A program made the translations under genes and the position numbers. The notes beneath the pieces are model-generated. The model saw nothing but the letters and a program-made list of their open reading frames with translations, made no database searches and had not been told where the DNA came from. A stretch of DNA of 64,000 bases, taken from the NCBI GenBank assembly GCA_977017575.1, contig CDRNVI010000033.1:1-64000 (forward strand). Direction: 5' to 3'. Positions 1 through 64,000 of this stretch are shown here, one piece after another; the stretch's first letter is position 1; each line of letters starts with the position of its first letter. This DNA comes from Paramoeba atlantica. Taxonomy: Eukaryota > Protista > Discosea.

Positions 1-301
1 ATATCATTTGTATGTCACACAAGGTTGCGGCTTGCCGGGTTCACTTTGGTTAGGCAAAGAAAAGTGCGTTAAAAATGTTTTGCTAGTTTTGCTAGTTATC
101 AGTGTTTTCATGCATTTTGGTTAGGAAAAATAGATGGTTTGCCCTTTTCTTGTATGATAGTCTCGGTTATGCGATACGTAGAGAGAGACTTGTCGGCTTG
201 TTTGATTAATCTTTCCGTTCTTGCCATATTTCACAATATATTTCACTTGTGTTGTATGTACGGGTATACCATGACGTTGTCCAATTGATTCGATAAGTAC
301 A

Positions 302-928
302 ATGGCGGAGCGCACAGCTGAAAATCGTATTCGTACCACAGACTGGGAAGATATTCAATATCGCTATGGTAACCTCGTAGGGAAGTATCGACATCATGAA
401 ACAGCAATTATTGACCAACAACGTCGTGATCTCCAAGAAGGGAGTGATTTTTCAATTTACAACCCATCCGAGGAGAAGGAACGAACCCGTTTTTCCGACG
501 ACGATGATTGCAAAGATTGCCGCGATAGTGAACTAGATATGCTGCGACAAAAAAGACTAGCACAGATGCAGAGGGAGCATGAGGGATATGGTCATATTCG
601 GCACATTGCAGAAAGTGCGTACATCGATGAGGTAACCGTGGCAAGCCATAATGCAGACGTGTTTGTTATATTGATGGACCCCGAGCACCAGGGATGCAAG
701 ACTCTTCGCACCACTATGCAGGAAGTTTGTGGACGGTACTCGCGTGTAAAATTCGTAGAAGCCGTAGCATCGAAGGTGTGTGCACAGTTTCCTCTATCGG
801 GGCTTCCTCTAACTCTTCTCTATCGTAGAGGTGAAATCGTGTCTCAGCTGTGTGGTCTATCTCCGTGGGGCGGATCTTCGCTCAATGAAGTTTCTGTTAT
901 TCAATGTTTGAATAGAATTTTATCATAG
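302..928 (+). CDS. Phosducin-like protein (PhLP2/PDCL3 type, thioredoxin fold)
   Basis: N-terminal TDWEDIQYRYG resembles the PhLP2 TEWNDIL motif. It is followed by an acidic stretch, LDMLRQKRLAQM, YGHIRHI and a thioredoxin-like C-terminus (VKFVEA, LPLTLLYRRGEIV). Confidence 0.75.
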   Translation: MAERTAENRIRTTDWEDIQYRYGNLVGKYRHHETAIIDQQRRDLQEGSDFSIYNPSEEKERTRFSDDDDCKDCRDSELDMLRQKRLAQMQREHEGYGHIRHIAESAYIDEVTVASHNADVFVILMDPEHQGCKTLRTTMQEVCGRYSRVKFVEAVASKVCAQFPLSGLPLTLLYRRGEIVSQLCGLSPWGGSSLNEVSVIQCLNRILS

Positions 929-1149
929 ACAAGGATTCGTACCTACTGGGAGTTGCATTAATAATTATAAATATAAAAAATAAAACTTTTGTATTTATAA
1001 TTATAATTATAAATATAAATAATAATGCAACTGGGCCTCTTGCTTTTTTACGAATGATACTACGTGTACTACTACATGTACTAACCCCCCCTGGTTATAA
1101 ACATTTATATACACATAATTATCTGTATATATAAGTGTAAGTGTATATA

Positions 1150-2365
1150 AACCCCTGGCCAAAATAAGGCACCCCCCTCTAAAAATTCGATGCTTTGTTT
1201 GTTTGAGCTAATTTCAATGGCATTTTGCAGATCTCAGTTCGGGATTTATGTCCTCCCACACTTGGTCACTAGTCCTATAGCTATTTATAAAGTGGAAACT
1301 ATTTACCACTTTTTTACCTTTTCGCCACCTAGTTCGACGCAGGCCTTCAGTCTACGATCGAAACTTAAGATGGTATCATTTATCATCTCAGTCGGTAAAG
1401 AACTCCATGTGTTTAGAATACACCTTTGCAATTCGGAAACTGTAGATGGTAGCTTTTCATTTACGTCTTGTTGTACCATTGACCATATGTTTTCAATGGG
1501 AGAAAGATCGGGAGAATTTGGGGGCCAATTTTTTAGTAGATTAATTTTTCGTTTGTTCACGTAATTTATGGTGGCCTTGGCCGTATGAGCGGTGGCACCA
1601 TCTTGTTGAAGTATTCTTTTGCGGGGGAAATAAACATGTTTTAGTGTGTCTATGTATGTTTCGTGGGTAATAGAGGTCCTGCTGGATAAAATTTTTAAGC
1701 ATCTCCAGTTAATTCCTATAGCACCCCACACCTGACACTTAGGCGCCCAGCGCACCTTTAGTCTCTTTGCAGGGGTCTCTCCTTTTTTTACCCACATTTT
1801 CATTCGATTATCGTTTGTATCAAACACCTTCTCATCTGAGAATATCAATTTCGATGTGTCCTCTTTGTAATTTAAAGAAAACTGTACGCGTTTTTCTTTT
1901 TGTACAGCGGTGAGCCCTTGTGAAATTGGGCGTGGCCTATATTGATGCCCTGCTTTCAATCCTTTTTTTACGAGACTTTATTTTTTTTTTCTGTGGGGAT
2001 TTCTTTAGGCTTTTTTTTCGTCTCAATTTTGGGGTGATCACGGAGATATTTTCGAATGTATTTCACGCTTACATTCAATTCACGTGCTATTCGTTTCTTT
2101 GGGATGCCATCTTGAAACCTTAAAAGCATGAGTTCCTTCCCCAGGGGGCTGAGGCCACCTTTCGGAGGCCTGCGGAATGATTTTTTCATAAATCGACCCT
2201 AATGTTAAAGTGGTAAAATATTTTTTTATTTTTTTATTTTTCATGAGCTAAAAACAGCGGGAACGTACAGATCTCAAAATTTTGAACGAAAACATGGTAT
2301 GATAACCCTACCATACCTCCTCATGCAAAAAATAAGGGGGGGTGCCTTATTGGTGGCCAGGGGTT
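1150..2365 (-). mobile_element. Tc1/mariner (IS630-Tc1-mariner) DNA transposon, ~1.2 kb
   Basis: Terminal inverted repeats AACCCCTGGCCAAAATAAGGCACCCCCC (1150-1177) and the reverse complement AACCCCTGGCCACCAATAAGGCACCCCCC (ending 2365). TA dinucleotides flank both sides (1148-49, 2366-67), and the element encodes a transposase. Confidence 0.9.
1303..2189 (-). pseudogene. Tc1-like DD35E transposase split into two frames
   Basis: ORF 1968-2189 has an HTH (GIPKKRIARELNVSVKYIRKYL). ORF 1303-1959 has IFSDEK, LQQDGATAHT and WPPNSPDLSPIENIW, with 35 residues between the second D and E. The frame break lies at about 1968-1980, beside A-runs. Confidence 0.85.
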
Positions 2366-2809
2366 TATAACCGTAAGTGTATATATAAGCGAGGGGGGGT
2401 TACTACATGTCCGCGTTAATACCATCAGTGAGGCAGTAGTACCATGAAAGAATTATAAACCCTTAATAATTATAAATTTAGGACTTGTACAAATTTATAA
2501 TTATTAATGCAACTTACAGTAGTGTATTGTCAGGCGGTCATTAGTAATGCTTTGCCCAGGGTTTACATTCTCATAGTTCTTCCTTGTGTTCTTTCATGTG
2601 TCTGTTTTAGAAGCCGTCGTTTCATGTTGCTATTTTGCTATTATTCATGAATGAAGCTGGTGTCCCCATGCACGGCTCACCCTTTAGCGTTGGAATACGC
2701 ATGTTTGCGTGTCGTTTTGCCATGCAGCCTTCGGCAGCTTTCAGTCCACCGGAAAACTGCGTCATTAAAGTGATAAGAAGGGCACGATAAGGAATGAGTC
2801 ATCGCTGTG

Positions 2810-5800
2810 ATGACCCCATCCGTTCTTCCTCTTTCGCTGTGTCGAATTCTCCTTCACCTTGTCGTATCACAAATCGGTCTGGTGTCCGGTGAAAACACCT
2901 TTGTCTACCGCTCATGGGGTCGTCCCACACCTCTCCGTCTCATTCTCACCCCATTCTACTCCATACAGCCACATAACGAGCTGACCCATGAGCCCTGTAA
3001 TGCTACGGAATCGGAACCGTGCATGGGAGGATGGGCCCGACTAAACGCGCGAGTTCGTCACGCGCGTCAAACCGCGACGGACCCAGAAAGTGTGTTTTCC
3101 ATATTCTTTGTGGACGACGCCTCCTCGCTTGTCAGCGAACACCCCCTCACCTTTGGACTCAACCACGAAGTGATGCACCGCAGTCACGGAGATGCATTCG
3201 TCCTGGAGCACTGGACAATGCTCCGCCCCTACGAACCTCGTGTGTGGGATTTTGCCAAACAAAGCCGTGTCCTCCAAACCCCCCTCATCACGCTCAGCAA
3301 CCTCCGCCTCACCCCCCCCGCCTTCCATCTCGTCCACCAGCGCTACACCTTCAAACGGGTCGGGCGCTACACCGTCCTTCTCTTCTCCGTCGTCGACCCC
3401 TCCCACGACGCCCACCCCCTGCTCTCCCTCAACACCACCCTACTCAACCTTATCAAACCGCTTAAAAAGTGCCTCAACCCCGATGTGGTGGTACTCCTCA
3501 TGACACGCCTCCAACGGGACTCCAACGACCTTATTTTAGACTCCCCCCTGGTGGATCTCTTCATTCGTAAACGGTTCCACACGCGTCGCAGTGCCATCAC
3601 GGCCCACCGCTACACCACCGTCGTGGATCTCCACAGTAAACGCTCCCACGTGTTTGCGTTGGATTGGGACCCGACTCATCGGACAGTACTGAGCCACACC
3701 GCAGAGAGTGTGTTGGTGCCGCTCCCGGGAGACCTGAGCGGGGAGCGGTATCAACAGGACTGTGCGTTCCTGCAACAACAGATTGATCTTGCGGCATTGA
3801 AAGGGGGCGAGAGGATAGGGACAGCGCTGTCGGAGGTGAGGAGTACTCGAATTCACACAAGTTACTGTCGCGTGGGAGAGTGTGCGCTGGGGCGTTTGTT
3901 TGCGGACGCGGCGTATGAAGCGGTTTATGACCACAACGGCGTCGATTTTGCGGTAGTGGAAGGAGGGGCACTGCGAAAGGGATGGAGTCCGGGTCCGTTT
4001 CGTGCAAGTCAGCTCTACAGTAGTTTTCCGCAGACCGCTCGGCTTTGTGCGGTGCACATGTGGGGTGCGGATGTGTGGCGAATGCTTAATTTTAGTGTTT
4101 CTGCGGCGATGGAGACTACATTGGATAGTACGGGGTATAAAGGCACAGAGCGGTTTCTCCAGGTCAGTCACTTGCGCTATGAGTACGTCTCCACTCGTAC
4201 GGTTTCAGAGGAATCCTCGAGGTTGGTTCTTGTCGAAGTTTATGATGCACGCACGGGGGGCTGGAAAGAACTCGTAAGAGGGCGTCAGTACACTTTCGTC
4301 ACCACAGAAGATTTATGTTCCGGTCGAATGGGGTACGACAAGTCGGTCTTTCGACCCGTATCCTACGATATTTTAAATGGCACCATTCAACATGCAGGCG
4401 AAGTCTTCATTCGGACTACAGGATGCGTTAATCCGGTCTTAGACAAACGCATTGTGCGTCACACAGGAGGAAACAGAACGGACCTGGGCACTTTTATGCT
4501 GCCCCCAAAGTGCCAACAGGACTGTCATCCTGGTACTTTTTGGGTCTCCGAAGCACATGACTGTGTGTCGTGTCCCATAGGGTATTACCAGCCCTACAGC
4601 GCACAAGATTACTGTCTACCGCTTCTACTTGATCCAGCGGTCTCGAGAGAAGCTCTGGCAGCGGGGGTTCTCAGCGCCATTGCTTGTATTATTTTAGCCT
4701 TAACGTTTCCTCTTTTATGGCAATGGGCAAAAAGCTCTCAACTTACGCACGACCTCAAGGACAATGAACGGATTGCTGGTGAGCTTGCGGATGGCATTGC
4801 CTCAAGAAACTTTGAACGAGTGTCCTACTTGGAGCGTATAGCGCACCCTACTCGAATACAAAGCGCATTCATTGCTATCTTACGTACATTACGTGCTTAT
4901 GAGACTAGCCCACAGTCTCAAGTGAGTCCTGCTGGACTTACATTCAACTCCGAAAGCACGAAGACTTGCATTTTCTTGCAGATATTTTGGAAATTCATAA
5001 AATCTTCTCCAGACGAATGCGACATTCGATTGTGGTTGAAAACGTTGTGTTCTGTCATTGAGAAAATATCTAGCATGTATAGTGGCACTGTATACTCGTA
5101 CAGCGCTGATTTCCTTACCGTTCGATGGGAAGGAGACAAAAAAAGGCAGAATGTTCTCTCTTCAGTAACTTTACTAAAAAGAAAGTTAGATGGCTCATCT
5201 CGGCTACCAGTTTATTGGTACGCTACTCTGGAGAATAGGGCGCCCGGTTCACAAGTTATAAATTCAACCATTTCGTCAACACGCCGGAATACGCCTAAGC
5301 GTATGTTGTACTCTACATATGACTCACTAGGAACATTGAGTGATGGGGACAAACTCGTATACAAAATTCAATCTGCTGAATTTCTCTTTAACCGCCGAAA
5401 AATCACAGAATCAAATTCCTGCAGTAGCGTCTCCCGGGAGATGTCTTCTTCAGCCGAAGCTCTTAGCGAAAACTACCCGTATGGCACAGTACGATCCTGT
5501 GAAATCGAGTCACTACTCAACTACGATATCCTACGCGAAGCCTCTGGCCGAGTGTGGTACCTTTCGCGGAAACTCCTCGGGGAGGGAGGTTTTAGTAAAG
5601 TTTACCTTGGGATTGATACCCATGGAAAACAAGTCGCAATGAAAAAGATCCCCCTTGCTTCCATCAACACCCCCACAACCCATCCCCTCCCTTTGCGACA
5701 CCTCACGCGGGAAATCTCCTTTCTGTGTCGCCTAAACCACCGCAATGTCCTGCGCTACGAGTGCAGTCTACTCTCCAGCGAGAACCTCATCCTTGTGCTG

Positions 5801-6367
5801 GAGTACATGGGCGGAGGCTCCCTAGCTGCGCTCCTCACTCGCTTCGGACCTCTACGCCCACAAATCGCGATTCGCTATCTCCGGGATATCCTACATGGGA
5901 TTCACTACCTCCATAACCGTGGGATTCTCCATCGGGATATTAAACCCGGCAATATTTTAATTTCCTCCTATGGAGGGAGATGTAAAATTGGGGACTTTGG
6001 CACGGCGATCGCATCCGTTCGTGCGCGAGAAAGCATCGAGCCAAAGTCTGCAGTCCCGATAGGAACTCCATGGTACATGTCCCCGGAGCAATGCCGGGGA
6101 GTGTGCTCCGAACACAGCGATCTATGGTCCCTGGGGGTACTCACGCATGAGGTGCTTACAGGATCCCTGCCGTATGCGTTAGACGAGGATCTACGCAGTA
6201 CTCCGGAAGTCTTTATTCATGCTCTTGGGAGTGGGCAGATGTGTCCTACACTCGCAACCGGGCTGACGGCAAGTGCCGGATCCTTCCTGAAAAAAATATT
6301 TTTTGGACAGGAGAGGGTATGCGACGCAAAAGTTCTTCTTCGGCACAGATTTTTACTTGATATTTAA
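2810..6367 (+). CDS. Receptor-like Ser/Thr kinase: signal peptide, degenerate 5'-nucleotidase ectodomain, Cys-rich repeat, TM helix, degenerate cyclase-like region, STE/MAP3K-like kinase
   Basis: Hydrophobic N-terminus; CMGGWARL (CD73 has CMGGVARL); CRVGECALGRLFADA, EGGALR and FLQVS (5'-nucleotidase C domain); CHPGTF..CVSCPIGYYQPYSAQDYC; TM AAGVLSAIACIILALTFPLLW. Kinase motifs GEGGFSKV, VAMK, HRDIKPGN, DFG and GTPWYMSPE. First ATG at 2810. Confidence 0.85.
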   Translation: MTPSVLPLSLCRILLHLVVSQIGLVSGENTFVYRSWGRPTPLRLILTPFYSIQPHNELTHEPCNATESEPCMGGWARLNARVRHARQTATDPESVFSIFFVDDASSLVSEHPLTFGLNHEVMHRSHGDAFVLEHWTMLRPYEPRVWDFAKQSRVLQTPLITLSNLRLTPPAFHLVHQRYTFKRVGRYTVLLFSVVDPSHDAHPLLSLNTTLLNLIKPLKKCLNPDVVVLLMTRLQRDSNDLILDSPLVDLFIRKRFHTRRSAITAHRYTTVVDLHSKRSHVFALDWDPTHRTVLSHTAESVLVPLPGDLSGERYQQDCAFLQQQIDLAALKGGERIGTALSEVRSTRIHTSYCRVGECALGRLFADAAYEAVYDHNGVDFAVVEGGALRKGWSPGPFRASQLYSSFPQTARLCAVHMWGADVWRMLNFSVSAAMETTLDSTGYKGTERFLQVSHLRYEYVSTRTVSEESSRLVLVEVYDARTGGWKELVRGRQYTFVTTEDLCSGRMGYDKSVFRPVSYDILNGTIQHAGEVFIRTTGCVNPVLDKRIVRHTGGNRTDLGTFMLPPKCQQDCHPGTFWVSEAHDCVSCPIGYYQPYSAQDYCLPLLLDPAVSREALAAGVLSAIACIILALTFPLLWQWAKSSQLTHDLKDNERIAGELADGIASRNFERVSYLERIAHPTRIQSAFIAILRTLRAYETSPQSQVSPAGLTFNSESTKTCIFLQIFWKFIKSSPDECDIRLWLKTLCSVIEKISSMYSGTVYSYSADFLTVRWEGDKKRQNVLSSVTLLKRKLDGSSRLPVYWYATLENRAPGSQVINSTISSTRRNTPKRMLYSTYDSLGTLSDGDKLVYKIQSAEFLFNRRKITESNSCSSVSREMSSSAEALSENYPYGTVRSCEIESLLNYDILREASGRVWYLSRKLLGEGGFSKVYLGIDTHGKQVAMKKIPLASINTPTTHPLPLRHLTREISFLCRLNHRNVLRYECSLLSSENLILVLEYMGGGSLAALLTRFGPLRPQIAIRYLRDILHGIHYLHNRGILHRDIKPGNILISSYGGRCKIGDFGTAIASVRARESIEPKSAVPIGTPWYMSPEQCRGVCSEHSDLWSLGVLTHEVLTGSLPYALDEDLRSTPEVFIHALGSGQMCPTLATGLTASAGSFLKKIFFGQERVCDAKVLLRHRFLLDI

Positions 6368-6577
6368 AGAGTAGAGGGGTTAGATGTATTTTTTTAGTGA
6401 TGTAGAAAGAGTACGTTATTTCGAGGTATCACACGCTTTTGGACTTTTTCAGAATCTTTTTTAGACGTTTTTTGATAGCGAGAAAAATAGATGTACGCGT
6501 GCAATGTGAATATCTTCTCTAGGATCTTTCATATTTCTTGAAAACTCCACCCTATTCCATGCTAAACTAAATTTCAC

Positions 6578-8593
6578 ATGCCGAGCGATCAGCGTCCGAG
6601 CACCCATTCCGGGAAGTGGACCAGTAAGGTGCCCAAAAGCACCACCACCGCCCCGTTACTTGGTCCCCTCCGTTCTTCCCACTATAGTTCACAATCGGCC
6701 AACGCTCATACGACGACCTCTGAGGATGGAAGTCCCTCACCGGGGAACGGTTCGCATCGTCAGGGCTCAGCGGACTACCGGAGTGGGCAGGGTAACTCCT
6801 GGCAGCTCCCTGACTCGGCATGGAGTCCAGAGGAGCGCTCACGTTCCTACACAAGCCCTCAACCCCCCTCGAAGGCCTCGTATAGCTTCTTTGGTCTCAG
6901 CAGCCCTGCCTGGATGCAAGGTCGCTATGGTGGGATTCTGTTTGTTTTGCTGTTCGTGTGGGCCGCCGTGAGCAGCGGGTTTCTGGGCTATGCGCTGTAT
7001 CACAAAACGCTCCGCATGGACGTGTTTGCGGGACGGGTCAACCAGGATGGGGTGCGGGATCTGAGCGCGCTTCCGTTGGTAAAGAAACGGGTAACGATAC
7101 TGCATTTTAATGATATCTATGAGTTAGGGCAGCTCGGAGACCGTGGGGGGCTCTCTCGTGCGATCTATCAAAAGGAATTGTACGAAAACGCCAACCCGGG
7201 AAACACGATTGCTGTTTTTTCTGGTGACCTATTAAGTCCTTCTGCAATGTCCACTGCACTGCTTGACGAAAAAGGGAGCAGCCTTAACGGAATTCAAATG
7301 GTAAATGTTACGAATCTCTTGTTCGACATTGCAACATTCGGCAACCATGAGTTTGATCTGAAACCGCTCGTGTTACGGCAACGGCTTCAGGAATCCAACT
7401 ACCCTTGGATTGCATCTAACGTGATGTCAGATTTCTTTCCTCCCTCGAAAACTCCCCCTTTCGTGGTGAAAATGCTAGGAGGAATTAAGATAGGGTTCAT
7501 CAGCGCAGTGATTGACACCATTACTCCCCCGTACGTTCAAATTCTGGGCATTCGCGAAACTGTGGATCGACTCAAAAAAGAGTTAATTCCTCATCTTCGT
7601 GAGCAGCTCGGGGTAGAGTTCGTCGTTGCCTTAACACATCTAGCGTGGGTGGATGACATTCGTCTCATTCAGGAAGAGATCGGCATCGATCTCGTGCTTG
7701 GCGGTCACGATCATGAGAACATGCTTTACCGCGTGTCCAATGACTTGGTACCTTTAGCCAAGGCGGACTCCAACACTCGCAGTTTCTATGTCCATGAAAT
7801 TTACGCGAATCCGAAATACTCCAAACGGGGTTCAACCTCGACCGAACCCCCGTTTGTGATTCGCAGTGAGCTCAAACCCGTCACAAAGGATTTGCCAACG
7901 AACGCGGAGGCAGACCGACTGATCCAGTATTGGTGGTCCCAAGCCCACACCTCCTTCCTGCGACAAGGGTTTGATTTGGACTCCATCGTCACTACGCTGC
8001 CGGAGGGCATTACCTGGGATGCACGTAACCATGTGATTCGTCAAGGAACCAATGACCTCACCTTCGTTGTGGGGGAAAGTATGCAATACTGTGCAGCCAA
8101 GAAGTATCAATACGCGCTGGATGGTGCCATCTACAATGTGGGCATGCTTCGTGTGGATGACATTATGGACTCGGGGGAGATCTCAACCTACGATGTGCTA
8201 CGTGTGTTGCCTTTTCTGGATATGCTGTGTGTTGTACGTGTCCGCGGGGATATTTTACTTAAAGTGTTTGACAAATCACGTACGCACAATGTATGGTTGG
8301 GTGGTTTTATTCAGTTGTCACATCACTTTAGCGCAGGATGTATGGAAGTGCTCTCTGAGGATCGAAAGTGGGATAAGAGACAGGAATGCACCCTGAACGG
8401 GTCTCCCATTCGCAAGAATAAGATGTACACACTGGCGACTAGTCAGTATCTCGTTTCTGGGCAAGAAATCAATTTATCGTTTTTTAATGCCGCGACGAAT
8501 CCATCTGTCGAGTTGGTGTGGAAAACGCAGGATGACTTTCGTAAATGCTTTATCGACTATTTGGAGGACCGTGGTCCTCTGTTTCGCCCGTAG
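6578..8593 (+). CDS. Type II membrane 5'-nucleotidase (metallophosphoesterase plus 5'-nucleotidase C domain)
   Basis: Ser/Pro-rich N-tail and a single TM (GGILFVLLFVWAAVSSGFLGYALY). Metal motifs ILHFNDIY, SGD, FGNHEFD, ALTH and LGGHDH; C-domain IYNVGMLR, VLPF and FIQLS. Confidence 0.88.
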   Translation: MPSDQRPSTHSGKWTSKVPKSTTTAPLLGPLRSSHYSSQSANAHTTTSEDGSPSPGNGSHRQGSADYRSGQGNSWQLPDSAWSPEERSRSYTSPQPPSKASYSFFGLSSPAWMQGRYGGILFVLLFVWAAVSSGFLGYALYHKTLRMDVFAGRVNQDGVRDLSALPLVKKRVTILHFNDIYELGQLGDRGGLSRAIYQKELYENANPGNTIAVFSGDLLSPSAMSTALLDEKGSSLNGIQMVNVTNLLFDIATFGNHEFDLKPLVLRQRLQESNYPWIASNVMSDFFPPSKTPPFVVKMLGGIKIGFISAVIDTITPPYVQILGIRETVDRLKKELIPHLREQLGVEFVVALTHLAWVDDIRLIQEEIGIDLVLGGHDHENMLYRVSNDLVPLAKADSNTRSFYVHEIYANPKYSKRGSTSTEPPFVIRSELKPVTKDLPTNAEADRLIQYWWSQAHTSFLRQGFDLDSIVTTLPEGITWDARNHVIRQGTNDLTFVVGESMQYCAAKKYQYALDGAIYNVGMLRVDDIMDSGEISTYDVLRVLPFLDMLCVVRVRGDILLKVFDKSRTHNVWLGGFIQLSHHFSAGCMEVLSEDRKWDKRQECTLNGSPIRKNKMYTLATSQYLVSGQEINLSFFNAATNPSVELVWKTQDDFRKCFIDYLEDRGPLFRP

Positions 8594-8925
8594 ATTCCGG
8601 TAGAGGGAATTAAAGACTTTTGCAAATATACCTTTAAATTGTTCTGGGCTAAATTTATGGGCATTGGCTTGCAGTTATGGGCAACCTTGGCGTTGGCGGT
8701 TGGTTCACTCACACTTAGTTTTCTTATTTTTGCATAATACCGACAGAAGTTAAGAAGAAGTATAAAAGAAATGCATATCTCCTCAATGTTTCATCACACC
8801 AAGCTACAAAAATAAATCTTATGTTATTCTCCCACTCCCCCCAAAAGAACCCACCCACCTTTTTATCCACAACACCTTCCGCGCTACACCTCCTCCCTCC
8901 TTCCCCCCATGTCACCCACCCCCCC

Positions 8926-10266
8926 ATGCCCCCTCCCCCCCTAACCCCCTCCTCCACCCTCTGCGTCGTCGGACTCGTCGACTCCGGCAAATCCACCCTC
9001 CTCGGTCGTCTGCTCTCCGACGCGGGGCACCTGGACCCCAAGACGCTCCACAAGGCCTCCCGGGAGGCCCAGAAGCGCGGCAGGCCCTCCCAGCACTATG
9101 CCTACCTGATGGACACCACCGCCGCGGAGCGGCAGCGTGGGATTACGTTGGATCTCGCCTACCACACGCTATCCAGGGCGACGGGTCGGAATCTAACCCT
9201 AGTGGACTCCCCGGGCCACCGGAACTTACTCCCCCGCGTCGCGGCGGCCTGCGCACAGGCCGATATCGCGCTGCTCGTGATGGACGTCGGGGAGCCATGG
9301 GGCGAGACCGGGGAGAGAGGGGGGGGCGAGACCCCCGAAGGCAAGGCCACAGGTTCACAGCTTCGCGAGCTTGTGTTTCTGCTCCGTATGTCGGGGATTG
9401 GGCACGTCGTGGTGGGGGTGAATAAAATGGATAGTGTGGGTTTAGGGGAGAGTGAGGAAAAGTACCGTATAGCGCGTGAGGGGGTAGAGCAGTGTTTATC
9501 CCGGGTAGGGTATGGGCCCTCGGAGGTGGCTATGGTTCCTGTTAGTGCGCTGCAGGGTCATAATTTGTTGTCCAACCAAAATAATTACGCATGGTACCAC
9601 GGTCCTTCCTTGGTGGACACGCTGTCCTCCATTGTTCCAAAACAACGGCCGGTTGGCTTTCCATTTCGTATGCCGGTTCTGGATGCCTATCGCGTGCAGA
9701 ACCAGAAAGGGGTCATTCTACGCGGTATTCTTGTCTCCGGACAGGTCCGCGCGGGAGATGAAATCCTCATCGCTCCTGATCAGCTACGACTCACTTGTCG
9801 ATCCGTGCGAGCGAATGGGGAAGAGATCCAGGCCACAGCAGGGGAGATGACAGAGATTATCGTACACTGCGAGGAAGAACAAGTCACGTCCGGTATGGTA
9901 GTCCATACGCCGGAGCGTACGCTTCGTATTTCTTCCACGATCGAGGCCCGGATGATTCTCTCCCCACTGGCAAACAAAGCGCTGTTAATGGGATCCCAGG
10001 CGCTTCTGTTGATGCATCACTGGAGCAGTGAGGTGACCGTTCTGCGTTGTCTCAGTCAACTGGACAAGAAGACGGGACAAGTCATAAAACCGTTTCCGAA
10101 ATGTCTACGTGCGGAGCAGTGTGGTGTGGTTCTGCTGCGTGCCACCCGCCCTGTGTGTGGGGAAGTGTTTACCGAACACAAGAGCTGTCTCTCCCGGATT
10201 ACCCTTGTGGATAACAACACGGTTTTGGCAGCCGGGGTGATTCTTTCTTTTCATGAGGATTCATAG
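8926..10266 (+). CDS. HBS1: HBS1-like translational GTPase (EF1A/eRF3 family)
   Basis: G1 GLVDSGKST, ERQRGITLD, DSPGH, NKMD and VSALQGHNL. C-terminal KKTGQVIKPFPKCL and RITL..NNTVLAAGVI are closer to HBS1 than to eRF3. First ATG in the frame is 8926 (ORF track starts at 8821). Confidence 0.72.
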   Translation: MPPPPLTPSSTLCVVGLVDSGKSTLLGRLLSDAGHLDPKTLHKASREAQKRGRPSQHYAYLMDTTAAERQRGITLDLAYHTLSRATGRNLTLVDSPGHRNLLPRVAAACAQADIALLVMDVGEPWGETGERGGGETPEGKATGSQLRELVFLLRMSGIGHVVVGVNKMDSVGLGESEEKYRIAREGVEQCLSRVGYGPSEVAMVPVSALQGHNLLSNQNNYAWYHGPSLVDTLSSIVPKQRPVGFPFRMPVLDAYRVQNQKGVILRGILVSGQVRAGDEILIAPDQLRLTCRSVRANGEEIQATAGEMTEIIVHCEEEQVTSGMVVHTPERTLRISSTIEARMILSPLANKALLMGSQALLLMHHWSSEVTVLRCLSQLDKKTGQVIKPFPKCLRAEQCGVVLLRATRPVCGEVFTEHKSCLSRITLVDNNTVLAAGVILSFHEDS

Positions 10267-10508
10267 TGAGGGTGGATCCGTCTGGCATAATTGCAACACC
10301 ATGAAGATATTACAATGTATTATATAGATGTATCATTTTAGGAAAGCGAGGTTCTAGAAATGTACTACACTTTTAAATATATTGTAGTTTTAAACATGAT
10401 GTAGTGTTGCAGTTTTCAACTCTCTGGAATGTAGTATAAAATTCAAATGAATTATACCTGAGGATTCTTCGTTAAGATATTTTTGTACATTATTCTACAA
10501 ACGGAATT

Positions 10509-13500
10509 ATGTCGGAAGAATCCATAGTGGAGCAAAGCAGTGACGATGAAACTCCCGTCATCAATCTGATGAAGTCACAAACAAAGACTGCAGGATTAGT
10601 GAATCTTGGCGCAACATGTTACCTCAACTCACTTTTGCAAGTTCTCTTTTCTCTTCGCCCTTTTCGTGAAGCTGTCTACAGTCTTGAAGACAAAGGAAAC
10701 TTGAATGATATTCCTTCTGCCCTGAAAGAGATTTTTTATCATATGCAGACGCAAACTAAGGTCGTGAGCACGGAACGCCTAACTAATGCCTTCGGTTGGA
10801 AAGGAGAAGACTTGGTAGTACAACACGATATACAGGAGCTAGCGACCAAGTTATTTGACGTCCTTACATCGAAAATGAAAGGGTCGAAGCACGAGTACCT
10901 ACACAGAGATTTGTTCGAAGGAAAACAAGAGCAATGCATTGAATGCTGTGATGGAACATACACGTCTCGGAGAGCCATACCTTTTTACGAACTACAACTG
11001 GAAGTGCGCAATCACAATGACGTCTGCAGTTCACTTCGGCAGATCACTGAACCAGAGAAGCTCACCGGTCCCAATAAATATCGTGTAGAGTACGATGACG
11101 GGAGTCCTGCGCAATACAAAGATGCAATAAAACGAATCGTATTTAGGAAGCTTCCACCAATTCTAATGCTTCACCTGAAACGTTTCGAGATGGATTTTGA
11201 GAATGATCTGCAACTTATCAAAATTAATGACAAATACATGTACCCAGAAAGCATAGATTTTGCGGAATTTGTTTCTGAAAATGAGAAATGCCATATTAAC
11301 ATTCCTTACGAATTGTGGGCTGTAGTGGTCCACTGCGGAACGTCTCACAATGGGCATTACAAAGCGTATATTCGTACCATGGAGCCTACCAAAAAGGAAA
11401 ATGAAGCAAACGAACAAAGACAAAACGGAGTAAAGAAAGAATCAGATTCTGGAGATGAAAATCAAACTTCTGCAGCTGAATGGGGTTCGTGGTTTGAATT
11501 TGATGACGAAAATGTAAAGCCAAGCACGAGGGAGAGTGCGATGACGGAGCTCTACGGGGGATTTACAAGAAACGCGTTTGGCCATTCCATTCCTCGTACC
11601 GGAAACGCCTATTTGCTTCTCTACGTAGATAAGAGCAAGGCTGTGGAGCTCATTTCTTCAATGGATATTACTGATATACCACATGCAGTGAGAGCAGAGT
11701 TTGAGGCCCAACGTCGGAAGCGTCTAAACGAAGAACGGGAACAAGAGCGTAAAAATGCTCTAGTTCACATCAAGGTTCTTACTCATCGAGACCTTGCACA
11801 TTTTATTGATCAATATACATGGGGGCTGTGGACCGACCACCTTGATCCCGATCGCGCACAAACATTCACATTACAATATGATACTACAAAGCAGGACAAC
11901 CTTCACGGTCTAGCACTTGAGGTTGCTTCGTCGATTGGTGTACCTTCTTCGCATCAGCGCTACCATTTGGGCTTGGTCTCAGTGCGTGAGTGGCGGAAGC
12001 ACTATGTCTTCTCCCCACGAGTCATAACCGACGAGTCGTTGCACTTGTCTATCGGTGAACTGTTTCAATCGGAGCTCCGCGGTTGCGAAGGTGCGTGGAG
12101 CTTTGTCCTTCTACTTGAACCCTCTATGCCTCGCTGTATTCCCCTCTTGGACATTGTATCAAACGGAATCGCTTCCTCCTCTTCGCACCGCGACGACATG
12201 CCACCAGAGAGTTGTGCCCTTGTTCAAAACGGCAAGGGTTTTTTTGCCGCAGCCGAGAGTGACAGGCATCCCTATTGGAAATTAGACCTAGGCACCACGG
12301 CCCATATCAATTACCTTGTCTTCACAACTGCATGGCAGCTCCCTTCTCAATCTTCATTGGTTCTAACCCTACTGGGTGAAGATGGTACGGAAATTTACAA
12401 GTATCCGCTTTCGCTAGCCGCTCCAACTCGTGGGCACCGACCAGGATACACCGTCATTGGTCATGCAACGAAAGGGCTCGATACTCGGGCACGATATGTT
12501 CAAGTAAAGAAAAGAGACTCCTTATCCTTATTCGCGCTAAGTACCGTTATGGTGGTTGGCTATCCGACTGAGGTAGCTGTAAAAGATACAGAGGTAGGAC
12601 CTAATGACTCGTTCCTCGTCTTTCTTAAGAGCATCACACATCACGGTATGCTGCGTTTTATGGGATGCGTATACATAAAGTCATGTCTTCCAGTGATCGC
12701 ATATACATCATATTTTCGTACCTTGCTTGGCGTAGAAGACAGCGCTATTTTGAATTTTGCGATTGAGTCTTCAGATCCTTGCGAGAATGAAACTGTACCA
12801 CTCTCAACACCCTTGCATTACGTGCCGCTACATTCGCTCAATGGCATTCGTGACGGTTTTACTCTTCTAATTTCTTCCACGATGAAAGACGAAACGGATT
12901 CATGCCCGGATTCTACATTGCAAGACTTTACTCAAAGGCTGGAAAAGCTCCATAGCGTAAGATTTGTAAAATGTTACTCACTTGCTGCGCCAACCGTGAT
13001 TCAGTTCAGATTGAGAGTAAAATCCGATGCTTCGTATGAGCGATTATGTAAAGAAGTTCGCAAGAGTCTGGAGTCTCAATTAGGCGTTGAATGCCACGAG
13101 AGTAATATCCAATTGACAGCCCCCAGTTTGACGCATGATGGCCCTCAACGATGTCCACTTCCTTCCTACAATCCTTTTGCGTTGGAAGAACATTTAAGCT
13201 CATCGAAAAATGGTTCTCGCTCACCGTACGGCTATGAACTCTGGTACAGCATTTTGAAATCATCTAGGAAAGAAGTAGAAGCGCATGGCAACATTACCAT
13301 CAGTTTCCATCATAGTAGCGGGGAGGAGATAAAGCAAAATGGTGTCCCTATGTCCAAAATGTGTAGCGTAAAGCTTGGTTTTAAGGTTTCTGATCTCCTG
13401 CGCACTCTTCAACTAAACCCTGCTGATTGGGTTATGGTGAAGTATCTCACGGATGATTGTTTAATCTATGAGACCTTTGACCAAGACATGGCATTGCCCA

Positions 13501-13919
13501 CAATACCAGATGAAAACTTTTCATATCGTTTGTACAAAAAACTTTCTGAAAGTAACACAGCGGAGAAGACAGAAATCGTACGCATGTGTTCCGCCTATGT
13601 GGAGCACCCCAGCCCAACACTCAATTTTCTTTTCCAAGGTGGGTTTCTGCGTTTGTCAGAAGAAACCACGAAAAAAGAGCTCATTGAAGAAATTCGCACT
13701 CTGTTCGAACCTTTCAAGAGCAACAAAGGAATACATATTCAGGATGTACGCCTCATGAACGTTGATAAACAGTTGAGAAATTACACGTACCACGGTGTAA
13801 ACGGTCCTACCCCTCTACTATCCGTGCTGAAACGTTCCCAGCAAATTCTTATCCTATGCAGAGATCCTAATAAAGAAAAAGGCGCAGAATTTCAGCTAAA
13901 ACTAGAAAACGATTCATAA
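10509..13919 (+). CDS. USP7-like ubiquitin C-terminal hydrolase (C19) with an inserted discoidin/F-lectin-like domain
   Basis: Cys box GLVNLGATCYLNSLLQ, QHDIQEL, His box VVVHCGTSHNGHY, WFEFDD and NAYLLLY. The following DIP..helix resembles USP7, but there is no N-terminal MATH domain. Insert PYWKLDLG...RARYVQV. Confidence 0.85.
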   Translation: MSEESIVEQSSDDETPVINLMKSQTKTAGLVNLGATCYLNSLLQVLFSLRPFREAVYSLEDKGNLNDIPSALKEIFYHMQTQTKVVSTERLTNAFGWKGEDLVVQHDIQELATKLFDVLTSKMKGSKHEYLHRDLFEGKQEQCIECCDGTYTSRRAIPFYELQLEVRNHNDVCSSLRQITEPEKLTGPNKYRVEYDDGSPAQYKDAIKRIVFRKLPPILMLHLKRFEMDFENDLQLIKINDKYMYPESIDFAEFVSENEKCHINIPYELWAVVVHCGTSHNGHYKAYIRTMEPTKKENEANEQRQNGVKKESDSGDENQTSAAEWGSWFEFDDENVKPSTRESAMTELYGGFTRNAFGHSIPRTGNAYLLLYVDKSKAVELISSMDITDIPHAVRAEFEAQRRKRLNEEREQERKNALVHIKVLTHRDLAHFIDQYTWGLWTDHLDPDRAQTFTLQYDTTKQDNLHGLALEVASSIGVPSSHQRYHLGLVSVREWRKHYVFSPRVITDESLHLSIGELFQSELRGCEGAWSFVLLLEPSMPRCIPLLDIVSNGIASSSSHRDDMPPESCALVQNGKGFFAAAESDRHPYWKLDLGTTAHINYLVFTTAWQLPSQSSLVLTLLGEDGTEIYKYPLSLAAPTRGHRPGYTVIGHATKGLDTRARYVQVKKRDSLSLFALSTVMVVGYPTEVAVKDTEVGPNDSFLVFLKSITHHGMLRFMGCVYIKSCLPVIAYTSYFRTLLGVEDSAILNFAIESSDPCENETVPLSTPLHYVPLHSLNGIRDGFTLLISSTMKDETDSCPDSTLQDFTQRLEKLHSVRFVKCYSLAAPTVIQFRLRVKSDASYERLCKEVRKSLESQLGVECHESNIQLTAPSLTHDGPQRCPLPSYNPFALEEHLSSSKNGSRSPYGYELWYSILKSSRKEVEAHGNITISFHHSSGEEIKQNGVPMSKMCSVKLGFKVSDLLRTLQLNPADWVMVKYLTDDCLIYETFDQDMALPTIPDENFSYRLYKKLSESNTAEKTEIVRMCSAYVEHPSPTLNFLFQGGFLRLSEETTKKELIEEIRTLFEPFKSNKGIHIQDVRLMNVDKQLRNYTYHGVNGPTPLLSVLKRSQQILILCRDPNKEKGAEFQLKLENDS

Positions 13920-14139
13920 TAGTCTTGGCAAGGTTCAAGGGAGGTTGCACATAGAATTTGTATGACAGATCAAAAACGTTCTTTACTCCTTATGCCTCTA
14001 TATATTCGCTGTATAAGCTTTGATTGACTACAAAAAAACCAGTAGACATTACTCCAGACGTAAAGCAATGCCTATTCAGGAAACGCACATTTTTAAATGA
14101 ACATCTATTGCGAAAAATATATTATTGTTTAGTTATTTA

Positions 14140-14712
14140 ATGTTCACACGACGAGGCTGGAATCCCATCTGGATGGGAGGTAACTTCCTTGGAGTGGGAC
14201 CTCGCGAATCGCAAGTGCTCAATGTACAAAGTTTCGTGACCTCTGGTGCGACATCACAAGACATTGCGAAAACTATCCCACGCGTGTGGCGGAGAGGTGG
14301 AAAATTTGACCTCATCCTCCGCCAGGACCTTTACGATGAGCTGCTCAAGATTCCACTACGTTATTCGCTACACCCATTTGAGAAACTTCGTGAACAACAT
14401 GCGAAGTCTGACTGCGGCTATACTATCCCACTAGGACCCGTAGATAAGGAAGACCCCTGCCCGTTTCACGTTCATCGGACCTGCACAGGACGACTTCCAG
14501 TGAAATGCATTCCACTCACCACAACAGAGTGGCGCCTCCTGCGCACGATGATTCGAAGGTTTGATGGAGACGTGTTCCGCATGGAGGAGGAACTCGTAAA
14601 GATTTTTCCCACAAAGCGGACGTACGTTAAGCCTGCCGAAGTTGTGATTTGGGGTGTAGGCCTTGACGCCGCACTGCTCGTACGCTACTGGTTACTTGGT
14701 CTTGGGTTCTAA
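14140..14712 (+). CDS. MRPL49: Mitochondrial ribosomal protein mL49 (Img2)-like
   Basis: C-terminal RLPV..TMIRRFDGDVFRMEEEL...WLLGLGF matches the mL49 pattern (LPVY..TLIRKIEGD...WLLEKGF). The ATG at 14140 follows an AG at 14131-32. Confidence 0.72.
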   Translation: MFTRRGWNPIWMGGNFLGVGPRESQVLNVQSFVTSGATSQDIAKTIPRVWRRGGKFDLILRQDLYDELLKIPLRYSLHPFEKLREQHAKSDCGYTIPLGPVDKEDPCPFHVHRTCTGRLPVKCIPLTTTEWRLLRTMIRRFDGDVFRMEEELVKIFPTKRTYVKPAEVVIWGVGLDAALLVRYWLLGLGF

Positions 14713-15247
14713 TTAATAAAATCATGTGTTTAGTTATTAGAATCATCTGTGAACAAAAGTACGGAAACAACTAGTAGAGAAAGGGAAGCGTGCGCTAAAA
14801 TAATCTTCTTTTGGAATTGCCCAAAAACAAAATTTAACTACAGATTGCGGTGGTTGTATAACTACCGCTCTACCCTCGATTATTCAAAAAAAGTGAACAG
14901 AAACAATGAAAATATAAAGAGGAACACAGTAATATAATAGAAAAAAAAATATATAAGGGGGCTCCGGTAGTTCCGAATTGAAAAAAATGGGGGGTCTAGG
15001 GCCTATTTTTTTCAAACTTTTTGCTTTCCAAAATCGAGCGTAGGTAAGTGGAAGAGTATGTCGCGACTATAATTTTCCACCTCAGCTACCATTCTACGAC
15101 GTTTTTTACGACAGATTCGCCTCGTACCCCTGGTAAGGTTTCGAAAACGGCCCAAATTCGGGTTAAAATTTCTCAATTTTAGTCGAAAAATGGAGATTTT
15201 TCACCCCAAAAAATAGATTATTCATGATCTTTTGGCGATGTTTCTTT

Positions 15248-15350
15248 TTTAGTCTCTTCGTTAAACGCGGAGATAGTTTTCAACGCGAAGCGCGCAGCAT
15301 GAGTGACTTCTAAGTTGAAAACAACCACTGTGTTTAACGAAGAGTCTAAA
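15248..15350. repeat. Small fold-back element with two nested inverted repeats
   Basis: tttagtctcttcgttaaac (15248-15266) pairs with gtttaacgaagagtctaaa (15332-15350) with 1 mismatch. Inner pair gttttcaac/gttgaaaac at 15276-84 and 15314-22, with a central cgcgaagcg. Confidence 0.6.
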
Positions 15351-15472
15351 TTATAGCAAACCATTCATTCAGAAAACCGCTAAAGGAACTAACAATTAAA
15401 AAAAATCAGGTTTATAGTTCACCCTCTCCCCCCATCCTCTATCCCCCTCTCCACCCCTCCCCCCCACACCCC

Positions 15473-17554
15473 ATGACCCGTCCCCGTAACCCTCCCCCCA
15501 CCACCCCCCCATCCCCCCCCACCCACTCCCCCGGTGATCTCGTCTACCTCCCCTCCCTCGAAGCCCTTGCCCTTATTGAGCGTCTTCTCCCCTCCCCCTC
15601 CCCCCCTCCCCGCGCCACCCTCGCCCTCCTCGGTCCCACCCCCACCACCCTCCACCGTGTCCGTCTCACGCTCCCCCTCTCCGCCCTCTCCCCCCTCCCC
15701 CCCTCCCCCCTTCTCACCACCCCCCCCACCACCCCCCTCCCCCTCCGTCGCGTCCTCCCCTACCAGCTCCGCGAGGCCCGGCACCTCGCGGCCCTCATCG
15801 CCTCCGGGGCCTACGACGCCCACTGGCCCCACTGCTTCATCTGCGACCGCGACACCGGGACCCTGGTCCTGTGCGACGGCTGCATGAACAGCGCCCACCT
15901 GGGGTGTGTGGCGCTGACGAAGGCCCCGAGGGGGGAGTGGAGGTGCGCGGGGTGTGTGATGGGGGGAGGGGGGGGGGAGGGGGGGGGACCCGTGGAGAGT
16001 CCCGGGGAGGTGAACGCGAGGGTGGGGCGGTTCGTGGCGGCGGTGCGGGGGGTGGTGGGGGAGGTGGGGAAAGGGGAGGGGGAGGGGTGGTTTGAGGAGG
16101 TCCCGACGGTGGGGTTTGGGGGGTTGGAGGATTATCATAGTGTGGTGCGGGATCCGGTGGATTGGGGGATGGTGAGGGTGAAGGCGGAGCAGGGGGGGTA
16201 TGGGTCGGTGGAGGAGGTGAGGGGGGAGGTGAGGAGGATGACGGAGAACTGTGTGCGGTATAATGGTGAGGGGAGTGAGTATGCGACGGCGGCGCGGGGG
16301 TTTGAGAACCGGGCGGAAGGGGTGATTGAGGAGTTTATGAAGACCAAGAAGGGGGCGGTTCTTCAAACGCCGGTGGGGCTTTTTGAGATGGCACAGTTTT
16401 ATGATTGTGACATGTCGCAGTGTCGACGTCCGTTCTTGTTTCCCCCTAATGCGTCGTTTCGCACATGTTCGGTCTTGATCACCGTATGGATACCTCCGTG
16501 GGCATGTGGAGGAGGCTCGTACCGCGCCCGGTACTCCACAGACAGAAAAATTCCCCCAACAAAAGGTAAGATTCTTGCGCTAACTCCGGACGGGAAAATA
16601 CCTCTCAAAGGAGTATTCGGCCGGAAAATTTTCCTACAAGTTGTAGTGGAAAAGGAGGGCGTCGAAACTTCGAAAATAGCGACTGGGGAATACTTCTTTG
16701 TTAGAGAAGTCAAAACAGAGGCCGATGACCGTCAGCAGCACACGTTGCGGAGGGACAGCAGACAACAAGAAATAGAATTACGCAAGGGTTTAAAATCGGC
16801 TACCAAAGAATCGCGGGGTCCGAGCTCGTCATTAAGGTCATTGGGAAAAGAAAAGTCTCCATCAAAAGCAGGTGTGGAGTTAAATTCCAAGGGGTCCTTA
16901 AAAGAAGCTCAAGTTAAAGGAACTTCAGGTCACCCGGAAAATAAACCGCCTCAAGTGGTGAAAAAAGCACGAATCGACGTCCCGTTTCAGCCTATCAATT
17001 TACAACGCCGAGCGGACCCACTTTTTAAAGTGCAGTCTTGCCTCTACGCTTCAACATGCACTGTTGCGACGTGTGGACATTTATGTTCGTTACCTAGTGC
17101 AATATTACAACGAGCGGTGGTCAATCGCTGCACGCTACGGTACCCTTTCTTTCTCATTCAAAGGGTTTTTGTTCAGCAAGTTGTTTCCGAGGAGGAGCAA
17201 TCCTCATACTCTGATATTCTTAAACGTTGTTTTCCCGAGGCATCTTCACCAAACAGTGGACATTCTACTTTTCAATACAATTTTCAAGCCATTGGTTATC
17301 CGATTTCTTGTCTTTTAAATGAAGTTGCAGACAGAATTCATTACTTTTTGATGACTTCATCGGATGATCAAGTTGATTTGCGTTTAAAAATGGAATATGA
17401 CAAGACACTCTGCGCTTTTCATCGCCAGCAAGGATGTGAAATGCAGGCTATCTCCGAAAATTTAAGCATACACGACCTGTGGAACGTGCATGTTTGTCTG
17501 CATGACTTGTGTACTTTCATAGAGCTTAATTATTCCTTGATATTCTCGCAATAG
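15473..17554 (+). CDS. PHD finger plus bromodomain chromatin protein
   Basis: PHD C4HC3: CFIC..LVLCDGCMNSAHLGC..GEWRCAGC. Bromodomain: WFEEVP..LEDYHSVVRDPVDW..NCVRYNGEGSEY, with the conserved Asn present. Confidence 0.85.
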   Translation: MTRPRNPPPTTPPSPPTHSPGDLVYLPSLEALALIERLLPSPSPPPRATLALLGPTPTTLHRVRLTLPLSALSPLPPSPLLTTPPTTPLPLRRVLPYQLREARHLAALIASGAYDAHWPHCFICDRDTGTLVLCDGCMNSAHLGCVALTKAPRGEWRCAGCVMGGGGGEGGGPVESPGEVNARVGRFVAAVRGVVGEVGKGEGEGWFEEVPTVGFGGLEDYHSVVRDPVDWGMVRVKAEQGGYGSVEEVRGEVRRMTENCVRYNGEGSEYATAARGFENRAEGVIEEFMKTKKGAVLQTPVGLFEMAQFYDCDMSQCRRPFLFPPNASFRTCSVLITVWIPPWACGGGSYRARYSTDRKIPPTKGKILALTPDGKIPLKGVFGRKIFLQVVVEKEGVETSKIATGEYFFVREVKTEADDRQQHTLRRDSRQQEIELRKGLKSATKESRGPSSSLRSLGKEKSPSKAGVELNSKGSLKEAQVKGTSGHPENKPPQVVKKARIDVPFQPINLQRRADPLFKVQSCLYASTCTVATCGHLCSLPSAILQRAVVNRCTLRYPFFLIQRVFVQQVVSEEEQSSYSDILKRCFPEASSPNSGHSTFQYNFQAIGYPISCLLNEVADRIHYFLMTSSDDQVDLRLKMEYDKTLCAFHRQQGCEMQAISENLSIHDLWNVHVCLHDLCTFIELNYSLIFSQ

Positions 17555-17738
17555 CAAGGACTATTTTCCATTCCGGGCAACCGTTTTGTCTACAGGAGTT
17601 TGAGGGATGAGTGGGGAATTACGTCGTTGCAGCTTAACTAATCGTAGTTATACATGTACTTGAATTAGTATTTTGATGTTTAACAAATTTTTATACTATA
17701 GCACTATTGCTTTTCCATTTCACTGTTCATATAAAGTC

Positions 17739-18230
17739 ATGTACAACAGATATGCCCTGCGACTCTGTGCGCACGACATTGCAGCACGTAGCGTCACGAG
17801 CGTAGGACTTACACATTACGGAACCGGTCTCACGTGTGGGGCACAGAAGCCTCATTACACTAATGACAGCGATCTGTTCCCCACGAATGAACGGGGGCTG
17901 AAACACACCAGCTTAATAGCGGAACCCAACACGGCTATCTACGACAGCTGGCTTCCCTGGTCCTACTTCCAACCTCACAAGGTAAGCATCCAGAAGATGG
18001 GAGTGCCGGACGCAAAGTATTATCAGCGCTTTACGAAAAAGCCTTGGGATCTGTCATCTACGGAATACAATGAGTTAATCCACCGAAAACGAATGTTCCA
18101 TACCGCATGGTTTGGTGTTATGATTTTTGTTGTGTGCTTTATTTGCAATAAAGGAAATCAATATGCCGGCCTGAGAGGGCTCGATGGGTATTGGATAGCA
18201 CTTCCGGTAGGCAAACCTCATAAATTTTAA
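17739..18230 (+). CDS. ATPTB11: Kinetoplastid-specific mitochondrial ATP synthase subunit, ATPTB11-like
   Basis: EPNTAIYDSWLPWSYFQP, AKYYQRFTKKPWDLSSTE and GLDGYWIALPVGKP closely match my recollection of T. brucei ATPTB11. One TM helix. The ATG at 17739 follows an AG. Confidence 0.75.
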   Translation: MYNRYALRLCAHDIAARSVTSVGLTHYGTGLTCGAQKPHYTNDSDLFPTNERGLKHTSLIAEPNTAIYDSWLPWSYFQPHKVSIQKMGVPDAKYYQRFTKKPWDLSSTEYNELIHRKRMFHTAWFGVMIFVVCFICNKGNQYAGLRGLDGYWIALPVGKPHKF

Positions 18231-18701
18231 CCAGAAAAAGCGATCTGATTCAATAAATAAAAAATAGGCCCAACGGGGTTCGATAAAGGGAATATGATAT
18301 CCATTTCAGAATAGTTAATATTGCCGATGAAAATTAGTATTGCTAACGAAATGAATTACAAAGGGGGATTTCTTGGAACGGGTGACTTTTCATTTACCTA
18401 CGTAGAAGAATGATTCCCAGATTTAGGCAGGTATAACTGCGGAGCGTGTAATTGCTCGGTACCTTTTATAGCAAATTTGTACTATTTCAATTCTTTCATG
18501 TACAGCTTCCAATAGTTGATAGTAAATAAACTAACACTTTCTAATATACTGCGTGTTGTTCCGCACTACTTTTATTTTCATCTACAGTGTCATCTGTAGT
18601 AACTATTACAGACCCCAATAATACGGAGGATTCATTAAACTTCTGTCCATTTCTACAAATTCCTTTTGTTTACTACCCCTACCTCATTTGTCTACCATAC
18701 G

Positions 18702-21353
18702 ATGGCAGCTTTGCCCCATCAATGTCTCTACACCACGGGACGGATTCTTGTCTGCGAAGAGAGCCAAGTTGTGGCGTACACCGTTCCTACGTTTACCAAG
18801 GCCCGTACTCAATCTCCCCAAAATCGGTCACATCCAGACACTCCTGTTGCCTATACTGTGCAGCCAACGCCAATGTTCACTCAATCGAATCAGGAGAATA
18901 AGACAAAAAGCTCTTCCCTGTGTGGAGATGCCCCCGTCGCCGTATGGGGGTTGTCTACCCTACGAAGAGCTCCCAGAGTATACAATACAACTTCTGCAAT
19001 TTCCAAGAAAAATGATAGAGAAACCGAAGAGAACCACATTGTGGGCGCACGCGTAATTTGGGTAAATGGTATTTACATGGATATTGATATCGTAACCGGC
19101 AGTGTGGAGCACATGGGACAGATTCCGTTTTACAAAGATAAGGCCGAGCGTAGTGTTGTGTCAGCACATCCGTATGGCGAACATGGAGTGCTATTGATTA
19201 CAGTAGCTGAAAATACGCCTGAACAAGTCGAGGCCACAGTATGGGATCTATCACGAGCTCCTCCAGCGGAATTGTTTCGATGGGAAACGTGTCCGTCGAC
19301 CGTCGTTGCCGCGTGTGCATCGGAAGAAATTCCATCTACAAAGCACGTAGCAGAAATTGGGTCCTGTGCCCCAACTCGGGCGCTAGTGGCCCTTACGCAT
19401 GACCGACGCGATGTGGTGTGGTATGCCCCTGCTGGGTATAAAACCATAAAATTAGCCACAGAGCTTAAAATTACGCTTTCGCTCCCTTTAAAGTGTGTCG
19501 TCCAGTCGCTGTACTGTCACCCACGCATTTCCTCTCTCGTAGCGCTTAGTGTAAGTGATGGCACCCTGGCAATGCTGCGCGGTATGGAAAGCACTGGGAC
19601 AAGTCTCCAGGAAGGGTCTGTTTTTATGAAGCGCTGGCACTCGAACGCATTCGCTGCCGCCTCGTGGGGTAACGGCGGGAGTCTAGGCAGTGATAATACT
19701 TTTTTTACCGGAGGACGAGAAGGGGTGTTGTGTACATGGTCGACCGTCACGTTTAAAGTATCCACCCTACCTCATTTCTCGGGAACGATTGTCCATATTT
19801 TGCCAAACTGTGCGAATCCGAGTGAGTTGGCCATTTTGCTGAACACACATCGTGTTATCATTACCGACACGGGGAGTAATAAAATGCTAATGGAACTCAA
19901 TGGAGTGTGGATTCGGCGTTTCGGAACACGTGTAACACAGCTGCGCACGTTACGTTTTCTGTCCAAACCCTGCGTTGCTTGCTTCGGCGAAACAAATGAC
20001 GAAGTGCGTCTGTTCGATGAGACCTCTGGGAAGGTGGTGTGGAGTATTGCCCCCACAAATCAAAAATCAGCTTCCTGCCGCGACCCTGCGGAGGATACGC
20101 AGTGTACTCAAGTTGTAGCAATCTGCTCTTTGCAGTATTGCGGTACAGATCACTTGGTAATACTCGAGAAAAACAATATACAACTGCTCGCCGGACAAGT
20201 AATGCGCATTCTTCGATTTTTTCATTATGACGCGCATGTTCGTAATCTTACCTGTAACACCGTTGTGCATGAACCACATTCTCAAGCCAGAGTCCGTGAT
20301 ACTAGCACTGACGGATCACAAGACACCAGAAACGAAATTATTATGTGTCCTCATCCGATCGATGGAGTGTTGCTTACGGCTAGTTCTCAGGAATCGAAAC
20401 TTTGGAAAATGGAAGTGAGAGTCGATGCATATGACGCGGCCGATGTAAACGATGGGGCCAGCATCCAATGGGAATGTATTGGAGTTCGGTTCCTGGGGAC
20501 CATAACAGCGGCATTTACGAAGGACGGCTCCGTACTCGGCTGTTGCCACTACCCCGGAACATCCTACGTATTGTATGACACACAATCTCTCCGACGTGGC
20601 GAGCAGTGGGCTGTTCTGAAAGAAATTAATATGCCAGAAACATCCTCTGCGAGCTCCTGGTTGCGAGATGCATTCTTCAGTCGTGATAGTCAGCTTCTTG
20701 TAGCACATGATATGCACCAATTCTACGCATGCAATATTTTGAGTCACGCCAAAGAATTCTCGGCGACCGGATCCTTCGAATCACGTATTAGAAAGTGCTT
20801 TGCAGTTGGTATCGAAGGTGTTTTCGCCTTGTGGACCGACAAGGATATTTCATTGGTCAGATTGGTCTCAGAAAAGACTTCAGATGAATCTCCGTTGGTT
20901 GTGCGAAGTGATATAGTATGCCAGGAAAACTTGTCTTTCAGTGAACATATTCTTGATGCAGCCAGCATTCGAGTCCAATCCCCCTCAATTGCGTCATTTT
21001 TATTTCTACGCAAACCGACAAGTATCAGAGTTGCGCATGAAAATCCTATATTAGACATTGTGCTTTGGGAGAAGCCCATAGGTGGCGAAATAGAAATAAA
21101 AAACGGACAGGTAAATGCTTTTCGACGCGCACAGACAACCGATTTTCCTGCCATCGATGACTTAGATAACAAAAGCAAGGGAAGCAAGAACGTAATATTT
21201 CGTGTTCATCATACAGATCTTCAAAAAAGTGACCCGGAATATTCGTCAAATAGAGAGAAACCCGTTCAAAGTTCACTCTCGGAACTATTCAATGCGCCAC
21301 CCTATGAAATGCCCCCAATATCTACTATTCTTTACAACTATTTGATGAAATAG
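18702..21353 (+). CDS. WDR75: WD40 protein, WDR75/UTP17 (NAN1)-like SSU processome component
   Basis: WHSNAF...FFTGGREGVLCTW...LPHFSGTI matches WDR75 WH...LLSGGRESVLVEW...LPRLGATI. The C-terminal LSELFNAPPYEMPP matches the WDR75 tail. Confidence 0.78.
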   Translation: MAALPHQCLYTTGRILVCEESQVVAYTVPTFTKARTQSPQNRSHPDTPVAYTVQPTPMFTQSNQENKTKSSSLCGDAPVAVWGLSTLRRAPRVYNTTSAISKKNDRETEENHIVGARVIWVNGIYMDIDIVTGSVEHMGQIPFYKDKAERSVVSAHPYGEHGVLLITVAENTPEQVEATVWDLSRAPPAELFRWETCPSTVVAACASEEIPSTKHVAEIGSCAPTRALVALTHDRRDVVWYAPAGYKTIKLATELKITLSLPLKCVVQSLYCHPRISSLVALSVSDGTLAMLRGMESTGTSLQEGSVFMKRWHSNAFAAASWGNGGSLGSDNTFFTGGREGVLCTWSTVTFKVSTLPHFSGTIVHILPNCANPSELAILLNTHRVIITDTGSNKMLMELNGVWIRRFGTRVTQLRTLRFLSKPCVACFGETNDEVRLFDETSGKVVWSIAPTNQKSASCRDPAEDTQCTQVVAICSLQYCGTDHLVILEKNNIQLLAGQVMRILRFFHYDAHVRNLTCNTVVHEPHSQARVRDTSTDGSQDTRNEIIMCPHPIDGVLLTASSQESKLWKMEVRVDAYDAADVNDGASIQWECIGVRFLGTITAAFTKDGSVLGCCHYPGTSYVLYDTQSLRRGEQWAVLKEINMPETSSASSWLRDAFFSRDSQLLVAHDMHQFYACNILSHAKEFSATGSFESRIRKCFAVGIEGVFALWTDKDISLVRLVSEKTSDESPLVVRSDIVCQENLSFSEHILDAASIRVQSPSIASFLFLRKPTSIRVAHENPILDIVLWEKPIGGEIEIKNGQVNAFRRAQTTDFPAIDDLDNKSKGSKNVIFRVHHTDLQKSDPEYSSNREKPVQSSLSELFNAPPYEMPPISTILYNYLMK

Positions 21354-21558
21354 GAATTCCATCGGAACTTATTATCGTGACGCTACTGTACTTCAAGTCC
21401 TTTACCATTTTATCTATGCACAGGAAATTATGCTTTACTGGAACTACGTAACACTGAACCATGTGGTGGACGAAAAATCCTTTTTGTAACTTTGACGACA
21501 GAAAGTTTTAATAAGAAATACATTTCATAGTAATTCTTTTTATCTATACTTCTACAAC

Positions 21559-21996
21559 ATGGCCCCAGGGAAGAGGGAACGAGGAGGGAAGGGGAAAAAA
21601 GCTCAGGGTGCCTTAGGTCAGCGGACAGCAAAAGGTGGAGCATTTCTTCCTGGCGATCGCAAACGAAAGCGTAGAGGTAAAAAATTCGAGAAGTGGAGTG
21701 CCTACATCCATAAAGTACTCAAAGAAGTTCATCCCAATTTAGGTATCAGCACGCGTGGCATGAAAATCATGAACTCCTTTTCAGAAGATATGTTCGACCG
21801 TATTCATAACGAGGCGATCGCACTATCAAAACTCAATAGAGCGAGAACACTCTCCGCTAGAGAGTTACAAACAGCATCCCGCTTGCTGCTTCCCGGAGAG
21901 CTTGCCAAACACGCCATGAGTGAGGGCACGAAAGCCGTAGCGAAGTACAGCGCCTCTATTGTTCAAGAGCGTACAGAAGCCCGCGATGAAGAATAA
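21559..21996 (+). CDS. H2BV: Histone H2B variant H2B.V (kinetoplastid)
   Basis: Histone fold with [34 protein letters not shown]. The long basic N-tail and [14 protein letters not shown] resemble T. brucei H2B.V (RRGKKQQRWDLYIH). Confidence 0.85.
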
Positions 21997-22386
21997 CCAC
22001 AACTGGTAATCACGTCAGTTATTTAGCAAACGCATTTTAGTACAATGTGACGTAGTGTATAGAGGACATTTTATTCATATTTATGAGAACAGAAGAAGCA
22101 TACACTAGAGCTTTCGCTTTAGTTGCACCTACAGCTCTCTATTTTTCATGCGTAGTTGGAGTTCTTTTTTATTTAGGACGTACAAAATTTCATGGAGCTG
22201 CAGATAAATCAGTACGACGCTAACATTAACTCAAACTTTTAATACAACGAATGCGAAAATGTGTGAAAATAATATTGCATTCTGACATTCATTTAAAGTT
22301 TTGAGTGTACTTGCGAAAAGTTCACGGGAATTCATTTTCTTTTTAATTTTTTTCATTTCCTATTCAACTTTTCCTACCTTGTTTTT

Positions 22387-24789
22387 ATGAGCGACGGCAA
22401 CGCAAGTCGATCTCTTACCCCAACGCACAACGAGGAGCTTGAGCAAGAGTGCCACCATAAAAATATCGAGTCGGGTACCGCGCAAGTCAATTTTGAAATC
22501 GTAGCCCCTGAAACGACTCCCTCACACAACGAGTCTTCGTCGCAACGACCAAGTCCCGCTCCCTCCTCCACCGCTTCTGCCGTATCCTGCACCCCACCAA
22601 CCACGCACCCTCACGAGTACTCTCCCTTTTCGACCCCTTTCTCAGAGTCTTCTCACCCTCGCGAACCTTCTGCCCCTTCCGAACCTGATCATTTCACCCC
22701 TTCCCAGGACCCACTCCCTTCTCTCGATATGACTACAGAAAACGAATATTCTCCACTATCTGCGCATTCGGAAAAGGAAGAAGACGGGCACAACATCTCC
22801 GATAACCTCACAACCTCATCTAAGACGCAAAGTACCAGTCCTACTCGAACACCCCCCAAACGAGAAGATCACAACATCCCTGATAAAATTCCAACCCCAT
22901 CTCAAACCCAAAGTACCCGTCCTGATCCAACAGCCCCCAAAGAAGACGAAGAAGCCGAAGCCGAAGAAGAGGAGCACAATATCCCAACCCCATCTCACAC
23001 CCCAAGTACCCGTCCTGATCCAACAGCCCCCAAAGAAGAAGACGAAGAAGCGGACGAAAAAGACGAAGACCACCCGATCCCCACCCGATCTTCTCAAGCC
23101 CGAAGTGCGAGTCCGGATCCAACGGCCCCTGCTGTCTCGGAGAGCTCGGTGGGGGCAAGGGTGTCGAGGGAGAGGGAGGCCGCGGAGGGACGGGTGAGAT
23201 CTCCCAGCCCGGTGGAGGTCTCGGAGGGGGTGGGCGTGGATGAGGGCGATGTCGTTGCGCAGAAGGAAGGGGAAGAGGCGGACGAAGGTTGCCGTGTAAA
23301 GGGATCGGGTTCCGCCGGGGTGGATGATGCGCGTCCTGGTGAGGATGTGGACGGGAGGGAGGAGAATGGCGCTACCGATGGCTTAAATATGGAAATGGGT
23401 CCAGTATCCCCTTCCCAAAGTGTCACCTCCGATCTTGAGGAATCACCTGTTAGTTCAGCATCATCTCGGGTTTCAGACAGCACTGCGCAAGATGATTTTC
23501 TAAACAAACTGCGTGAAAAACTTTTTGAAAAGAAAACCAGTGTTGAGGAGAAGCAGGACATGGTGAAAATGCTGGACTCTGAAATCAGAGAATCCAACTC
23601 ATTAGATGAGTTAAAGTGCACGCTCAATGAGCTGGTCAACAAGCGCATAGAATTGGAGGAAACCTGTAATATTATCCAGAAAGAATGTGAGGTCCTGAGT
23701 CCGCGCTTTAATGAATGTGAAGAGAACGAGTCTGATAGAGTCAAGGAAGTTACTCTTCTAACACAGCTTGATCAATTAGAAACAGCGCAAGTTACAGCAC
23801 TAAAGAAGATAGCTGAAACAGAAAGTGATCTTCGAAGTATAGGGGAGTTGCTAAAGACGAGTACAACTCAGTACAAGTCATTAATAGACACACTTGAAAA
23901 AAATGTTCACTCTACAAAGGCCTCTATTGAGGAGAAAATTGAAAAGGACTTGGATGCAGGTGAATGCGCGAACAGCGAAGAACTTCTTGAATCGTTTCGT
24001 GATCTAGTTACACAGTGTAGTAAGCAATTATTTATAGCGCAACAACAGAATGATGATGCCACCAGGGTATTAGAAATACAAGAGAATCTCAAGGAAACGA
24101 CTGATCTCGAGAATACGCAGCATTTAAAGCTCCTGAAACAAAAGAAGGACGAATATCTTTACCATATAGCGTCAAGGATTCTGACAGAACGGGAGTCACT
24201 TTTGCAGGAAATTTGTGATCTTAGAAATATCAATCGCGAGCAAGCATACAATTTGAGGCGAGGGCAGGTCGAAAAACCGAAAGCATTCGGAGGTCCTCAC
24301 GGTGCTCCGAATCTCGGGCCTCCCAAAGTTCGTCCAAATATTGCTGACTTATCTCTTCGTGGCGTACTGCCTCTTACAAGTGCTTCTGTGAGTCCATCGA
24401 AGTTACGCCACACAGAATTCAAAGAGCTTCCTCTTCCAACCGAGGGCGAAATCGCGGTTCATGAAGCAAACTGCATACAGGAAGAACGCCGCAACCAGTT
24501 GATGAATACCTTAGCCGAAATTGCGACGGCAAAGACCAAACAGGAGGCAGAAATAAGGGACGTGCTTGAGTCTCGACGAAAGCTCAATGAGGCGCAACGC
24601 CATTCAATGCAGGAGCTGGAGACTGTTCAACTTGAGACCCGACAACGAGCTACGCATTTGGAGGACACCAACATGCGTTTGGATGAGCAATGCGACACAT
24701 TGGCGTTACACCTTGAAGAGATTTGTCGCATAAATAAGCGCTCCAACGAAACTACACTTAACGCACAGGCCTTGCCGTTATCTAGGTAA
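22387..24789 (+). CDS. Hypothetical protein with a disordered repeat N-terminus and a long coiled coil
   Basis: 800-aa ORF with a Pro/Ser/Glu-rich N-half and a heptad-rich C-half. No recognisable family. Confidence 0.7.
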   Translation: MSDGNASRSLTPTHNEELEQECHHKNIESGTAQVNFEIVAPETTPSHNESSSQRPSPAPSSTASAVSCTPPTTHPHEYSPFSTPFSESSHPREPSAPSEPDHFTPSQDPLPSLDMTTENEYSPLSAHSEKEEDGHNISDNLTTSSKTQSTSPTRTPPKREDHNIPDKIPTPSQTQSTRPDPTAPKEDEEAEAEEEEHNIPTPSHTPSTRPDPTAPKEEDEEADEKDEDHPIPTRSSQARSASPDPTAPAVSESSVGARVSREREAAEGRVRSPSPVEVSEGVGVDEGDVVAQKEGEEADEGCRVKGSGSAGVDDARPGEDVDGREENGATDGLNMEMGPVSPSQSVTSDLEESPVSSASSRVSDSTAQDDFLNKLREKLFEKKTSVEEKQDMVKMLDSEIRESNSLDELKCTLNELVNKRIELEETCNIIQKECEVLSPRFNECEENESDRVKEVTLLTQLDQLETAQVTALKKIAETESDLRSIGELLKTSTTQYKSLIDTLEKNVHSTKASIEEKIEKDLDAGECANSEELLESFRDLVTQCSKQLFIAQQQNDDATRVLEIQENLKETTDLENTQHLKLLKQKKDEYLYHIASRILTERESLLQEICDLRNINREQAYNLRRGQVEKPKAFGGPHGAPNLGPPKVRPNIADLSLRGVLPLTSASVSPSKLRHTEFKELPLPTEGEIAVHEANCIQEERRNQLMNTLAEIATAKTKQEAEIRDVLESRRKLNEAQRHSMQELETVQLETRQRATHLEDTNMRLDEQCDTLALHLEEICRINKRSNETTLNAQALPLSR
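22789..23130 (+). repeat. Four degenerate coding tandem repeats (HNIP..TPSQTQSTRPDPTAPKEDEE)
   Basis: The block agtacccgtcctgatccaacagcccccaaagaaga occurs twice, with two more diverged units. Confidence 0.8.
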
Positions 24790-25293
24790 GAACCTCTTAA
24801 AAATATCTCAAAGCTAGTTTTATATTGGATGAAATCGTACGATTTCTTTAGTTTGTTTATCAAGATGATTATTTCTTTTTACCAATAGGCATCTTTCGTC
24901 TCCATACGAATATTGCGAGTAGTATCGTTATAGGCCCATTAAAGAAAACAAGAACACCCTTAAATATTTGTATCCCTATGTGGCAGAAGTGCAGTGTATT
25001 GATTTATGTGAAGGTATTTAAAATGAATGTGATGGTACCTAAATATGAGTTTTTGTGTGTACATGATCTTTTTACGTACGTGTATGTCTGCGCAGCAAAT
25101 GTTATACGCAGCAGGCGTTTAGAATCAGTACATCACCCATTGCGTTGTAAATATACTGTCCAACTCGAATTGATGTGAAAGTTCACGTTAGACAAAAGGT
25201 TGGGCGTACACTCATGTACATGTATATGTCTAAGCAGGATAATTATTTATGTAGAGATTTCTTTTGCTTACAGTACTTGCGTTAGACGTATTC

Positions 25294-26301
25294 ATGACTA
25301 CTGTGAGCCACTTTTCGTCTGAAAAGGTTCGATACGACCGCCAAACACGGCTATGGGGCGAAGAGGTGCAAATGTCGCTCCGGAACGCCTCGGTATACGT
25401 CGATGAACTCTCCGCACTGACTTCTGAGTTAACAAAGAATATAATTCTTGCTGGAGTTGGTCGTATCATTATTGGTCGCATATTACACTCCAGTTATCCG
25501 ACTCACATATTTGACGTATTGCGCGGAAGCTCCGTTGCAAGTCGCGTTCAATCTCTCAATCCATTTTCAAAGATCCTTCTTATGTCCGATCTTGCACATG
25601 GGAAAGAAAATTTTGTACCGGAAATTTGCGAAAAGTGCTCTATTTTTGTGTACCAAGATGTAGAACGCCTTTATCAGGCTGTTGATTTAGGTCAGAGTAC
25701 AACGAACGCTTCACAAGACTCTAGCTTGGACAAGAGCGACCCGTATCTTATTTTCTTGGAGGCCTATGGTGGCTTATCTAGGATGCGATGTGTATCGTGG
25801 TCTCAATCATCAAAGCTAGCCCCTTCTATCACCCCCGTAGTAGATCATTTGCATGGGCTTGAATTTGATTTCTACAATGTTTCGCACATTGTTCGAGATA
25901 TGACTCATGACAAGGCCGGTGTTCAATCACTACCAAGTGTTGGGTCGATACTAATCGAATACATGCGCCATATGAACTCACGTGAAAAGGGGGAAACATC
26001 CTACTCGTTGAACCATGATGAAGAAGCCCGACTAGTCTATCTCGCGTCATGCGTGCGAAATTCTCTTGGTACTGCAGCCCCACAGATTAACCCTATATGC
26101 GCCTCCGTTCTTAGGGGTTTTGTTGCTCAGGAATGCATCAAACGAATTAGCGAACGTACCGGAAAAAGGAGCGCCACACAAACTACAGATAACAAAGAAC
26201 AAGTTAAGCAGTCTACACGAGTAGGCGGCAATCTACATACTGCATACAGCACTCTCATTATAGATGCAATTGATAGGTGTGAGGCGTTAGCTATCTTGTA
26301 A
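25294..26301 (+). CDS. SAE1: SUMO-activating enzyme subunit 1 (SAE1/AOS1)-like, ThiF family
   Basis: RYDRQTRLWG, ELTKNIILAGVG and C-terminal PICASVLRGFVAQECIKRIS. The length suits the small E1 subunit. Confidence 0.7.
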   Translation: MTTVSHFSSEKVRYDRQTRLWGEEVQMSLRNASVYVDELSALTSELTKNIILAGVGRIIIGRILHSSYPTHIFDVLRGSSVASRVQSLNPFSKILLMSDLAHGKENFVPEICEKCSIFVYQDVERLYQAVDLGQSTTNASQDSSLDKSDPYLIFLEAYGGLSRMRCVSWSQSSKLAPSITPVVDHLHGLEFDFYNVSHIVRDMTHDKAGVQSLPSVGSILIEYMRHMNSREKGETSYSLNHDEEARLVYLASCVRNSLGTAAPQINPICASVLRGFVAQECIKRISERTGKRSATQTTDNKEQVKQSTRVGGNLHTAYSTLIIDAIDRCEALAIL

Positions 26302-26600
26302 ATAATTGCTTTGAAAGGGGTTCTACGTACATTTGTATGTACACTGGTATGTGCACAAACGATTGGAAGATAGGTAGTTAGTGAGAAATCATCACGAGTG
26401 ATTACCCTTGCACAATATCTAATACGTTCCATATGCAATGTACTTACAACGTGTATAACGCGGTATGCATGTATAGAACATGCATGTATTTTTAGAATAG
26501 TACACGAGAACAATTACAGTCCTTGTAGATACTGTCGTACACTTTGAAGTGTGTTAAAAAATATTTGAAGTGTTTTTTTATCAATCTTTTACACAATAAA

Positions 26601-27362
26601 ATGGACTCCGTAGAACATAAGCCACGTCCTGCTAAAGTCCGCGGTGCCAATCTACCGCAAGAGATGGATCTTGAACGGCTTATTGGTGGTTTGCACACGC
26701 GTCATGAGACTTGGAATTCAGATGTGTCCGCGTGTGAATGGAAAGGAGTAGAATGCGATGCTGATGAAAAAGTTATGGAAATACATTGGAACGGCTGGGA
26801 GCTGCGTGGATCATTGAAGCTAGTACATCTTCCAAGTTCCGTCACATATTTCGATATCGAAAACAATTCATTATCAGGGAAACTAGATCTTTGTTTTTTC
26901 TCCCCGCTAGAAAAACTTAAAGCGTTTTATCTGGGTATAAATACATTTACTGGAAATCCAGATCTTACCGTTTTGCCGAAACGTATGACTTCCGCATGGA
27001 TGGAAGCAAACAAATTATCCGGTGATTTATGCCTTACGCAATTGCCGATTAATATGAAATACCTCGATGTCAGCAATAATTTGTTAACTGGGACAATAGA
27101 TTTGAGGTTTCTGCCTCCCTCCTTATGCAGCTTATATCTGCAGGAAAATGAATTTATCGGAAATGTGTACTTTTCTTTTCTTCCAAAAGAACTTACAAAC
27201 TTTCAGCTGGAAAATAACAGACTCTTGGAAGGCACCATAGTAGAGAGTAAACTTCCTCCAAAGCTGAGAGCGAAAAATCAAGCGATCCATATATTGAACA
27301 CTAAGATTATTAATTCTTCAGAACAGACTATAAATCTCTTTCATGAAAATGGTACCCCCTAG
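26601..27362 (+). CDS. Leucine-rich repeat protein with a Cys cap (plant-type LRR consensus)
   Basis: Cap WNSDVSACEWKGVEC, then ~24-aa repeats LPxxLxxLxLxxNxLxGxxDL. No obvious signal peptide or TM. Confidence 0.85.
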   Translation: MDSVEHKPRPAKVRGANLPQEMDLERLIGGLHTRHETWNSDVSACEWKGVECDADEKVMEIHWNGWELRGSLKLVHLPSSVTYFDIENNSLSGKLDLCFFSPLEKLKAFYLGINTFTGNPDLTVLPKRMTSAWMEANKLSGDLCLTQLPINMKYLDVSNNLLTGTIDLRFLPPSLCSLYLQENEFIGNVYFSFLPKELTNFQLENNRLLEGTIVESKLPPKLRAKNQAIHILNTKIINSSEQTINLFHENGTP

Positions 27363-27700
27363 CTTTTGGTACAAAGTGACATGGATAGGATCATTTTATC
27401 GTGTATAATTTCGAGATCTGCATGCTGTTGCAGTTTTTAAGCGCTTTCAAAAAAGTGAAATACAGAAAACCTTCTTAATGGGTCAAAAAAGAATGTTTTA
27501 AAAGCGAAATTCTAAATCTGAAAACACCTTTTTTTGGTTACCTCACTGGGTTCAATTTCAATTCAACGTACAATTCAAGGTCTTCCGAAAATTATTTTTA
27601 TTGGCCACAATTATTCTTATTGGCCATTATTATTGGCTACAAAACAGTTTCTCTGCAAATCGTGAATTAGAAAGTCTGTATTTGTTAGTAACAGTTCCGT

Positions 27701-28525
27701 ATGCTAGCCAAAAGACTTGGAGAACTGTATACCAAATACGTCACAAATCGTAAAACTACCTCATCACAACGCCGCCAAGAGGCCTTGGAACAGACTATCC
27801 TAAAGAATAGGAAAGAAACTCTGCGTTTCCGGGATGTAGGGCTGGAGCAGGACGTCGTAAGGCTCGACCGCGATTTTCTTATGGCGCTACGCCTTCTGCG
27901 CTATGGGACCGACTACACACTGGATATTGCTCTAGAGCGACGACTCAACTACCGCCAAGTGCACGCGCTGAGCGAGCTCACACGAAACCATGGAAAACTG
28001 CTGGAGGGCACTCCGAGGTTACTCCCCCGAGGCATCCCTATGCCGCTGCTGAACGGGTTGCACCGATTCGGCAGCAAAAGGGCCTACGGTACGGATCCCA
28101 GCGTTTCGTTGTCATTTCGGTCTTTCTCCCGGCCGACGATAATTCACTTGGTACATCCCGCGATGCTGGGGGAGAAGCACGCACTGAAGTGGAAGGAGCT
28201 TGTTCCCTCTGAGGGTGTGGACACCGTAGTGCTTTATAATTTTCACTTGTTTTCTGTGCAAATGATGCAGCGGTTCGTGGTGAAGAGTCTTCGAAATCGG
28301 CTCCCGGCTCCTTGTGAGAATTGTTACTACGGAAAAAAATTAATTCCAGCTTTTATGCCGACATTTGATATTCGTAACTTCTGCTTGAACTATGTCATGC
28401 TGGCGGACCACTACGGTCACGTTCGATGGATGTCCGGAGCTTTCCCGAACGAAAGAGAAAAAAGTCTTCTGCCAGCACTTTGCGCGCAACTAAAAGAAGA
28501 ATTTTTGAAGCGCCCACGAGATTAG
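27701..28525 (+). CDS. Hypothetical protein
   Basis: 274-aa ATG-initiated ORF with coding-like composition. No family recognised. Confidence 0.65.
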   Translation: MLAKRLGELYTKYVTNRKTTSSQRRQEALEQTILKNRKETLRFRDVGLEQDVVRLDRDFLMALRLLRYGTDYTLDIALERRLNYRQVHALSELTRNHGKLLEGTPRLLPRGIPMPLLNGLHRFGSKRAYGTDPSVSLSFRSFSRPTIIHLVHPAMLGEKHALKWKELVPSEGVDTVVLYNFHLFSVQMMQRFVVKSLRNRLPAPCENCYYGKKLIPAFMPTFDIRNFCLNYVMLADHYGHVRWMSGAFPNEREKSLLPALCAQLKEEFLKRPRD

Positions 28526-28833
28526 GTGGCCGTTCTAAAAAATAATGTCCACATGATTGGTATGCGGATTGATATTTTCCGCTGTTTCGGTAAAACTATT
28601 TCCCACAACTTGGTCAAAGATTGTTTTTTCGATGCGTATACTTTTCAAAAGTTACGTGACACTGAAGAGTTGCACCGAGGAGCGAGGAATGCAAGGGTAA
28701 TGACTTTTTGGAGTATACTTGTAGTGTGAAGTAGCCTTTGTTGATGTATTCTTTTGCTATATAAAAAATAAGTTCGGATTGAGCGAATAATGTTCTGACC
28801 AAAAATATTCATGCGATTTAAGTACAGGAAATT

Positions 28834-29838
28834 ATGTACTGTCCCACATGTGTATGCCTCCAGAGAATACCTCTGCGCGGTCCATTGATAGCAGCAAAAG
28901 ACAGCCGACCGTATGAAAATGTGCAGCAACGCATCTCTGCATGCAAAGAAAGTGCCGTTCGACGGGTCAATCCCATTCGAACTCTTGTGTTGGACATGGA
29001 CGAGACATTAATTGGGCAATTCCCGGTCCGTTCGTACAGAACCACTCCCAACGTGTTTTCAGTAATGAGAGGTGCTATGGTGGTTGGTTTCCGTCCGTTT
29101 CTTAGAGAATTTTTAATCTTTGCGCGCTCTAATTTCGAACTTGTGTTATGGACGGCTGGTATGCTTTCCTATGCACGCGAGGTGATACGTCACATGGAGC
29201 GAGAGTTCGGTATGTGCCCATTGTTTGACCACGTTATAGCCAGAGACAGTCGGTGGTATGAGGGACCCTACCACTACAAGAAATCTCTGTATGACCTGGG
29301 GCGTAAAGTGGACACCGATGTTCTTCTTTTCGAGAATTCACCCTATGTTGGCAAGCCCTCAAAAAACGTCGTTCTTGTATCCGACTTCCATGGGTCCCTT
29401 ATCAACACAGGGCTTGAGAAAAACAATGTCAGTTATCCAGCGTGTCCCGAAAGCACTCTGAAATTACGATCGGCGTATAGTGTGACCACTGATTATTGTC
29501 CTCGTAAACAAGATGCTGGTCCGACGTATGACTATCCAGCGAGGATTCCGTGGCACAAGGATTGCACTTTACAACACGGAATCGAACTTTTGCAAAACTG
29601 GAATGCAACATCAATAGAGGAAAATGTTGGGACGTTCTTGCAGAAGCAAGCTGCGAAAGAAAACGCATGCAGTGGACGTGAACGTCTAAATTGTAGTGAG
29701 AAAACACTTTGGGTACCTCAATCTAATTTGAAAGGCCCGCCATTACGTTTGTTGCCTTGCTCTCTCAATCAAGAGCAACAAGGTAGCGGACAAATGCATC
29801 CAAGCACGTCTGGCAAACAAGCACTGTCGAAGTTGTGA
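28834..29838 (+). CDS. NIF/FCP1-SCP family HAD phosphatase (CTD phosphatase-like)
   Basis: TLVLDMDETL (DxDx(T) motif), RPFLREFL, FELVLWTAG..YAREVI and KKSLYDLGR. Confidence 0.85.
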   Translation: MYCPTCVCLQRIPLRGPLIAAKDSRPYENVQQRISACKESAVRRVNPIRTLVLDMDETLIGQFPVRSYRTTPNVFSVMRGAMVVGFRPFLREFLIFARSNFELVLWTAGMLSYAREVIRHMEREFGMCPLFDHVIARDSRWYEGPYHYKKSLYDLGRKVDTDVLLFENSPYVGKPSKNVVLVSDFHGSLINTGLEKNNVSYPACPESTLKLRSAYSVTTDYCPRKQDAGPTYDYPARIPWHKDCTLQHGIELLQNWNATSIEENVGTFLQKQAAKENACSGRERLNCSEKTLWVPQSNLKGPPLRLLPCSLNQEQQGSGQMHPSTSGKQALSKL

Positions 29839-30300
29839 CCATCTCAGAGTCTTATGATATGCTTGCTGTTTCTTTTCTGGCTGCTTCACAAAAACGGAAT
29901 ACTTTTCAGAGTTAATTGCAGTAGTGTCCCACATGACATGTACGATGACATGCACGACATGTGCGACATGACATTTGCGGTTCTCTTGCACATTATTATC
30001 CTATATTTTCGCTCAACATACCATCACCCGATTCCCTCATGCAAACTCCATTTACACCCCCATTTGAGCCATATTGCAGCATAGATTTTGAGAGCAGGAC
30101 TCGTTTGTTCGCAAAAAGAATGCGGGAATCAGAATTTTGCGCTTCATATGTGTTTCACATATTCTTGTAAAGATGCTTTTTTTCGGGAAAAACTAATGCG
30201 ACCGATAAGAAAATTCGCTCTTTTCCCTTGAAACGAAGTTCACTTGAACCTCGAGAGTGCAATTTCAGGGGTATTACATGACTCCCATCTCACTGATGGA

Positions 30301-30406
30301 GGGGAAATAAGTTGTGGAAATATACCATGTAGCTGTGTCAACAAAAGTCGTGTTAATTTCTGGAGTTAACACGACTTTTGTTGACATAACTTAATTTCCC
30401 CCCTGT
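30301..30406. repeat. Perfect 21-bp hairpin inside a degenerate Tc1-type MITE relic
   Basis: tgtcaacaaaagtcgtgttaa (30336-30356), a 9-nt loop, then ttaacacgacttttgttgaca (30366-30386). The outer pair ggggaaataagtt / aacttaatttcccc ends CCCCCCTG|TA. Confidence 0.75.
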
Positions 30407-31003
30407 ATACTGTACTTTAAGAAAATGGGCAGCCTAATACGATATAGAAAATAAGCAACACGAAAAACGAAGTACAAAGGGGGGTCTGACCAGCGAAGTA
30501 TAAAGGGGGATCACAGTATCTAATTTCTCTACCTTTATACTTGATTCATTACACAAAGACATTCTGTCATAGAACCCGTAGAATGTGAACCATATTCATG
30601 ATGATTCTCGAGGCATTTGTCATATCAATATGTATCTGATGAACCAAACGAGTTTTGCTACCTAACACTACACTGAGAAACATGTTACCTTAACCTCACT
30701 CCCTTTTTTGTGGGGGGGCGTCTTAATCACAACAAAACGTAAGATGAGAAATAATAAGAAATTGACCAAAACACCTTTGCAATTAATTAATGTATCGTTT
30801 TTTGAGTATCACTTTGGAAAACGTTCTCTAGCAATGCATCATCCGTAATTTTTATCTATGATGCTCGGGTTGTAAGAAGAGGCCGCTTAAAAAGAACTAC
30901 GTTGACCACAGCTACTACTAGACCTTTTAGTTTCTTTGTTTTCTAATGCCATAATGGGCATATTGTAAAGTCTTACGCTAGTCCACTTCACAAAAATGCT
31001 TAG

Positions 31004-34000
31004 ATGAGTTGCGTCAGAAAATGCATTTCCAGGAAAAAAATCAACGTTCATGTTTGTAACGTAATCGATAGACTAACTGGGAATCATGCTCGACGATACT
31101 GCACGTGTTTCGCTGAGACTGCTAAGAATATCCATACGGCAAAGCGTTCTATTGACTCCGATTTTGGAGTAGCGTCTTTTGGATCATCGACGTGTAGCGT
31201 CTCAGACACCGAAACACAGACTTCAACTGCTTTAAAGATACTTTCCTCATCACGTGATTTACAACAAACGGAAGGTGAACTTAACCAACTTGCTGAACAT
31301 TTTTATTTTTCTCCATCAGTTCACAGTGAGTTGCTCAAACGCTGTGGAAAAATGCTTTTGGAACTACCGCACATACGTCGAAGGTATCCTACGAAAGCTG
31401 ATTTAACTAAATCTTACCTTACACATTTGTCACTGTTCCCTCCTTCCCTGGTACTCTCTGCATTACATTACATGTACAATTTTCACTTGTTGTTGTCTAG
31501 GCAAAGATCAAACGCCAAAAACATGAAATACGCTTCCCCTTCATGCGCTACTAAGGAGATAAGTTCCAGTCAAGAGATTGTAACAACACTTGTAAAACGG
31601 ACTGAGAATGGACCCAAATCATGTAAAATTCATGACAAAGACCTGGATCGTGTGAGAAGATTTTCACAAGTCTTGCGTGTTAGAATTTTCAAAATTTTAC
31701 CTCGTTGTACAGTAGAAGAGGCAGCAAAAATGGCGTGGTACTGGACACGAGTTCGGCCTAAAGACACATCACTACTACTGCAGGTATCACAAAGAATGGT
31801 AAAATACCTACCTAAGGGACATGCGGGGACTGAGCTATACGCCATAGTAAAACCATCAACAGCACTACAATTTTGCATAACAATGGCTCTATGTGAGCCA
31901 TCTTGCACATCAAATCATCGTCGCGTGGCACACGCTTTAGTTCCTTATGTTCTGGAGCGCGGCCTTTCGACGCTAACCCCGAGTGAAGCTGTAAATCTCT
32001 TGAAACTTTACTCACGCCTTGAATTAAGAAACGGGTTATTGGATATTTTGAAACGTCTTTGCGAGATGCTTGAGAATAGCGAAGTCTCAATATACGATAT
32101 TGCTACTGCAATACATGCAGTGGTACAAATACCCCAAACTCCGTCTGACGTGTTAGTCTTACTATATCACCATCTTATTCAAAAGTGGCGAAAAGAAGAG
32201 AGTAATACGGTCCGTATTCCAACGTCGGTTTTTGCGCCGCTGCACGATCTTATGAATACGGAATTCTCATGGTGGGACAACACTTACGAACTCGTTTTGA
32301 GCGAATTGGAGAAGAAGTTTGTGAAGGCACCACGCAGCAATACTATGTCACCCCTTTCAAAGGAACCGCACATAAGAGTACAAGATGCCATAAAATTTTC
32401 ATACGCTCTTGCCATGCGTGAGAGTGCTTCGCCTTCTCACCCCTTTGCAACCTTCCTTTTAGTTCACGCTTTAAAGCATGCGTCCTGTTTAGACATCAGG
32501 GGTTTGCAACGTTTAGTTACTTCACAGGCACTTCTAACTCTCCATGGGGGAGGTGCTACAAAAATTTGTGAAGATATGATCACGTCTAATCTTTGCCCAC
32601 TCATTCTACAGAAAATAGAAAGTATGGAGCGCAGAGCGACGGCACATGGACTATTTCTTCTAGGTACTTATTTCAGTGAAAATATTACTCCAGAGCAGCG
32701 CCGCATGTTACTTCATCGTTGGTTACAACTGGGTCCATCTTTTAACAGTACACTGCTTGCAATGAGTCTGCACGGCATATCAATGGTGAAACCTCAATTG
32801 AGTGAAGCAAGTCAAAAATCCCTGGCTGATATATGCGACAGGAAAATATTGCGGCACTTGAAATCACAGGAAGTTCTATTGGTATGCAACGGCTTACAGT
32901 CACTCGGATTTACTGAGCCAGAGCCATACTTCATCTGTCGAAACCGTGTTGCAGCTCTTGTTCCTGAAGTTTCCACGGCGGAAGTCGGACTACTACTGCA
33001 GTGTCTTGACTCGATCAGCCTGACCTCTACAAAAATTGTTATTTCTGCTATTCGACGTTTGGCTGAGCTTATCGAGGACACGCCACTCGAGACAACTTTA
33101 TGGGCAACACGAGTTATACTCAGCGGAATTTCAACTGAACGTTTGTATTACGGCGAGACGCTGCGTCGGCTTCAAATTCTCCTAAGACGCGAAATCATAT
33201 CACGAGCACACAATGCATCTTCTGCACTGTGTATTGCACTTCTAAATGTGTGTGGGGAGATGGCGATCCTAGATCACGCACTCTTTCGCACTGTTATCAA
33301 TCGGGCATGTTCTTTTGAAAAGGAAATGATTAGCGCTATACCAAAGTATTCGAATCATTTAACTACCGCACAGGAATCCGAGAAGCCGCATGAACAGAAT
33401 TCAGTCACGTCGTTGACTACAGGAGCTCTTTTTACGCTACTGATTCACATTCCACGCTACTCACTCCTAGAAAGGAGTATTGTATTTTCTCTCCACACAG
33501 CTTGCTTAGAATTACAACCCTCTCAATTATATCATCTGCTTATTCATTGCATTGGTCCACTACAGGACTATCATGACAGTTCGCTGTCCGGCTTGTATGC
33601 GTCTCTGTACACTAAAATACGAATTGCTGTCTTTGATGCGCTATGTACCCCGCAGAATGAACTTTCACCCCAAAGTCATCGCATTCGCAAGCTTTCATGG
33701 TTTACCATAAGCCAAACTATATTGGCGATGAGCAATGCGTATTATTGTGACGAATATCTTCTTCTCGTGATGCTCCTTCATGCAGGGAAGGCCTATCACG
33801 CCGCTCGCCCCGAAAATATTGTTGAAGTCCTTGCGGCAGCCGCACAGCTCAGCATCTTTCGTTTACCACAATTTCACTTCTTTTTTCGACGGATGAAATT
33901 GCAGACAGAGCGCATAGCCGAGTCATTCACCTCCGGTGAAATTAGAGCTCTATTACATATTTTGTGGAGCAATGGTCATTTCACTTACACCCGACTAGTG

Positions 34001-34048
34001 AGCATAATGGGTGAACGTGCGCTAGAACTGGAAATCAAGGGCTATTGA
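31004..34048 (+). CDS. Helical-repeat (HPR/OPR-like) protein, probably a mitochondrial RNA-binding protein
   Basis: Recurrent helix-hairpin units with 37-aa spacing (LKSQEV..VSTAEV..TPLETT) and a basic N-terminus. Confidence 0.55.
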   Translation: MSCVRKCISRKKINVHVCNVIDRLTGNHARRYCTCFAETAKNIHTAKRSIDSDFGVASFGSSTCSVSDTETQTSTALKILSSSRDLQQTEGELNQLAEHFYFSPSVHSELLKRCGKMLLELPHIRRRYPTKADLTKSYLTHLSLFPPSLVLSALHYMYNFHLLLSRQRSNAKNMKYASPSCATKEISSSQEIVTTLVKRTENGPKSCKIHDKDLDRVRRFSQVLRVRIFKILPRCTVEEAAKMAWYWTRVRPKDTSLLLQVSQRMVKYLPKGHAGTELYAIVKPSTALQFCITMALCEPSCTSNHRRVAHALVPYVLERGLSTLTPSEAVNLLKLYSRLELRNGLLDILKRLCEMLENSEVSIYDIATAIHAVVQIPQTPSDVLVLLYHHLIQKWRKEESNTVRIPTSVFAPLHDLMNTEFSWWDNTYELVLSELEKKFVKAPRSNTMSPLSKEPHIRVQDAIKFSYALAMRESASPSHPFATFLLVHALKHASCLDIRGLQRLVTSQALLTLHGGGATKICEDMITSNLCPLILQKIESMERRATAHGLFLLGTYFSENITPEQRRMLLHRWLQLGPSFNSTLLAMSLHGISMVKPQLSEASQKSLADICDRKILRHLKSQEVLLVCNGLQSLGFTEPEPYFICRNRVAALVPEVSTAEVGLLLQCLDSISLTSTKIVISAIRRLAELIEDTPLETTLWATRVILSGISTERLYYGETLRRLQILLRREIISRAHNASSALCIALLNVCGEMAILDHALFRTVINRACSFEKEMISAIPKYSNHLTTAQESEKPHEQNSVTSLTTGALFTLLIHIPRYSLLERSIVFSLHTACLELQPSQLYHLLIHCIGPLQDYHDSSLSGLYASLYTKIRIAVFDALCTPQNELSPQSHRIRKLSWFTISQTILAMSNAYYCDEYLLLVMLLHAGKAYHAARPENIVEVLAAAAQLSIFRLPQFHFFFRRMKLQTERIAESFTSGEIRALLHILWSNGHFTYTRLVSIMGERALELEIKGY

Positions 34049-34224
34049 ATTTCCCTTGAACATTTCTTTGAAGTATGTTTATACAATGTATGTGTACAAG
34101 TTTATTTTAATGATTAATTTTGAGCTGTAATACACAAAATTTTACCGATTGAGACATAAAATTTCTTTCTAGAATAGATTATGACCTAATCATGCGAATC
34201 TTGTGAATTCAGTGTTGGCTTTTC

Positions 34225-34548
34225 ATGTCGTGGTACAAAGAATTCTTTTTTGGCAATGACGAAAGCTTTCTTACAAGACCACTTCCACCTGAACTGCAAA
34301 ATAAACATGTGAACCAAATCTTAAACCGACATGATTTTCACCCATATCGCCCAAATCTGGATAAATCACACGAGTGCTCTAAGCAGAACGATAAGTTCTA
34401 TCAATGTATGGTATCACTTCCCGAAGAACTTGAACTCTACCAAAAGCACGTTCAGTGCTACTATCCTCTCAAAGTTGAGTTGATGAAATGTTTCGTGAGG
34501 CATCCGCCACCTAAAAAGGAAGAAGGAATGCTAGACCGTGAAAAGTGA
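34225..34548 (+). CDS. Small twin-Cys (CHCH-like) protein
   Basis: Cx9C (CSKQNDKFYQC) followed by Cx10C (CYYPLKVELMKC); 107 aa. Confidence 0.6.
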   Translation: MSWYKEFFFGNDESFLTRPLPPELQNKHVNQILNRHDFHPYRPNLDKSHECSKQNDKFYQCMVSLPEELELYQKHVQCYYPLKVELMKCFVRHPPPKKEEGMLDREK

Positions 34549-35070
34549 TTCGAAAAGATTACATGGCAGTGGGATTTCCTCTCTTAGATGCGGGGTGCTT
34601 GTAATTTGCATTGTAGACTCTTGTTGCAATGACTGAGCAGCACGTAGTGTCATTTCGGGAGTATCATGAAGGATACTCTGGGGCTTGATTTATTTTGCTT
34701 TTATACAACATTTGTACATGTACACCTTTATATTGATTGTATGGTATCACTTCCCGAAGAACTTGAACTCTACCAAAAGCACGTTCAGTGCTACTATCCT
34801 CTCAAAGTTGAGTCGATGAAATGTTTCGTGAGGCATCCGCCACCTAAAAAGGAAGAAGGAATGCTAGACCGTGAAAAGTGATTCGAAAAGATTACATGGC
34901 AGTGGGATTTCCTCTCTTAGATGCCGGGTGCTTGTAATTTGCATTGTAGACTCTTGTTGCAATGACTGAGCAGCACGTAGTGTCATTTCGGGAGTATCAT
35001 GAAGGATACTCTGGGGCTTGATTTATTTTGCTTTTATACAACATTTGTACATGTACACCTTTATATTGAT
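34405..35070 (+). repeat. 333-bp head-to-tail tandem duplication (34405-34737 and 34738-35070)
   Basis: The copies are identical apart from two substitutions I could see (gagttgatg/gagtcgatg and gatgcgggg/gatgccggg). The unit covers the 3' half of the CHCH gene and its 3' UTR. Confidence 0.92.
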
Positions 35071-35184
35071 CTTGGGTGTAACGTATTCACTGTCTCTACA
35101 GGAAGATTTACTTGCGCATGACGACTCGCAGAATTTTTCTTATCAAACCCATTTTAGCAAAACGTTACCACTTCTACTCCTATA

Positions 35185-36819
35185 ATGCACATCACCCAAC
35201 GCTTCCTCTCCACCAAAGGCAAAGACGTTCTCTTTGGTCAAGAAGCCCGTGAGGCCATGCTCCACGGTGTAGACAAGCTCACCAAAGCCGTCGCCGTCAC
35301 TCTTGGCCCCGGCGGCCGCAATGTCCTCCTTGAACAATCCTACGGTGCCCCCAAAATCACCAAAGACGGGGTCACGGTCGCGAAATCTGTCGAATTCTCG
35401 GATAAATTTGAAAACCTCGGGGCACAGCTCGTGCGGCAGGTCGCCAACACCACCAACGACGTCGCGGGGGATGGCACCACCACCGCCACCCTGCTCGCGA
35501 GCTCCATCTTCACCGAGGGCTACCGCACCGCCTCCACCGGGGCGAACCCGATCGATATCAAACGCGGCATCGACCTCGCGGTGAAGGAGGTGGTGAACCA
35601 TCTAGAGACCATGGCGAAGGCCATCACCTCCAACGCGGATATTCGCAGTGTAGCCACCATCAGTGCCAACGGGGATAACCAAATCGGAAACCTCATCGCG
35701 GATGCCATGGCGAAGATCGGACCCACCGGGGTGATTACCACCCAGGATGGGCGAACGATGCAAACCGAGGTGGATGTGCAGGAGGGGATGAGTATTGACA
35801 AAGGGTACATCTCACCGCATTTCGTGACGGAGAGTAAGACACAAAAGTGTGAGCTGGAGGACTGTTTCGTGTTGGTGCATCAAAAGAAGATTTCGAATTT
35901 AAATACTCTGTTGCCGGTGTTGAACCATGTCGCGAGTGCGGGGAAGCCATTGTTGATTGTGGCGGAGGATGTTGATGGGGAGGCCCTGACGACTCTGGTG
36001 ATTAACAAGAGTGTGGGGAAACTGAAGGTGTGTGCCGTGAAGGCTCCGGCATTCGGGGATGAGAAGGTGAACTACCTCCAGGATATTGCGATTATGACCG
36101 GGGCGGAACTGATTTCGGAGGATTTGGGACTGAGTTTGGATGCGGAGAGCTTCAAACCCGCGTGGTTGGGGAAGGTTTCCCGGGTTTCCGCGACCAAAGA
36201 TAACACGGTGTTGCTCGGGGGTGGTGGTGCCAAGGATGCCGTACAGGACCGTGTGGAGCTGCTGAAGAGTCTGCTGGAGGTCGAGACCAGTGAGTACAAG
36301 AAGGAGAAAATTCAGAGCCGGCTGGCTAAGCTAAGCGGAGGAGTGGCGGTGATCCACGTCGGCGGGGCATCGGACATGGAGGTCTCGGAGAAGAAGGATC
36401 GCATCACGGATGCTCTGTGTGCCACACGCGCGGCGGTCGAGGAGGGAATCGTTCCGGGCGGTGGGGTCGCATTGCTGCGTGCGGTTCCGAAGCTGGAGGC
36501 GATGCTAAAAAATAAGAAACTGGCCGAGGAGAGTCGTATCGGGATTCAAATCGTGCGCAACGCCATTCGCCTTCCTACTAAGGTGATTGCGTCCAACGCA
36601 GGAGTGGAGGGTACCGTCGTGGTGGAGAGGGTGTTGGAGCAAAAGACTCCTACAATGGGCTACGACGCCGTCTCGCACACGATGAAGGACATGATGGCTG
36701 CAGGAATCGTAGATCCATTGAAGGTAGTGAAAAGTGCTTTGGTCGATGCAGCGAGCGTATCCTCATTAATGATGACGACCGAAGCAGCAGTATGCGATGC
36801 GTCAGAAAAGAAAGCGTAA
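35185..36819 (+). CDS. HSP60: Mitochondrial chaperonin HSP60 (GroEL family)
   Basis: [32 protein letters not shown] and [10 protein letters not shown], with a short mitochondrial presequence. Confidence 0.97.
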
Positions 36820-37371
36820 ATAAATGCCAATAAGTTGACTAAATAAATGCCAATAAGTTCAGCGACAAGTCCATATTGTTCAACACATACCATACAAAAA
36901 AAAATGAAAAAAATCGGTTCTACTTTTTGCATGAACGATGAGCGCCACAGTCGTTTGCTAGTTTTTAAAAATTTGTAATCACAAAATGCTGCTACTGTTG
37001 TGAGCAGATGTTTGTATTTCACTTTCATCGATCGGGTTATCTTTGAGTACTACTTTGCTTCTTTCTCATACTATACACTCTCTTCAGTACTCTTTCAAAC
37101 GTAAATATCAACATGGAAATACATGTATGAATATATCGACCTCTTAATTTACTAATGTTCATCCTCGGCTTCCCTCGAATGTATTATGATTTATTAAATA
37201 GCAAAACATAACGAAATTTTGGTGACAGTTGATAAAGTTGGATTAGAGGGGCATAGTCACAATTATTTCTATTTTTGATTTGGATGAATTAGTTTTCTAT
37301 TTCGATCCTTTTTTGACTATTGGCCTATTGAATCCGTATGCAACTGATTGGTGCTCTTAGGATGCTCACCT

Positions 37372-38751
37372 ATGGGAGAAATTCTAATTCAAAATATGAG
37401 CTTAAGGTTAGATGAACCTGGGGCTCCGATTGGCGAAGGACGTTATTCACAAGTCTACGCTGCACTGGACAGCAGGTCTGGAAAGAGTGTTGTTCTGAAA
37501 GTCTTTCGCACATTGAATGATGAACATAACAATGGTCAAGATCCATCCTTGGAATGGCTGAAATACGGTTATCCACGGCATGTATTACGTGAAATACATA
37601 TTTTGTCTACTCTTAAGCACAAGAACATTGTAGATTTTATTTGCGCTGCCCAGATCAAAACATCATTTTTTCGCGCAGCTATCCATTTTAAGCGGACAAA
37701 ACGAGGTAAAAAGTCTGAAAGTAAAGAAATACAGAAGGAAACTCGAATAGGTTACGGCGAACTTTGTCATAAATTGAGTCACAACTACTCAGACAGTCAG
37801 CAAGACAATCCTGCGTGTTCTCGACTTCATGAAGTACTTCACGATGAATCATTCGAAGATGTCCTTATTTTTGAACGCTGTACAAAAAATTTAAATTCTT
37901 TGCTTCAAATAGGCACTAGATTGGCATCCTCTGTGCGTCTCCATATTGCTCGTCAGCTTTTTTGCGGCATTCAATATCTTCACGACAGCGGAGTTCTTCA
38001 CCGCGACATCAAGCCCGCTAATATTCTTATAGCTGACCAGTGTGTTCTCAAGCTGTGTGATTTGGGTTTGGCAAGATACAAACAAGATGGATCATTGCTA
38101 TGTACAACTATTGGCACACCATTTTACCGAGCGCCTGAACTCTGCGCTCAGAGGCGGCCAGAAGATAAATTGGATACTGAAATTTCCTTAACATATGATG
38201 AATCCGTAGATCTATGGAGTGCAGGAATTGTTCTTGCAGAATTATATTTGCGACCACATTGGAGGAGAATATGTTCACATCAAGCGTTTCGCGCCTATTT
38301 TAGCATGCATTTTCCGTACCTAATGGCTCCATCTTCAGCGGATTTAACTCGCCCAAATTTTGATGAGCTTGAAGGAGGAGCTTCAGATCTTCCATTAGAA
38401 GAAGAATCTATTGAATCATCGAATCAGGAGGCAGTTCACACACTCAAGAAGGCGACCATACACGGAGTGACAGACACCGCACTACTACAAAGATATCGCG
38501 CGTTGTTGACAGCTCATGCGAGCTCGCCGCAGATTGCACAAAATCTAGACATAGAACACAACCTAAGCGACAGGGTTTCATCGAACACTAGTTTGCTTCA
38601 CGACGTGCTACAATTCGCGGAGGTTCCGATGGCTGTATCAAATGTAATCACGGGGCTTATACGAATGCAGCCAGAGCAGCGACTTCGTGCAAGCGCTGTT
38701 GTCGAAGAACTCGGAGAGCCAGAATACGGCGCTGCACATTGGTATCCGTAA
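37372..38751 (+). CDS. Divergent CDK-like (CMGC/CRK) protein kinase
   Basis: GEGRYSQVY, GYPRHVLREIHIL (PSTAIRE-equivalent helix), HRDIKPANIL, DLGLAR, GTPFYRAPE and VDLWSAG, with large inserts. Confidence 0.8.
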   Translation: MGEILIQNMSLRLDEPGAPIGEGRYSQVYAALDSRSGKSVVLKVFRTLNDEHNNGQDPSLEWLKYGYPRHVLREIHILSTLKHKNIVDFICAAQIKTSFFRAAIHFKRTKRGKKSESKEIQKETRIGYGELCHKLSHNYSDSQQDNPACSRLHEVLHDESFEDVLIFERCTKNLNSLLQIGTRLASSVRLHIARQLFCGIQYLHDSGVLHRDIKPANILIADQCVLKLCDLGLARYKQDGSLLCTTIGTPFYRAPELCAQRRPEDKLDTEISLTYDESVDLWSAGIVLAELYLRPHWRRICSHQAFRAYFSMHFPYLMAPSSADLTRPNFDELEGGASDLPLEEESIESSNQEAVHTLKKATIHGVTDTALLQRYRALLTAHASSPQIAQNLDIEHNLSDRVSSNTSLLHDVLQFAEVPMAVSNVITGLIRMQPEQRLRASAVVEELGEPEYGAAHWYP

Positions 38752-39068
38752 CGTACAACTATCATGCTATCTTATCACATGAAGAATTTTTATTATTTTA
38801 CCTAACCATCTTGAAATCTAACCATCTTGGCAACGGGATGACCTCCGAGATAGGACGTTCGAGTATAAGCTCAGCTAAGAACAGGGCCGTCAGAAGACGT
38901 ATAATCATCTGCCGGGATGCGTGCTCAGCAAAGATGTTTATGAAAGTCACCTGCAAAATACAAAACAGCGAAAAGAATCTCAAAAACATCACAACTTTTT
39001 GCGTCACAAATACAGTATGTAAGAGTCTTCAGTGTTCTGTGCCGATTCTGGCCTCTCAACGCCTCTCA

Positions 39069-39195
39069 AGCGTCCTAGTCCTTTCAATTTAGAAATGGTT
39101 AGCGATCAGGGAATTAGGAAAGGGAAAAAAGAATGCAGTTATGACTATCTCACTCAGCGTCCTAGTACTTTCAATTTAGAAATGGTTAGCGATCA
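39069..39195 (+). repeat. 40-bp direct repeat (39069-39108, 39156-39195)
   Basis: agcgtcctagt(c/a)ctttcaatttagaaatggttagcgatca occurs twice with one mismatch. Confidence 0.85.
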
Positions 39196-39420
39196 CAAAA
39201 AATGTACTTGAAAAAATAAAATGCATCGATAGCAATGGGGTTTCTGAGTGCTAGTAAACGGGTGCAGTGAATTTACCCATGCCGAACCGTAGGATTTACT
39301 GCGGTGGACTCCATAATATGAGAATACTTTTAAAACTTCATACATACCTCAGTAGAATACACCTAAACGGAAATTTGTGTTAATCTTTTTACTCGAAACC
39401 GATTATCCGTTTCGTTCCTC

Positions 39421-40635
39421 ATGTCTCGACAACCCAGCACGCGTTCTTCGCTTCGGAGTTCCCGACGTGAGTTCTCCACCGTCCCCTCCCACTACCCCAT
39501 GCTCCCTCTTCGCACTTACCCCGAGACCAGGACGGAGTCTCCCTACTCCCTGCAGAAACGTTTTGCCGAGCGTTCCCACAGTCGCACCGCACAGCGCCCT
39601 CGAATGCAATGGGGCACGGTTCCCTTCTCACGAAACTCCTCCATAGAGCCCTCACGTGGATACGAGCCCCCTCGTATCCCGCAGCTGTCGAATCTTCAGC
39701 ATTCTCCGGAGTACCGGAGTTCCTCACGGGTGTCCTCCAGCCGCCCACGCTCCTCCTTCATGGCCCCGACGCGTTCCTCCGCATCTCGTGTGAATGAGAC
39801 TGTGGTGCGTCTAGCCTCCCTTCGCATGTACCCCTCGTCCCGGCCCTCCTTCTCAACCAAGTATGGGACATCGCAGCCGAACTATGTGGCCTCTTTCGGT
39901 GAGGCCGAGACAGTGACCTCATTAGCTTCGCTACCGCAACAACGCGTAGAGGAGCCGGTCGAGTTTAGTGGTGACATGCGACAGCAGTACGAGCAGGAGA
40001 ACGAGTTTGTTGCGCAAGAAGAAACGTATCCTTCTGAGGTAGCGCAGCCCATGCAGAGTTTTACCCAAGATCCAAGAGTTGAAATTGATTCTCTGCGTCA
40101 ACAAGTCCTCGCTCTGAATCGAGCGCTGCGAAACTCGACGCTTCGACTGGAGGAGGTGGAGGCCGTGAGTCGGGAGCAGCTTGTGGAGGACAAGCATACC
40201 ATCGCGGAACTCACCCTAGAGAACCGGAATCTTAAGGCAGAGATGGCTGCCCTGCGGCAAAGAATTGAGTTTTCCCCGGCACAGCCTTCCTATACGGATG
40301 TAAAGCTTCATGAGGCATCCGTGACAGAGGCTAATCTCCGTGCGGAAGTGGAGCGAAACCACCAAATGATTGCCAATCTTCAGGATCGGCTGACAGAGCT
40401 ACAGACACCAGAGGGTTACGATGCTCAGCATGGTGAGTTGACGTACGATGAAGATGAAGTCCAGAATCCTTCTGAAATTGATGGAGCTATCGTCATGGAC
40501 GAAGTAAATATGCAAAAGGATGAATATGGGCTTCCGATCTACAGTGACCCACACAGTACCCCGTCTCCAAGAAGCCGTGCCCAAGCAATTCTGAGTCCCA
40601 CTCCTGAGCAGAGCGGTTCCGAAGATGACTATTAA
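39421..40635 (+). CDS. Hypothetical protein with a Ser/Arg-rich N-terminus and a coiled coil
   Basis: 404-aa ORF with a heptad pattern in the C-half. Confidence 0.7.
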   Translation: MSRQPSTRSSLRSSRREFSTVPSHYPMLPLRTYPETRTESPYSLQKRFAERSHSRTAQRPRMQWGTVPFSRNSSIEPSRGYEPPRIPQLSNLQHSPEYRSSSRVSSSRPRSSFMAPTRSSASRVNETVVRLASLRMYPSSRPSFSTKYGTSQPNYVASFGEAETVTSLASLPQQRVEEPVEFSGDMRQQYEQENEFVAQEETYPSEVAQPMQSFTQDPRVEIDSLRQQVLALNRALRNSTLRLEEVEAVSREQLVEDKHTIAELTLENRNLKAEMAALRQRIEFSPAQPSYTDVKLHEASVTEANLRAEVERNHQMIANLQDRLTELQTPEGYDAQHGELTYDEDEVQNPSEIDGAIVMDEVNMQKDEYGLPIYSDPHSTPSPRSRAQAILSPTPEQSGSEDDY

Positions 40636-41049
40636 CCTAGACTTCATTTAGAATAGATGAATCCTTTCGTGTTATTGAAGTTTATAATGCTAGCTAAGAG
40701 ACTTTGCTTCCTACTCTGTCTAGCATTCGATTCTCACGACGAACGAAAAAGAACGCTCATAGTAGATAGATATCAAAATAATGCAGTGTATGTAGAGTGT
40801 CATATTCTAAAATAACATCTCAACTCGAAGGTGAGACAAAATCGGGCGAGACGAAAACTTTCGGGTAGTAATCTTACTCATGCACCCCTTTGACGTTGTA
40901 TTAGAGCTAGCTAGCGAAAGTTCCTTGTTTGCTGTAAAAAAGTTTTGAAAGGCTTTATTTTCATGTCTTACATTTTTTCTTCATAACATTCTCGACAAAA
41001 ATATTCTTCAGAGTACTACTTTCTAATAGAGTGTTTTTAGTTTAGATAA

Positions 41050-41490
41050 ATGTCTGAAAGGTCGTCGCAATTATTTCGCGACCTCCAAGAAGCTAATCAG
41101 GAGTTTATTCAACAAATGAGGAACAGAGATCGCTCAGCTGAAACTCCATTACCTCAAGTTGATGATCTTGTAGACGGAGCTAAACGAACGATAGATTTAC
41201 TATGGAATCGAATACCAGATGGTGTGGAGGAATACGTGAACTCAGAGAATAATAAAATTGTAGAATCAGAGAACCTACCGGTAGTTGAACAACTTATAAG
41301 GCGACGATCGCTATGCGAAACCTATAAAAGGTGTGCTGATAAAGCACTCACGCATTTGGTGAAATTGACGGAAAAGGTGACCGACTCCGAGAGGAACTCA
41401 CTGCGCACTGCTATAGAATCTATGGGCACTTCTTGCACAATGCTTACGGAAATATCTGATTTAGAAGATAAGGCAATACTTCTGATCTGA
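41050..41490 (+). CDS. Hypothetical helical protein
   Basis: 146-aa ATG-initiated ORF preceded by AG dinucleotides. Confidence 0.55.
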   Translation: MSERSSQLFRDLQEANQEFIQQMRNRDRSAETPLPQVDDLVDGAKRTIDLLWNRIPDGVEEYVNSENNKIVESENLPVVEQLIRRRSLCETYKRCADKALTHLVKLTEKVTDSERNSLRTAIESMGTSCTMLTEISDLEDKAILLI

Positions 41491-41929
41491 TGAACACTGG
41501 ACTGTTGCGTATTCAAACTCTTCGGTACGATTTACCGAAAGGTGTAGAGGAAATCAAGGAACTCGTTACTGATATGACCAAAAAATATAGGTCTCCTCTC
41601 TTTTTACATCAGAACAAATTGCTAAGGAACATAAAGGCACTGAAGAATCAACAAAAAAGAAAAGATGTGTAAGAAATAATTCAACTCCACATTTAGTAAT
41701 TCGTCACTCACAGTGCTAAAAGAATTTGTATCTAGTGATTTTATTAAAAATCGGTTTCCTTATTCCAGAGGATTTCGCACATTACTTGACAAGTTTACGC
41801 TTTTGAGGGGTTACCTTACTCTTGCTGCATGACACCTTAAAACCAAACGCGACTAATTACTCAGACACAAACGTGTTTTATACCACAACAAATACAAAAT
41901 CAAATCAAGGGTAATCCAACGGTAATTCA

Positions 41930-44587
41930 ATGAGTGAGCCGTCAGCCCGCGAGCTTTATCTTATTCATGAGAAAATAGAGGCACGTGACTTTCACGGCGC
42001 ACTAAGATTAATAAACAAGAGTCTCTCAGCGCGTACTCCCACCGCCTCCACACGTTACAAGGCCTGGCGCGCGTACTGTCTGTTGGGCATCGGACAAGCT
42101 GACGAAGCTCTCATCGCTGCCAACGAGTTACTGGAGCTGAAGCCAAATGATCTGTATGATCCCGGCACCATCGCCTCGCTGGTCTCGATCTATCAATACT
42201 ACGGGGGGCACCAATGCCAGGGTAGAATCCAGGAACTCTACTGTGGAGCGTGGCAAACCCAGGGTGGTGCGGAAGTGGGTGAGGCCTACGCATTGGCGTT
42301 GGCCTCAACACGAGATTATGGGGCATTTCGTGCCGTCGCGTTACGTCTGCTACAGAATACAGGTGAGTATCGATTCCGTGTGTGGATGACTGTGTCGAAT
42401 GTTTTAGAGGAGAATACAACACATCATGTTCTGGGTCTTCGTCTTCTTCAGAAAATTTGTCTTTCAGAAGATATTATTCGGGTAATGCCCTCGCTATTGG
42501 AGAGGCAGCAAATGGCATACTTGTACATGTACGCTGCAATGCAGTGCATCGAGGAGTCATCCCAAATTTGCGGACAGTCTTCTGCGACCGAGAGAAATGG
42601 AATTGGTCATCTGGAGCAATGTTCTCTGTGCATATTTTCTGAAGAAATACTAGCGTACGATCTGTCGGACCAGTCAAATAAGAATACTTTTACGAGGACA
42701 AACGTGTGGCAATCACTCGGTCTTCCATTAGGATGGGCTCTTGCTACTTTGCTAGATGAGTTTATCAGGAAAACAAAAGCACTCTGTTCACAGTGCGTAA
42801 TAAAAAGCCAGTCAATGGCGCGATTCCTGCTCACTTCTCGAAAAATCCGTGCAGATGTAAAGAATACTCTATTTTTGGACGTAACGGAGAATGCCAAATA
42901 CTTTCATTGCTTTATACAAACCTACAGTAAGCAAGAGGGTGTACAGCTTTTGGCTCTTGAAACTCAATGTTCAGACACTCCTGAGTGGGTACGTAGAAAA
43001 GAAACCCCTCCAACTGTCTACGAGGCTGTGAAGACACTTCAGTTTTCAGATGATAGACTAAAAGATAGTACATACCTTGAGGCTTTGCTAAGGTCCGCTC
43101 CTGATGCGGAAAAGTGGTGTGACACTCTATTGGATTTTCTGTCGAAGTGGGGACGCAAGAATACATGGGTATGTTACATGGACGTGAAACTTCCTATTCT
43201 TCGATATCTGGGGAAACGACATTGTGAAACTTCTTTGCACGAACAAATTGAATTACTTGATTCCGCTTTAACAAAGTGTGGAAGCATTAGCCTTGTTTTG
43301 CAAATGCATCTTTTGCTACTTGTTCACGCCCGCTCTGTATCACCCAGCGTTTTGAAGGAACGCAATTGGTCGGAGCTCATACTTCAGTGCGAAAAAAAAT
43401 GTGAACCATCACTCCACCGAAATTTTGTGATCGTGTGGGCCTTGTTGCATAAAAGACAAACTTGGGCAGCAATGTCTTTTCTTGAGGACTCACCAGAATT
43501 GAAGGAAGACTCGAGCAATATTCTACTGCTGTTGAATTGTGTTCTTGGTGGTAGGCAACTTTGCTTTGATATGAAAATACCACAAGTTTTGGGTCTTCGC
43601 AGTATTCAACTTGAGACGTTACATTTTCTTTACTTCTATACTCTGCGCGACAGCCTTTTCTTGCCGCTCCTACACGAGAGCTGTGAGTCAGCGTGTGTGT
43701 TTTATAATGAAACACTGCGACGGGAATTGTATGAGCTACGAAGCAGTTCCATACGTCGAGGTGCGTGGCATCTCCTCGTTCACGAGCTTCCACTCTTTCA
43801 AAAAAAGATTGAATACAGTTTACATCGCATCGAGTCAATCATCTATGGTGTGTTATGCTTTATTGCAAGATTTCCAAGCAACGAAGCAGAAAGAAAACTA
43901 AAGCAAACTGTTGGACTTGTGGAAGACTTCAAAGAATATTTCCCAATTATAGCCACCAACTCTTCTGCTATTGTAATCAATGACGAAACGAACATTCTAG
44001 AAAACGAATTTTGGGAAATCGAAGCCGAACTTTTACCACTCGAATGCCGTAAGGAAAAGCGTATGCGCATTGCAGATGTATTGCGCCTCGGCGAATTCAT
44101 TCACAAGCTGCTGTTCGAAAACGTATCAGCCAGAGTTTTACTCGCGTTTTTTTCAAGCGAAGCTGCGAAGTTTAATGATTTTAATGAATCCTTAAATATC
44201 AGTGATGCTTCGTGTCTGACTTTATTGAGCAATGCTTGCTTTTCATACATCCCGCTAATTCTTTACACATTGAGAACACAAAAAAGCGAGCTAGAAGTCC
44301 ATTCTATGTTCTTGACACTCGTGGAGATGGCGCAACGATCTTTACGTTATGTATTGAATGGGGCCCAACACGCTCTTGCCTCTCTACCGGAGTGGCTTGA
44401 AGAAAAGGTCAGCCTCGTAAATTACGCAACAGGAGCTTCTGCAAGACTAAGTGATTCATTAGGAGAAAGCAGCAAGAAGTTCATGGTGAAAGCTAGAAAA
44501 AGATATGGAGATCACATACAACGGATCCTAATCCATCACAAACAGAAGAGTGAAGACCTAGAACGCATAGTTTCTGACTTGAGTTAG
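41930..44587 (+). CDS. NAA25: NatB auxiliary subunit NAA25/MDM20-like TPR protein
   Basis: The N-terminal TPR-like pattern (ARELYLIHEKIEARDFHGAL.., YALALASTRDYGAFRAVALRL..FRVW) and LRSIQLETL parallel NAA25 (ERRLRPIYD.., YFWSV, IKHIQHDT). Confidence 0.68.
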   Translation: MSEPSARELYLIHEKIEARDFHGALRLINKSLSARTPTASTRYKAWRAYCLLGIGQADEALIAANELLELKPNDLYDPGTIASLVSIYQYYGGHQCQGRIQELYCGAWQTQGGAEVGEAYALALASTRDYGAFRAVALRLLQNTGEYRFRVWMTVSNVLEENTTHHVLGLRLLQKICLSEDIIRVMPSLLERQQMAYLYMYAAMQCIEESSQICGQSSATERNGIGHLEQCSLCIFSEEILAYDLSDQSNKNTFTRTNVWQSLGLPLGWALATLLDEFIRKTKALCSQCVIKSQSMARFLLTSRKIRADVKNTLFLDVTENAKYFHCFIQTYSKQEGVQLLALETQCSDTPEWVRRKETPPTVYEAVKTLQFSDDRLKDSTYLEALLRSAPDAEKWCDTLLDFLSKWGRKNTWVCYMDVKLPILRYLGKRHCETSLHEQIELLDSALTKCGSISLVLQMHLLLLVHARSVSPSVLKERNWSELILQCEKKCEPSLHRNFVIVWALLHKRQTWAAMSFLEDSPELKEDSSNILLLLNCVLGGRQLCFDMKIPQVLGLRSIQLETLHFLYFYTLRDSLFLPLLHESCESACVFYNETLRRELYELRSSSIRRGAWHLLVHELPLFQKKIEYSLHRIESIIYGVLCFIARFPSNEAERKLKQTVGLVEDFKEYFPIIATNSSAIVINDETNILENEFWEIEAELLPLECRKEKRMRIADVLRLGEFIHKLLFENVSARVLLAFFSSEAAKFNDFNESLNISDASCLTLLSNACFSYIPLILYTLRTQKSELEVHSMFLTLVEMAQRSLRYVLNGAQHALASLPEWLEEKVSLVNYATGASARLSDSLGESSKKFMVKARKRYGDHIQRILIHHKQKSEDLERIVSDLS

Positions 44588-44798
44588 ACGTACAGAAGTG
44601 TCTATTTACGCACAAGGTTTTATCAAAATTCTTGACTTCAAAAATCCAAGTCAATGCCACGAGTAGACGAACATTTTTCACAAGACATGTTTTGCAACAT
44701 TTTTTTCATCGTATCGGCTTATACCACGCTATCTTTTTTCGCTATTACATTGTATTTTTTCGCATGAAACAGTAAACAATTTCTCAGGAGAACCTCTC

Positions 44799-46106
44799 AT
44801 GCTTGGCCGTAAAGCCATAACACCCTCCCGAAAATTCACGTCGCACGTCGCACTGTCCCCCGCGGTGGTCCGTGTAGCCTACGACGTCGGCACGCTCGAT
44901 TCCGTGACCTGGACCGTCGCCACGGTACATAACGAAGAGCGTCTGATTCGCAAACAAATCCAACACGACCGCATGACGATGCCGAACTGGTCCTCCGCGA
45001 TCTCAGGCAACCATATCACCGATGAGGGCATTCGTACCCTGGAGCACTGTTTTCGTCACATCACGGGCCGTTTTGCCAACGCCCGAGTACGCCCACGTGA
45101 GTCTGCAGCAATAGTAACCGGGGACCTCGGTAAAGCTGATAATGCCGAGGAGGTGTTCAATGCACTCTCTAAGACCTTTTTGATCCGTTTTGTGATTCCA
45201 CAAGGTATGGAGCTGGAACACTACGCCCATATGGGGTACGTTGCTGCCGGTGGAATTTCGATGAAATACGCAGATAACGCGGTAATATGGTCGGAAATTG
45301 ACGATCGTGTTGTGTTCTTTCGCCATCGTCGTTGTAGGGCGGCTGAAGAGAACACATTGAGTACTACCTCAGCGCTAGACGCTGTGCACGACAATAATTC
45401 GTCGTCCGAAACCTATCGTGCGGATACATGGGATACGGGGTACACCGCTGAGGAAATCAACAGTATGATTCTTCAGTATTACCAAAACCGTAGGCTTATG
45501 ATCCCTGGTGCAAGCATCAGACGACCTCAGTCCGTAAATCCAATGAATCATACCGAAGTCAAACAGTGTTTGCATGATCTAGTAGAGGCACTCAAGGAAA
45601 GTGTCCCTCGGTGGCTCCGCAAGGCACGGGAAAGGCATTCGGTTGACCGAATGTTCTGTGGGGCCAGTGGGAATGGTGGAACGCTTAATCTCCTTGCGCG
45701 ATGCGCTGGTCGTACGGACATCCACGAACACATGCTCGCCACTGTATTCTATACACAATATGTGGGAATGACGGACGAGTGGCTTGCCCGCTCCTTTCCA
45801 CAGCCCCATATGGTGATGCCCCGGCTCATTCTTGGACAGGCTCTTATGCGGTCGTTAGATTTACGATCCATTCGGTACCTTCCGGAGATTAGTCCCACCT
45901 TTGGGGTTCTTCTGGACAACAACTTGTACTCCGAAGCTGCGGGCCTGGATCACGTTGCGGGTGATCCTACATATCCCCCTGAGGGGCACACATTTGTCGC
46001 TCCGTGGAGAACACGATCTGCCACGATGCCTCACATTGATCCTCGATTGCCGAACCGGAAGTCTCAAAGCGTTCTCTGCGAGCCCATATCTGGAGTTATG
46101 GACTAA
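44799..46106 (+). CDS. Ppx/GppA-like (ASKHA fold) protein, probably catalytically degenerate
   Basis: AYDVGT, ITDEGIRTLEHCF and AAIVTGDLGKADNAEEVFNAL..FVIPQGMELEHYAHMG follow the Ppx/GppA N-domain pattern. Confidence 0.6.
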   Translation: MLGRKAITPSRKFTSHVALSPAVVRVAYDVGTLDSVTWTVATVHNEERLIRKQIQHDRMTMPNWSSAISGNHITDEGIRTLEHCFRHITGRFANARVRPRESAAIVTGDLGKADNAEEVFNALSKTFLIRFVIPQGMELEHYAHMGYVAAGGISMKYADNAVIWSEIDDRVVFFRHRRCRAAEENTLSTTSALDAVHDNNSSSETYRADTWDTGYTAEEINSMILQYYQNRRLMIPGASIRRPQSVNPMNHTEVKQCLHDLVEALKESVPRWLRKARERHSVDRMFCGASGNGGTLNLLARCAGRTDIHEHMLATVFYTQYVGMTDEWLARSFPQPHMVMPRLILGQALMRSLDLRSIRYLPEISPTFGVLLDNNLYSEAAGLDHVAGDPTYPPEGHTFVAPWRTRSATMPHIDPRLPNRKSQSVLCEPISGVMD

Positions 46107-46439
46107 AGATACTACGAGTGAGATGACTGGTGCGTGCGATTTTTTTTATAGAATGGATTGCTTTATCACCCGCACTTTAGTTGTATTCACTATAGTTACT
46201 ATAGTGAATACTATTAGTAGCGTAAAAAAGGGAGAGAACTATGCAATAGACGTGAAATTTATTTACGTCCTAGAAATTCGTATAGAAACAATGCAGCGTA
46301 ATTATGTTTTCCGTGTTGTAATGTTTATTTGTCGTTTACAGCTTACCAAGCACGATTTTTTATGCAGCAGCGCGCGGTAGTAATAAGCACAATTCGAAAT
46401 TTAGTGCAGCAGTAAAACTCACGCACAAATAACCACGAA

Positions 46440-48047
46440 ATGGAGACAATCGTTCTAGTTTTGGGTACAGCTCTTATTGTTGCTCTCGTCTTCTTTCCGG
46501 AGGCAACTGCGGTATTCATTCTTTCTATGAAATCGTTAGTATTGAATCACACAAGACAAGCATACATACGCGCTGACTTGAAGAAGAAAAAGAGGCGCAG
46601 ACAAAAACTTTTGAGTAGCACAAGGGCAATATCCCACTTTCGTACACTTCAGCCACATTGCGCGGCCTCTACGGAAGAGGAAACGAGTAACAAGGCTTAT
46701 CAAAAGGATGAAACTCTGGCGGATAAGGAGCTCACCAGATGCCCACAGGATGCGGTCGCCAAAGAATGCGATACGCTTTCTTTTCACGAGGAACATGTCA
46801 TATCCGAGGAGGCAGCTCGACAAGAGGAATCGGGCTCTAAAATTGACTCCCCTACTCAAGAAGAGTGCTTAGGAAAAGAAGATTTTTCCAGTTCAGATGT
46901 GTGTTCCGGGAAAGGAAAATCTCCGAGTGTGGAACAGTGTTCTGAACCGTCACAATCTCCGAGGAGAACAGAAACCGAACGTGCTGTTTTGGAACCACAA
47001 ATCCCAGAACTGCAAACTTCAGAAAAAGAAGTTTCAGAAGCGCAAGAACAAATAGAAGAACTACTCACCAAATCGGATAACGAGTCACCGCCACCTCCCC
47101 CATCCACCCCCACCGCCGAACCCGAAACCTTCGAACCCACCCTCCTTCCCAAACCCACCCACAAAAAGAAACGAAAGAAACGTCCTCTGAACAAACGCCT
47201 CCCCTCCGGAATCCCCCTCCCCCCCTGTGGTCGCTACCCCAACCTCCGCATCCCCCCCCTCACCGTGCCCTCCCCCCCCCTCGCCCTCGGCCACCCCCCC
47301 TCCCCCCCCCTCCTCACCTCCCACCCCGGGATCCCCCCCGTCCCCCTTGTCGTCCCCCCCCCTCCCCTCCCCCCTCCCCTGCCGCTGTGCCCGGAGGACG
47401 GGACCTGCGCGCGCATCAACGACCCCTCCCACCAGGAGAGCTTCCTGCACACGTGTAAGCTCCACCCCTGCTTCCACGCCCACCTCAGCTACCACACCCG
47501 GCTCTTCCGCCACGCCCCGGGCCAGGGGGGGTACGCCGTGACCCCGGAGGGGCGCCCGGCCTCCCCCCCGCTGTCCCCGCCCTCCCCGATGGCCCGTGGG
47601 GGGTGGGGGGGGCGTAAAGGGAACACGGCCCCCTCGAGAGGAGGGGGAGGGGCAGGGGGGGTGGGGCGTACCGCTACAGGTGGTGGTACGGCTACTACAG
47701 GTACAAGTACCTACCCTCATCGGTTTCCTACCCCACAACCGGTGTTTGGGGAACGGACCAACGTGAATAAGAATAAGGAGGGGGGATCCACACCAGGGAG
47801 AGTGTGTGAGCCCTCGCTGCTTACGATTGGGCTACCGCAGCGTAGTGTGACTTTGATGGCACTCGGGAATTGGGCGTCCGTGTCCGTTAAGTCACTCAAG
47901 CTCTACCTGCAACAACATGCGGGGATTCCCTATCTCCGACAAAGGATTGGGGGTCATGTGGGGGGAGGGGGGCTGGGGGACCATGTGGTGGTGTCCCAGG
48001 TCATGGAGAATAACGCCATTGAGGTGTTTGATGAGGGCGTCGCGTGA
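46440..48047 (+). CDS. Membrane-anchored protein with a Pro-rich linker, two PBZ-like zinc fingers and a C-terminal ubiquitin-like domain
   Basis: N-terminal hydrophobic helix; CPEDGTCARINDPSHQESFLH and CKLHPCFHAHLSYHTRLFRH; SVKSLKLYLQQHAGIPYLRQRI. Confidence 0.6.
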   Translation: METIVLVLGTALIVALVFFPEATAVFILSMKSLVLNHTRQAYIRADLKKKKRRRQKLLSSTRAISHFRTLQPHCAASTEEETSNKAYQKDETLADKELTRCPQDAVAKECDTLSFHEEHVISEEAARQEESGSKIDSPTQEECLGKEDFSSSDVCSGKGKSPSVEQCSEPSQSPRRTETERAVLEPQIPELQTSEKEVSEAQEQIEELLTKSDNESPPPPPSTPTAEPETFEPTLLPKPTHKKKRKKRPLNKRLPSGIPLPPCGRYPNLRIPPLTVPSPPLALGHPPSPPLLTSHPGIPPVPLVVPPPPLPPPLPLCPEDGTCARINDPSHQESFLHTCKLHPCFHAHLSYHTRLFRHAPGQGGYAVTPEGRPASPPLSPPSPMARGGWGGRKGNTAPSRGGGGAGGVGRTATGGGTATTGTSTYPHRFPTPQPVFGERTNVNKNKEGGSTPGRVCEPSLLTIGLPQRSVTLMALGNWASVSVKSLKLYLQQHAGIPYLRQRIGGHVGGGGLGDHVVVSQVMENNAIEVFDEGVA

Positions 48048-48407
48048 GAAACGAGGGCATGGGCTGTGCGAAGCGCCTCGTGAATGTGAAGGGGTTGTGT
48101 ATATTAAGCGTGAACATGTAAAAAGATGGGATTAACGAGTTGTTTTTGTAACGTTTTTTCTCTCTCTATAATGCACTACGCATGAGCACGGATGTGCTAG
48201 AGTGTTCAGTGTTACTTTCTATTGCTTATTCTCTAATTTGCTTCCTTTCCTTTTTCATTTAACGGATTGCTTTGTTCGTACGCCAGCAGCTGAATTACCA
48301 CGTCGTGTATGAAAGATGGTGATTTCGGTAAATTTTTGAAAGGCTCTGTATTCTTATGATTTGTTTTTGTCTGAAAATCGGGATTCTTTTTTTCGTTTCA
48401 CTAAGTC

Positions 48408-50537
48408 ATGAACACAGATGCGGACGGTGATGTTCCTTTGCACCAGCTTGCTGCCAGTCTCTTGCTAGGGAAAGGTCGATGCTGGTGTGGAGCTCGTCTT
48501 ACAAAAGATACACGTTCAAAGAGAACCAGGTGTACGCATTCCGATTTATATGAGAGCGATGCTACAACTACTGAAAGTCATTCACATGACGAAGCAAAGA
48601 CACTTCTAGATGAATTCCATGTAGCGAGGACTCACCCATTACTACCTCTAATGAAGAAATGCGACACGTGCAAGTTGGGGAGATCATTTCGTTTCGGTCA
48701 CGCTCTACTCAGACTCAGAACCCGAAAACCTGATTACCCGCTGGATAGTAGTTGGGTTCGAAATAAAGTCATTGATGAATTTTATCACTTCGATCGAGCA
48801 GTGTTACATGCTAGAGGGAAGACACTGAACTATTCGAATATATCCCGTTATTCAGGTGATACAAGTGTAAATCGTGCCCGTATGACATTTCCCATACTCA
48901 GAGAGCCACCTTTCTTTCTCACTGAACGGATACGCCAATTAAAAGATAATGGCCGGATAGAAGTCATGTGGAAGGATAGACATAGTGAGAAGGAACGACG
49001 TGAGAAAGTAGACTTTTTGTGCTGGACACATCTTGCTCAGGTAGATACGGACAGAGGTTCAACGAAAGCAACCTTATACAACCTCTGTGCAACATCTCCA
49101 GGCGTCTTGCACTCTCGATTCCTTGACAAAAATACGTTATTCTTTCTTCCCCACTCCATAACTTTTGATCCTCTTACCGTAAGAAAGTGGAAAGTACGAA
49201 CACCGGAAAAAATGGAACACAATTTACCCCAAACCGGGTCCCTGTTCCCTACCGACGTGCCCACAAGATATTTTATTAAGATATCGCTAGAAGACAACTC
49301 GGATACAGTACGTGACGTCAGCTACTGTGACATAAGCCCTCTAGTGAAGCGCCCACACTGTTTCACATGCTGTAGCGTAGATTCCAGAAAAGAAAATTCC
49401 AATCAGGACACAAACTCGAATTCATCTTGGATGCTCCTTGCAGGTGAGTTCTTTCACCCAGAAAATACATCATCGTCTCCCACCCATCTAGGGGTAGCGT
49501 ACCTTGACGTGCGCAATAATGAGGCGACCCTCCGGAGTTGTTTAGGGCTCAGTCAAGCGACCGAATATGACGTGGTTGCCTCCATTGAGCTCGCAATGGA
49601 TAGTGATACCGTTCTCGTTGCTCTTCGCTACGGAGGTGTGTTCGTTTTATGCCAGGGTTGTTTGATAAAACATATTCCCACGGACGGGATGCAGGCTCCG
49701 TTAGCGCGATGTCTTCCCATTGACACTTTCCACGTTGCGGTACAATGGACCTCAGGGGTGGTTGCGGATGCCACGTTGTTATACACTTCCCAGCCGTGGG
49801 CTACGTTTGCTGAGCATACCGCCCGATCGAATCAACATCTCAGCACTTTTTTACTAGGCAACCCGAGCCCCGCGTTGCATCAGGGTGTGAATCTTCCGTA
49901 CTTTCACCCGATACCATTTCAGCATTTTACAGTAGAAACATCACCCTTGGCAGAGGAGGAGGCACGTGCGAATAACTCAGAGGAGGATTCTAGCATGGAA
50001 GCATTATCATCCATCATGCGATACGTTCTGTGTATTGCGAATATGGAGAAACTGCACGACGTTCCGAGGAGTACGAATCAATTTCTTCTGGGTACGTATG
50101 GTGGAGAGATCTATAAACGTAGTATCCATGGACAGCCTGAAAAGGTAATGGCGGTAAACACGGTTTACGAAGATGATGAGAAGGAACGGGTGCGCCAGAG
50201 AGCGAAAGAGTCAGAGTCAACGACGAACGACGAAACCACTACTTTCGAATTGGATTTTCTACATGATACTACTATACCATGTGGTGAGCATTTTCAAATT
50301 CCTGAAGAAGAGAAAAAGCGTCGGTTCGAGATTTGTTTTGCTTCTACCAATGATGCCATTCAAGGATCTTCGAATAGTCATAGTAAACAGGACAAAAGCC
50401 ATTTCTTTTCAAATATAGGCAATTCATCGATCGAACATTTAGCCGCATATCCTTTATTGGAGAATTCTCTACAAAACTACACTCATCGTGTGTGTGCCAT
50501 ACTCAGTTGTGGAATCGCCATTATATTTTCAACGTGA
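48408..50537 (+). CDS. Hypothetical protein (Cys/His-rich N-terminus, possible beta-propeller)
   Basis: 709-aa ORF with beta-strand-rich segments. No family recognised. Confidence 0.65.
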   Translation: MNTDADGDVPLHQLAASLLLGKGRCWCGARLTKDTRSKRTRCTHSDLYESDATTTESHSHDEAKTLLDEFHVARTHPLLPLMKKCDTCKLGRSFRFGHALLRLRTRKPDYPLDSSWVRNKVIDEFYHFDRAVLHARGKTLNYSNISRYSGDTSVNRARMTFPILREPPFFLTERIRQLKDNGRIEVMWKDRHSEKERREKVDFLCWTHLAQVDTDRGSTKATLYNLCATSPGVLHSRFLDKNTLFFLPHSITFDPLTVRKWKVRTPEKMEHNLPQTGSLFPTDVPTRYFIKISLEDNSDTVRDVSYCDISPLVKRPHCFTCCSVDSRKENSNQDTNSNSSWMLLAGEFFHPENTSSSPTHLGVAYLDVRNNEATLRSCLGLSQATEYDVVASIELAMDSDTVLVALRYGGVFVLCQGCLIKHIPTDGMQAPLARCLPIDTFHVAVQWTSGVVADATLLYTSQPWATFAEHTARSNQHLSTFLLGNPSPALHQGVNLPYFHPIPFQHFTVETSPLAEEEARANNSEEDSSMEALSSIMRYVLCIANMEKLHDVPRSTNQFLLGTYGGEIYKRSIHGQPEKVMAVNTVYEDDEKERVRQRAKESESTTNDETTTFELDFLHDTTIPCGEHFQIPEEEKKRRFEICFASTNDAIQGSSNSHSKQDKSHFFSNIGNSSIEHLAAYPLLENSLQNYTHRVCAILSCGIAIIFST

Positions 50538-50776
50538 CATCTTGAAAGCACTACATGGGTGTCTAAAAGGTTGTACATTGCAAAGTTTGTAAAGTTGAAT
50601 AGCAAATTTATAAAGTTCCTAATAAAAAAGTTCCTACAAACCCAACAAGGAAGTTCCGAATAAAAAAAACTTATTTCTGATCTTTTAACAACACCACATA
50701 AGAAAACTTACGTCTGCGTACATGGTTCTTCGTAAAAAATAAGTACTTCATTTTACAAAACACAAAACTCTGCTTA

Positions 50777-51679
50777 ATGTTTGAGGCCACTGTGGAGCAG
50801 TCTGATCTATGGAAAAGAGTCCTCGAACCGGTAAAGGAAGTCGTGTTGGACGCGAACCTTGAATGCTCACCATCTGGCATTCAGCTTCAGGCTATGGACC
50901 CGAGTCATGTTTCCCTCGTTACGCTTCTTCTCCGCAGTGAGGGGTTCAAGCAATACAGCTGCAGCCGAAATGTAAACCTTGGCATTAATCTCAGCAACAT
51001 GTCAAAAATTCTAAAATGCGCGAACAAAGACGACAGTGTCACCCTGCGCTACGAAGGTCAGGACGCTTTGACTTTTCTTGTCGAAAGTTCCGGACATGAG
51101 AAAGTGTCCGAGTTCGTCATGAGGCTGATGGAAATCGAAGGAGAGAGTTTGGGCATTCCGGAACAAACCTACAGCGCAACGATCTCAATGGGATCTTCAG
51201 ATTTCTCCAAGTTATGCCGGGACATGATGACATTCGGGGAAAGTGTTCAAATCTCCGTCGCTAAGGACCATGTAAAGTTCACCACGAGAGGGGACTTTGG
51301 ACAGGGCTCCACGACCGTACGCCCTACGATTGCTGCTGACCTGACTCGAACCACTGTCAAGCAAGAACAAGGTGTGAAACAGGAGCCCGGTACCCAGGAG
51401 GATACAAAAGAAGGCATCCTACCTGAGGCTATCCAGAATGAGACAGGTCCGAGTAAAAATGCCGTGCTCCTGTCTACCGACGAAGAAGTTTGTTTGAACT
51501 TTGCATTGAAGAACTTGGTGAATTTTACCAAAGCAAGTGGGCTTTCTGACAGGGTCACGCTTCGCATTGCGATGAATGAGCCGTTACAAGTGGAATATAA
51601 GATTGAAAACTTTGGCTACATGAGATTTTACTTGGCTCCGAAAGTAGATGACGAGGCTGATCTTCCACCGAACATTTAG
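50777..51679 (+). CDS. PCNA: Proliferating cell nuclear antigen with a ~35-aa insertion
   Basis: MFEA.., LQAMDPSHVSLV and FYLAPKV. The K164-equivalent is kept in ISVAKDHVKF, and the insertion lies around residue 185. Confidence 0.97.
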   Translation: MFEATVEQSDLWKRVLEPVKEVVLDANLECSPSGIQLQAMDPSHVSLVTLLLRSEGFKQYSCSRNVNLGINLSNMSKILKCANKDDSVTLRYEGQDALTFLVESSGHEKVSEFVMRLMEIEGESLGIPEQTYSATISMGSSDFSKLCRDMMTFGESVQISVAKDHVKFTTRGDFGQGSTTVRPTIAADLTRTTVKQEQGVKQEPGTQEDTKEGILPEAIQNETGPSKNAVLLSTDEEVCLNFALKNLVNFTKASGLSDRVTLRIAMNEPLQVEYKIENFGYMRFYLAPKVDDEADLPPNI

Positions 51680-52121
51680 TAGTAAATTTTAGTAGTTTAG
51701 AGCAGCGTAGCGAGATGTCCGGATCGCAATATCATGGTCTGTGTAATGGATAGGACAGATGAGAGTTGTATGAATGAAGATTAACACGCTTGATTAAATA
51801 TGAAATTAGGAAAGAAAGTTTTAACATTGGTGACGATGCAAAACTCAACTAGGTATCGTGTACTGTACAGAGTTTTCTATTACCAAGCACTGAGCTCATA
51901 CTGTAGCAAGAAGAGTTTGTTGTTTTTACGCATTAGAGCCGAAATACTCTTCCGTGTTGTTGGAGTCATTTATTTGATACGTTGAAATGGTATTTTTTTC
52001 TCGTTTTCCACTCTAAATGATTGAGTGAATAGCGATTTCAAATTTTCTTACACTTCACATTCGATAGAAAAACTTTCGTCAAATTTCATGCTTAGGATCT
52101 AACGCCTGGAGATCGAGATAA

Positions 52122-52919
52122 ATGCTACGACTTACATTATCCTTTCGTTACCCTCGGCTACTGCGGAAAAGAGCTGTCAGGTCGAAGTCTAAATCTTCTC
52201 CTCCATCCCCAATTGCAACTGAATTGCGCTTGATTTTAGACCAGGTGGCTGCGGAAGCCCAAGAACGGAAATATAAAGGAGAGACGCTAGACATAGAGTA
52301 CGTCCATCGCAGGGCGCAAGAAAAGTTGTATGAGAAAAGAATGGGTCATGCTTCTCCCTCCGCACTTGCCCCAAATGGTCTTCTCGTCCCTCCGGCACCT
52401 ATCCACAACCTACGCAGAATATATCCTTTGGAACATTTATACAAGGGTGACTTGTGGCCGCAATCTAGAGCACGCCCTTTGTTTCCAGATGATGCTGATG
52501 AGGAACTCATAGATGCGAGTGATGAGTTTGTGCACTGGGAAATAGAGTGTATGCGATACCTCAGAGAAAATGAGTTGGCTCTGCGGAAATCGCTACCATT
52601 CTTAAAGGAGGTATGGGCGGCACTCTCCCTTCGACTAAAAGATGCTGAGCAGCGGTACATCGCAGCGAGAAACAAAATTTTGGGCCTTAGACTTGTTTCG
52701 TTTGAGGCGTATGTTTCTTCTGAACAGCGTCTGAAAGAGGTCAGGGATATGTGCGCCGAGACTTACCAAGCCCAGTATCGCGACGGATGGTTTGATCCAC
52801 GTGAGATAAAGAGCAGTGCGTCCATAAAATTTTTAAAATTGTCACAAAAAGATTTTTTGACATACGTTGATGAATTAAATTTACGGAGGTCAGTATCGTC
52901 CAGCGAATTCTTGGAGTAG
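52122..52919 (+). CDS. Hypothetical protein, likely mitochondrial
   Basis: 265-aa ORF with an Arg/Leu-rich presequence-like start (MLRLTLSFRYPRLLRKR). Confidence 0.65.
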   Translation: MLRLTLSFRYPRLLRKRAVRSKSKSSPPSPIATELRLILDQVAAEAQERKYKGETLDIEYVHRRAQEKLYEKRMGHASPSALAPNGLLVPPAPIHNLRRIYPLEHLYKGDLWPQSRARPLFPDDADEELIDASDEFVHWEIECMRYLRENELALRKSLPFLKEVWAALSLRLKDAEQRYIAARNKILGLRLVSFEAYVSSEQRLKEVRDMCAETYQAQYRDGWFDPREIKSSASIKFLKLSQKDFLTYVDELNLRRSVSSSEFLE

Positions 52920-53135
52920 TGAATATTTTTTTATTTCGCACAGGACATGCAATGCTGCTGTACAGCGTGTTCTCCGGAACTCTACAGTAAATTCATCAGT
53001 CATAAAAATAAGGATTTAAATATATCAGTGATTATTACTGATAAAGACTTTATCCTTATTAACAATAAAGGTAGTATATAGATGTACAAGTTACACGATA
53101 TACTTTCAACTGGCATTATTAGTACGTAATAAAAA

Positions 53136-53924
53136 ATGCATATTCCACTTGAGATTGTAGGATCTAGATTAGCGGATACTTCTTCATCCCAGGCACCACG
53201 ACGCGCCAGGGCGCATAAAATTGAGGCGTCACTTCTTCCCCTCGAATATCAATTAGATCGTTTCCTGCATACCGTTGAACATAGAGACCCGATGTGGAAT
53301 GATTCCACACCAGGGTGTGCATGGAATGGCGTGCGGTGTGACGATTCTGGGCATATTGAAGCCATTGATTGGGATTCGTGGGGAGACAGAGGGCATCGAA
53401 AGCCATTGACTGGTTTTTTGAACTGGGCCTTCCTTCCTCGAAGCGTTCGATCCTTGCGCCTTGGGAGTAATCAATTGAGCAGTGCCACCTCTAGTACAAA
53501 GCAGTGCTACAACAGCGTGGAGATAACAGTTGATTTAAGATGCCTTCTCCATGAAATTAAAGTCTTTGAGCTCGGCGGGAATAAATTTACAGGTGGGTTA
53601 GATCTGACGGCCCTGCCATCGCAATTGCGTATTCTGTATTTGGAAACTAATATTTTCAGTGGTGAAATAGATTTAACGACTCTTCCCTCAAGTCTTCGTG
53701 AACTTGGACTTTGTCGTAACAAGTTATCAGGGTCACTCGATCTTACTCAACTTACTGAAGGTATTTATCGTTTATGGCTTCAGACTAACAAATTCGAAGG
53801 TGTTGCAGACTTAAGATCCCTCCCCAAGAGCATGAAATTGATCAATGTCCAAGACAATGCATGGAAAGTTATAGCACCAAAGCTAGGCTTTGAGTATAAA
53901 CACGGAGCCTATTGTTCGACCTAG
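53136..53924 (+). CDS. Leucine-rich repeat protein, paralogue of 26601-27362
   Basis: Cap WNDSTPGCAWNGVRC and repeats LPSQLRILYLETNIFSGEIDL and LPSSLRELGLCRNKLSGSLDL. Confidence 0.85.
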   Translation: MHIPLEIVGSRLADTSSSQAPRRARAHKIEASLLPLEYQLDRFLHTVEHRDPMWNDSTPGCAWNGVRCDDSGHIEAIDWDSWGDRGHRKPLTGFLNWAFLPRSVRSLRLGSNQLSSATSSTKQCYNSVEITVDLRCLLHEIKVFELGGNKFTGGLDLTALPSQLRILYLETNIFSGEIDLTTLPSSLRELGLCRNKLSGSLDLTQLTEGIYRLWLQTNKFEGVADLRSLPKSMKLINVQDNAWKVIAPKLGFEYKHGAYCST

Positions 53925-54329
53925 GCATGATCGCGCTAATAAGCCGTGATGTTTTTAAAAATAATAGCAAAAAGACTCAATATATTTAAAAATTTGAAGG
54001 ACACCCGAATAAAAGGAGGCTCGTTTATCGTTAACAACGTTTAGTGCATTTTCTTCTAGCCCAGTATCTCTACAGGATTTCTCCCTCTGTAAGAAAAATA
54101 ATAGTTCCCGGCGTTTCCCTGCCGCGGTGGCAGTAGCACTCTCGAGACTACATGTATGAGTGACGACAAACCATTTGACGGCACAATACAGAGGGGAGGC
54201 AACTGGTTATTCTGCCATATTCTGCCGATCGCTGTCTTATTCGGCGTTCCCGCCGCGAAGCGGCGAATTATTTTTCGGTGGACATATTCTTTTGAGTAAA
54301 GATCTTTCCCTTTCTCCTGCTTTTTAATA

Positions 54330-54597
54330 AACCCTGTTCCGGGTTATTGTGCCCTCCTGCACAATAACTGGCTCTAGGCACAATAACTAAATATTGGAAA
54401 AAACCTAAAAAAAAGGGGTCGCGGCGCCTTTTTTATGGACAAACACGTTCATGTGCAGAATGAGTTCCATTTAACTAATGAGTTGTTGAACAAACAACGT
54501 TAATTTCAAGAAAATGGGAATAAAAAACCCACACTTCCACTTATTGTGCCCCCCTGCACAATAAGTAGCTCTAGGCACAATAACCCGGAACAGGGTT
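54330..54597. mobile_element. 268-bp non-autonomous Tc1-type MITE
   Basis: Perfect TIR: taaaccctgttccgggttattgtgcc (54328-54353) and its exact reverse complement (54574-54599), including the TA flanks. Internal subterminal direct repeats ttattgtgcc..gcacaataa..ctctaggcacaataac. Confidence 0.9.
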
Positions 54598-55290
54598 TAA
54601 ACCCCCCGCACACTTATTAGAGGGCTGAAACCTGGAGGACCTTGTCACTTATCAGGTGGGATCGGTCGGGATCGGCGCTTGAGTAGCTTCTTATGATACT
54701 GTATTTTTTAATCTTCCTTTATTTATCTCCTTTTCGTTCAGTTATCTTACAAATACATTTTTATGTGTGCCTGATAACTTGCGCGCTCTGTGACTTGGGC
54801 GCTACACTTATAGTTCTTTTGTCCCATTCCAAAGGTGTGACCCCACCCCTAATTTAGGCTCTTCGTCAAGCGTAGTGGTTGTTTTCAACATGAATGAGTA
54901 ACATGAGTTGCTTTTTGATTTTTCCTTTTAGATGCACTTGCATGCATCGGCATGCGTGTTCAGCACGTTTCGCCTGTTCAATTGTTTCATAACAAACAAA
55001 GACGAGATGTTTGTTAGACAGAAGGGTCATTTTGCCAATCGTTCCGAAGGACGAAAAAAACGTTCGAAAACTTTCCTTGCCCACCTCCACAGGAATACAT
55101 TTCACGGTGATCGAAAAGGGATCGAGATCCGTGTACTCGGACTCCAACGACTTTTTTGCCTTTTTAACTTCAAGTTCCGTATTTTTGACTTTCTCTTTGC
55201 TCTTAATTAATTGTATTGAGGGCCACACAGCCTTTTTAGGGGAATTGCTTTCTTCAGATTTGCTCATGTAAACCCCCCGCACACTTATTA
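54598..55290 (+). repeat. Two direct copies of a 22-bp transposon end, TAAACCCCCCGCACACTTATTA (54598-54619, 55269-55290)
   Basis: Exact match. It shares the TA|AACCC terminus with the other elements. The second copy has inverted and direct sub-repeats to about 55351. Confidence 0.8.
54866..55267 (-). CDS. RRM-containing ORF or fragment, antisense to the gene cluster, inside the transposon nest
   Basis: SITVKCIP..FRTFFSSFGTI..KHLVFVCYETIEQAKRA is RNP2/RNP1-like. The ATG at 55267 lies 2 bp from a transposon TA. Confidence 0.55.
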   Translation of the reverse strand: MSKSEESNSPKKAVWPSIQLIKSKEKVKNTELEVKKAKKSLESEYTDLDPFSITVKCIPVEVGKESFRTFFSSFGTIGKMTLLSNKHLVFVCYETIEQAKRAEHACRCMQVHLKGKIKKQLMLLIHVENNHYA

Positions 55291-55417
55291 TTCCGGATTT
55301 TTTCGCACCCATTTTCCAGAATAATAAGTGTTTCCGGAATAATAAATGTGCGCGGAAATATTGTTCCGGAAATTTATGGCTGTGTACGTAGTAAACCTTG
55401 AAGCAAAATGAAACAAA

Positions 55418-55900
55418 ATGCTAACGTGGAGTGACGAGGAACTGTCCAATATCATTTGGATGGATGAAAAAAAATTAAGTGAATTAAAAAATTAAATGAA
55501 AAAAAAAAAGAGTGGGGGGCACATCACGTACCTCTGCCGCAAAACTGACGCTCCCAAGGAGCATCAAGGTGAATTGGACGCATGGCATGGGGGGAATGGT
55601 GTTATGGTTTGGATGTCAGCGAGCCTTAAGCATGGGTTTCACCTTCACGTTTTTCCTTCTGTTCGTTCTCAAGGAAACCGAGGTACAGTGACGGGGGCTA
55701 TTTTTGATGAAGCCATGAAGAAGCGTGGAGGGTTAATTTCTTACCTTAAGCGGTACCGTTCTAGCGTTATTGCAATGGATAACTGTACGGTGCACAATCT
55801 GGCCAGGACAAGCTTTCAAGAGACAGGAATTACTGTTCTTCCTTGGCCAGCAAAATCACCTGATCTCATGCCCGTTGAAAATTTATGGTCCATAATGGAC
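55418..55900 (+). pseudogene. Second, decayed Tc1-like DDE transposase
   Basis: IIWMDEKK is in frame from 55418, followed by TAA at 55493-95, then VMVW, AMDNCTVHN and LPWPAKSPDLMPVENLWS. No N-terminal HTH was found, and the frame drifts after about 55900. Confidence 0.8.
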
Positions 55901-56570
55901 AATTTCAAAAATGTTTTGGCCCTTAGAAATCGTACAGAATTGGTCATTGCGATGCCACCATCAACAATCCTGCCCATACGGCATACGTTAAGAATACAGC
56001 ACATAAGTGGGAAAAACGTAGGCGCCGCGAAGCGGCGCCGAAATTTTTTTGCTTTTCACTTACGAATTCTGCCATATTCTGCCAATCACCACAGACACGT
56101 TGCCCCCCTCACAGTAAACAAGCTTTTGATTTCTTTTTATAAAATGTATCATGTATCCGTAAATATAGAAAACGTCTTCGTCGCGTATGCCCCCCATGGA
56201 CCCTCAGAGTATTGCATCCTTGTAACTAGTCACCATGTATAGTGGACGTTCATTTATATTCTTTTTGCACGTCTCCTAGCCGGCTTACCTACTGAGTTTC
56301 ATACAAAAAACTCGAAAAATTACTCCTCAAAGTTTTGAATTTGTTTTTTTGTCCCCCCTACCTGGCTGGGGGGTAGGAGGTCGCTAGAGTGAAGAAGACA
56401 ACGGATTCGGAAGCGTTTTTCGGGTCAAAAAAGGGTGTTGTACAAAGTATTTCCAAAATCGGGCACAATGCAAAGCCTGTAGGCGTGGATACGCCTCTGA
56501 ATACCACTGTACACATCACGGTGCGACATTCATAGTGTGTAAGAAACCTTTGAAAAAAATATTTTTCCTA

Positions 56571-57599
56571 ATGACTTCTGGTTATTGCCATTCGTGCCAA
56601 CGACCTTGCCGAATTGTTGTCAAGTCACCCGACTTGTCAGCTACTGAAATTCACGGAGAAGAGAAAGGTATGACTGACTCCGTACCCATCTGTGCGTGGT
56701 GTGACAGCACCGTTGTCGAAATTGTTGAAAACGAAGAAGACCGCGCGGACATGCTTTTATTCACGCAACAACGAGAAGAATCTGACAGAAGAGAACGTAG
56801 TGCGCTAAGAAATGAAAGCCACACTGATCCCGCTACCAGATTTTTTGATCCTTCAAACGTATCTGGGCTCAGAGAAAATTCGCAGGTAAATTCTCGAACA
56901 GAGGGATCAGCGACGTTTTCCTTTCAATCTACTTCCGGGGATGCTCTTCCGGGTAATATCATTAATGCTCTACAGTCCGCTATCGCTGCCGCAACCAATC
57001 AAGCGGGGAGAGAAAACCTTATACAACAAGGAGGCATTGCAACAGCAAATTTTATCATATCTGCCGAGCCGGTGGATAGCAACGGAGAAAATGTACAGGT
57101 GGCTTCGTTTTCCGCAAACTTTCCGGCGAATGGTTCATCTTCGACAGGACTCAATGCACTATTCTCTAATCTTTCTGGCATGTTTCAGAGAACAAACACA
57201 GGCTCTTTTCACACTTCCGATGGCAGAACGTTTTCTAACATGGATGAGGTATTGGCACATCTGCTGTCGGTGCATGACGTGCAGCCAAGTCCTGTTTCAG
57301 AGTCGGTCCTTGAGAAAATTAAAGGTCGCGCCCGCGCAGCGAGGAGTCAGCCCTTCTCGTCGAACTCGGGCGATACTAAAGTTGGAGAAGTGTTGTTGGA
57401 GTCATCCGTTGAGTCCAGTTCCGATGGAACTTCATCGAACCGAACATGCAGTGTGTGTATGGGCACAATGGTAGGTGAGGAACTCACAACGGATCTTGTG
57501 TGTGACCACATTTTCCATCTGGATTGTATAGTACCTTGGCTACAGCATCAGCAGACCTGCCCTGTTTGCCGAAGAAATATTGAGCAACCGAATGGTTGA
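56571..57599 (+). CDS. RNF126/RNF115-type RING-H2 E3 ubiquitin ligase
   Basis: N-terminal zinc ribbon YCHSC...CAWCDS and C-terminal RING-H2 CSVC..CDHIFHLDCIVPWL..CPVCR. Confidence 0.88.
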   Translation: MTSGYCHSCQRPCRIVVKSPDLSATEIHGEEKGMTDSVPICAWCDSTVVEIVENEEDRADMLLFTQQREESDRRERSALRNESHTDPATRFFDPSNVSGLRENSQVNSRTEGSATFSFQSTSGDALPGNIINALQSAIAAATNQAGRENLIQQGGIATANFIISAEPVDSNGENVQVASFSANFPANGSSSTGLNALFSNLSGMFQRTNTGSFHTSDGRTFSNMDEVLAHLLSVHDVQPSPVSESVLEKIKGRARAARSQPFSSNSGDTKVGEVLLESSVESSSDGTSSNRTCSVCMGTMVGEELTTDLVCDHIFHLDCIVPWLQHQQTCPVCRRNIEQPNG

Positions 57600-57794
57600 T
57601 TCAAGGTTCTTATTTATTATACGTTTGACGACATGTTTTCACGACATTGTCTTCTTTTCTAATGCGACAATAAAGGAAAACTATTTTTGTGTTTGATTTC
57701 CACTTTTATGACTTCCTACAACTCAGAAACATAGTCCCACCAACCTCCCATTCTTATCTCAAACTAAACCACAACACATTCTCCCCCCCTTTCC

Positions 57795-58511
57795 ATGAGT
57801 CGTGACCCTCTCACCTCTGACTTCGACACCCCACGCACAGAAAACCCCCCCACCCCCACCCACCCCCCCTGTCCCCGATGCACCTTCCCCAACCCCCCCT
57901 CCTGCTTTGTCTGTGCCCAATGTCACGCCCCCCTCCAGGTCCCCGCCACGGCCTTCACGCACGACGCCCCCTCCCCTCCCGGTGACCCCTCCCCACATGG
58001 GGAGATCCCCATCCCCCCCTCCTCCCCCCACCACGTCGAGGTCGAGGACATGTTCCTCGAGTTCTACCGGCGCCGGGGGTACTACGCCGCGCTCCTTCTC
58101 CTCGCGCTCTCCGTCCCCCGACTGCTCTCCGCGTTCCTCCCCGCACTCCTCCCCGTGTGCTCGAGTCTCTGCGTTGTGTGGTGGATGCATGACGGGAGGA
58201 AGTTCGCGGCAGGGGATGCGCGTAGCTCTCCTGGGGGCCGGCGCTGGTTTGTGGTGCGCCGCAACACCGCGCTCCAGGTCCACTACTGGGTGTGTCTGGT
58301 GTTGTTGGTGTTGGTGTCGATTGTGGGGGTGTTGCAGGTGGGGAGGGTGATACGACCGGAGGCGGTGCCGGAGGGGGTGACGCCGGTTCCCTCACGGGGT
58401 GCGGTGATGATGCGGTTGATTTTTACGGTGTTACATGCGTTGAGTCTGGCAGCTTCCGCGTTTTTCACGCGGAAGGTGATTTTAGTGCTTCCCTCGCCGA
58501 GAGGTTCGTAG
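57795..58511 (+). CDS. RanBP2/NZF-type zinc finger plus ~4 TM helices, hypothetical membrane protein
   Basis: CPRCTFPNPPSCFVCAQC followed by four hydrophobic segments. Confidence 0.7.
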   Translation: MSRDPLTSDFDTPRTENPPTPTHPPCPRCTFPNPPSCFVCAQCHAPLQVPATAFTHDAPSPPGDPSPHGEIPIPPSSPHHVEVEDMFLEFYRRRGYYAALLLLALSVPRLLSAFLPALLPVCSSLCVVWWMHDGRKFAAGDARSSPGGRRWFVVRRNTALQVHYWVCLVLLVLVSIVGVLQVGRVIRPEAVPEGVTPVPSRGAVMMRLIFTVLHALSLAASAFFTRKVILVLPSPRGS

Positions 58512-58753
58512 GCAGGTTGTTTTTATCGTTCTTGAAAAGCAGCTTCGGTTTTTGTGAATGTAACGAACTGATTTGAAATAAGAATTGGTGTGTCGATTCT
58601 CTTGTAAAATTTTGATCAATTAGGACATCCATTTAGCATTTCGACACAAATTCTTGTGAATTGAAGAAAAATTCTTTGTTGTAAGGTGTGGACAAACTAT
58701 TCTTTTTCTCTTGCACGCTTGTGTTTGATACGACATTGATTTTTTTTTAAAAA

Positions 58754-61096
58754 ATGAGCCACGATCGATTCAGCTTTGTTAATCATTTTCTAACTTGCGC
58801 CCGTCGACGATTTCACACGCGATTTCCCTCAGCTCCAACAACGAAGGAACAAAAATGTGAAAATGCAAAGAGAGCACTTTTGGCTTTTAATATCATGATC
58901 TCGCAGGGACGTAAGCCTGACGTAGGAACGTATACAAAATTGATATATCTTATGGGTCAAGGTGATCTAGAATGGCAAGCATATAAATTATTCGCGCGTA
59001 TGTTAGACCAGGGCCTGGATCCCATTCCGCAGACGTACGCTGCTCTAAAAATCGCGACCAATCCGAAGCGACATTCCTTGCTCAGGGATATTGAACTTAA
59101 AATGAAAGATAGTATCAAGAGCTTTCCTGCAGAGTTGGCTCAAGATTTAAGCAAAGCTAAAAAAGAGAACAAATTGAAACTGGAGAGCACGATAAAGCAG
59201 TTGTCGGACGGTACTTTTCTGGGGAACTCTGATACAGGTGCTAACCCAGCTTCTGTGGATGTTAAGCACGACTCTGCAGCAATAGAAAGTTCCACACAGG
59301 ATGCGGCCGCTCGAGGTGGATCATATGCTACCGTGAGTATTGAAAATCCTGCACTTACTTGGGATACATTTCGCACGGCGCAAGAACGTAGGAAGTCTGC
59401 TCGTCCTGTGCTAAGCACAATAGAGAGAGATCAAGCGCATTCTGTGTTGGAAACTCTTCATGACGAGGAACTTCGTATTTTATTGACTATTCACAGGCAA
59501 TTACGGCACGGAACGCGAAGCCAAATGATCTCTAGTATATGTGACTGTTTGCCGCTTGAAAAAATTCTTGAGCTTGGAGAAAGGAGGAAGTTGTTTTTTT
59601 CCACCTTGCGTGGCGGCATTCAGCGGACACTCCATGATCCAGCATATTTCAAACAATTTAAACTTATTTCTGGTTGTCCGACTAGAATTTTGAGTACAGG
59701 TAAAGAAGTGGCATCTGTGGAGGTACCAATGCTCGAATCCGGAACCCCGAATAATAATGTTGAAAGTGGCATTCTAGGGCCTGAACCGAATACTCAGCGG
59801 GGACAGAGCTTTGAGAAAGCCGAAGGAGTGCAAGGAGTATTGCTCACTCCTTGGGGATACATCAAAGAACCTATAAGTAAGCCCCCTCCGGCTCCCAGTC
59901 CCATAAACCCAGAACGCACCATCGTCCTTTCCGATGAAGAGATCCTTTCCGTTCAAAAATCCGCTCGAACGGGAACATTGGATATGCTCCCCCTTCCCCT
60001 TCTTCGAAGATACGCACGCCAGTTTCACGTCAAATGGAAAAGGAAGTTCCGCACCGAGTTATACGAAAACATTGTTTTTCATGTGCAGCACTTCTCCGTT
60101 GCTCCAGACGACTCTGAGAAGCCGGATCAACACAACGAAACCCCAAGGGTTGTACCACTGAATGATTCGGACTCACCCGAACACTCTGAGCCAATTGTCG
60201 CACCAACCCCATTCGAAGTGTTGAAGACAATAACGCGCTACGCAGCTGAGGTACAGGTTGTCGACAAAGTAGAACTCACTAAAAAAATTCAAGCGATTCA
60301 AAGGAGGAGGCAACTCGAACGCCAACAGTTTGCCGTTAGCCAAAATAAATCCAAGGAGGACGCTTCCAGGGATCGTCTGCCTTTACTAACTGAATGGCAA
60401 ATGAAGCGTGCCAATATACAACCCTTAAAGCTTCCACCTGAGATTGAAGAAGAGGATGTTGTGTCTTCCGAAGCATTGAAAGAGACTCTTGTCTCGAGGT
60501 GGAGCAATATGGTAGGAGTCGACCGATATGAAGATTTACGTCGCACAGGATATAAGAACCCGCCAATACATGACAAGGGACAATCATCAAGCGACACAAC
60601 CACGGCGCCTTGGGAGAATGACATAATCGAAACAGATTCATATTTGTTGAAAATAAACCAACAGCAGCAGAAATCCGGTGGCGATAGAAAAAAGATTTAT
60701 TCGAAATCAACGGGACCACTAAGACCGCAAACATCATCCTTTGAAAACATTAATGAGGCTGAAGTCGACGATGGAATTGCGTACTTAGATCGGGATGGGG
60801 CTGTACCTGCTCGAGCGAATGAATATGAGGAAACATACTTCGGTCGCTTTCGTAAACATCACAAAGAAAAAATGAACCCTTTACGCACAACGACGTCGAG
60901 AGAGGGACTTTTGAAAAAATTAGCTGATATGAAAGAAAAAAAGAAGAAAGGGTTTCCACAGACAAAGGAACGGAAAACAGAACAAAGGAACCTGCGGAGT
61001 TTGATTTTTCTGCAAGGGAAAAAGGAAGAGCGCATTAAACAAAAGATGATGTCGAATGTGATATCCAAGCCCCGAAAAATGGCGTTCAGAATGTAA
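58754..61096 (+). CDS. Mitochondrial PPR protein with SAP-like motif(s)
   Basis: PPR-like ALLAFNIMISQGRKPDVGTYTKLI..AYKLFARMLDQGLDP..TYAAL and SAP-like LHDEELRILL..LRHGTRSQMI, with a presequence-like start. Confidence 0.65.
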   Translation: MSHDRFSFVNHFLTCARRRFHTRFPSAPTTKEQKCENAKRALLAFNIMISQGRKPDVGTYTKLIYLMGQGDLEWQAYKLFARMLDQGLDPIPQTYAALKIATNPKRHSLLRDIELKMKDSIKSFPAELAQDLSKAKKENKLKLESTIKQLSDGTFLGNSDTGANPASVDVKHDSAAIESSTQDAAARGGSYATVSIENPALTWDTFRTAQERRKSARPVLSTIERDQAHSVLETLHDEELRILLTIHRQLRHGTRSQMISSICDCLPLEKILELGERRKLFFSTLRGGIQRTLHDPAYFKQFKLISGCPTRILSTGKEVASVEVPMLESGTPNNNVESGILGPEPNTQRGQSFEKAEGVQGVLLTPWGYIKEPISKPPPAPSPINPERTIVLSDEEILSVQKSARTGTLDMLPLPLLRRYARQFHVKWKRKFRTELYENIVFHVQHFSVAPDDSEKPDQHNETPRVVPLNDSDSPEHSEPIVAPTPFEVLKTITRYAAEVQVVDKVELTKKIQAIQRRRQLERQQFAVSQNKSKEDASRDRLPLLTEWQMKRANIQPLKLPPEIEEEDVVSSEALKETLVSRWSNMVGVDRYEDLRRTGYKNPPIHDKGQSSSDTTTAPWENDIIETDSYLLKINQQQQKSGGDRKKIYSKSTGPLRPQTSSFENINEAEVDDGIAYLDRDGAVPARANEYEETYFGRFRKHHKEKMNPLRTTTSREGLLKKLADMKEKKKKGFPQTKERKTEQRNLRSLIFLQGKKEERIKQKMMSNVISKPRKMAFRM

Positions 61097-61197
61097 TTCA
61101 CTTCGAAGTTCGACGTGAGATTTCACTGAAATTATACTAGCTTTGTAATAAAACCGCAGATTTTTACCGCAGATTTTTTGTATGTTTTTGTCAGCAC

Positions 61198-61273
61198 GCA
61201 GCGATTTAACGGGTGGGATCGAAGAGTCTTTCTAGTCTTATCTCTACGTTCTCGAATCCACGCTGCTAGATTT
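61198..61273 (+). ncRNA. Single-hairpin H/ACA-like (AGA box) snoRNA, copy 1
   Basis: Lower stem GCAGCG/CGCTGC, pocket ATTTAACGGGT / GAATCCA, upper stem GGGATCGAAGAG/CTCTACGTTCTC, then T-AGA-TTT. Confidence 0.72.
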
Positions 61274-61329
61274 AAGGATATTGTGCAAAAGGTAAATGTA
61301 TATATTAGTTCTTTTTCTTAAAATTACGC

Positions 61330-61405
61330 GCAGCGATTTAACGGGTGGGATTGAAGAGTCTTTCTGGTCATATCTCTACGTTCTCTAATCCACGCTGCTA
61401 GATTT
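61330..61405 (+). ncRNA. H/ACA-like (AGA) snoRNA, copy 2
   Basis: Same fold; a C-to-T change in the upper stem keeps a G-U pair; pocket TAATCCA. Lies 132 bp after copy 1. Confidence 0.72.
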
Positions 61406-61461
61406 AAGGATAATGCACAAAAGGCAAATGCACTTATTATTATTATTTCTTAAAACTACGC

Positions 61462-61542
61462 GCAGCGATTTAACGGGTGGGATCGAAGAGTCTTTCCAAA
61501 GAAGTCCCATCTCTACGTTCTCGAATCCACGCTGCTAGATTT
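61462..61542 (+). ncRNA. H/ACA-like (AGA) snoRNA, copy 3
   Basis: Stems and pocket are identical to copy 1, with a different apical loop. Lies 132 bp after copy 2. Confidence 0.72.
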
Positions 61543-61742
61543 AAGACCATAATGCACATATGGCCAATTGTTACATTTGGTACTTTGTACATGGTTGAAC
61601 AGAAATCTTGCCCCCCCCTCGCGGAAAAATTTGGTATGACAAAATAGCAAGATAGCACCTGTGTGCTATCATGAGCACAATAACTGACGTTGCTCGAACA
61701 TCACATGTTAATCTAGGTTTTTCTTAAAAGTATATTTTTTGC

Positions 61743-61815
61743 GCAGCGATTTAACGGGTGGGATCGACGAGGGACTTCCTCATCTTGGCGTTCTCGAATC
61801 CACGCTGCTAGATTT
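61743..61815 (+). ncRNA. H/ACA-like (AGA) snoRNA, copy 4
   Basis: The pocket and lower stem are conserved, and the apical part is remodelled to a GAGG/CCTC hairpin. Confidence 0.68.
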
Positions 61816-62097
61816 ATGGATAACATGAAGGACTTATAGTATTTACAGAAGTTTTGCTTGTACATAAATGTATAAAAAGACTTGGAAACTAACAGGCATG
61901 AAAAGAAAATATAAAAGAATTGACATTCAACTCAATCGACGGTCTTGCGGGACAACATACTCAGGCGCTGCTACAGGTAGAAGTATGCTACCATACAGCT
62001 CGATTCGGAGGAATCACTGTAGACTTTCAGTAAAACCATGTGCGACTCAGTTAAAAAGATTTATTATAAAATTTATTGCTGTATATCTTGATTGTAC

Positions 62098-62175
62098 GCA
62101 GCGATTTAACGGGTGGGATCGACGAGGGGCTTTATAGCCTCATCTCTACGTTCTCGAATCCGCGCTGCTAGATTA
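62098..62175 (+). ncRNA. H/ACA-like (AGA) snoRNA, copy 5
   Basis: The pocket is conserved (GAATCCG), with an apical GGC/GCC hairpin and AGA at 62170-62172. Confidence 0.68.
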
Positions 62176-62596
62176 ATACCAAATACAGCAACGCATACTC
62201 GGTGAAAAAAGCGATGGTTATTACAAAATTGCGAGAAGAAGTCAAGGGCGCCGGGGAAGAAACTTTTCAAGCCCTATATGTCACCAAGAAATGGATGAGG
62301 CGTAGTATTTTATGAGATCTGTATCGAATACTACCCCCCCTTACTTAATAAGGCTCTGTTTTTAGGGCAAAAAGACCCATTAAAGGGGGATACATGGAAT
62401 ACATTGTACACACAATTACATTGTACATTCGCGTCACATTTTTTTCATTATTCTCAAACAAGGCCCTGCTGCATTATGATGCACTTTGTGCTGCTCTGGT
62501 AGATTAAAACAAAATGCCGCTTCGTGGCGGATTCGACAATTAATTTGACTCCCAGAAAATTTTCTTTGGTCTTCTAGAAAAAATAATATCCTTAAT

Positions 62597-62683
62597 ATTC
62601 CTATTATTAATAGGAATCCTTAATAATTAAGGGGAGTGGGCGCGTAGCCCTATTAAACATGGGGTATAGAGTCTATACCCCAT
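62597..62683. repeat. Cluster of three palindromes, each with a 1-nt centre
   Basis: attcctatta-t-taataggaat (62597-62617), ccttaat-a-attaagg (62618-62632) and atggggtataga-g-tctataccccat (62659-62683). Confidence 0.8.
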
Positions 62684-62770
62684 AGTAGTATAACTCACCT
62701 CTCAAGCGTACGTGATTGATTTGAAATTGGCTTGAAAAGCCTTTAGTATTGTCTTTTCGTTTTACTTCCA

Positions 62771-63172
62771 ATGCTATTACCTTCCTACCGGGCTTCCAGG
62801 TTGATAGATCCCTCAAGATTTCGACAACAGGTGTTGATTATGCGCGGGTTTCTAGACGCTGTAACAAATCGCAGTTGGAACGTTGGATGGGCGATGTTTC
62901 CTATGGATGTCCGCGTTATGATTAGCTTATGCTGTTGTATTCACTACATTTCTCGACACAATCGTTGGATGTGCGAGAGAGAGGATGTAGAACGTACAAT
63001 GCTCCGCCGGTGGGGTGGCTCGGTAGAATCGGTCCGTAAAAGTTTGAGTAAGGAAGATCAAATCCGTGTTCGCACGTACGTTGATTTTGAAGACTATTGT
63101 GCGATGTTTATTCCTAACTATTTGTTACACAAACCAGCGGGATTTCATGCTTTGGAGGGTGAAGAGGCATAA
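62771..63172 (+). CDS. Mitochondrial ATP synthase subunit f, kinetoplastid type
   Basis: SYRASRL, RSWN..W and REDVERTMLRRWGGSVESVRK..DQIRVR match my recollection of T. brucei subunit f (TYRSSRL, RAWN, RDHVEKAMIMRWGGTLEDVRK..DQLRVR). Confidence 0.72.
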   Translation: MLLPSYRASRLIDPSRFRQQVLIMRGFLDAVTNRSWNVGWAMFPMDVRVMISLCCCIHYISRHNRWMCEREDVERTMLRRWGGSVESVRKSLSKEDQIRVRTYVDFEDYCAMFIPNYLLHKPAGFHALEGEEA

Positions 63173-64000
63173 AACATGTTTTATTTGCAGCGAAGTACGA
63201 GATAAAAAATAGGGCAGAACCCTTCAAAAAGAATGCTTGACTCCAGAATAACTGTGGTACGAGTTTTTACATAAAATGTTGTTTATGTCAATTGCATTAG
63301 CGCCATAAATTTGAGTGGCAAAACCATAATTTTTTAGCTAAATATCACTAAAGATATTCAGGAAATGTAGCTTAAAGATGCATTCATTTAATAAAAACAA
63401 AATTGACAAAGTCATACAGTAAGATGTTGGTTAATTTCTCTATGATTCAATTCTACTTGAGCGAATTCTTTCAATTGCTCTTGCACACGGCTTTACCTCC
63501 AAAGCTTTCTGACATATAGGTCTTGATGGCCGAAATATTTCGATGACCGAGAGATTGGTGACAGAGACTTGCGATTCATTACTTCAGCTTTCGTTTTTTG
63601 GGTTTCCACGTTTGACCTTGGAATCCGTTCTTTTAAACTCTGTAGCTGCAGGAGCTTGTATTGTTGCCTGGCAAAAAGATGAGTATCTTTTAAGCTACAC
63701 TCTTTGTTTTCTTATTGGGTACTCCATTTACTTGGAAAGAAATTGTTTTCTAGGTACAAAAGAAAGGCCGCCTGAGGCTGCAGTTATTGGATTGCCGGCA
63801 TGTCTGCTTTCTGCCCCGATTCTTTTGACTACTTCCCATTTGTTTGCTGTTGCCTCAAAAGGGAACGGATTTGGGGACGAACCTCTAGTAGAGGTTAGTC
63901 ATGCTTCTGTCGTAGTTTTTCTTGTGCTGTTTTACTTCGTGCTGTCCGTCCTATACGTTCTGAGAACAGAATGCCGAAGGATATTTGCATCTATTAGCTT

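What the first reader, a model, noticed from the sequence alone, without database searches (positions are those of the whole stretch)
2810..8593. Candidate extracellular nucleotide-sensing module: a receptor kinase with a dead CD73-like ectodomain beside an intact 5'-nucleotidase
Seen: gene 1 encodes signal peptide, full-length 5'-nucleotidase fold, Cys-rich repeat, TM, cyclase-like remnant and an intact STE-like kinase. Its metal-binding motifs are gone (DAFVLEHWTM where CD73 has DAMALGNHEF, and no DxH or GD). Residues matching the CD73 substrate arginines remain (CRVGEC for R354, GGALR for R395). Gene 2, 211 bp downstream, is a TM-anchored 5'-nucleotidase with D, GD, GNHE, H and GHDH intact. 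Known: pseudoenzyme domains often act as ligand sensors, and kinetoplastids lack recognised GPCR-type purinergic receptors. Inference: gene 1 binds AMP or another nucleotide and signals, while gene 2 removes the ligand. I do not know of a described receptor with this architecture.
Basis: partly seen in the sequence, partly recalled or inferred. Interest (0 to 1): 0.85.

Follow-up and report, generated by a model that had tools for sequence, protein, structure and literature searches.

The report
Receptor kinase with dead CD73-like ectodomain
A relative of the amoeba symbiont Perkinsela encodes a surface receptor kinase whose outer part is a catalytically dead copy of the enzyme 5'-nucleotidase; this sensor domain is reused on cyclase, G-protein-coupled and kinase receptors in many protists, but the claim that this copy senses AMP together with the neighbouring active nucleotidase is not supported.

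Summary
Gene 1 (2810-6367, 1185 aa) reads signal peptide, complete two-domain 5'-nucleotidase fold (AF2 pLDDT 87.7; Foldseek to CD73 and 2z1a, E about 1e-29), Cys-rich stalk, TM, juxtamembrane helices and an STE11-like kinase with its catalytic motifs. The metal and catalytic residues are gone, except the Asp of the GD motif. Gene 2 (6578-8593) keeps every residue that is invariant in its enzyme subfamily.

- The ectodomain belongs to a family of at least 271 proteins in Euglenozoa and diatoms. It is fused to class III cyclases, class C 7TM domains or kinases. An eLife 2025 paper notes its two Pfam domains on choanoflagellate class C GPCRs.
- Gene 1 is the positional ortholog of Perkinsela KNH09434.1, which GenBank calls only "protein kinase".
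- Gene 1 keeps both phosphate-binding arginines but has lost four of the six nucleoside-contacting residues that most relatives keep. The Perkinsela orthologs lost all six.

Gene 1 lies beside gene 2 only in this lineage. The two genes are not recent duplicates.

Verdict: a pseudoenzyme receptor kinase that probably descends from a receptor cyclase. Its ligand is unknown. An AMP-sensing module is unlikely, about 15%. The scan flagged the same pair on another piece of this genome (s1-386415).

The parts
302..928 (+). Upstream 208-aa gene that serves as a synteny anchor.
   Evidence: It is 33% identical (E 4e-32) to the 201-aa gene directly upstream of the Perkinsela receptor kinase P0128.
2810..6367 (+). 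Gene 1: receptor-type STE11-like kinase, 1185 aa, one uninterrupted ORF.
   Evidence: One Logan contig of run X1 spans 2667-6451 without joints or indels. Perkinsela orthologs P0128 and P0152 have the same architecture.
2810..2890 (+). Predicted signal peptide (aa 1-27).
   Evidence: Hydrophobic N-terminal stretch. The model has low confidence here, as expected for a cleaved leader. Cleavage was not tested.
2927..3739 (+). N-terminal lobe of the 5'-nucleotidase fold (aa about 40-310): a dead metallophosphatase domain.
   Evidence: No Pfam Metallophos hit. hhalign maps GNHE to EHWT, motif IV His to T232 and GHxH to R255/H257; only the GD Asp is kept, as D102. Fold match.
3812..4474 (+). C-terminal (substrate-binding) lobe (aa about 335-555).
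   Evidence: Pfam 5_nucleotid_C at 1.1e-14. R354 and R389 are kept; E384, Q408, D501 and M507 replace the family and CD73 residues N, F/Y, Y/F and D.
4502..4624 (+). Cys-rich stalk, ephrin-receptor-like (aa 565-605).
   Evidence: Pfam Ephrin_rec_like at 5e-4, sub-threshold here but above threshold in relatives P0122 and P0127. C572, C585 and C588 are nearly invariant.
4643..4729 (+). Transmembrane helix (aa about 612-640).
   Evidence: Kyte-Doolittle 19-mer peak of 2.48 at aa 610-640.
4730..4909 (+). Conserved juxtamembrane helices (aa 641-700).
   Evidence: 36% identical over 69 aa to Apiculatamorpha P0271 (E 5e-15). The segment recurs in about 20 family members, including some that carry cyclase domains. 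Predicted helical, with pLDDT about 90 across most of the segment.
4967..5287 (+). Possible truncated pseudo-cyclase core (aa 720-826).
   Evidence: The model shows a beta-alpha-beta-beta-alpha-beta core (10-residue block pLDDT 61-93, 84-93 in its middle). The top Foldseek hits are class III cyclases (E 3e-4, about 100 columns, rmsd about 3 A). There is no significant sequence support, and the input alignment contained cyclases.
5552..6364 (+). Protein kinase domain, STE11/MAP3K-like, catalytic motifs present.
   Evidence: Pfam Pkinase at 4e-49. Motifs VAMK, HRDIKPGN, DFG, SPE. Best PDB hits are MAP3K2 (4.5e-34) and MAP3K5.
6578..8593 (+). Gene 2: type II membrane-anchored 5'-nucleotidase-family enzyme (671 aa from ATG 6578; an automatic call uses Met113 at 6914).
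   Evidence: Metallophos plus 5_nucleotid_C. It is 49% identical to the Perkinsela 5'-nucleotidase. All eukaryotic relatives have a 60-115 aa N-terminal tail followed by one TM.
6926..7000 (+). Gene 2 membrane anchor (aa 117-141).
   Evidence: Hydrophobicity peak of 2.14.
7094..7717 (+). Gene 2 metallophosphatase domain with D179, Y181, D217, N256-H257-E258, H354, H377 and H379.
   Evidence: Pfam. These are invariant columns of the subfamily alignment A2.
8102..8467 (+). Gene 2 5'-nucleotidase C-terminal domain.
   Evidence: Pfam at 5.4e-13. Arg, Arg, Phe and Tyr occupy the substrate positions.

Best explanation
Gene 1 is a single-pass, type I receptor Ser/Thr kinase of a Perkinsela-related prokinetoplastid. 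It is the positional ortholog of Perkinsela KNH09434.1.

Its ectodomain is a complete but catalytically dead CD73-type 5'-nucleotidase fold followed by a Cys-rich stalk. This module is a widespread protist sensor domain that sits in front of class III cyclases, class C 7TM domains or kinases.

Inside the cell, conserved juxtamembrane helices and probably a truncated pseudo-cyclase core precede a catalytically competent STE11/MAP3K-like kinase. This suggests descent from a receptor cyclase that gained a kinase.

Inferred mechanism:
1. A ligand binds in the cleft between the two lobes.
2. Binding drives the hinge closure typical of 5'-nucleotidases, analogous to a Venus-flytrap domain.
3. The movement is passed through the stalk, TM and helices to the kinase, which feeds a MAPK-type cascade.

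The ligand is probably anionic or phosphate-bearing, because two arginines are kept. It is probably not AMP bound in the canonical way, because the adenine clamp and ribose contacts are gone.

Gene 2 is an independent type II ecto-5'-nucleotidase. Its most likely role is nucleoside (purine) salvage.
For: Shown by tools:
- Architecture and fold.
- Homology to true enzymes across both lobes (99.65%; family profile against CD73 at 4.5e-42, with CD73-type Cys pairs shared).
- Loss of metal and catalytic residues.
- Family census: 271 hits, with cyclase, 7tm_3 and kinase outputs, from prokinetoplastids, diplonemids, euglenids and a diatom.
- Ectodomain tree: gene 1 groups with Perkinsela P0128 and P0152 at 98/97, and this clade groups with the prokinetoplastid cyclase-coupled receptors at 100/99.
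- Upstream synteny with Perkinsela.
- Juxtamembrane segment shared with family members, some of which carry cyclase domains.
- The 'mid class' intracellular domains are weakly cyclase-like (hhalign E 1.2e-4, probability 56%).
- Cyclase-like core in the gene 1 model.
- Kinase motifs and MAP3K affinity.
- Pocket table.
- Gene 2 motifs, relatives and topology.
- No frameshifts, and about equal synonymous and non-synonymous variants among strains.

Inferred, not shown: surface location, ligand-driven hinge closure, the downstream cascade, and purine salvage by gene 2 (from my own knowledge that kinetoplastids cannot make purines).
Against: - No ligand, localisation or activity data exist.
- Pocket erosion in this clade, complete in Perkinsela, could mean that small-molecule sensing has been lost altogether.
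- The cyclase-remnant step rests on a model built from an alignment that included cyclases. Every sequence test was non-significant.
- The kind of run X1 is unknown, so the single-transcript evidence is only suggestive.
- Two 5'-nucleotidase-fold genes lying side by side is unlikely by chance. My own rough estimate is about 1 in 1000, counting a few such genes among thousands; it was not computed. This leaves some room for a functional link.
Confidence: 0.65

Rival explanations
1. One reading: gene 1 binds extracellular AMP or another nucleotide through the retained arginines and signals. The adjacent gene 2 destroys the ligand. Together they form a sensing-and-termination module.
For: - R354 and R389 are kept.
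- Most family members keep the full CD73-like nucleoside and phosphate pocket, so nucleotide-like ligands are plausible for the family.
- Gene 2 is intact, membrane-anchored with its catalytic domain outside, and lies 210 nt downstream on the same strand.
- Chance adjacency of two such genes is a priori rare.
- Perkinsela lacks both a sampled gene 2 ortholog and the arginines in its receptor. This is a weak, single-case co-variation.
Against: - Gene 1 lacks both base-stacking aromatics, the Asn and the ribose-binding Asp.
- Adjacency is absent in two Perkinsela genomes, and synteny holds upstream of gene 1 but not downstream.
- There is no sequence affinity between the two genes beyond the shared superfamily.
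- From my own knowledge, kinetoplastid genes are arranged in long polycistronic arrays without general functional clustering.
Confidence: 0.15
2. The ectodomain no longer binds any small ligand. It serves as a dimerisation or scaffold module, or binds a protein partner (for an endosymbiont, possibly a host factor). The kinase is then regulated by clustering or is constitutive.
For: - The canonical pocket erodes progressively in this kinase clade. It is complete in P0128 and P0152, and P0225 has lost even the conserved cysteines.
- The clade has long branches.
- From my own knowledge, CD73 dimerises through its C-terminal lobe.
- The organism is related to an intracellular symbiont.
Against: - Gene 1 itself still keeps both arginines, the conserved cysteines and the GW motif.
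- The fold is predicted with high confidence.
- Variants show some constraint.
Confidence: 0.2
3. Annotation artefact: the long ORF is two genes (a secreted dead nucleotidase and a cytosolic kinase), or a decaying pseudogene.
For: - The region aa 827-905 is predicted disordered.
- No verified RNA run was available.
Against: - The 1185-codon ORF is uninterrupted.
- The same fused architecture occurs in two Perkinsela genomes.
- One contig spans the whole gene with no indels in three runs.
- The kinase motifs are present.
Confidence: 0.03

Closest known systems
Human CD73 (ecto-5'-nucleotidase) and bacterial 5'-nucleotidases (UshA, T. thermophilus 2z1a).
   Same: - Same two-lobe fold over about 560 residues.
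- The family profile matches CD73 at 4.5e-42.
- The CD73-type Cys pairs and the two substrate arginines are shared.
   Different: - The dimetal site and the catalytic His are destroyed.
- The adenine clamp and ribose contacts are replaced.
- The fold is fused to a stalk, a TM and a kinase instead of standing alone. From my own knowledge, CD73 is GPI-anchored.
Class C (Glutamate-type) GPCRs of choanoflagellates and other close relatives of animals that carry 5_nucleotid_C plus Ephrin_rec-like ectodomains (eLife 2025;14:RP107467).
   Same: - Same ectodomain module (5'-nucleotidase-like lobe plus Cys-rich stalk) in front of the membrane.
- About 50 of the 150 listed relatives of gene 1 carry 7tm_3.
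   Different: - The output here is an STE11-like kinase, not a 7TM domain.
- In the passages I retrieved, the paper reports domain composition only and does not mention the dead catalytic site or the cyclase and kinase versions.
Perkinsela sp. CCAP 1560/4 KNH09434.1, annotated 'protein kinase'.
   Same: - Positional ortholog: same domain order, same upstream neighbour, same clade.
- The kinase domains are 36% identical.
   Different: - The Perkinsela protein has lost both arginines and all other pocket residues, and reads HGD instead of HRD.
- It has no 5'-nucleotidase gene beside it.
Animal receptor guanylyl cyclases (natriuretic peptide receptors) and trypanosome receptor adenylate cyclases.
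   Same: Single-pass receptors with a bilobed hinge-type ectodomain. One dead and one live catalytic module lie in tandem inside the cell (from my own knowledge of these families).
   Different: - The ectodomain here is a 5'-nucleotidase fold, not a periplasmic-binding-protein or ANF fold.
- The roles are reversed: the (probable) cyclase module is dead and the kinase is live.
T. brucei RDK1 and other membrane-associated STE11-like kinases of trypanosomatids (PMC3894213, PMC1266030).
   Same: Both are membrane-anchored STE11-like kinases in a kinetoplastid.
   Different: - RDK1 is described with two or three predicted TM segments and no recognised ectodomain.
- No trypanosomatid appeared among the 30 family members whose sources I looked up. 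Relatedness was not tested.

Membership tests
5'-nucleotidase / CD73 family, as an active enzyme (gene 1 ectodomain) | Two-domain fold: metallophosphatase lobe plus 5_nucleotid_C lobe. | tested here: met
   Foldseek E 7.5e-30 to 2z1a; TM 0.68-0.72 to closed CD73. hhalign 99.65% over 413 columns.
5'-nucleotidase / CD73 family, as an active enzyme (gene 1 ectodomain) | Dimetal ligands (DxH, GD, GNH, H, GHxH) and the catalytic His. | tested here: not met
   Only the GD Asp (D102) and one His (H257) remain. GNHE reads EHWT, motif IV His is T232, and motif I is absent. There is no Pfam Metallophos hit.
5'-nucleotidase / CD73 family, as an active enzyme (gene 1 ectodomain) | Substrate pocket: two Arg, Asn, two stacking aromatics, Asp. 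| tested here: not met
   R354 and R389 are kept. N, F, F and D are replaced by E384, Q408, D501 and M507.
Protist receptor ectodomain family (5'-nucleotidase-like lobe plus Cys-rich stalk plus TM) | Significant similarity across the ectodomain, the conserved Cys pattern, and a TM that follows. | tested here: met
   271 hits; the top matches cover aa 30-630. C63, C353, C358, C413, C572, C585 and C588 are nearly invariant. TM at aa 610-640.
Protist receptor ectodomain family (5'-nucleotidase-like lobe plus Cys-rich stalk plus TM) | Family pocket signature: CRxxEC, NGGxxRxGW, P[FY]xN, [YF]xCxGGDG. | tested here: inconclusive
   Gene 1 keeps CRxxEC, GGxxRxGW and the Cys. It departs at four ligand-facing positions.
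STE11 / MAP3K-like eukaryotic protein kinase | Catalytic motifs present (Lys, HRD, DFG, APE-like). | tested here: met
   VAMK, HRDIKPGN, DFG and SPE. Pfam Pkinase at 4e-49.
STE11 / MAP3K-like eukaryotic protein kinase | Groups with STE11 kinases in a kinome classification. | tested here: inconclusive
   The best solved relatives are MAP3K2 and MAP3K5, but PLK3, STE20 and PknB kinases score close behind. No kinome tree was built.
Class III nucleotidyl cyclase (gene 1 aa 700-905) | Sequence match to the cyclase catalytic domain. | tested here: not met
   No Pfam hit up to E 10. hhalign probability is under 1%. hmmsearch gives E 2.3.
Class III nucleotidyl cyclase (gene 1 aa 700-905) | Cyclase fold. 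| tested here: inconclusive
   A confident beta-alpha-beta-beta-alpha-beta core matches about 100 columns of Ma1120 and Rv1625c at E 3e-4. This is only part of the domain, and the input alignment contained cyclases.
Active 5'-nucleotidase-family enzyme (gene 2) | Metal and catalytic motifs and substrate residues conserved. | tested here: met
   Every invariant column of a 30-sequence subfamily alignment is present. Motif I reads D-x-Y rather than D-x-H, as in the whole subfamily. Pfam finds both domains. Enzyme activity itself is not testable here.
Receptor plus ligand-degrading enzyme module (purinergic-type) | Conserved genomic or functional coupling of the two genes. | tested here: not met
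   The genes are not adjacent in two Perkinsela genomes. Synteny holds upstream of gene 1 but not downstream.
Receptor plus ligand-degrading enzyme module (purinergic-type) | The receptor binds the enzyme's substrate. | not testable with these tools
   This needs binding assays.

The most novel reading that the evidence does not exclude
CD73-derived pseudoenzyme ectodomains act as a general protist counterpart of the Venus-flytrap sensor. On this reading they form a previously unrecognised class of nucleotide or nucleoside (purinergic-type) receptors with three interchangeable outputs: cAMP/cGMP cyclase, class C 7TM and MAP3K-like kinase. In this genome one of them works together with the adjacent ecto-5'-nucleotidase as a sense-and-terminate pair at the symbiont-host interface.
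Probability: 0.12. Interest if true: 0.85.

Novelty: new variant of a known kind. Interest (0 to 1): 0.58.

Why it matters
Kinetoplastids are thought to have almost no receptor kinases (PMC1266030). From my own knowledge, their receptor cyclases use a periplasmic-binding-protein-like ectodomain.

This work shows a different and older sensor: a dead CD73-type 5'-nucleotidase fold with a Cys-rich stalk. It is reused on cyclases, class C GPCR domains and kinases across Euglenozoa and diatoms, and its two Pfam domains are also reported on choanoflagellate class C GPCRs. That gives a defined, expressible domain for asking what these protists sense.

Many cyclase- and GPCR-coupled members keep the full nucleoside and phosphate pocket. 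They are better candidates for nucleotide sensors than this gene. The kinase-coupled clade in Perkinsela-type symbionts shows the pocket being dismantled, which may track the move into a host cell.

Tried and rejected
- A word-indexed homolog search with the ectodomain found nothing. The exhaustive HMMER search was needed.
- The same search with the intracellular half returned only generic kinases and no further orthologs.
- Tandem-duplication origin of the pair is rejected. There is no BLASTP similarity, the two genes belong to different subfamilies, and the sensor family predates Euglenozoa.
- Sequence tests of the cyclase remnant were all non-significant (Pfam, hhalign against family cyclases and against the 'mid class' profile, hmmsearch).
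- I first read the run X1 contig ends (2667, 6451, 6631) as mRNA ends. I dropped this because another break (7941/7943) falls on a polymorphic site, and because relatives of gene 2 all have the long N-terminal tail that ATG 6578 would encode. X4 looks like Hi-C because its loose ends finish in GATC. The one RNA-labelled run held nothing.
- The protein-atlas feature search gave only ordinary 5'-nucleotidase clusters, all below score 0.9.
- Downstream synteny with Perkinsela was not found.
- Literature searches for cyclase- or kinase-coupled 5'-nucleotidase-like receptors in Euglenozoa found nothing. This covers only the held library.

Full report
**What is there**

The window carries a same-strand run of genes.

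Pfam places three domains on gene 1:
- 5_nucleotid_C at aa 348-509 (1.1e-14)
- a sub-threshold Ephrin_rec_like repeat at 575-603
- Pkinase at 920-1127 (4e-49)

It finds no Metallophos domain. A hydrophobic N-terminus and a single strong TM segment at aa 610-640 give a type I topology. Gene 2 has both Metallophos and 5_nucleotid_C.

**The ectodomain fold**

An exhaustive HMMER search with aa 1-640 found 271 relatives. I aligned 41 of them with gene 1 (A1). AlphaFold2 on this alignment gave a confident model (pLDDT 87.7, pTM 0.82).

Foldseek matched the model over about 560 columns to T. thermophilus 5'-nucleotidase (E 7.5e-30) and to human CD73. The TM-score was 0.68-0.72 for closed forms and about 0.46-0.50 for open forms.

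The family profile hits CD73 at 4.5e-42 over its full length. It shares Cys pairs with CD73: one pair just before the GG motif, and one in CRxxEC. This is therefore a eukaryotic CD73-type fold, and both lobes are present.

**Dead catalytic site**

A profile-profile alignment of the sensor family (A1) against true enzymes (A2, which includes gene 2) gave 99.65% probability over 413 columns. It maps the enzyme motifs onto gene 1 as follows.

| Enzyme motif | Gene 1 |
|---|---|
| GD Asp | D102 (kept; 30 of 42 family members) |
| G-N-H-E | E133-H134-W135-T136 |
| Asp after GNHE | R139 |
| Motif IV His | T232 |
| G-H-x-H | R255 and H257 |
| Motif I | no counterpart |

None of these columns other than D102 is conserved in the family. 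None of the 18 relatives I scanned has a Metallophos hit. The loss of catalysis is therefore old and applies to the whole family.

**The ligand pocket**

The columns that match the CD73 substrate contacts are well conserved in the family, but gene 1 departs at four of six. The functional roles are from my own knowledge of CD73 structures. The equivalences were checked.

| CD73 residue | Family (of 42) | Gene 1 |
|---|---|---|
| R354 | Arg in 29 | R354 |
| N390 | Asn in 33 | E384 |
| R395 | Arg in 37 | R389 |
| F417 | Phe or Tyr in 36 | Q408 |
| F500 | Tyr or Phe in 33 | D501 |
| D506 | Asp in 29 | M507 |

The two Perkinsela orthologs have lost all six. This is the main evidence against AMP binding in the canonical way by this protein. 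It also makes many cyclase- and GPCR-coupled relatives good candidates for nucleotide or nucleoside sensing.

**The family and its outputs**

I sorted the 150 listed hits by phmmer against reference domains and checked a subset with Pfam:
- about 40 carry a class III cyclase domain
- about 50 carry a class C 7TM domain (7tm_3)
- five eukaryotic members carry a kinase
- about 15 carry an unassigned intracellular domain, which I call the 'mid class'

The mid class aligns weakly with cyclases (hhalign E 1.2e-4, probability 56%).

The named sources are the free-living prokinetoplastids Papus and Apiculatamorpha, Perkinsela, the diplonemids Artemidia, Namystynia, Hemistasia and Diplonema, the euglenids Entosiphon and Rhabdomonas, and the diatom Nitzschia.

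An eLife 2025 paper (RP107467) reports 5_nucleotid_C and Ephrin_rec-like domains on class C GPCRs of choanoflagellates and other close relatives of animals. In the passages I retrieved it reports domain composition only. I found no paper on the cyclase- or kinase-coupled forms in the held library.

**Orthology and origin**

In a maximum-likelihood tree of ectodomains, gene 1 groups with Perkinsela KNH09434.1 (P0128), a second Perkinsela-like genome's P0152 and the very degenerate P0225 (98/97). This clade joins the prokinetoplastid cyclase-coupled receptors in a 9-row group (100/99). The diplonemid kinase fusion P0132 lies elsewhere, so kinase fusions arose more than once.

The 208-aa gene upstream of gene 1 is homologous (E 4e-32) to the gene directly upstream of P0128. 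Gene 1 is thus the positional ortholog of P0128. Downstream, synteny is lost.

**The intracellular region**

Directly after the TM, gene 1 shares a helical segment with many family members. It is 36% identical over 69 aa to Apiculatamorpha P0271. Some members that carry this segment also have cyclase domains.

The next 200 residues have no significant sequence match to cyclases. A model built from a mixed alignment of orthologs, mid-class proteins and cyclases has mean pLDDT 66.7. It shows a confident beta-alpha-beta-beta-alpha-beta core at aa 720-826. The best structural matches of that core are class III cyclases at E 3e-4, about 100 columns and rmsd about 3 A.

Because cyclases were in the input alignment, I treat this as moderate support for a truncated pseudo-cyclase. 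The model has no counterpart of the C-terminal half of the cyclase domain.

The kinase domain has all its catalytic motifs. Its nearest solved relatives are MAP3K2 and MAP3K5.

**Gene 2 and the pairing**

Gene 2 is 49-51% identical to the 5'-nucleotidases of Perkinsela-type genomes and about 35% identical to bacterial enzymes. It keeps every invariant column of that subfamily, whose motif I reads D-x-Y rather than D-x-H.

All eukaryotic members have a 60-115 aa N-terminal tail followed by one TM, which gives a type II anchor with the enzyme outside. This favours the ATG at 6578 over the Met113 start used by an automatic gene call (P0001).

In the gene 2 tree, gene 2 branches outside a group formed by P0003 and the Perkinsela enzymes (87/82). 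P0003 comes from the same sample as a near-identical copy of this locus. It sits in the locus that is syntenic with the Perkinsela enzyme. Gene 2 is therefore an older paralog.

Gene 1 and gene 2 show no BLASTP similarity. In both Perkinsela genomes the receptor and the enzyme lie far apart. Adjacency is thus lineage-specific.

Chance adjacency of two such genes is still uncommon, so I leave about 15% for a functional link.

**Expression and integrity**

Public runs of the same project hold the locus at over 99% identity, without indels or joints. One contig of run X1 covers 2667-6451, which is all of gene 1.

The kinds of these runs are not recorded. Contig breaks coincide with polymorphic sites, so I do not claim transcript ends.

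The variants are 8 synonymous and 8 non-synonymous in gene 1, and 4 and 4 in gene 2. This fits moderate constraint.

**Conclusion**

For this gene the specific story (AMP as ligand, gene 2 as the terminator) is not supported.

The most likely account is a hinge-type pseudoenzyme receptor kinase that descends from a receptor cyclase. It has a remodelled and still unknown ligand specificity. It sits next to an unrelated ecto-nucleotidase that probably serves nucleoside salvage.

Earlier notes of this scan flagged the same pair on another piece of this genome (s1-386415) and a paralogous receptor pseudokinase (s1-370296). I did not examine either.

Noticed in passing
These two genes are only about 120 nt apart in Perkinsela (L007 9879 to 10001). 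It looks like an insertion into a conserved gene pair.
   Followed up: partly
window 7094-7120 (gene 2 aa 173-181) and alignment A2: The whole gene 2 subfamily, including its bacterial members, has D-x-Y (N-D-I/V-Y-E) in place of the usual D-x-H in metallophosphatase motif I. This may reflect a different metal site.
   Followed up: no
proteins P0130, P0133, P0136-P0138, P0149, P0167 and P0271 (diplonemids, Apiculatamorpha): This receptor class has the same ectodomain and an intracellular domain that aligns weakly with class III cyclases but lacks the first metal Asp. It carries an invariant E-W-M-Y motif. These are likely pseudo-cyclases or very divergent cyclases.
   Followed up: partly
proteins P0261 and P0348 (Anaerolinea MAGs): These bacterial 1205-aa proteins have an N-terminal Ser/Thr kinase and a C-terminal 5'-nucleotidase C-domain, and are annotated as SUMF1-family enzymes. 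They may be an independent bacterial kinase with a nucleotidase-like sensor.
   Followed up: no
L009 6001-8859 (Perkinsela LFNC01000115, P0225): This 952-aa Perkinsela paralog of the receptor has an ectodomain so degenerate that Pfam finds nothing and the conserved cysteines are gone. It is possibly the counterpart of the 'receptor pseudokinase' noted elsewhere in this genome (s1-370296).
   Followed up: partly
window 2501-4500: The 5' half of gene 1 has G+C 0.53-0.585. The rest of the gene has 0.45-0.50 and the flanks about 0.40. The 211-aa antisense ORF at 3536-4171 is probably a by-product of this composition.
   Followed up: no
window 5409, 5647, 8360 (run X4): The loose ends of X4 contigs finish in GATC at the junction. 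This suggests that X4 is a Hi-C library of the host genome project rather than RNA.
   Followed up: no
L003 10001-11974 (same sample as the near-identical copy L005): A second 5'-nucleotidase (P0003, 43% identical to gene 2) lies in the PolQ-helicase / NTF2 / poly(A)-polymerase neighbourhood that is conserved with Perkinsela. This organism therefore appears to have two such enzymes where Perkinsela has one.
   Followed up: partly
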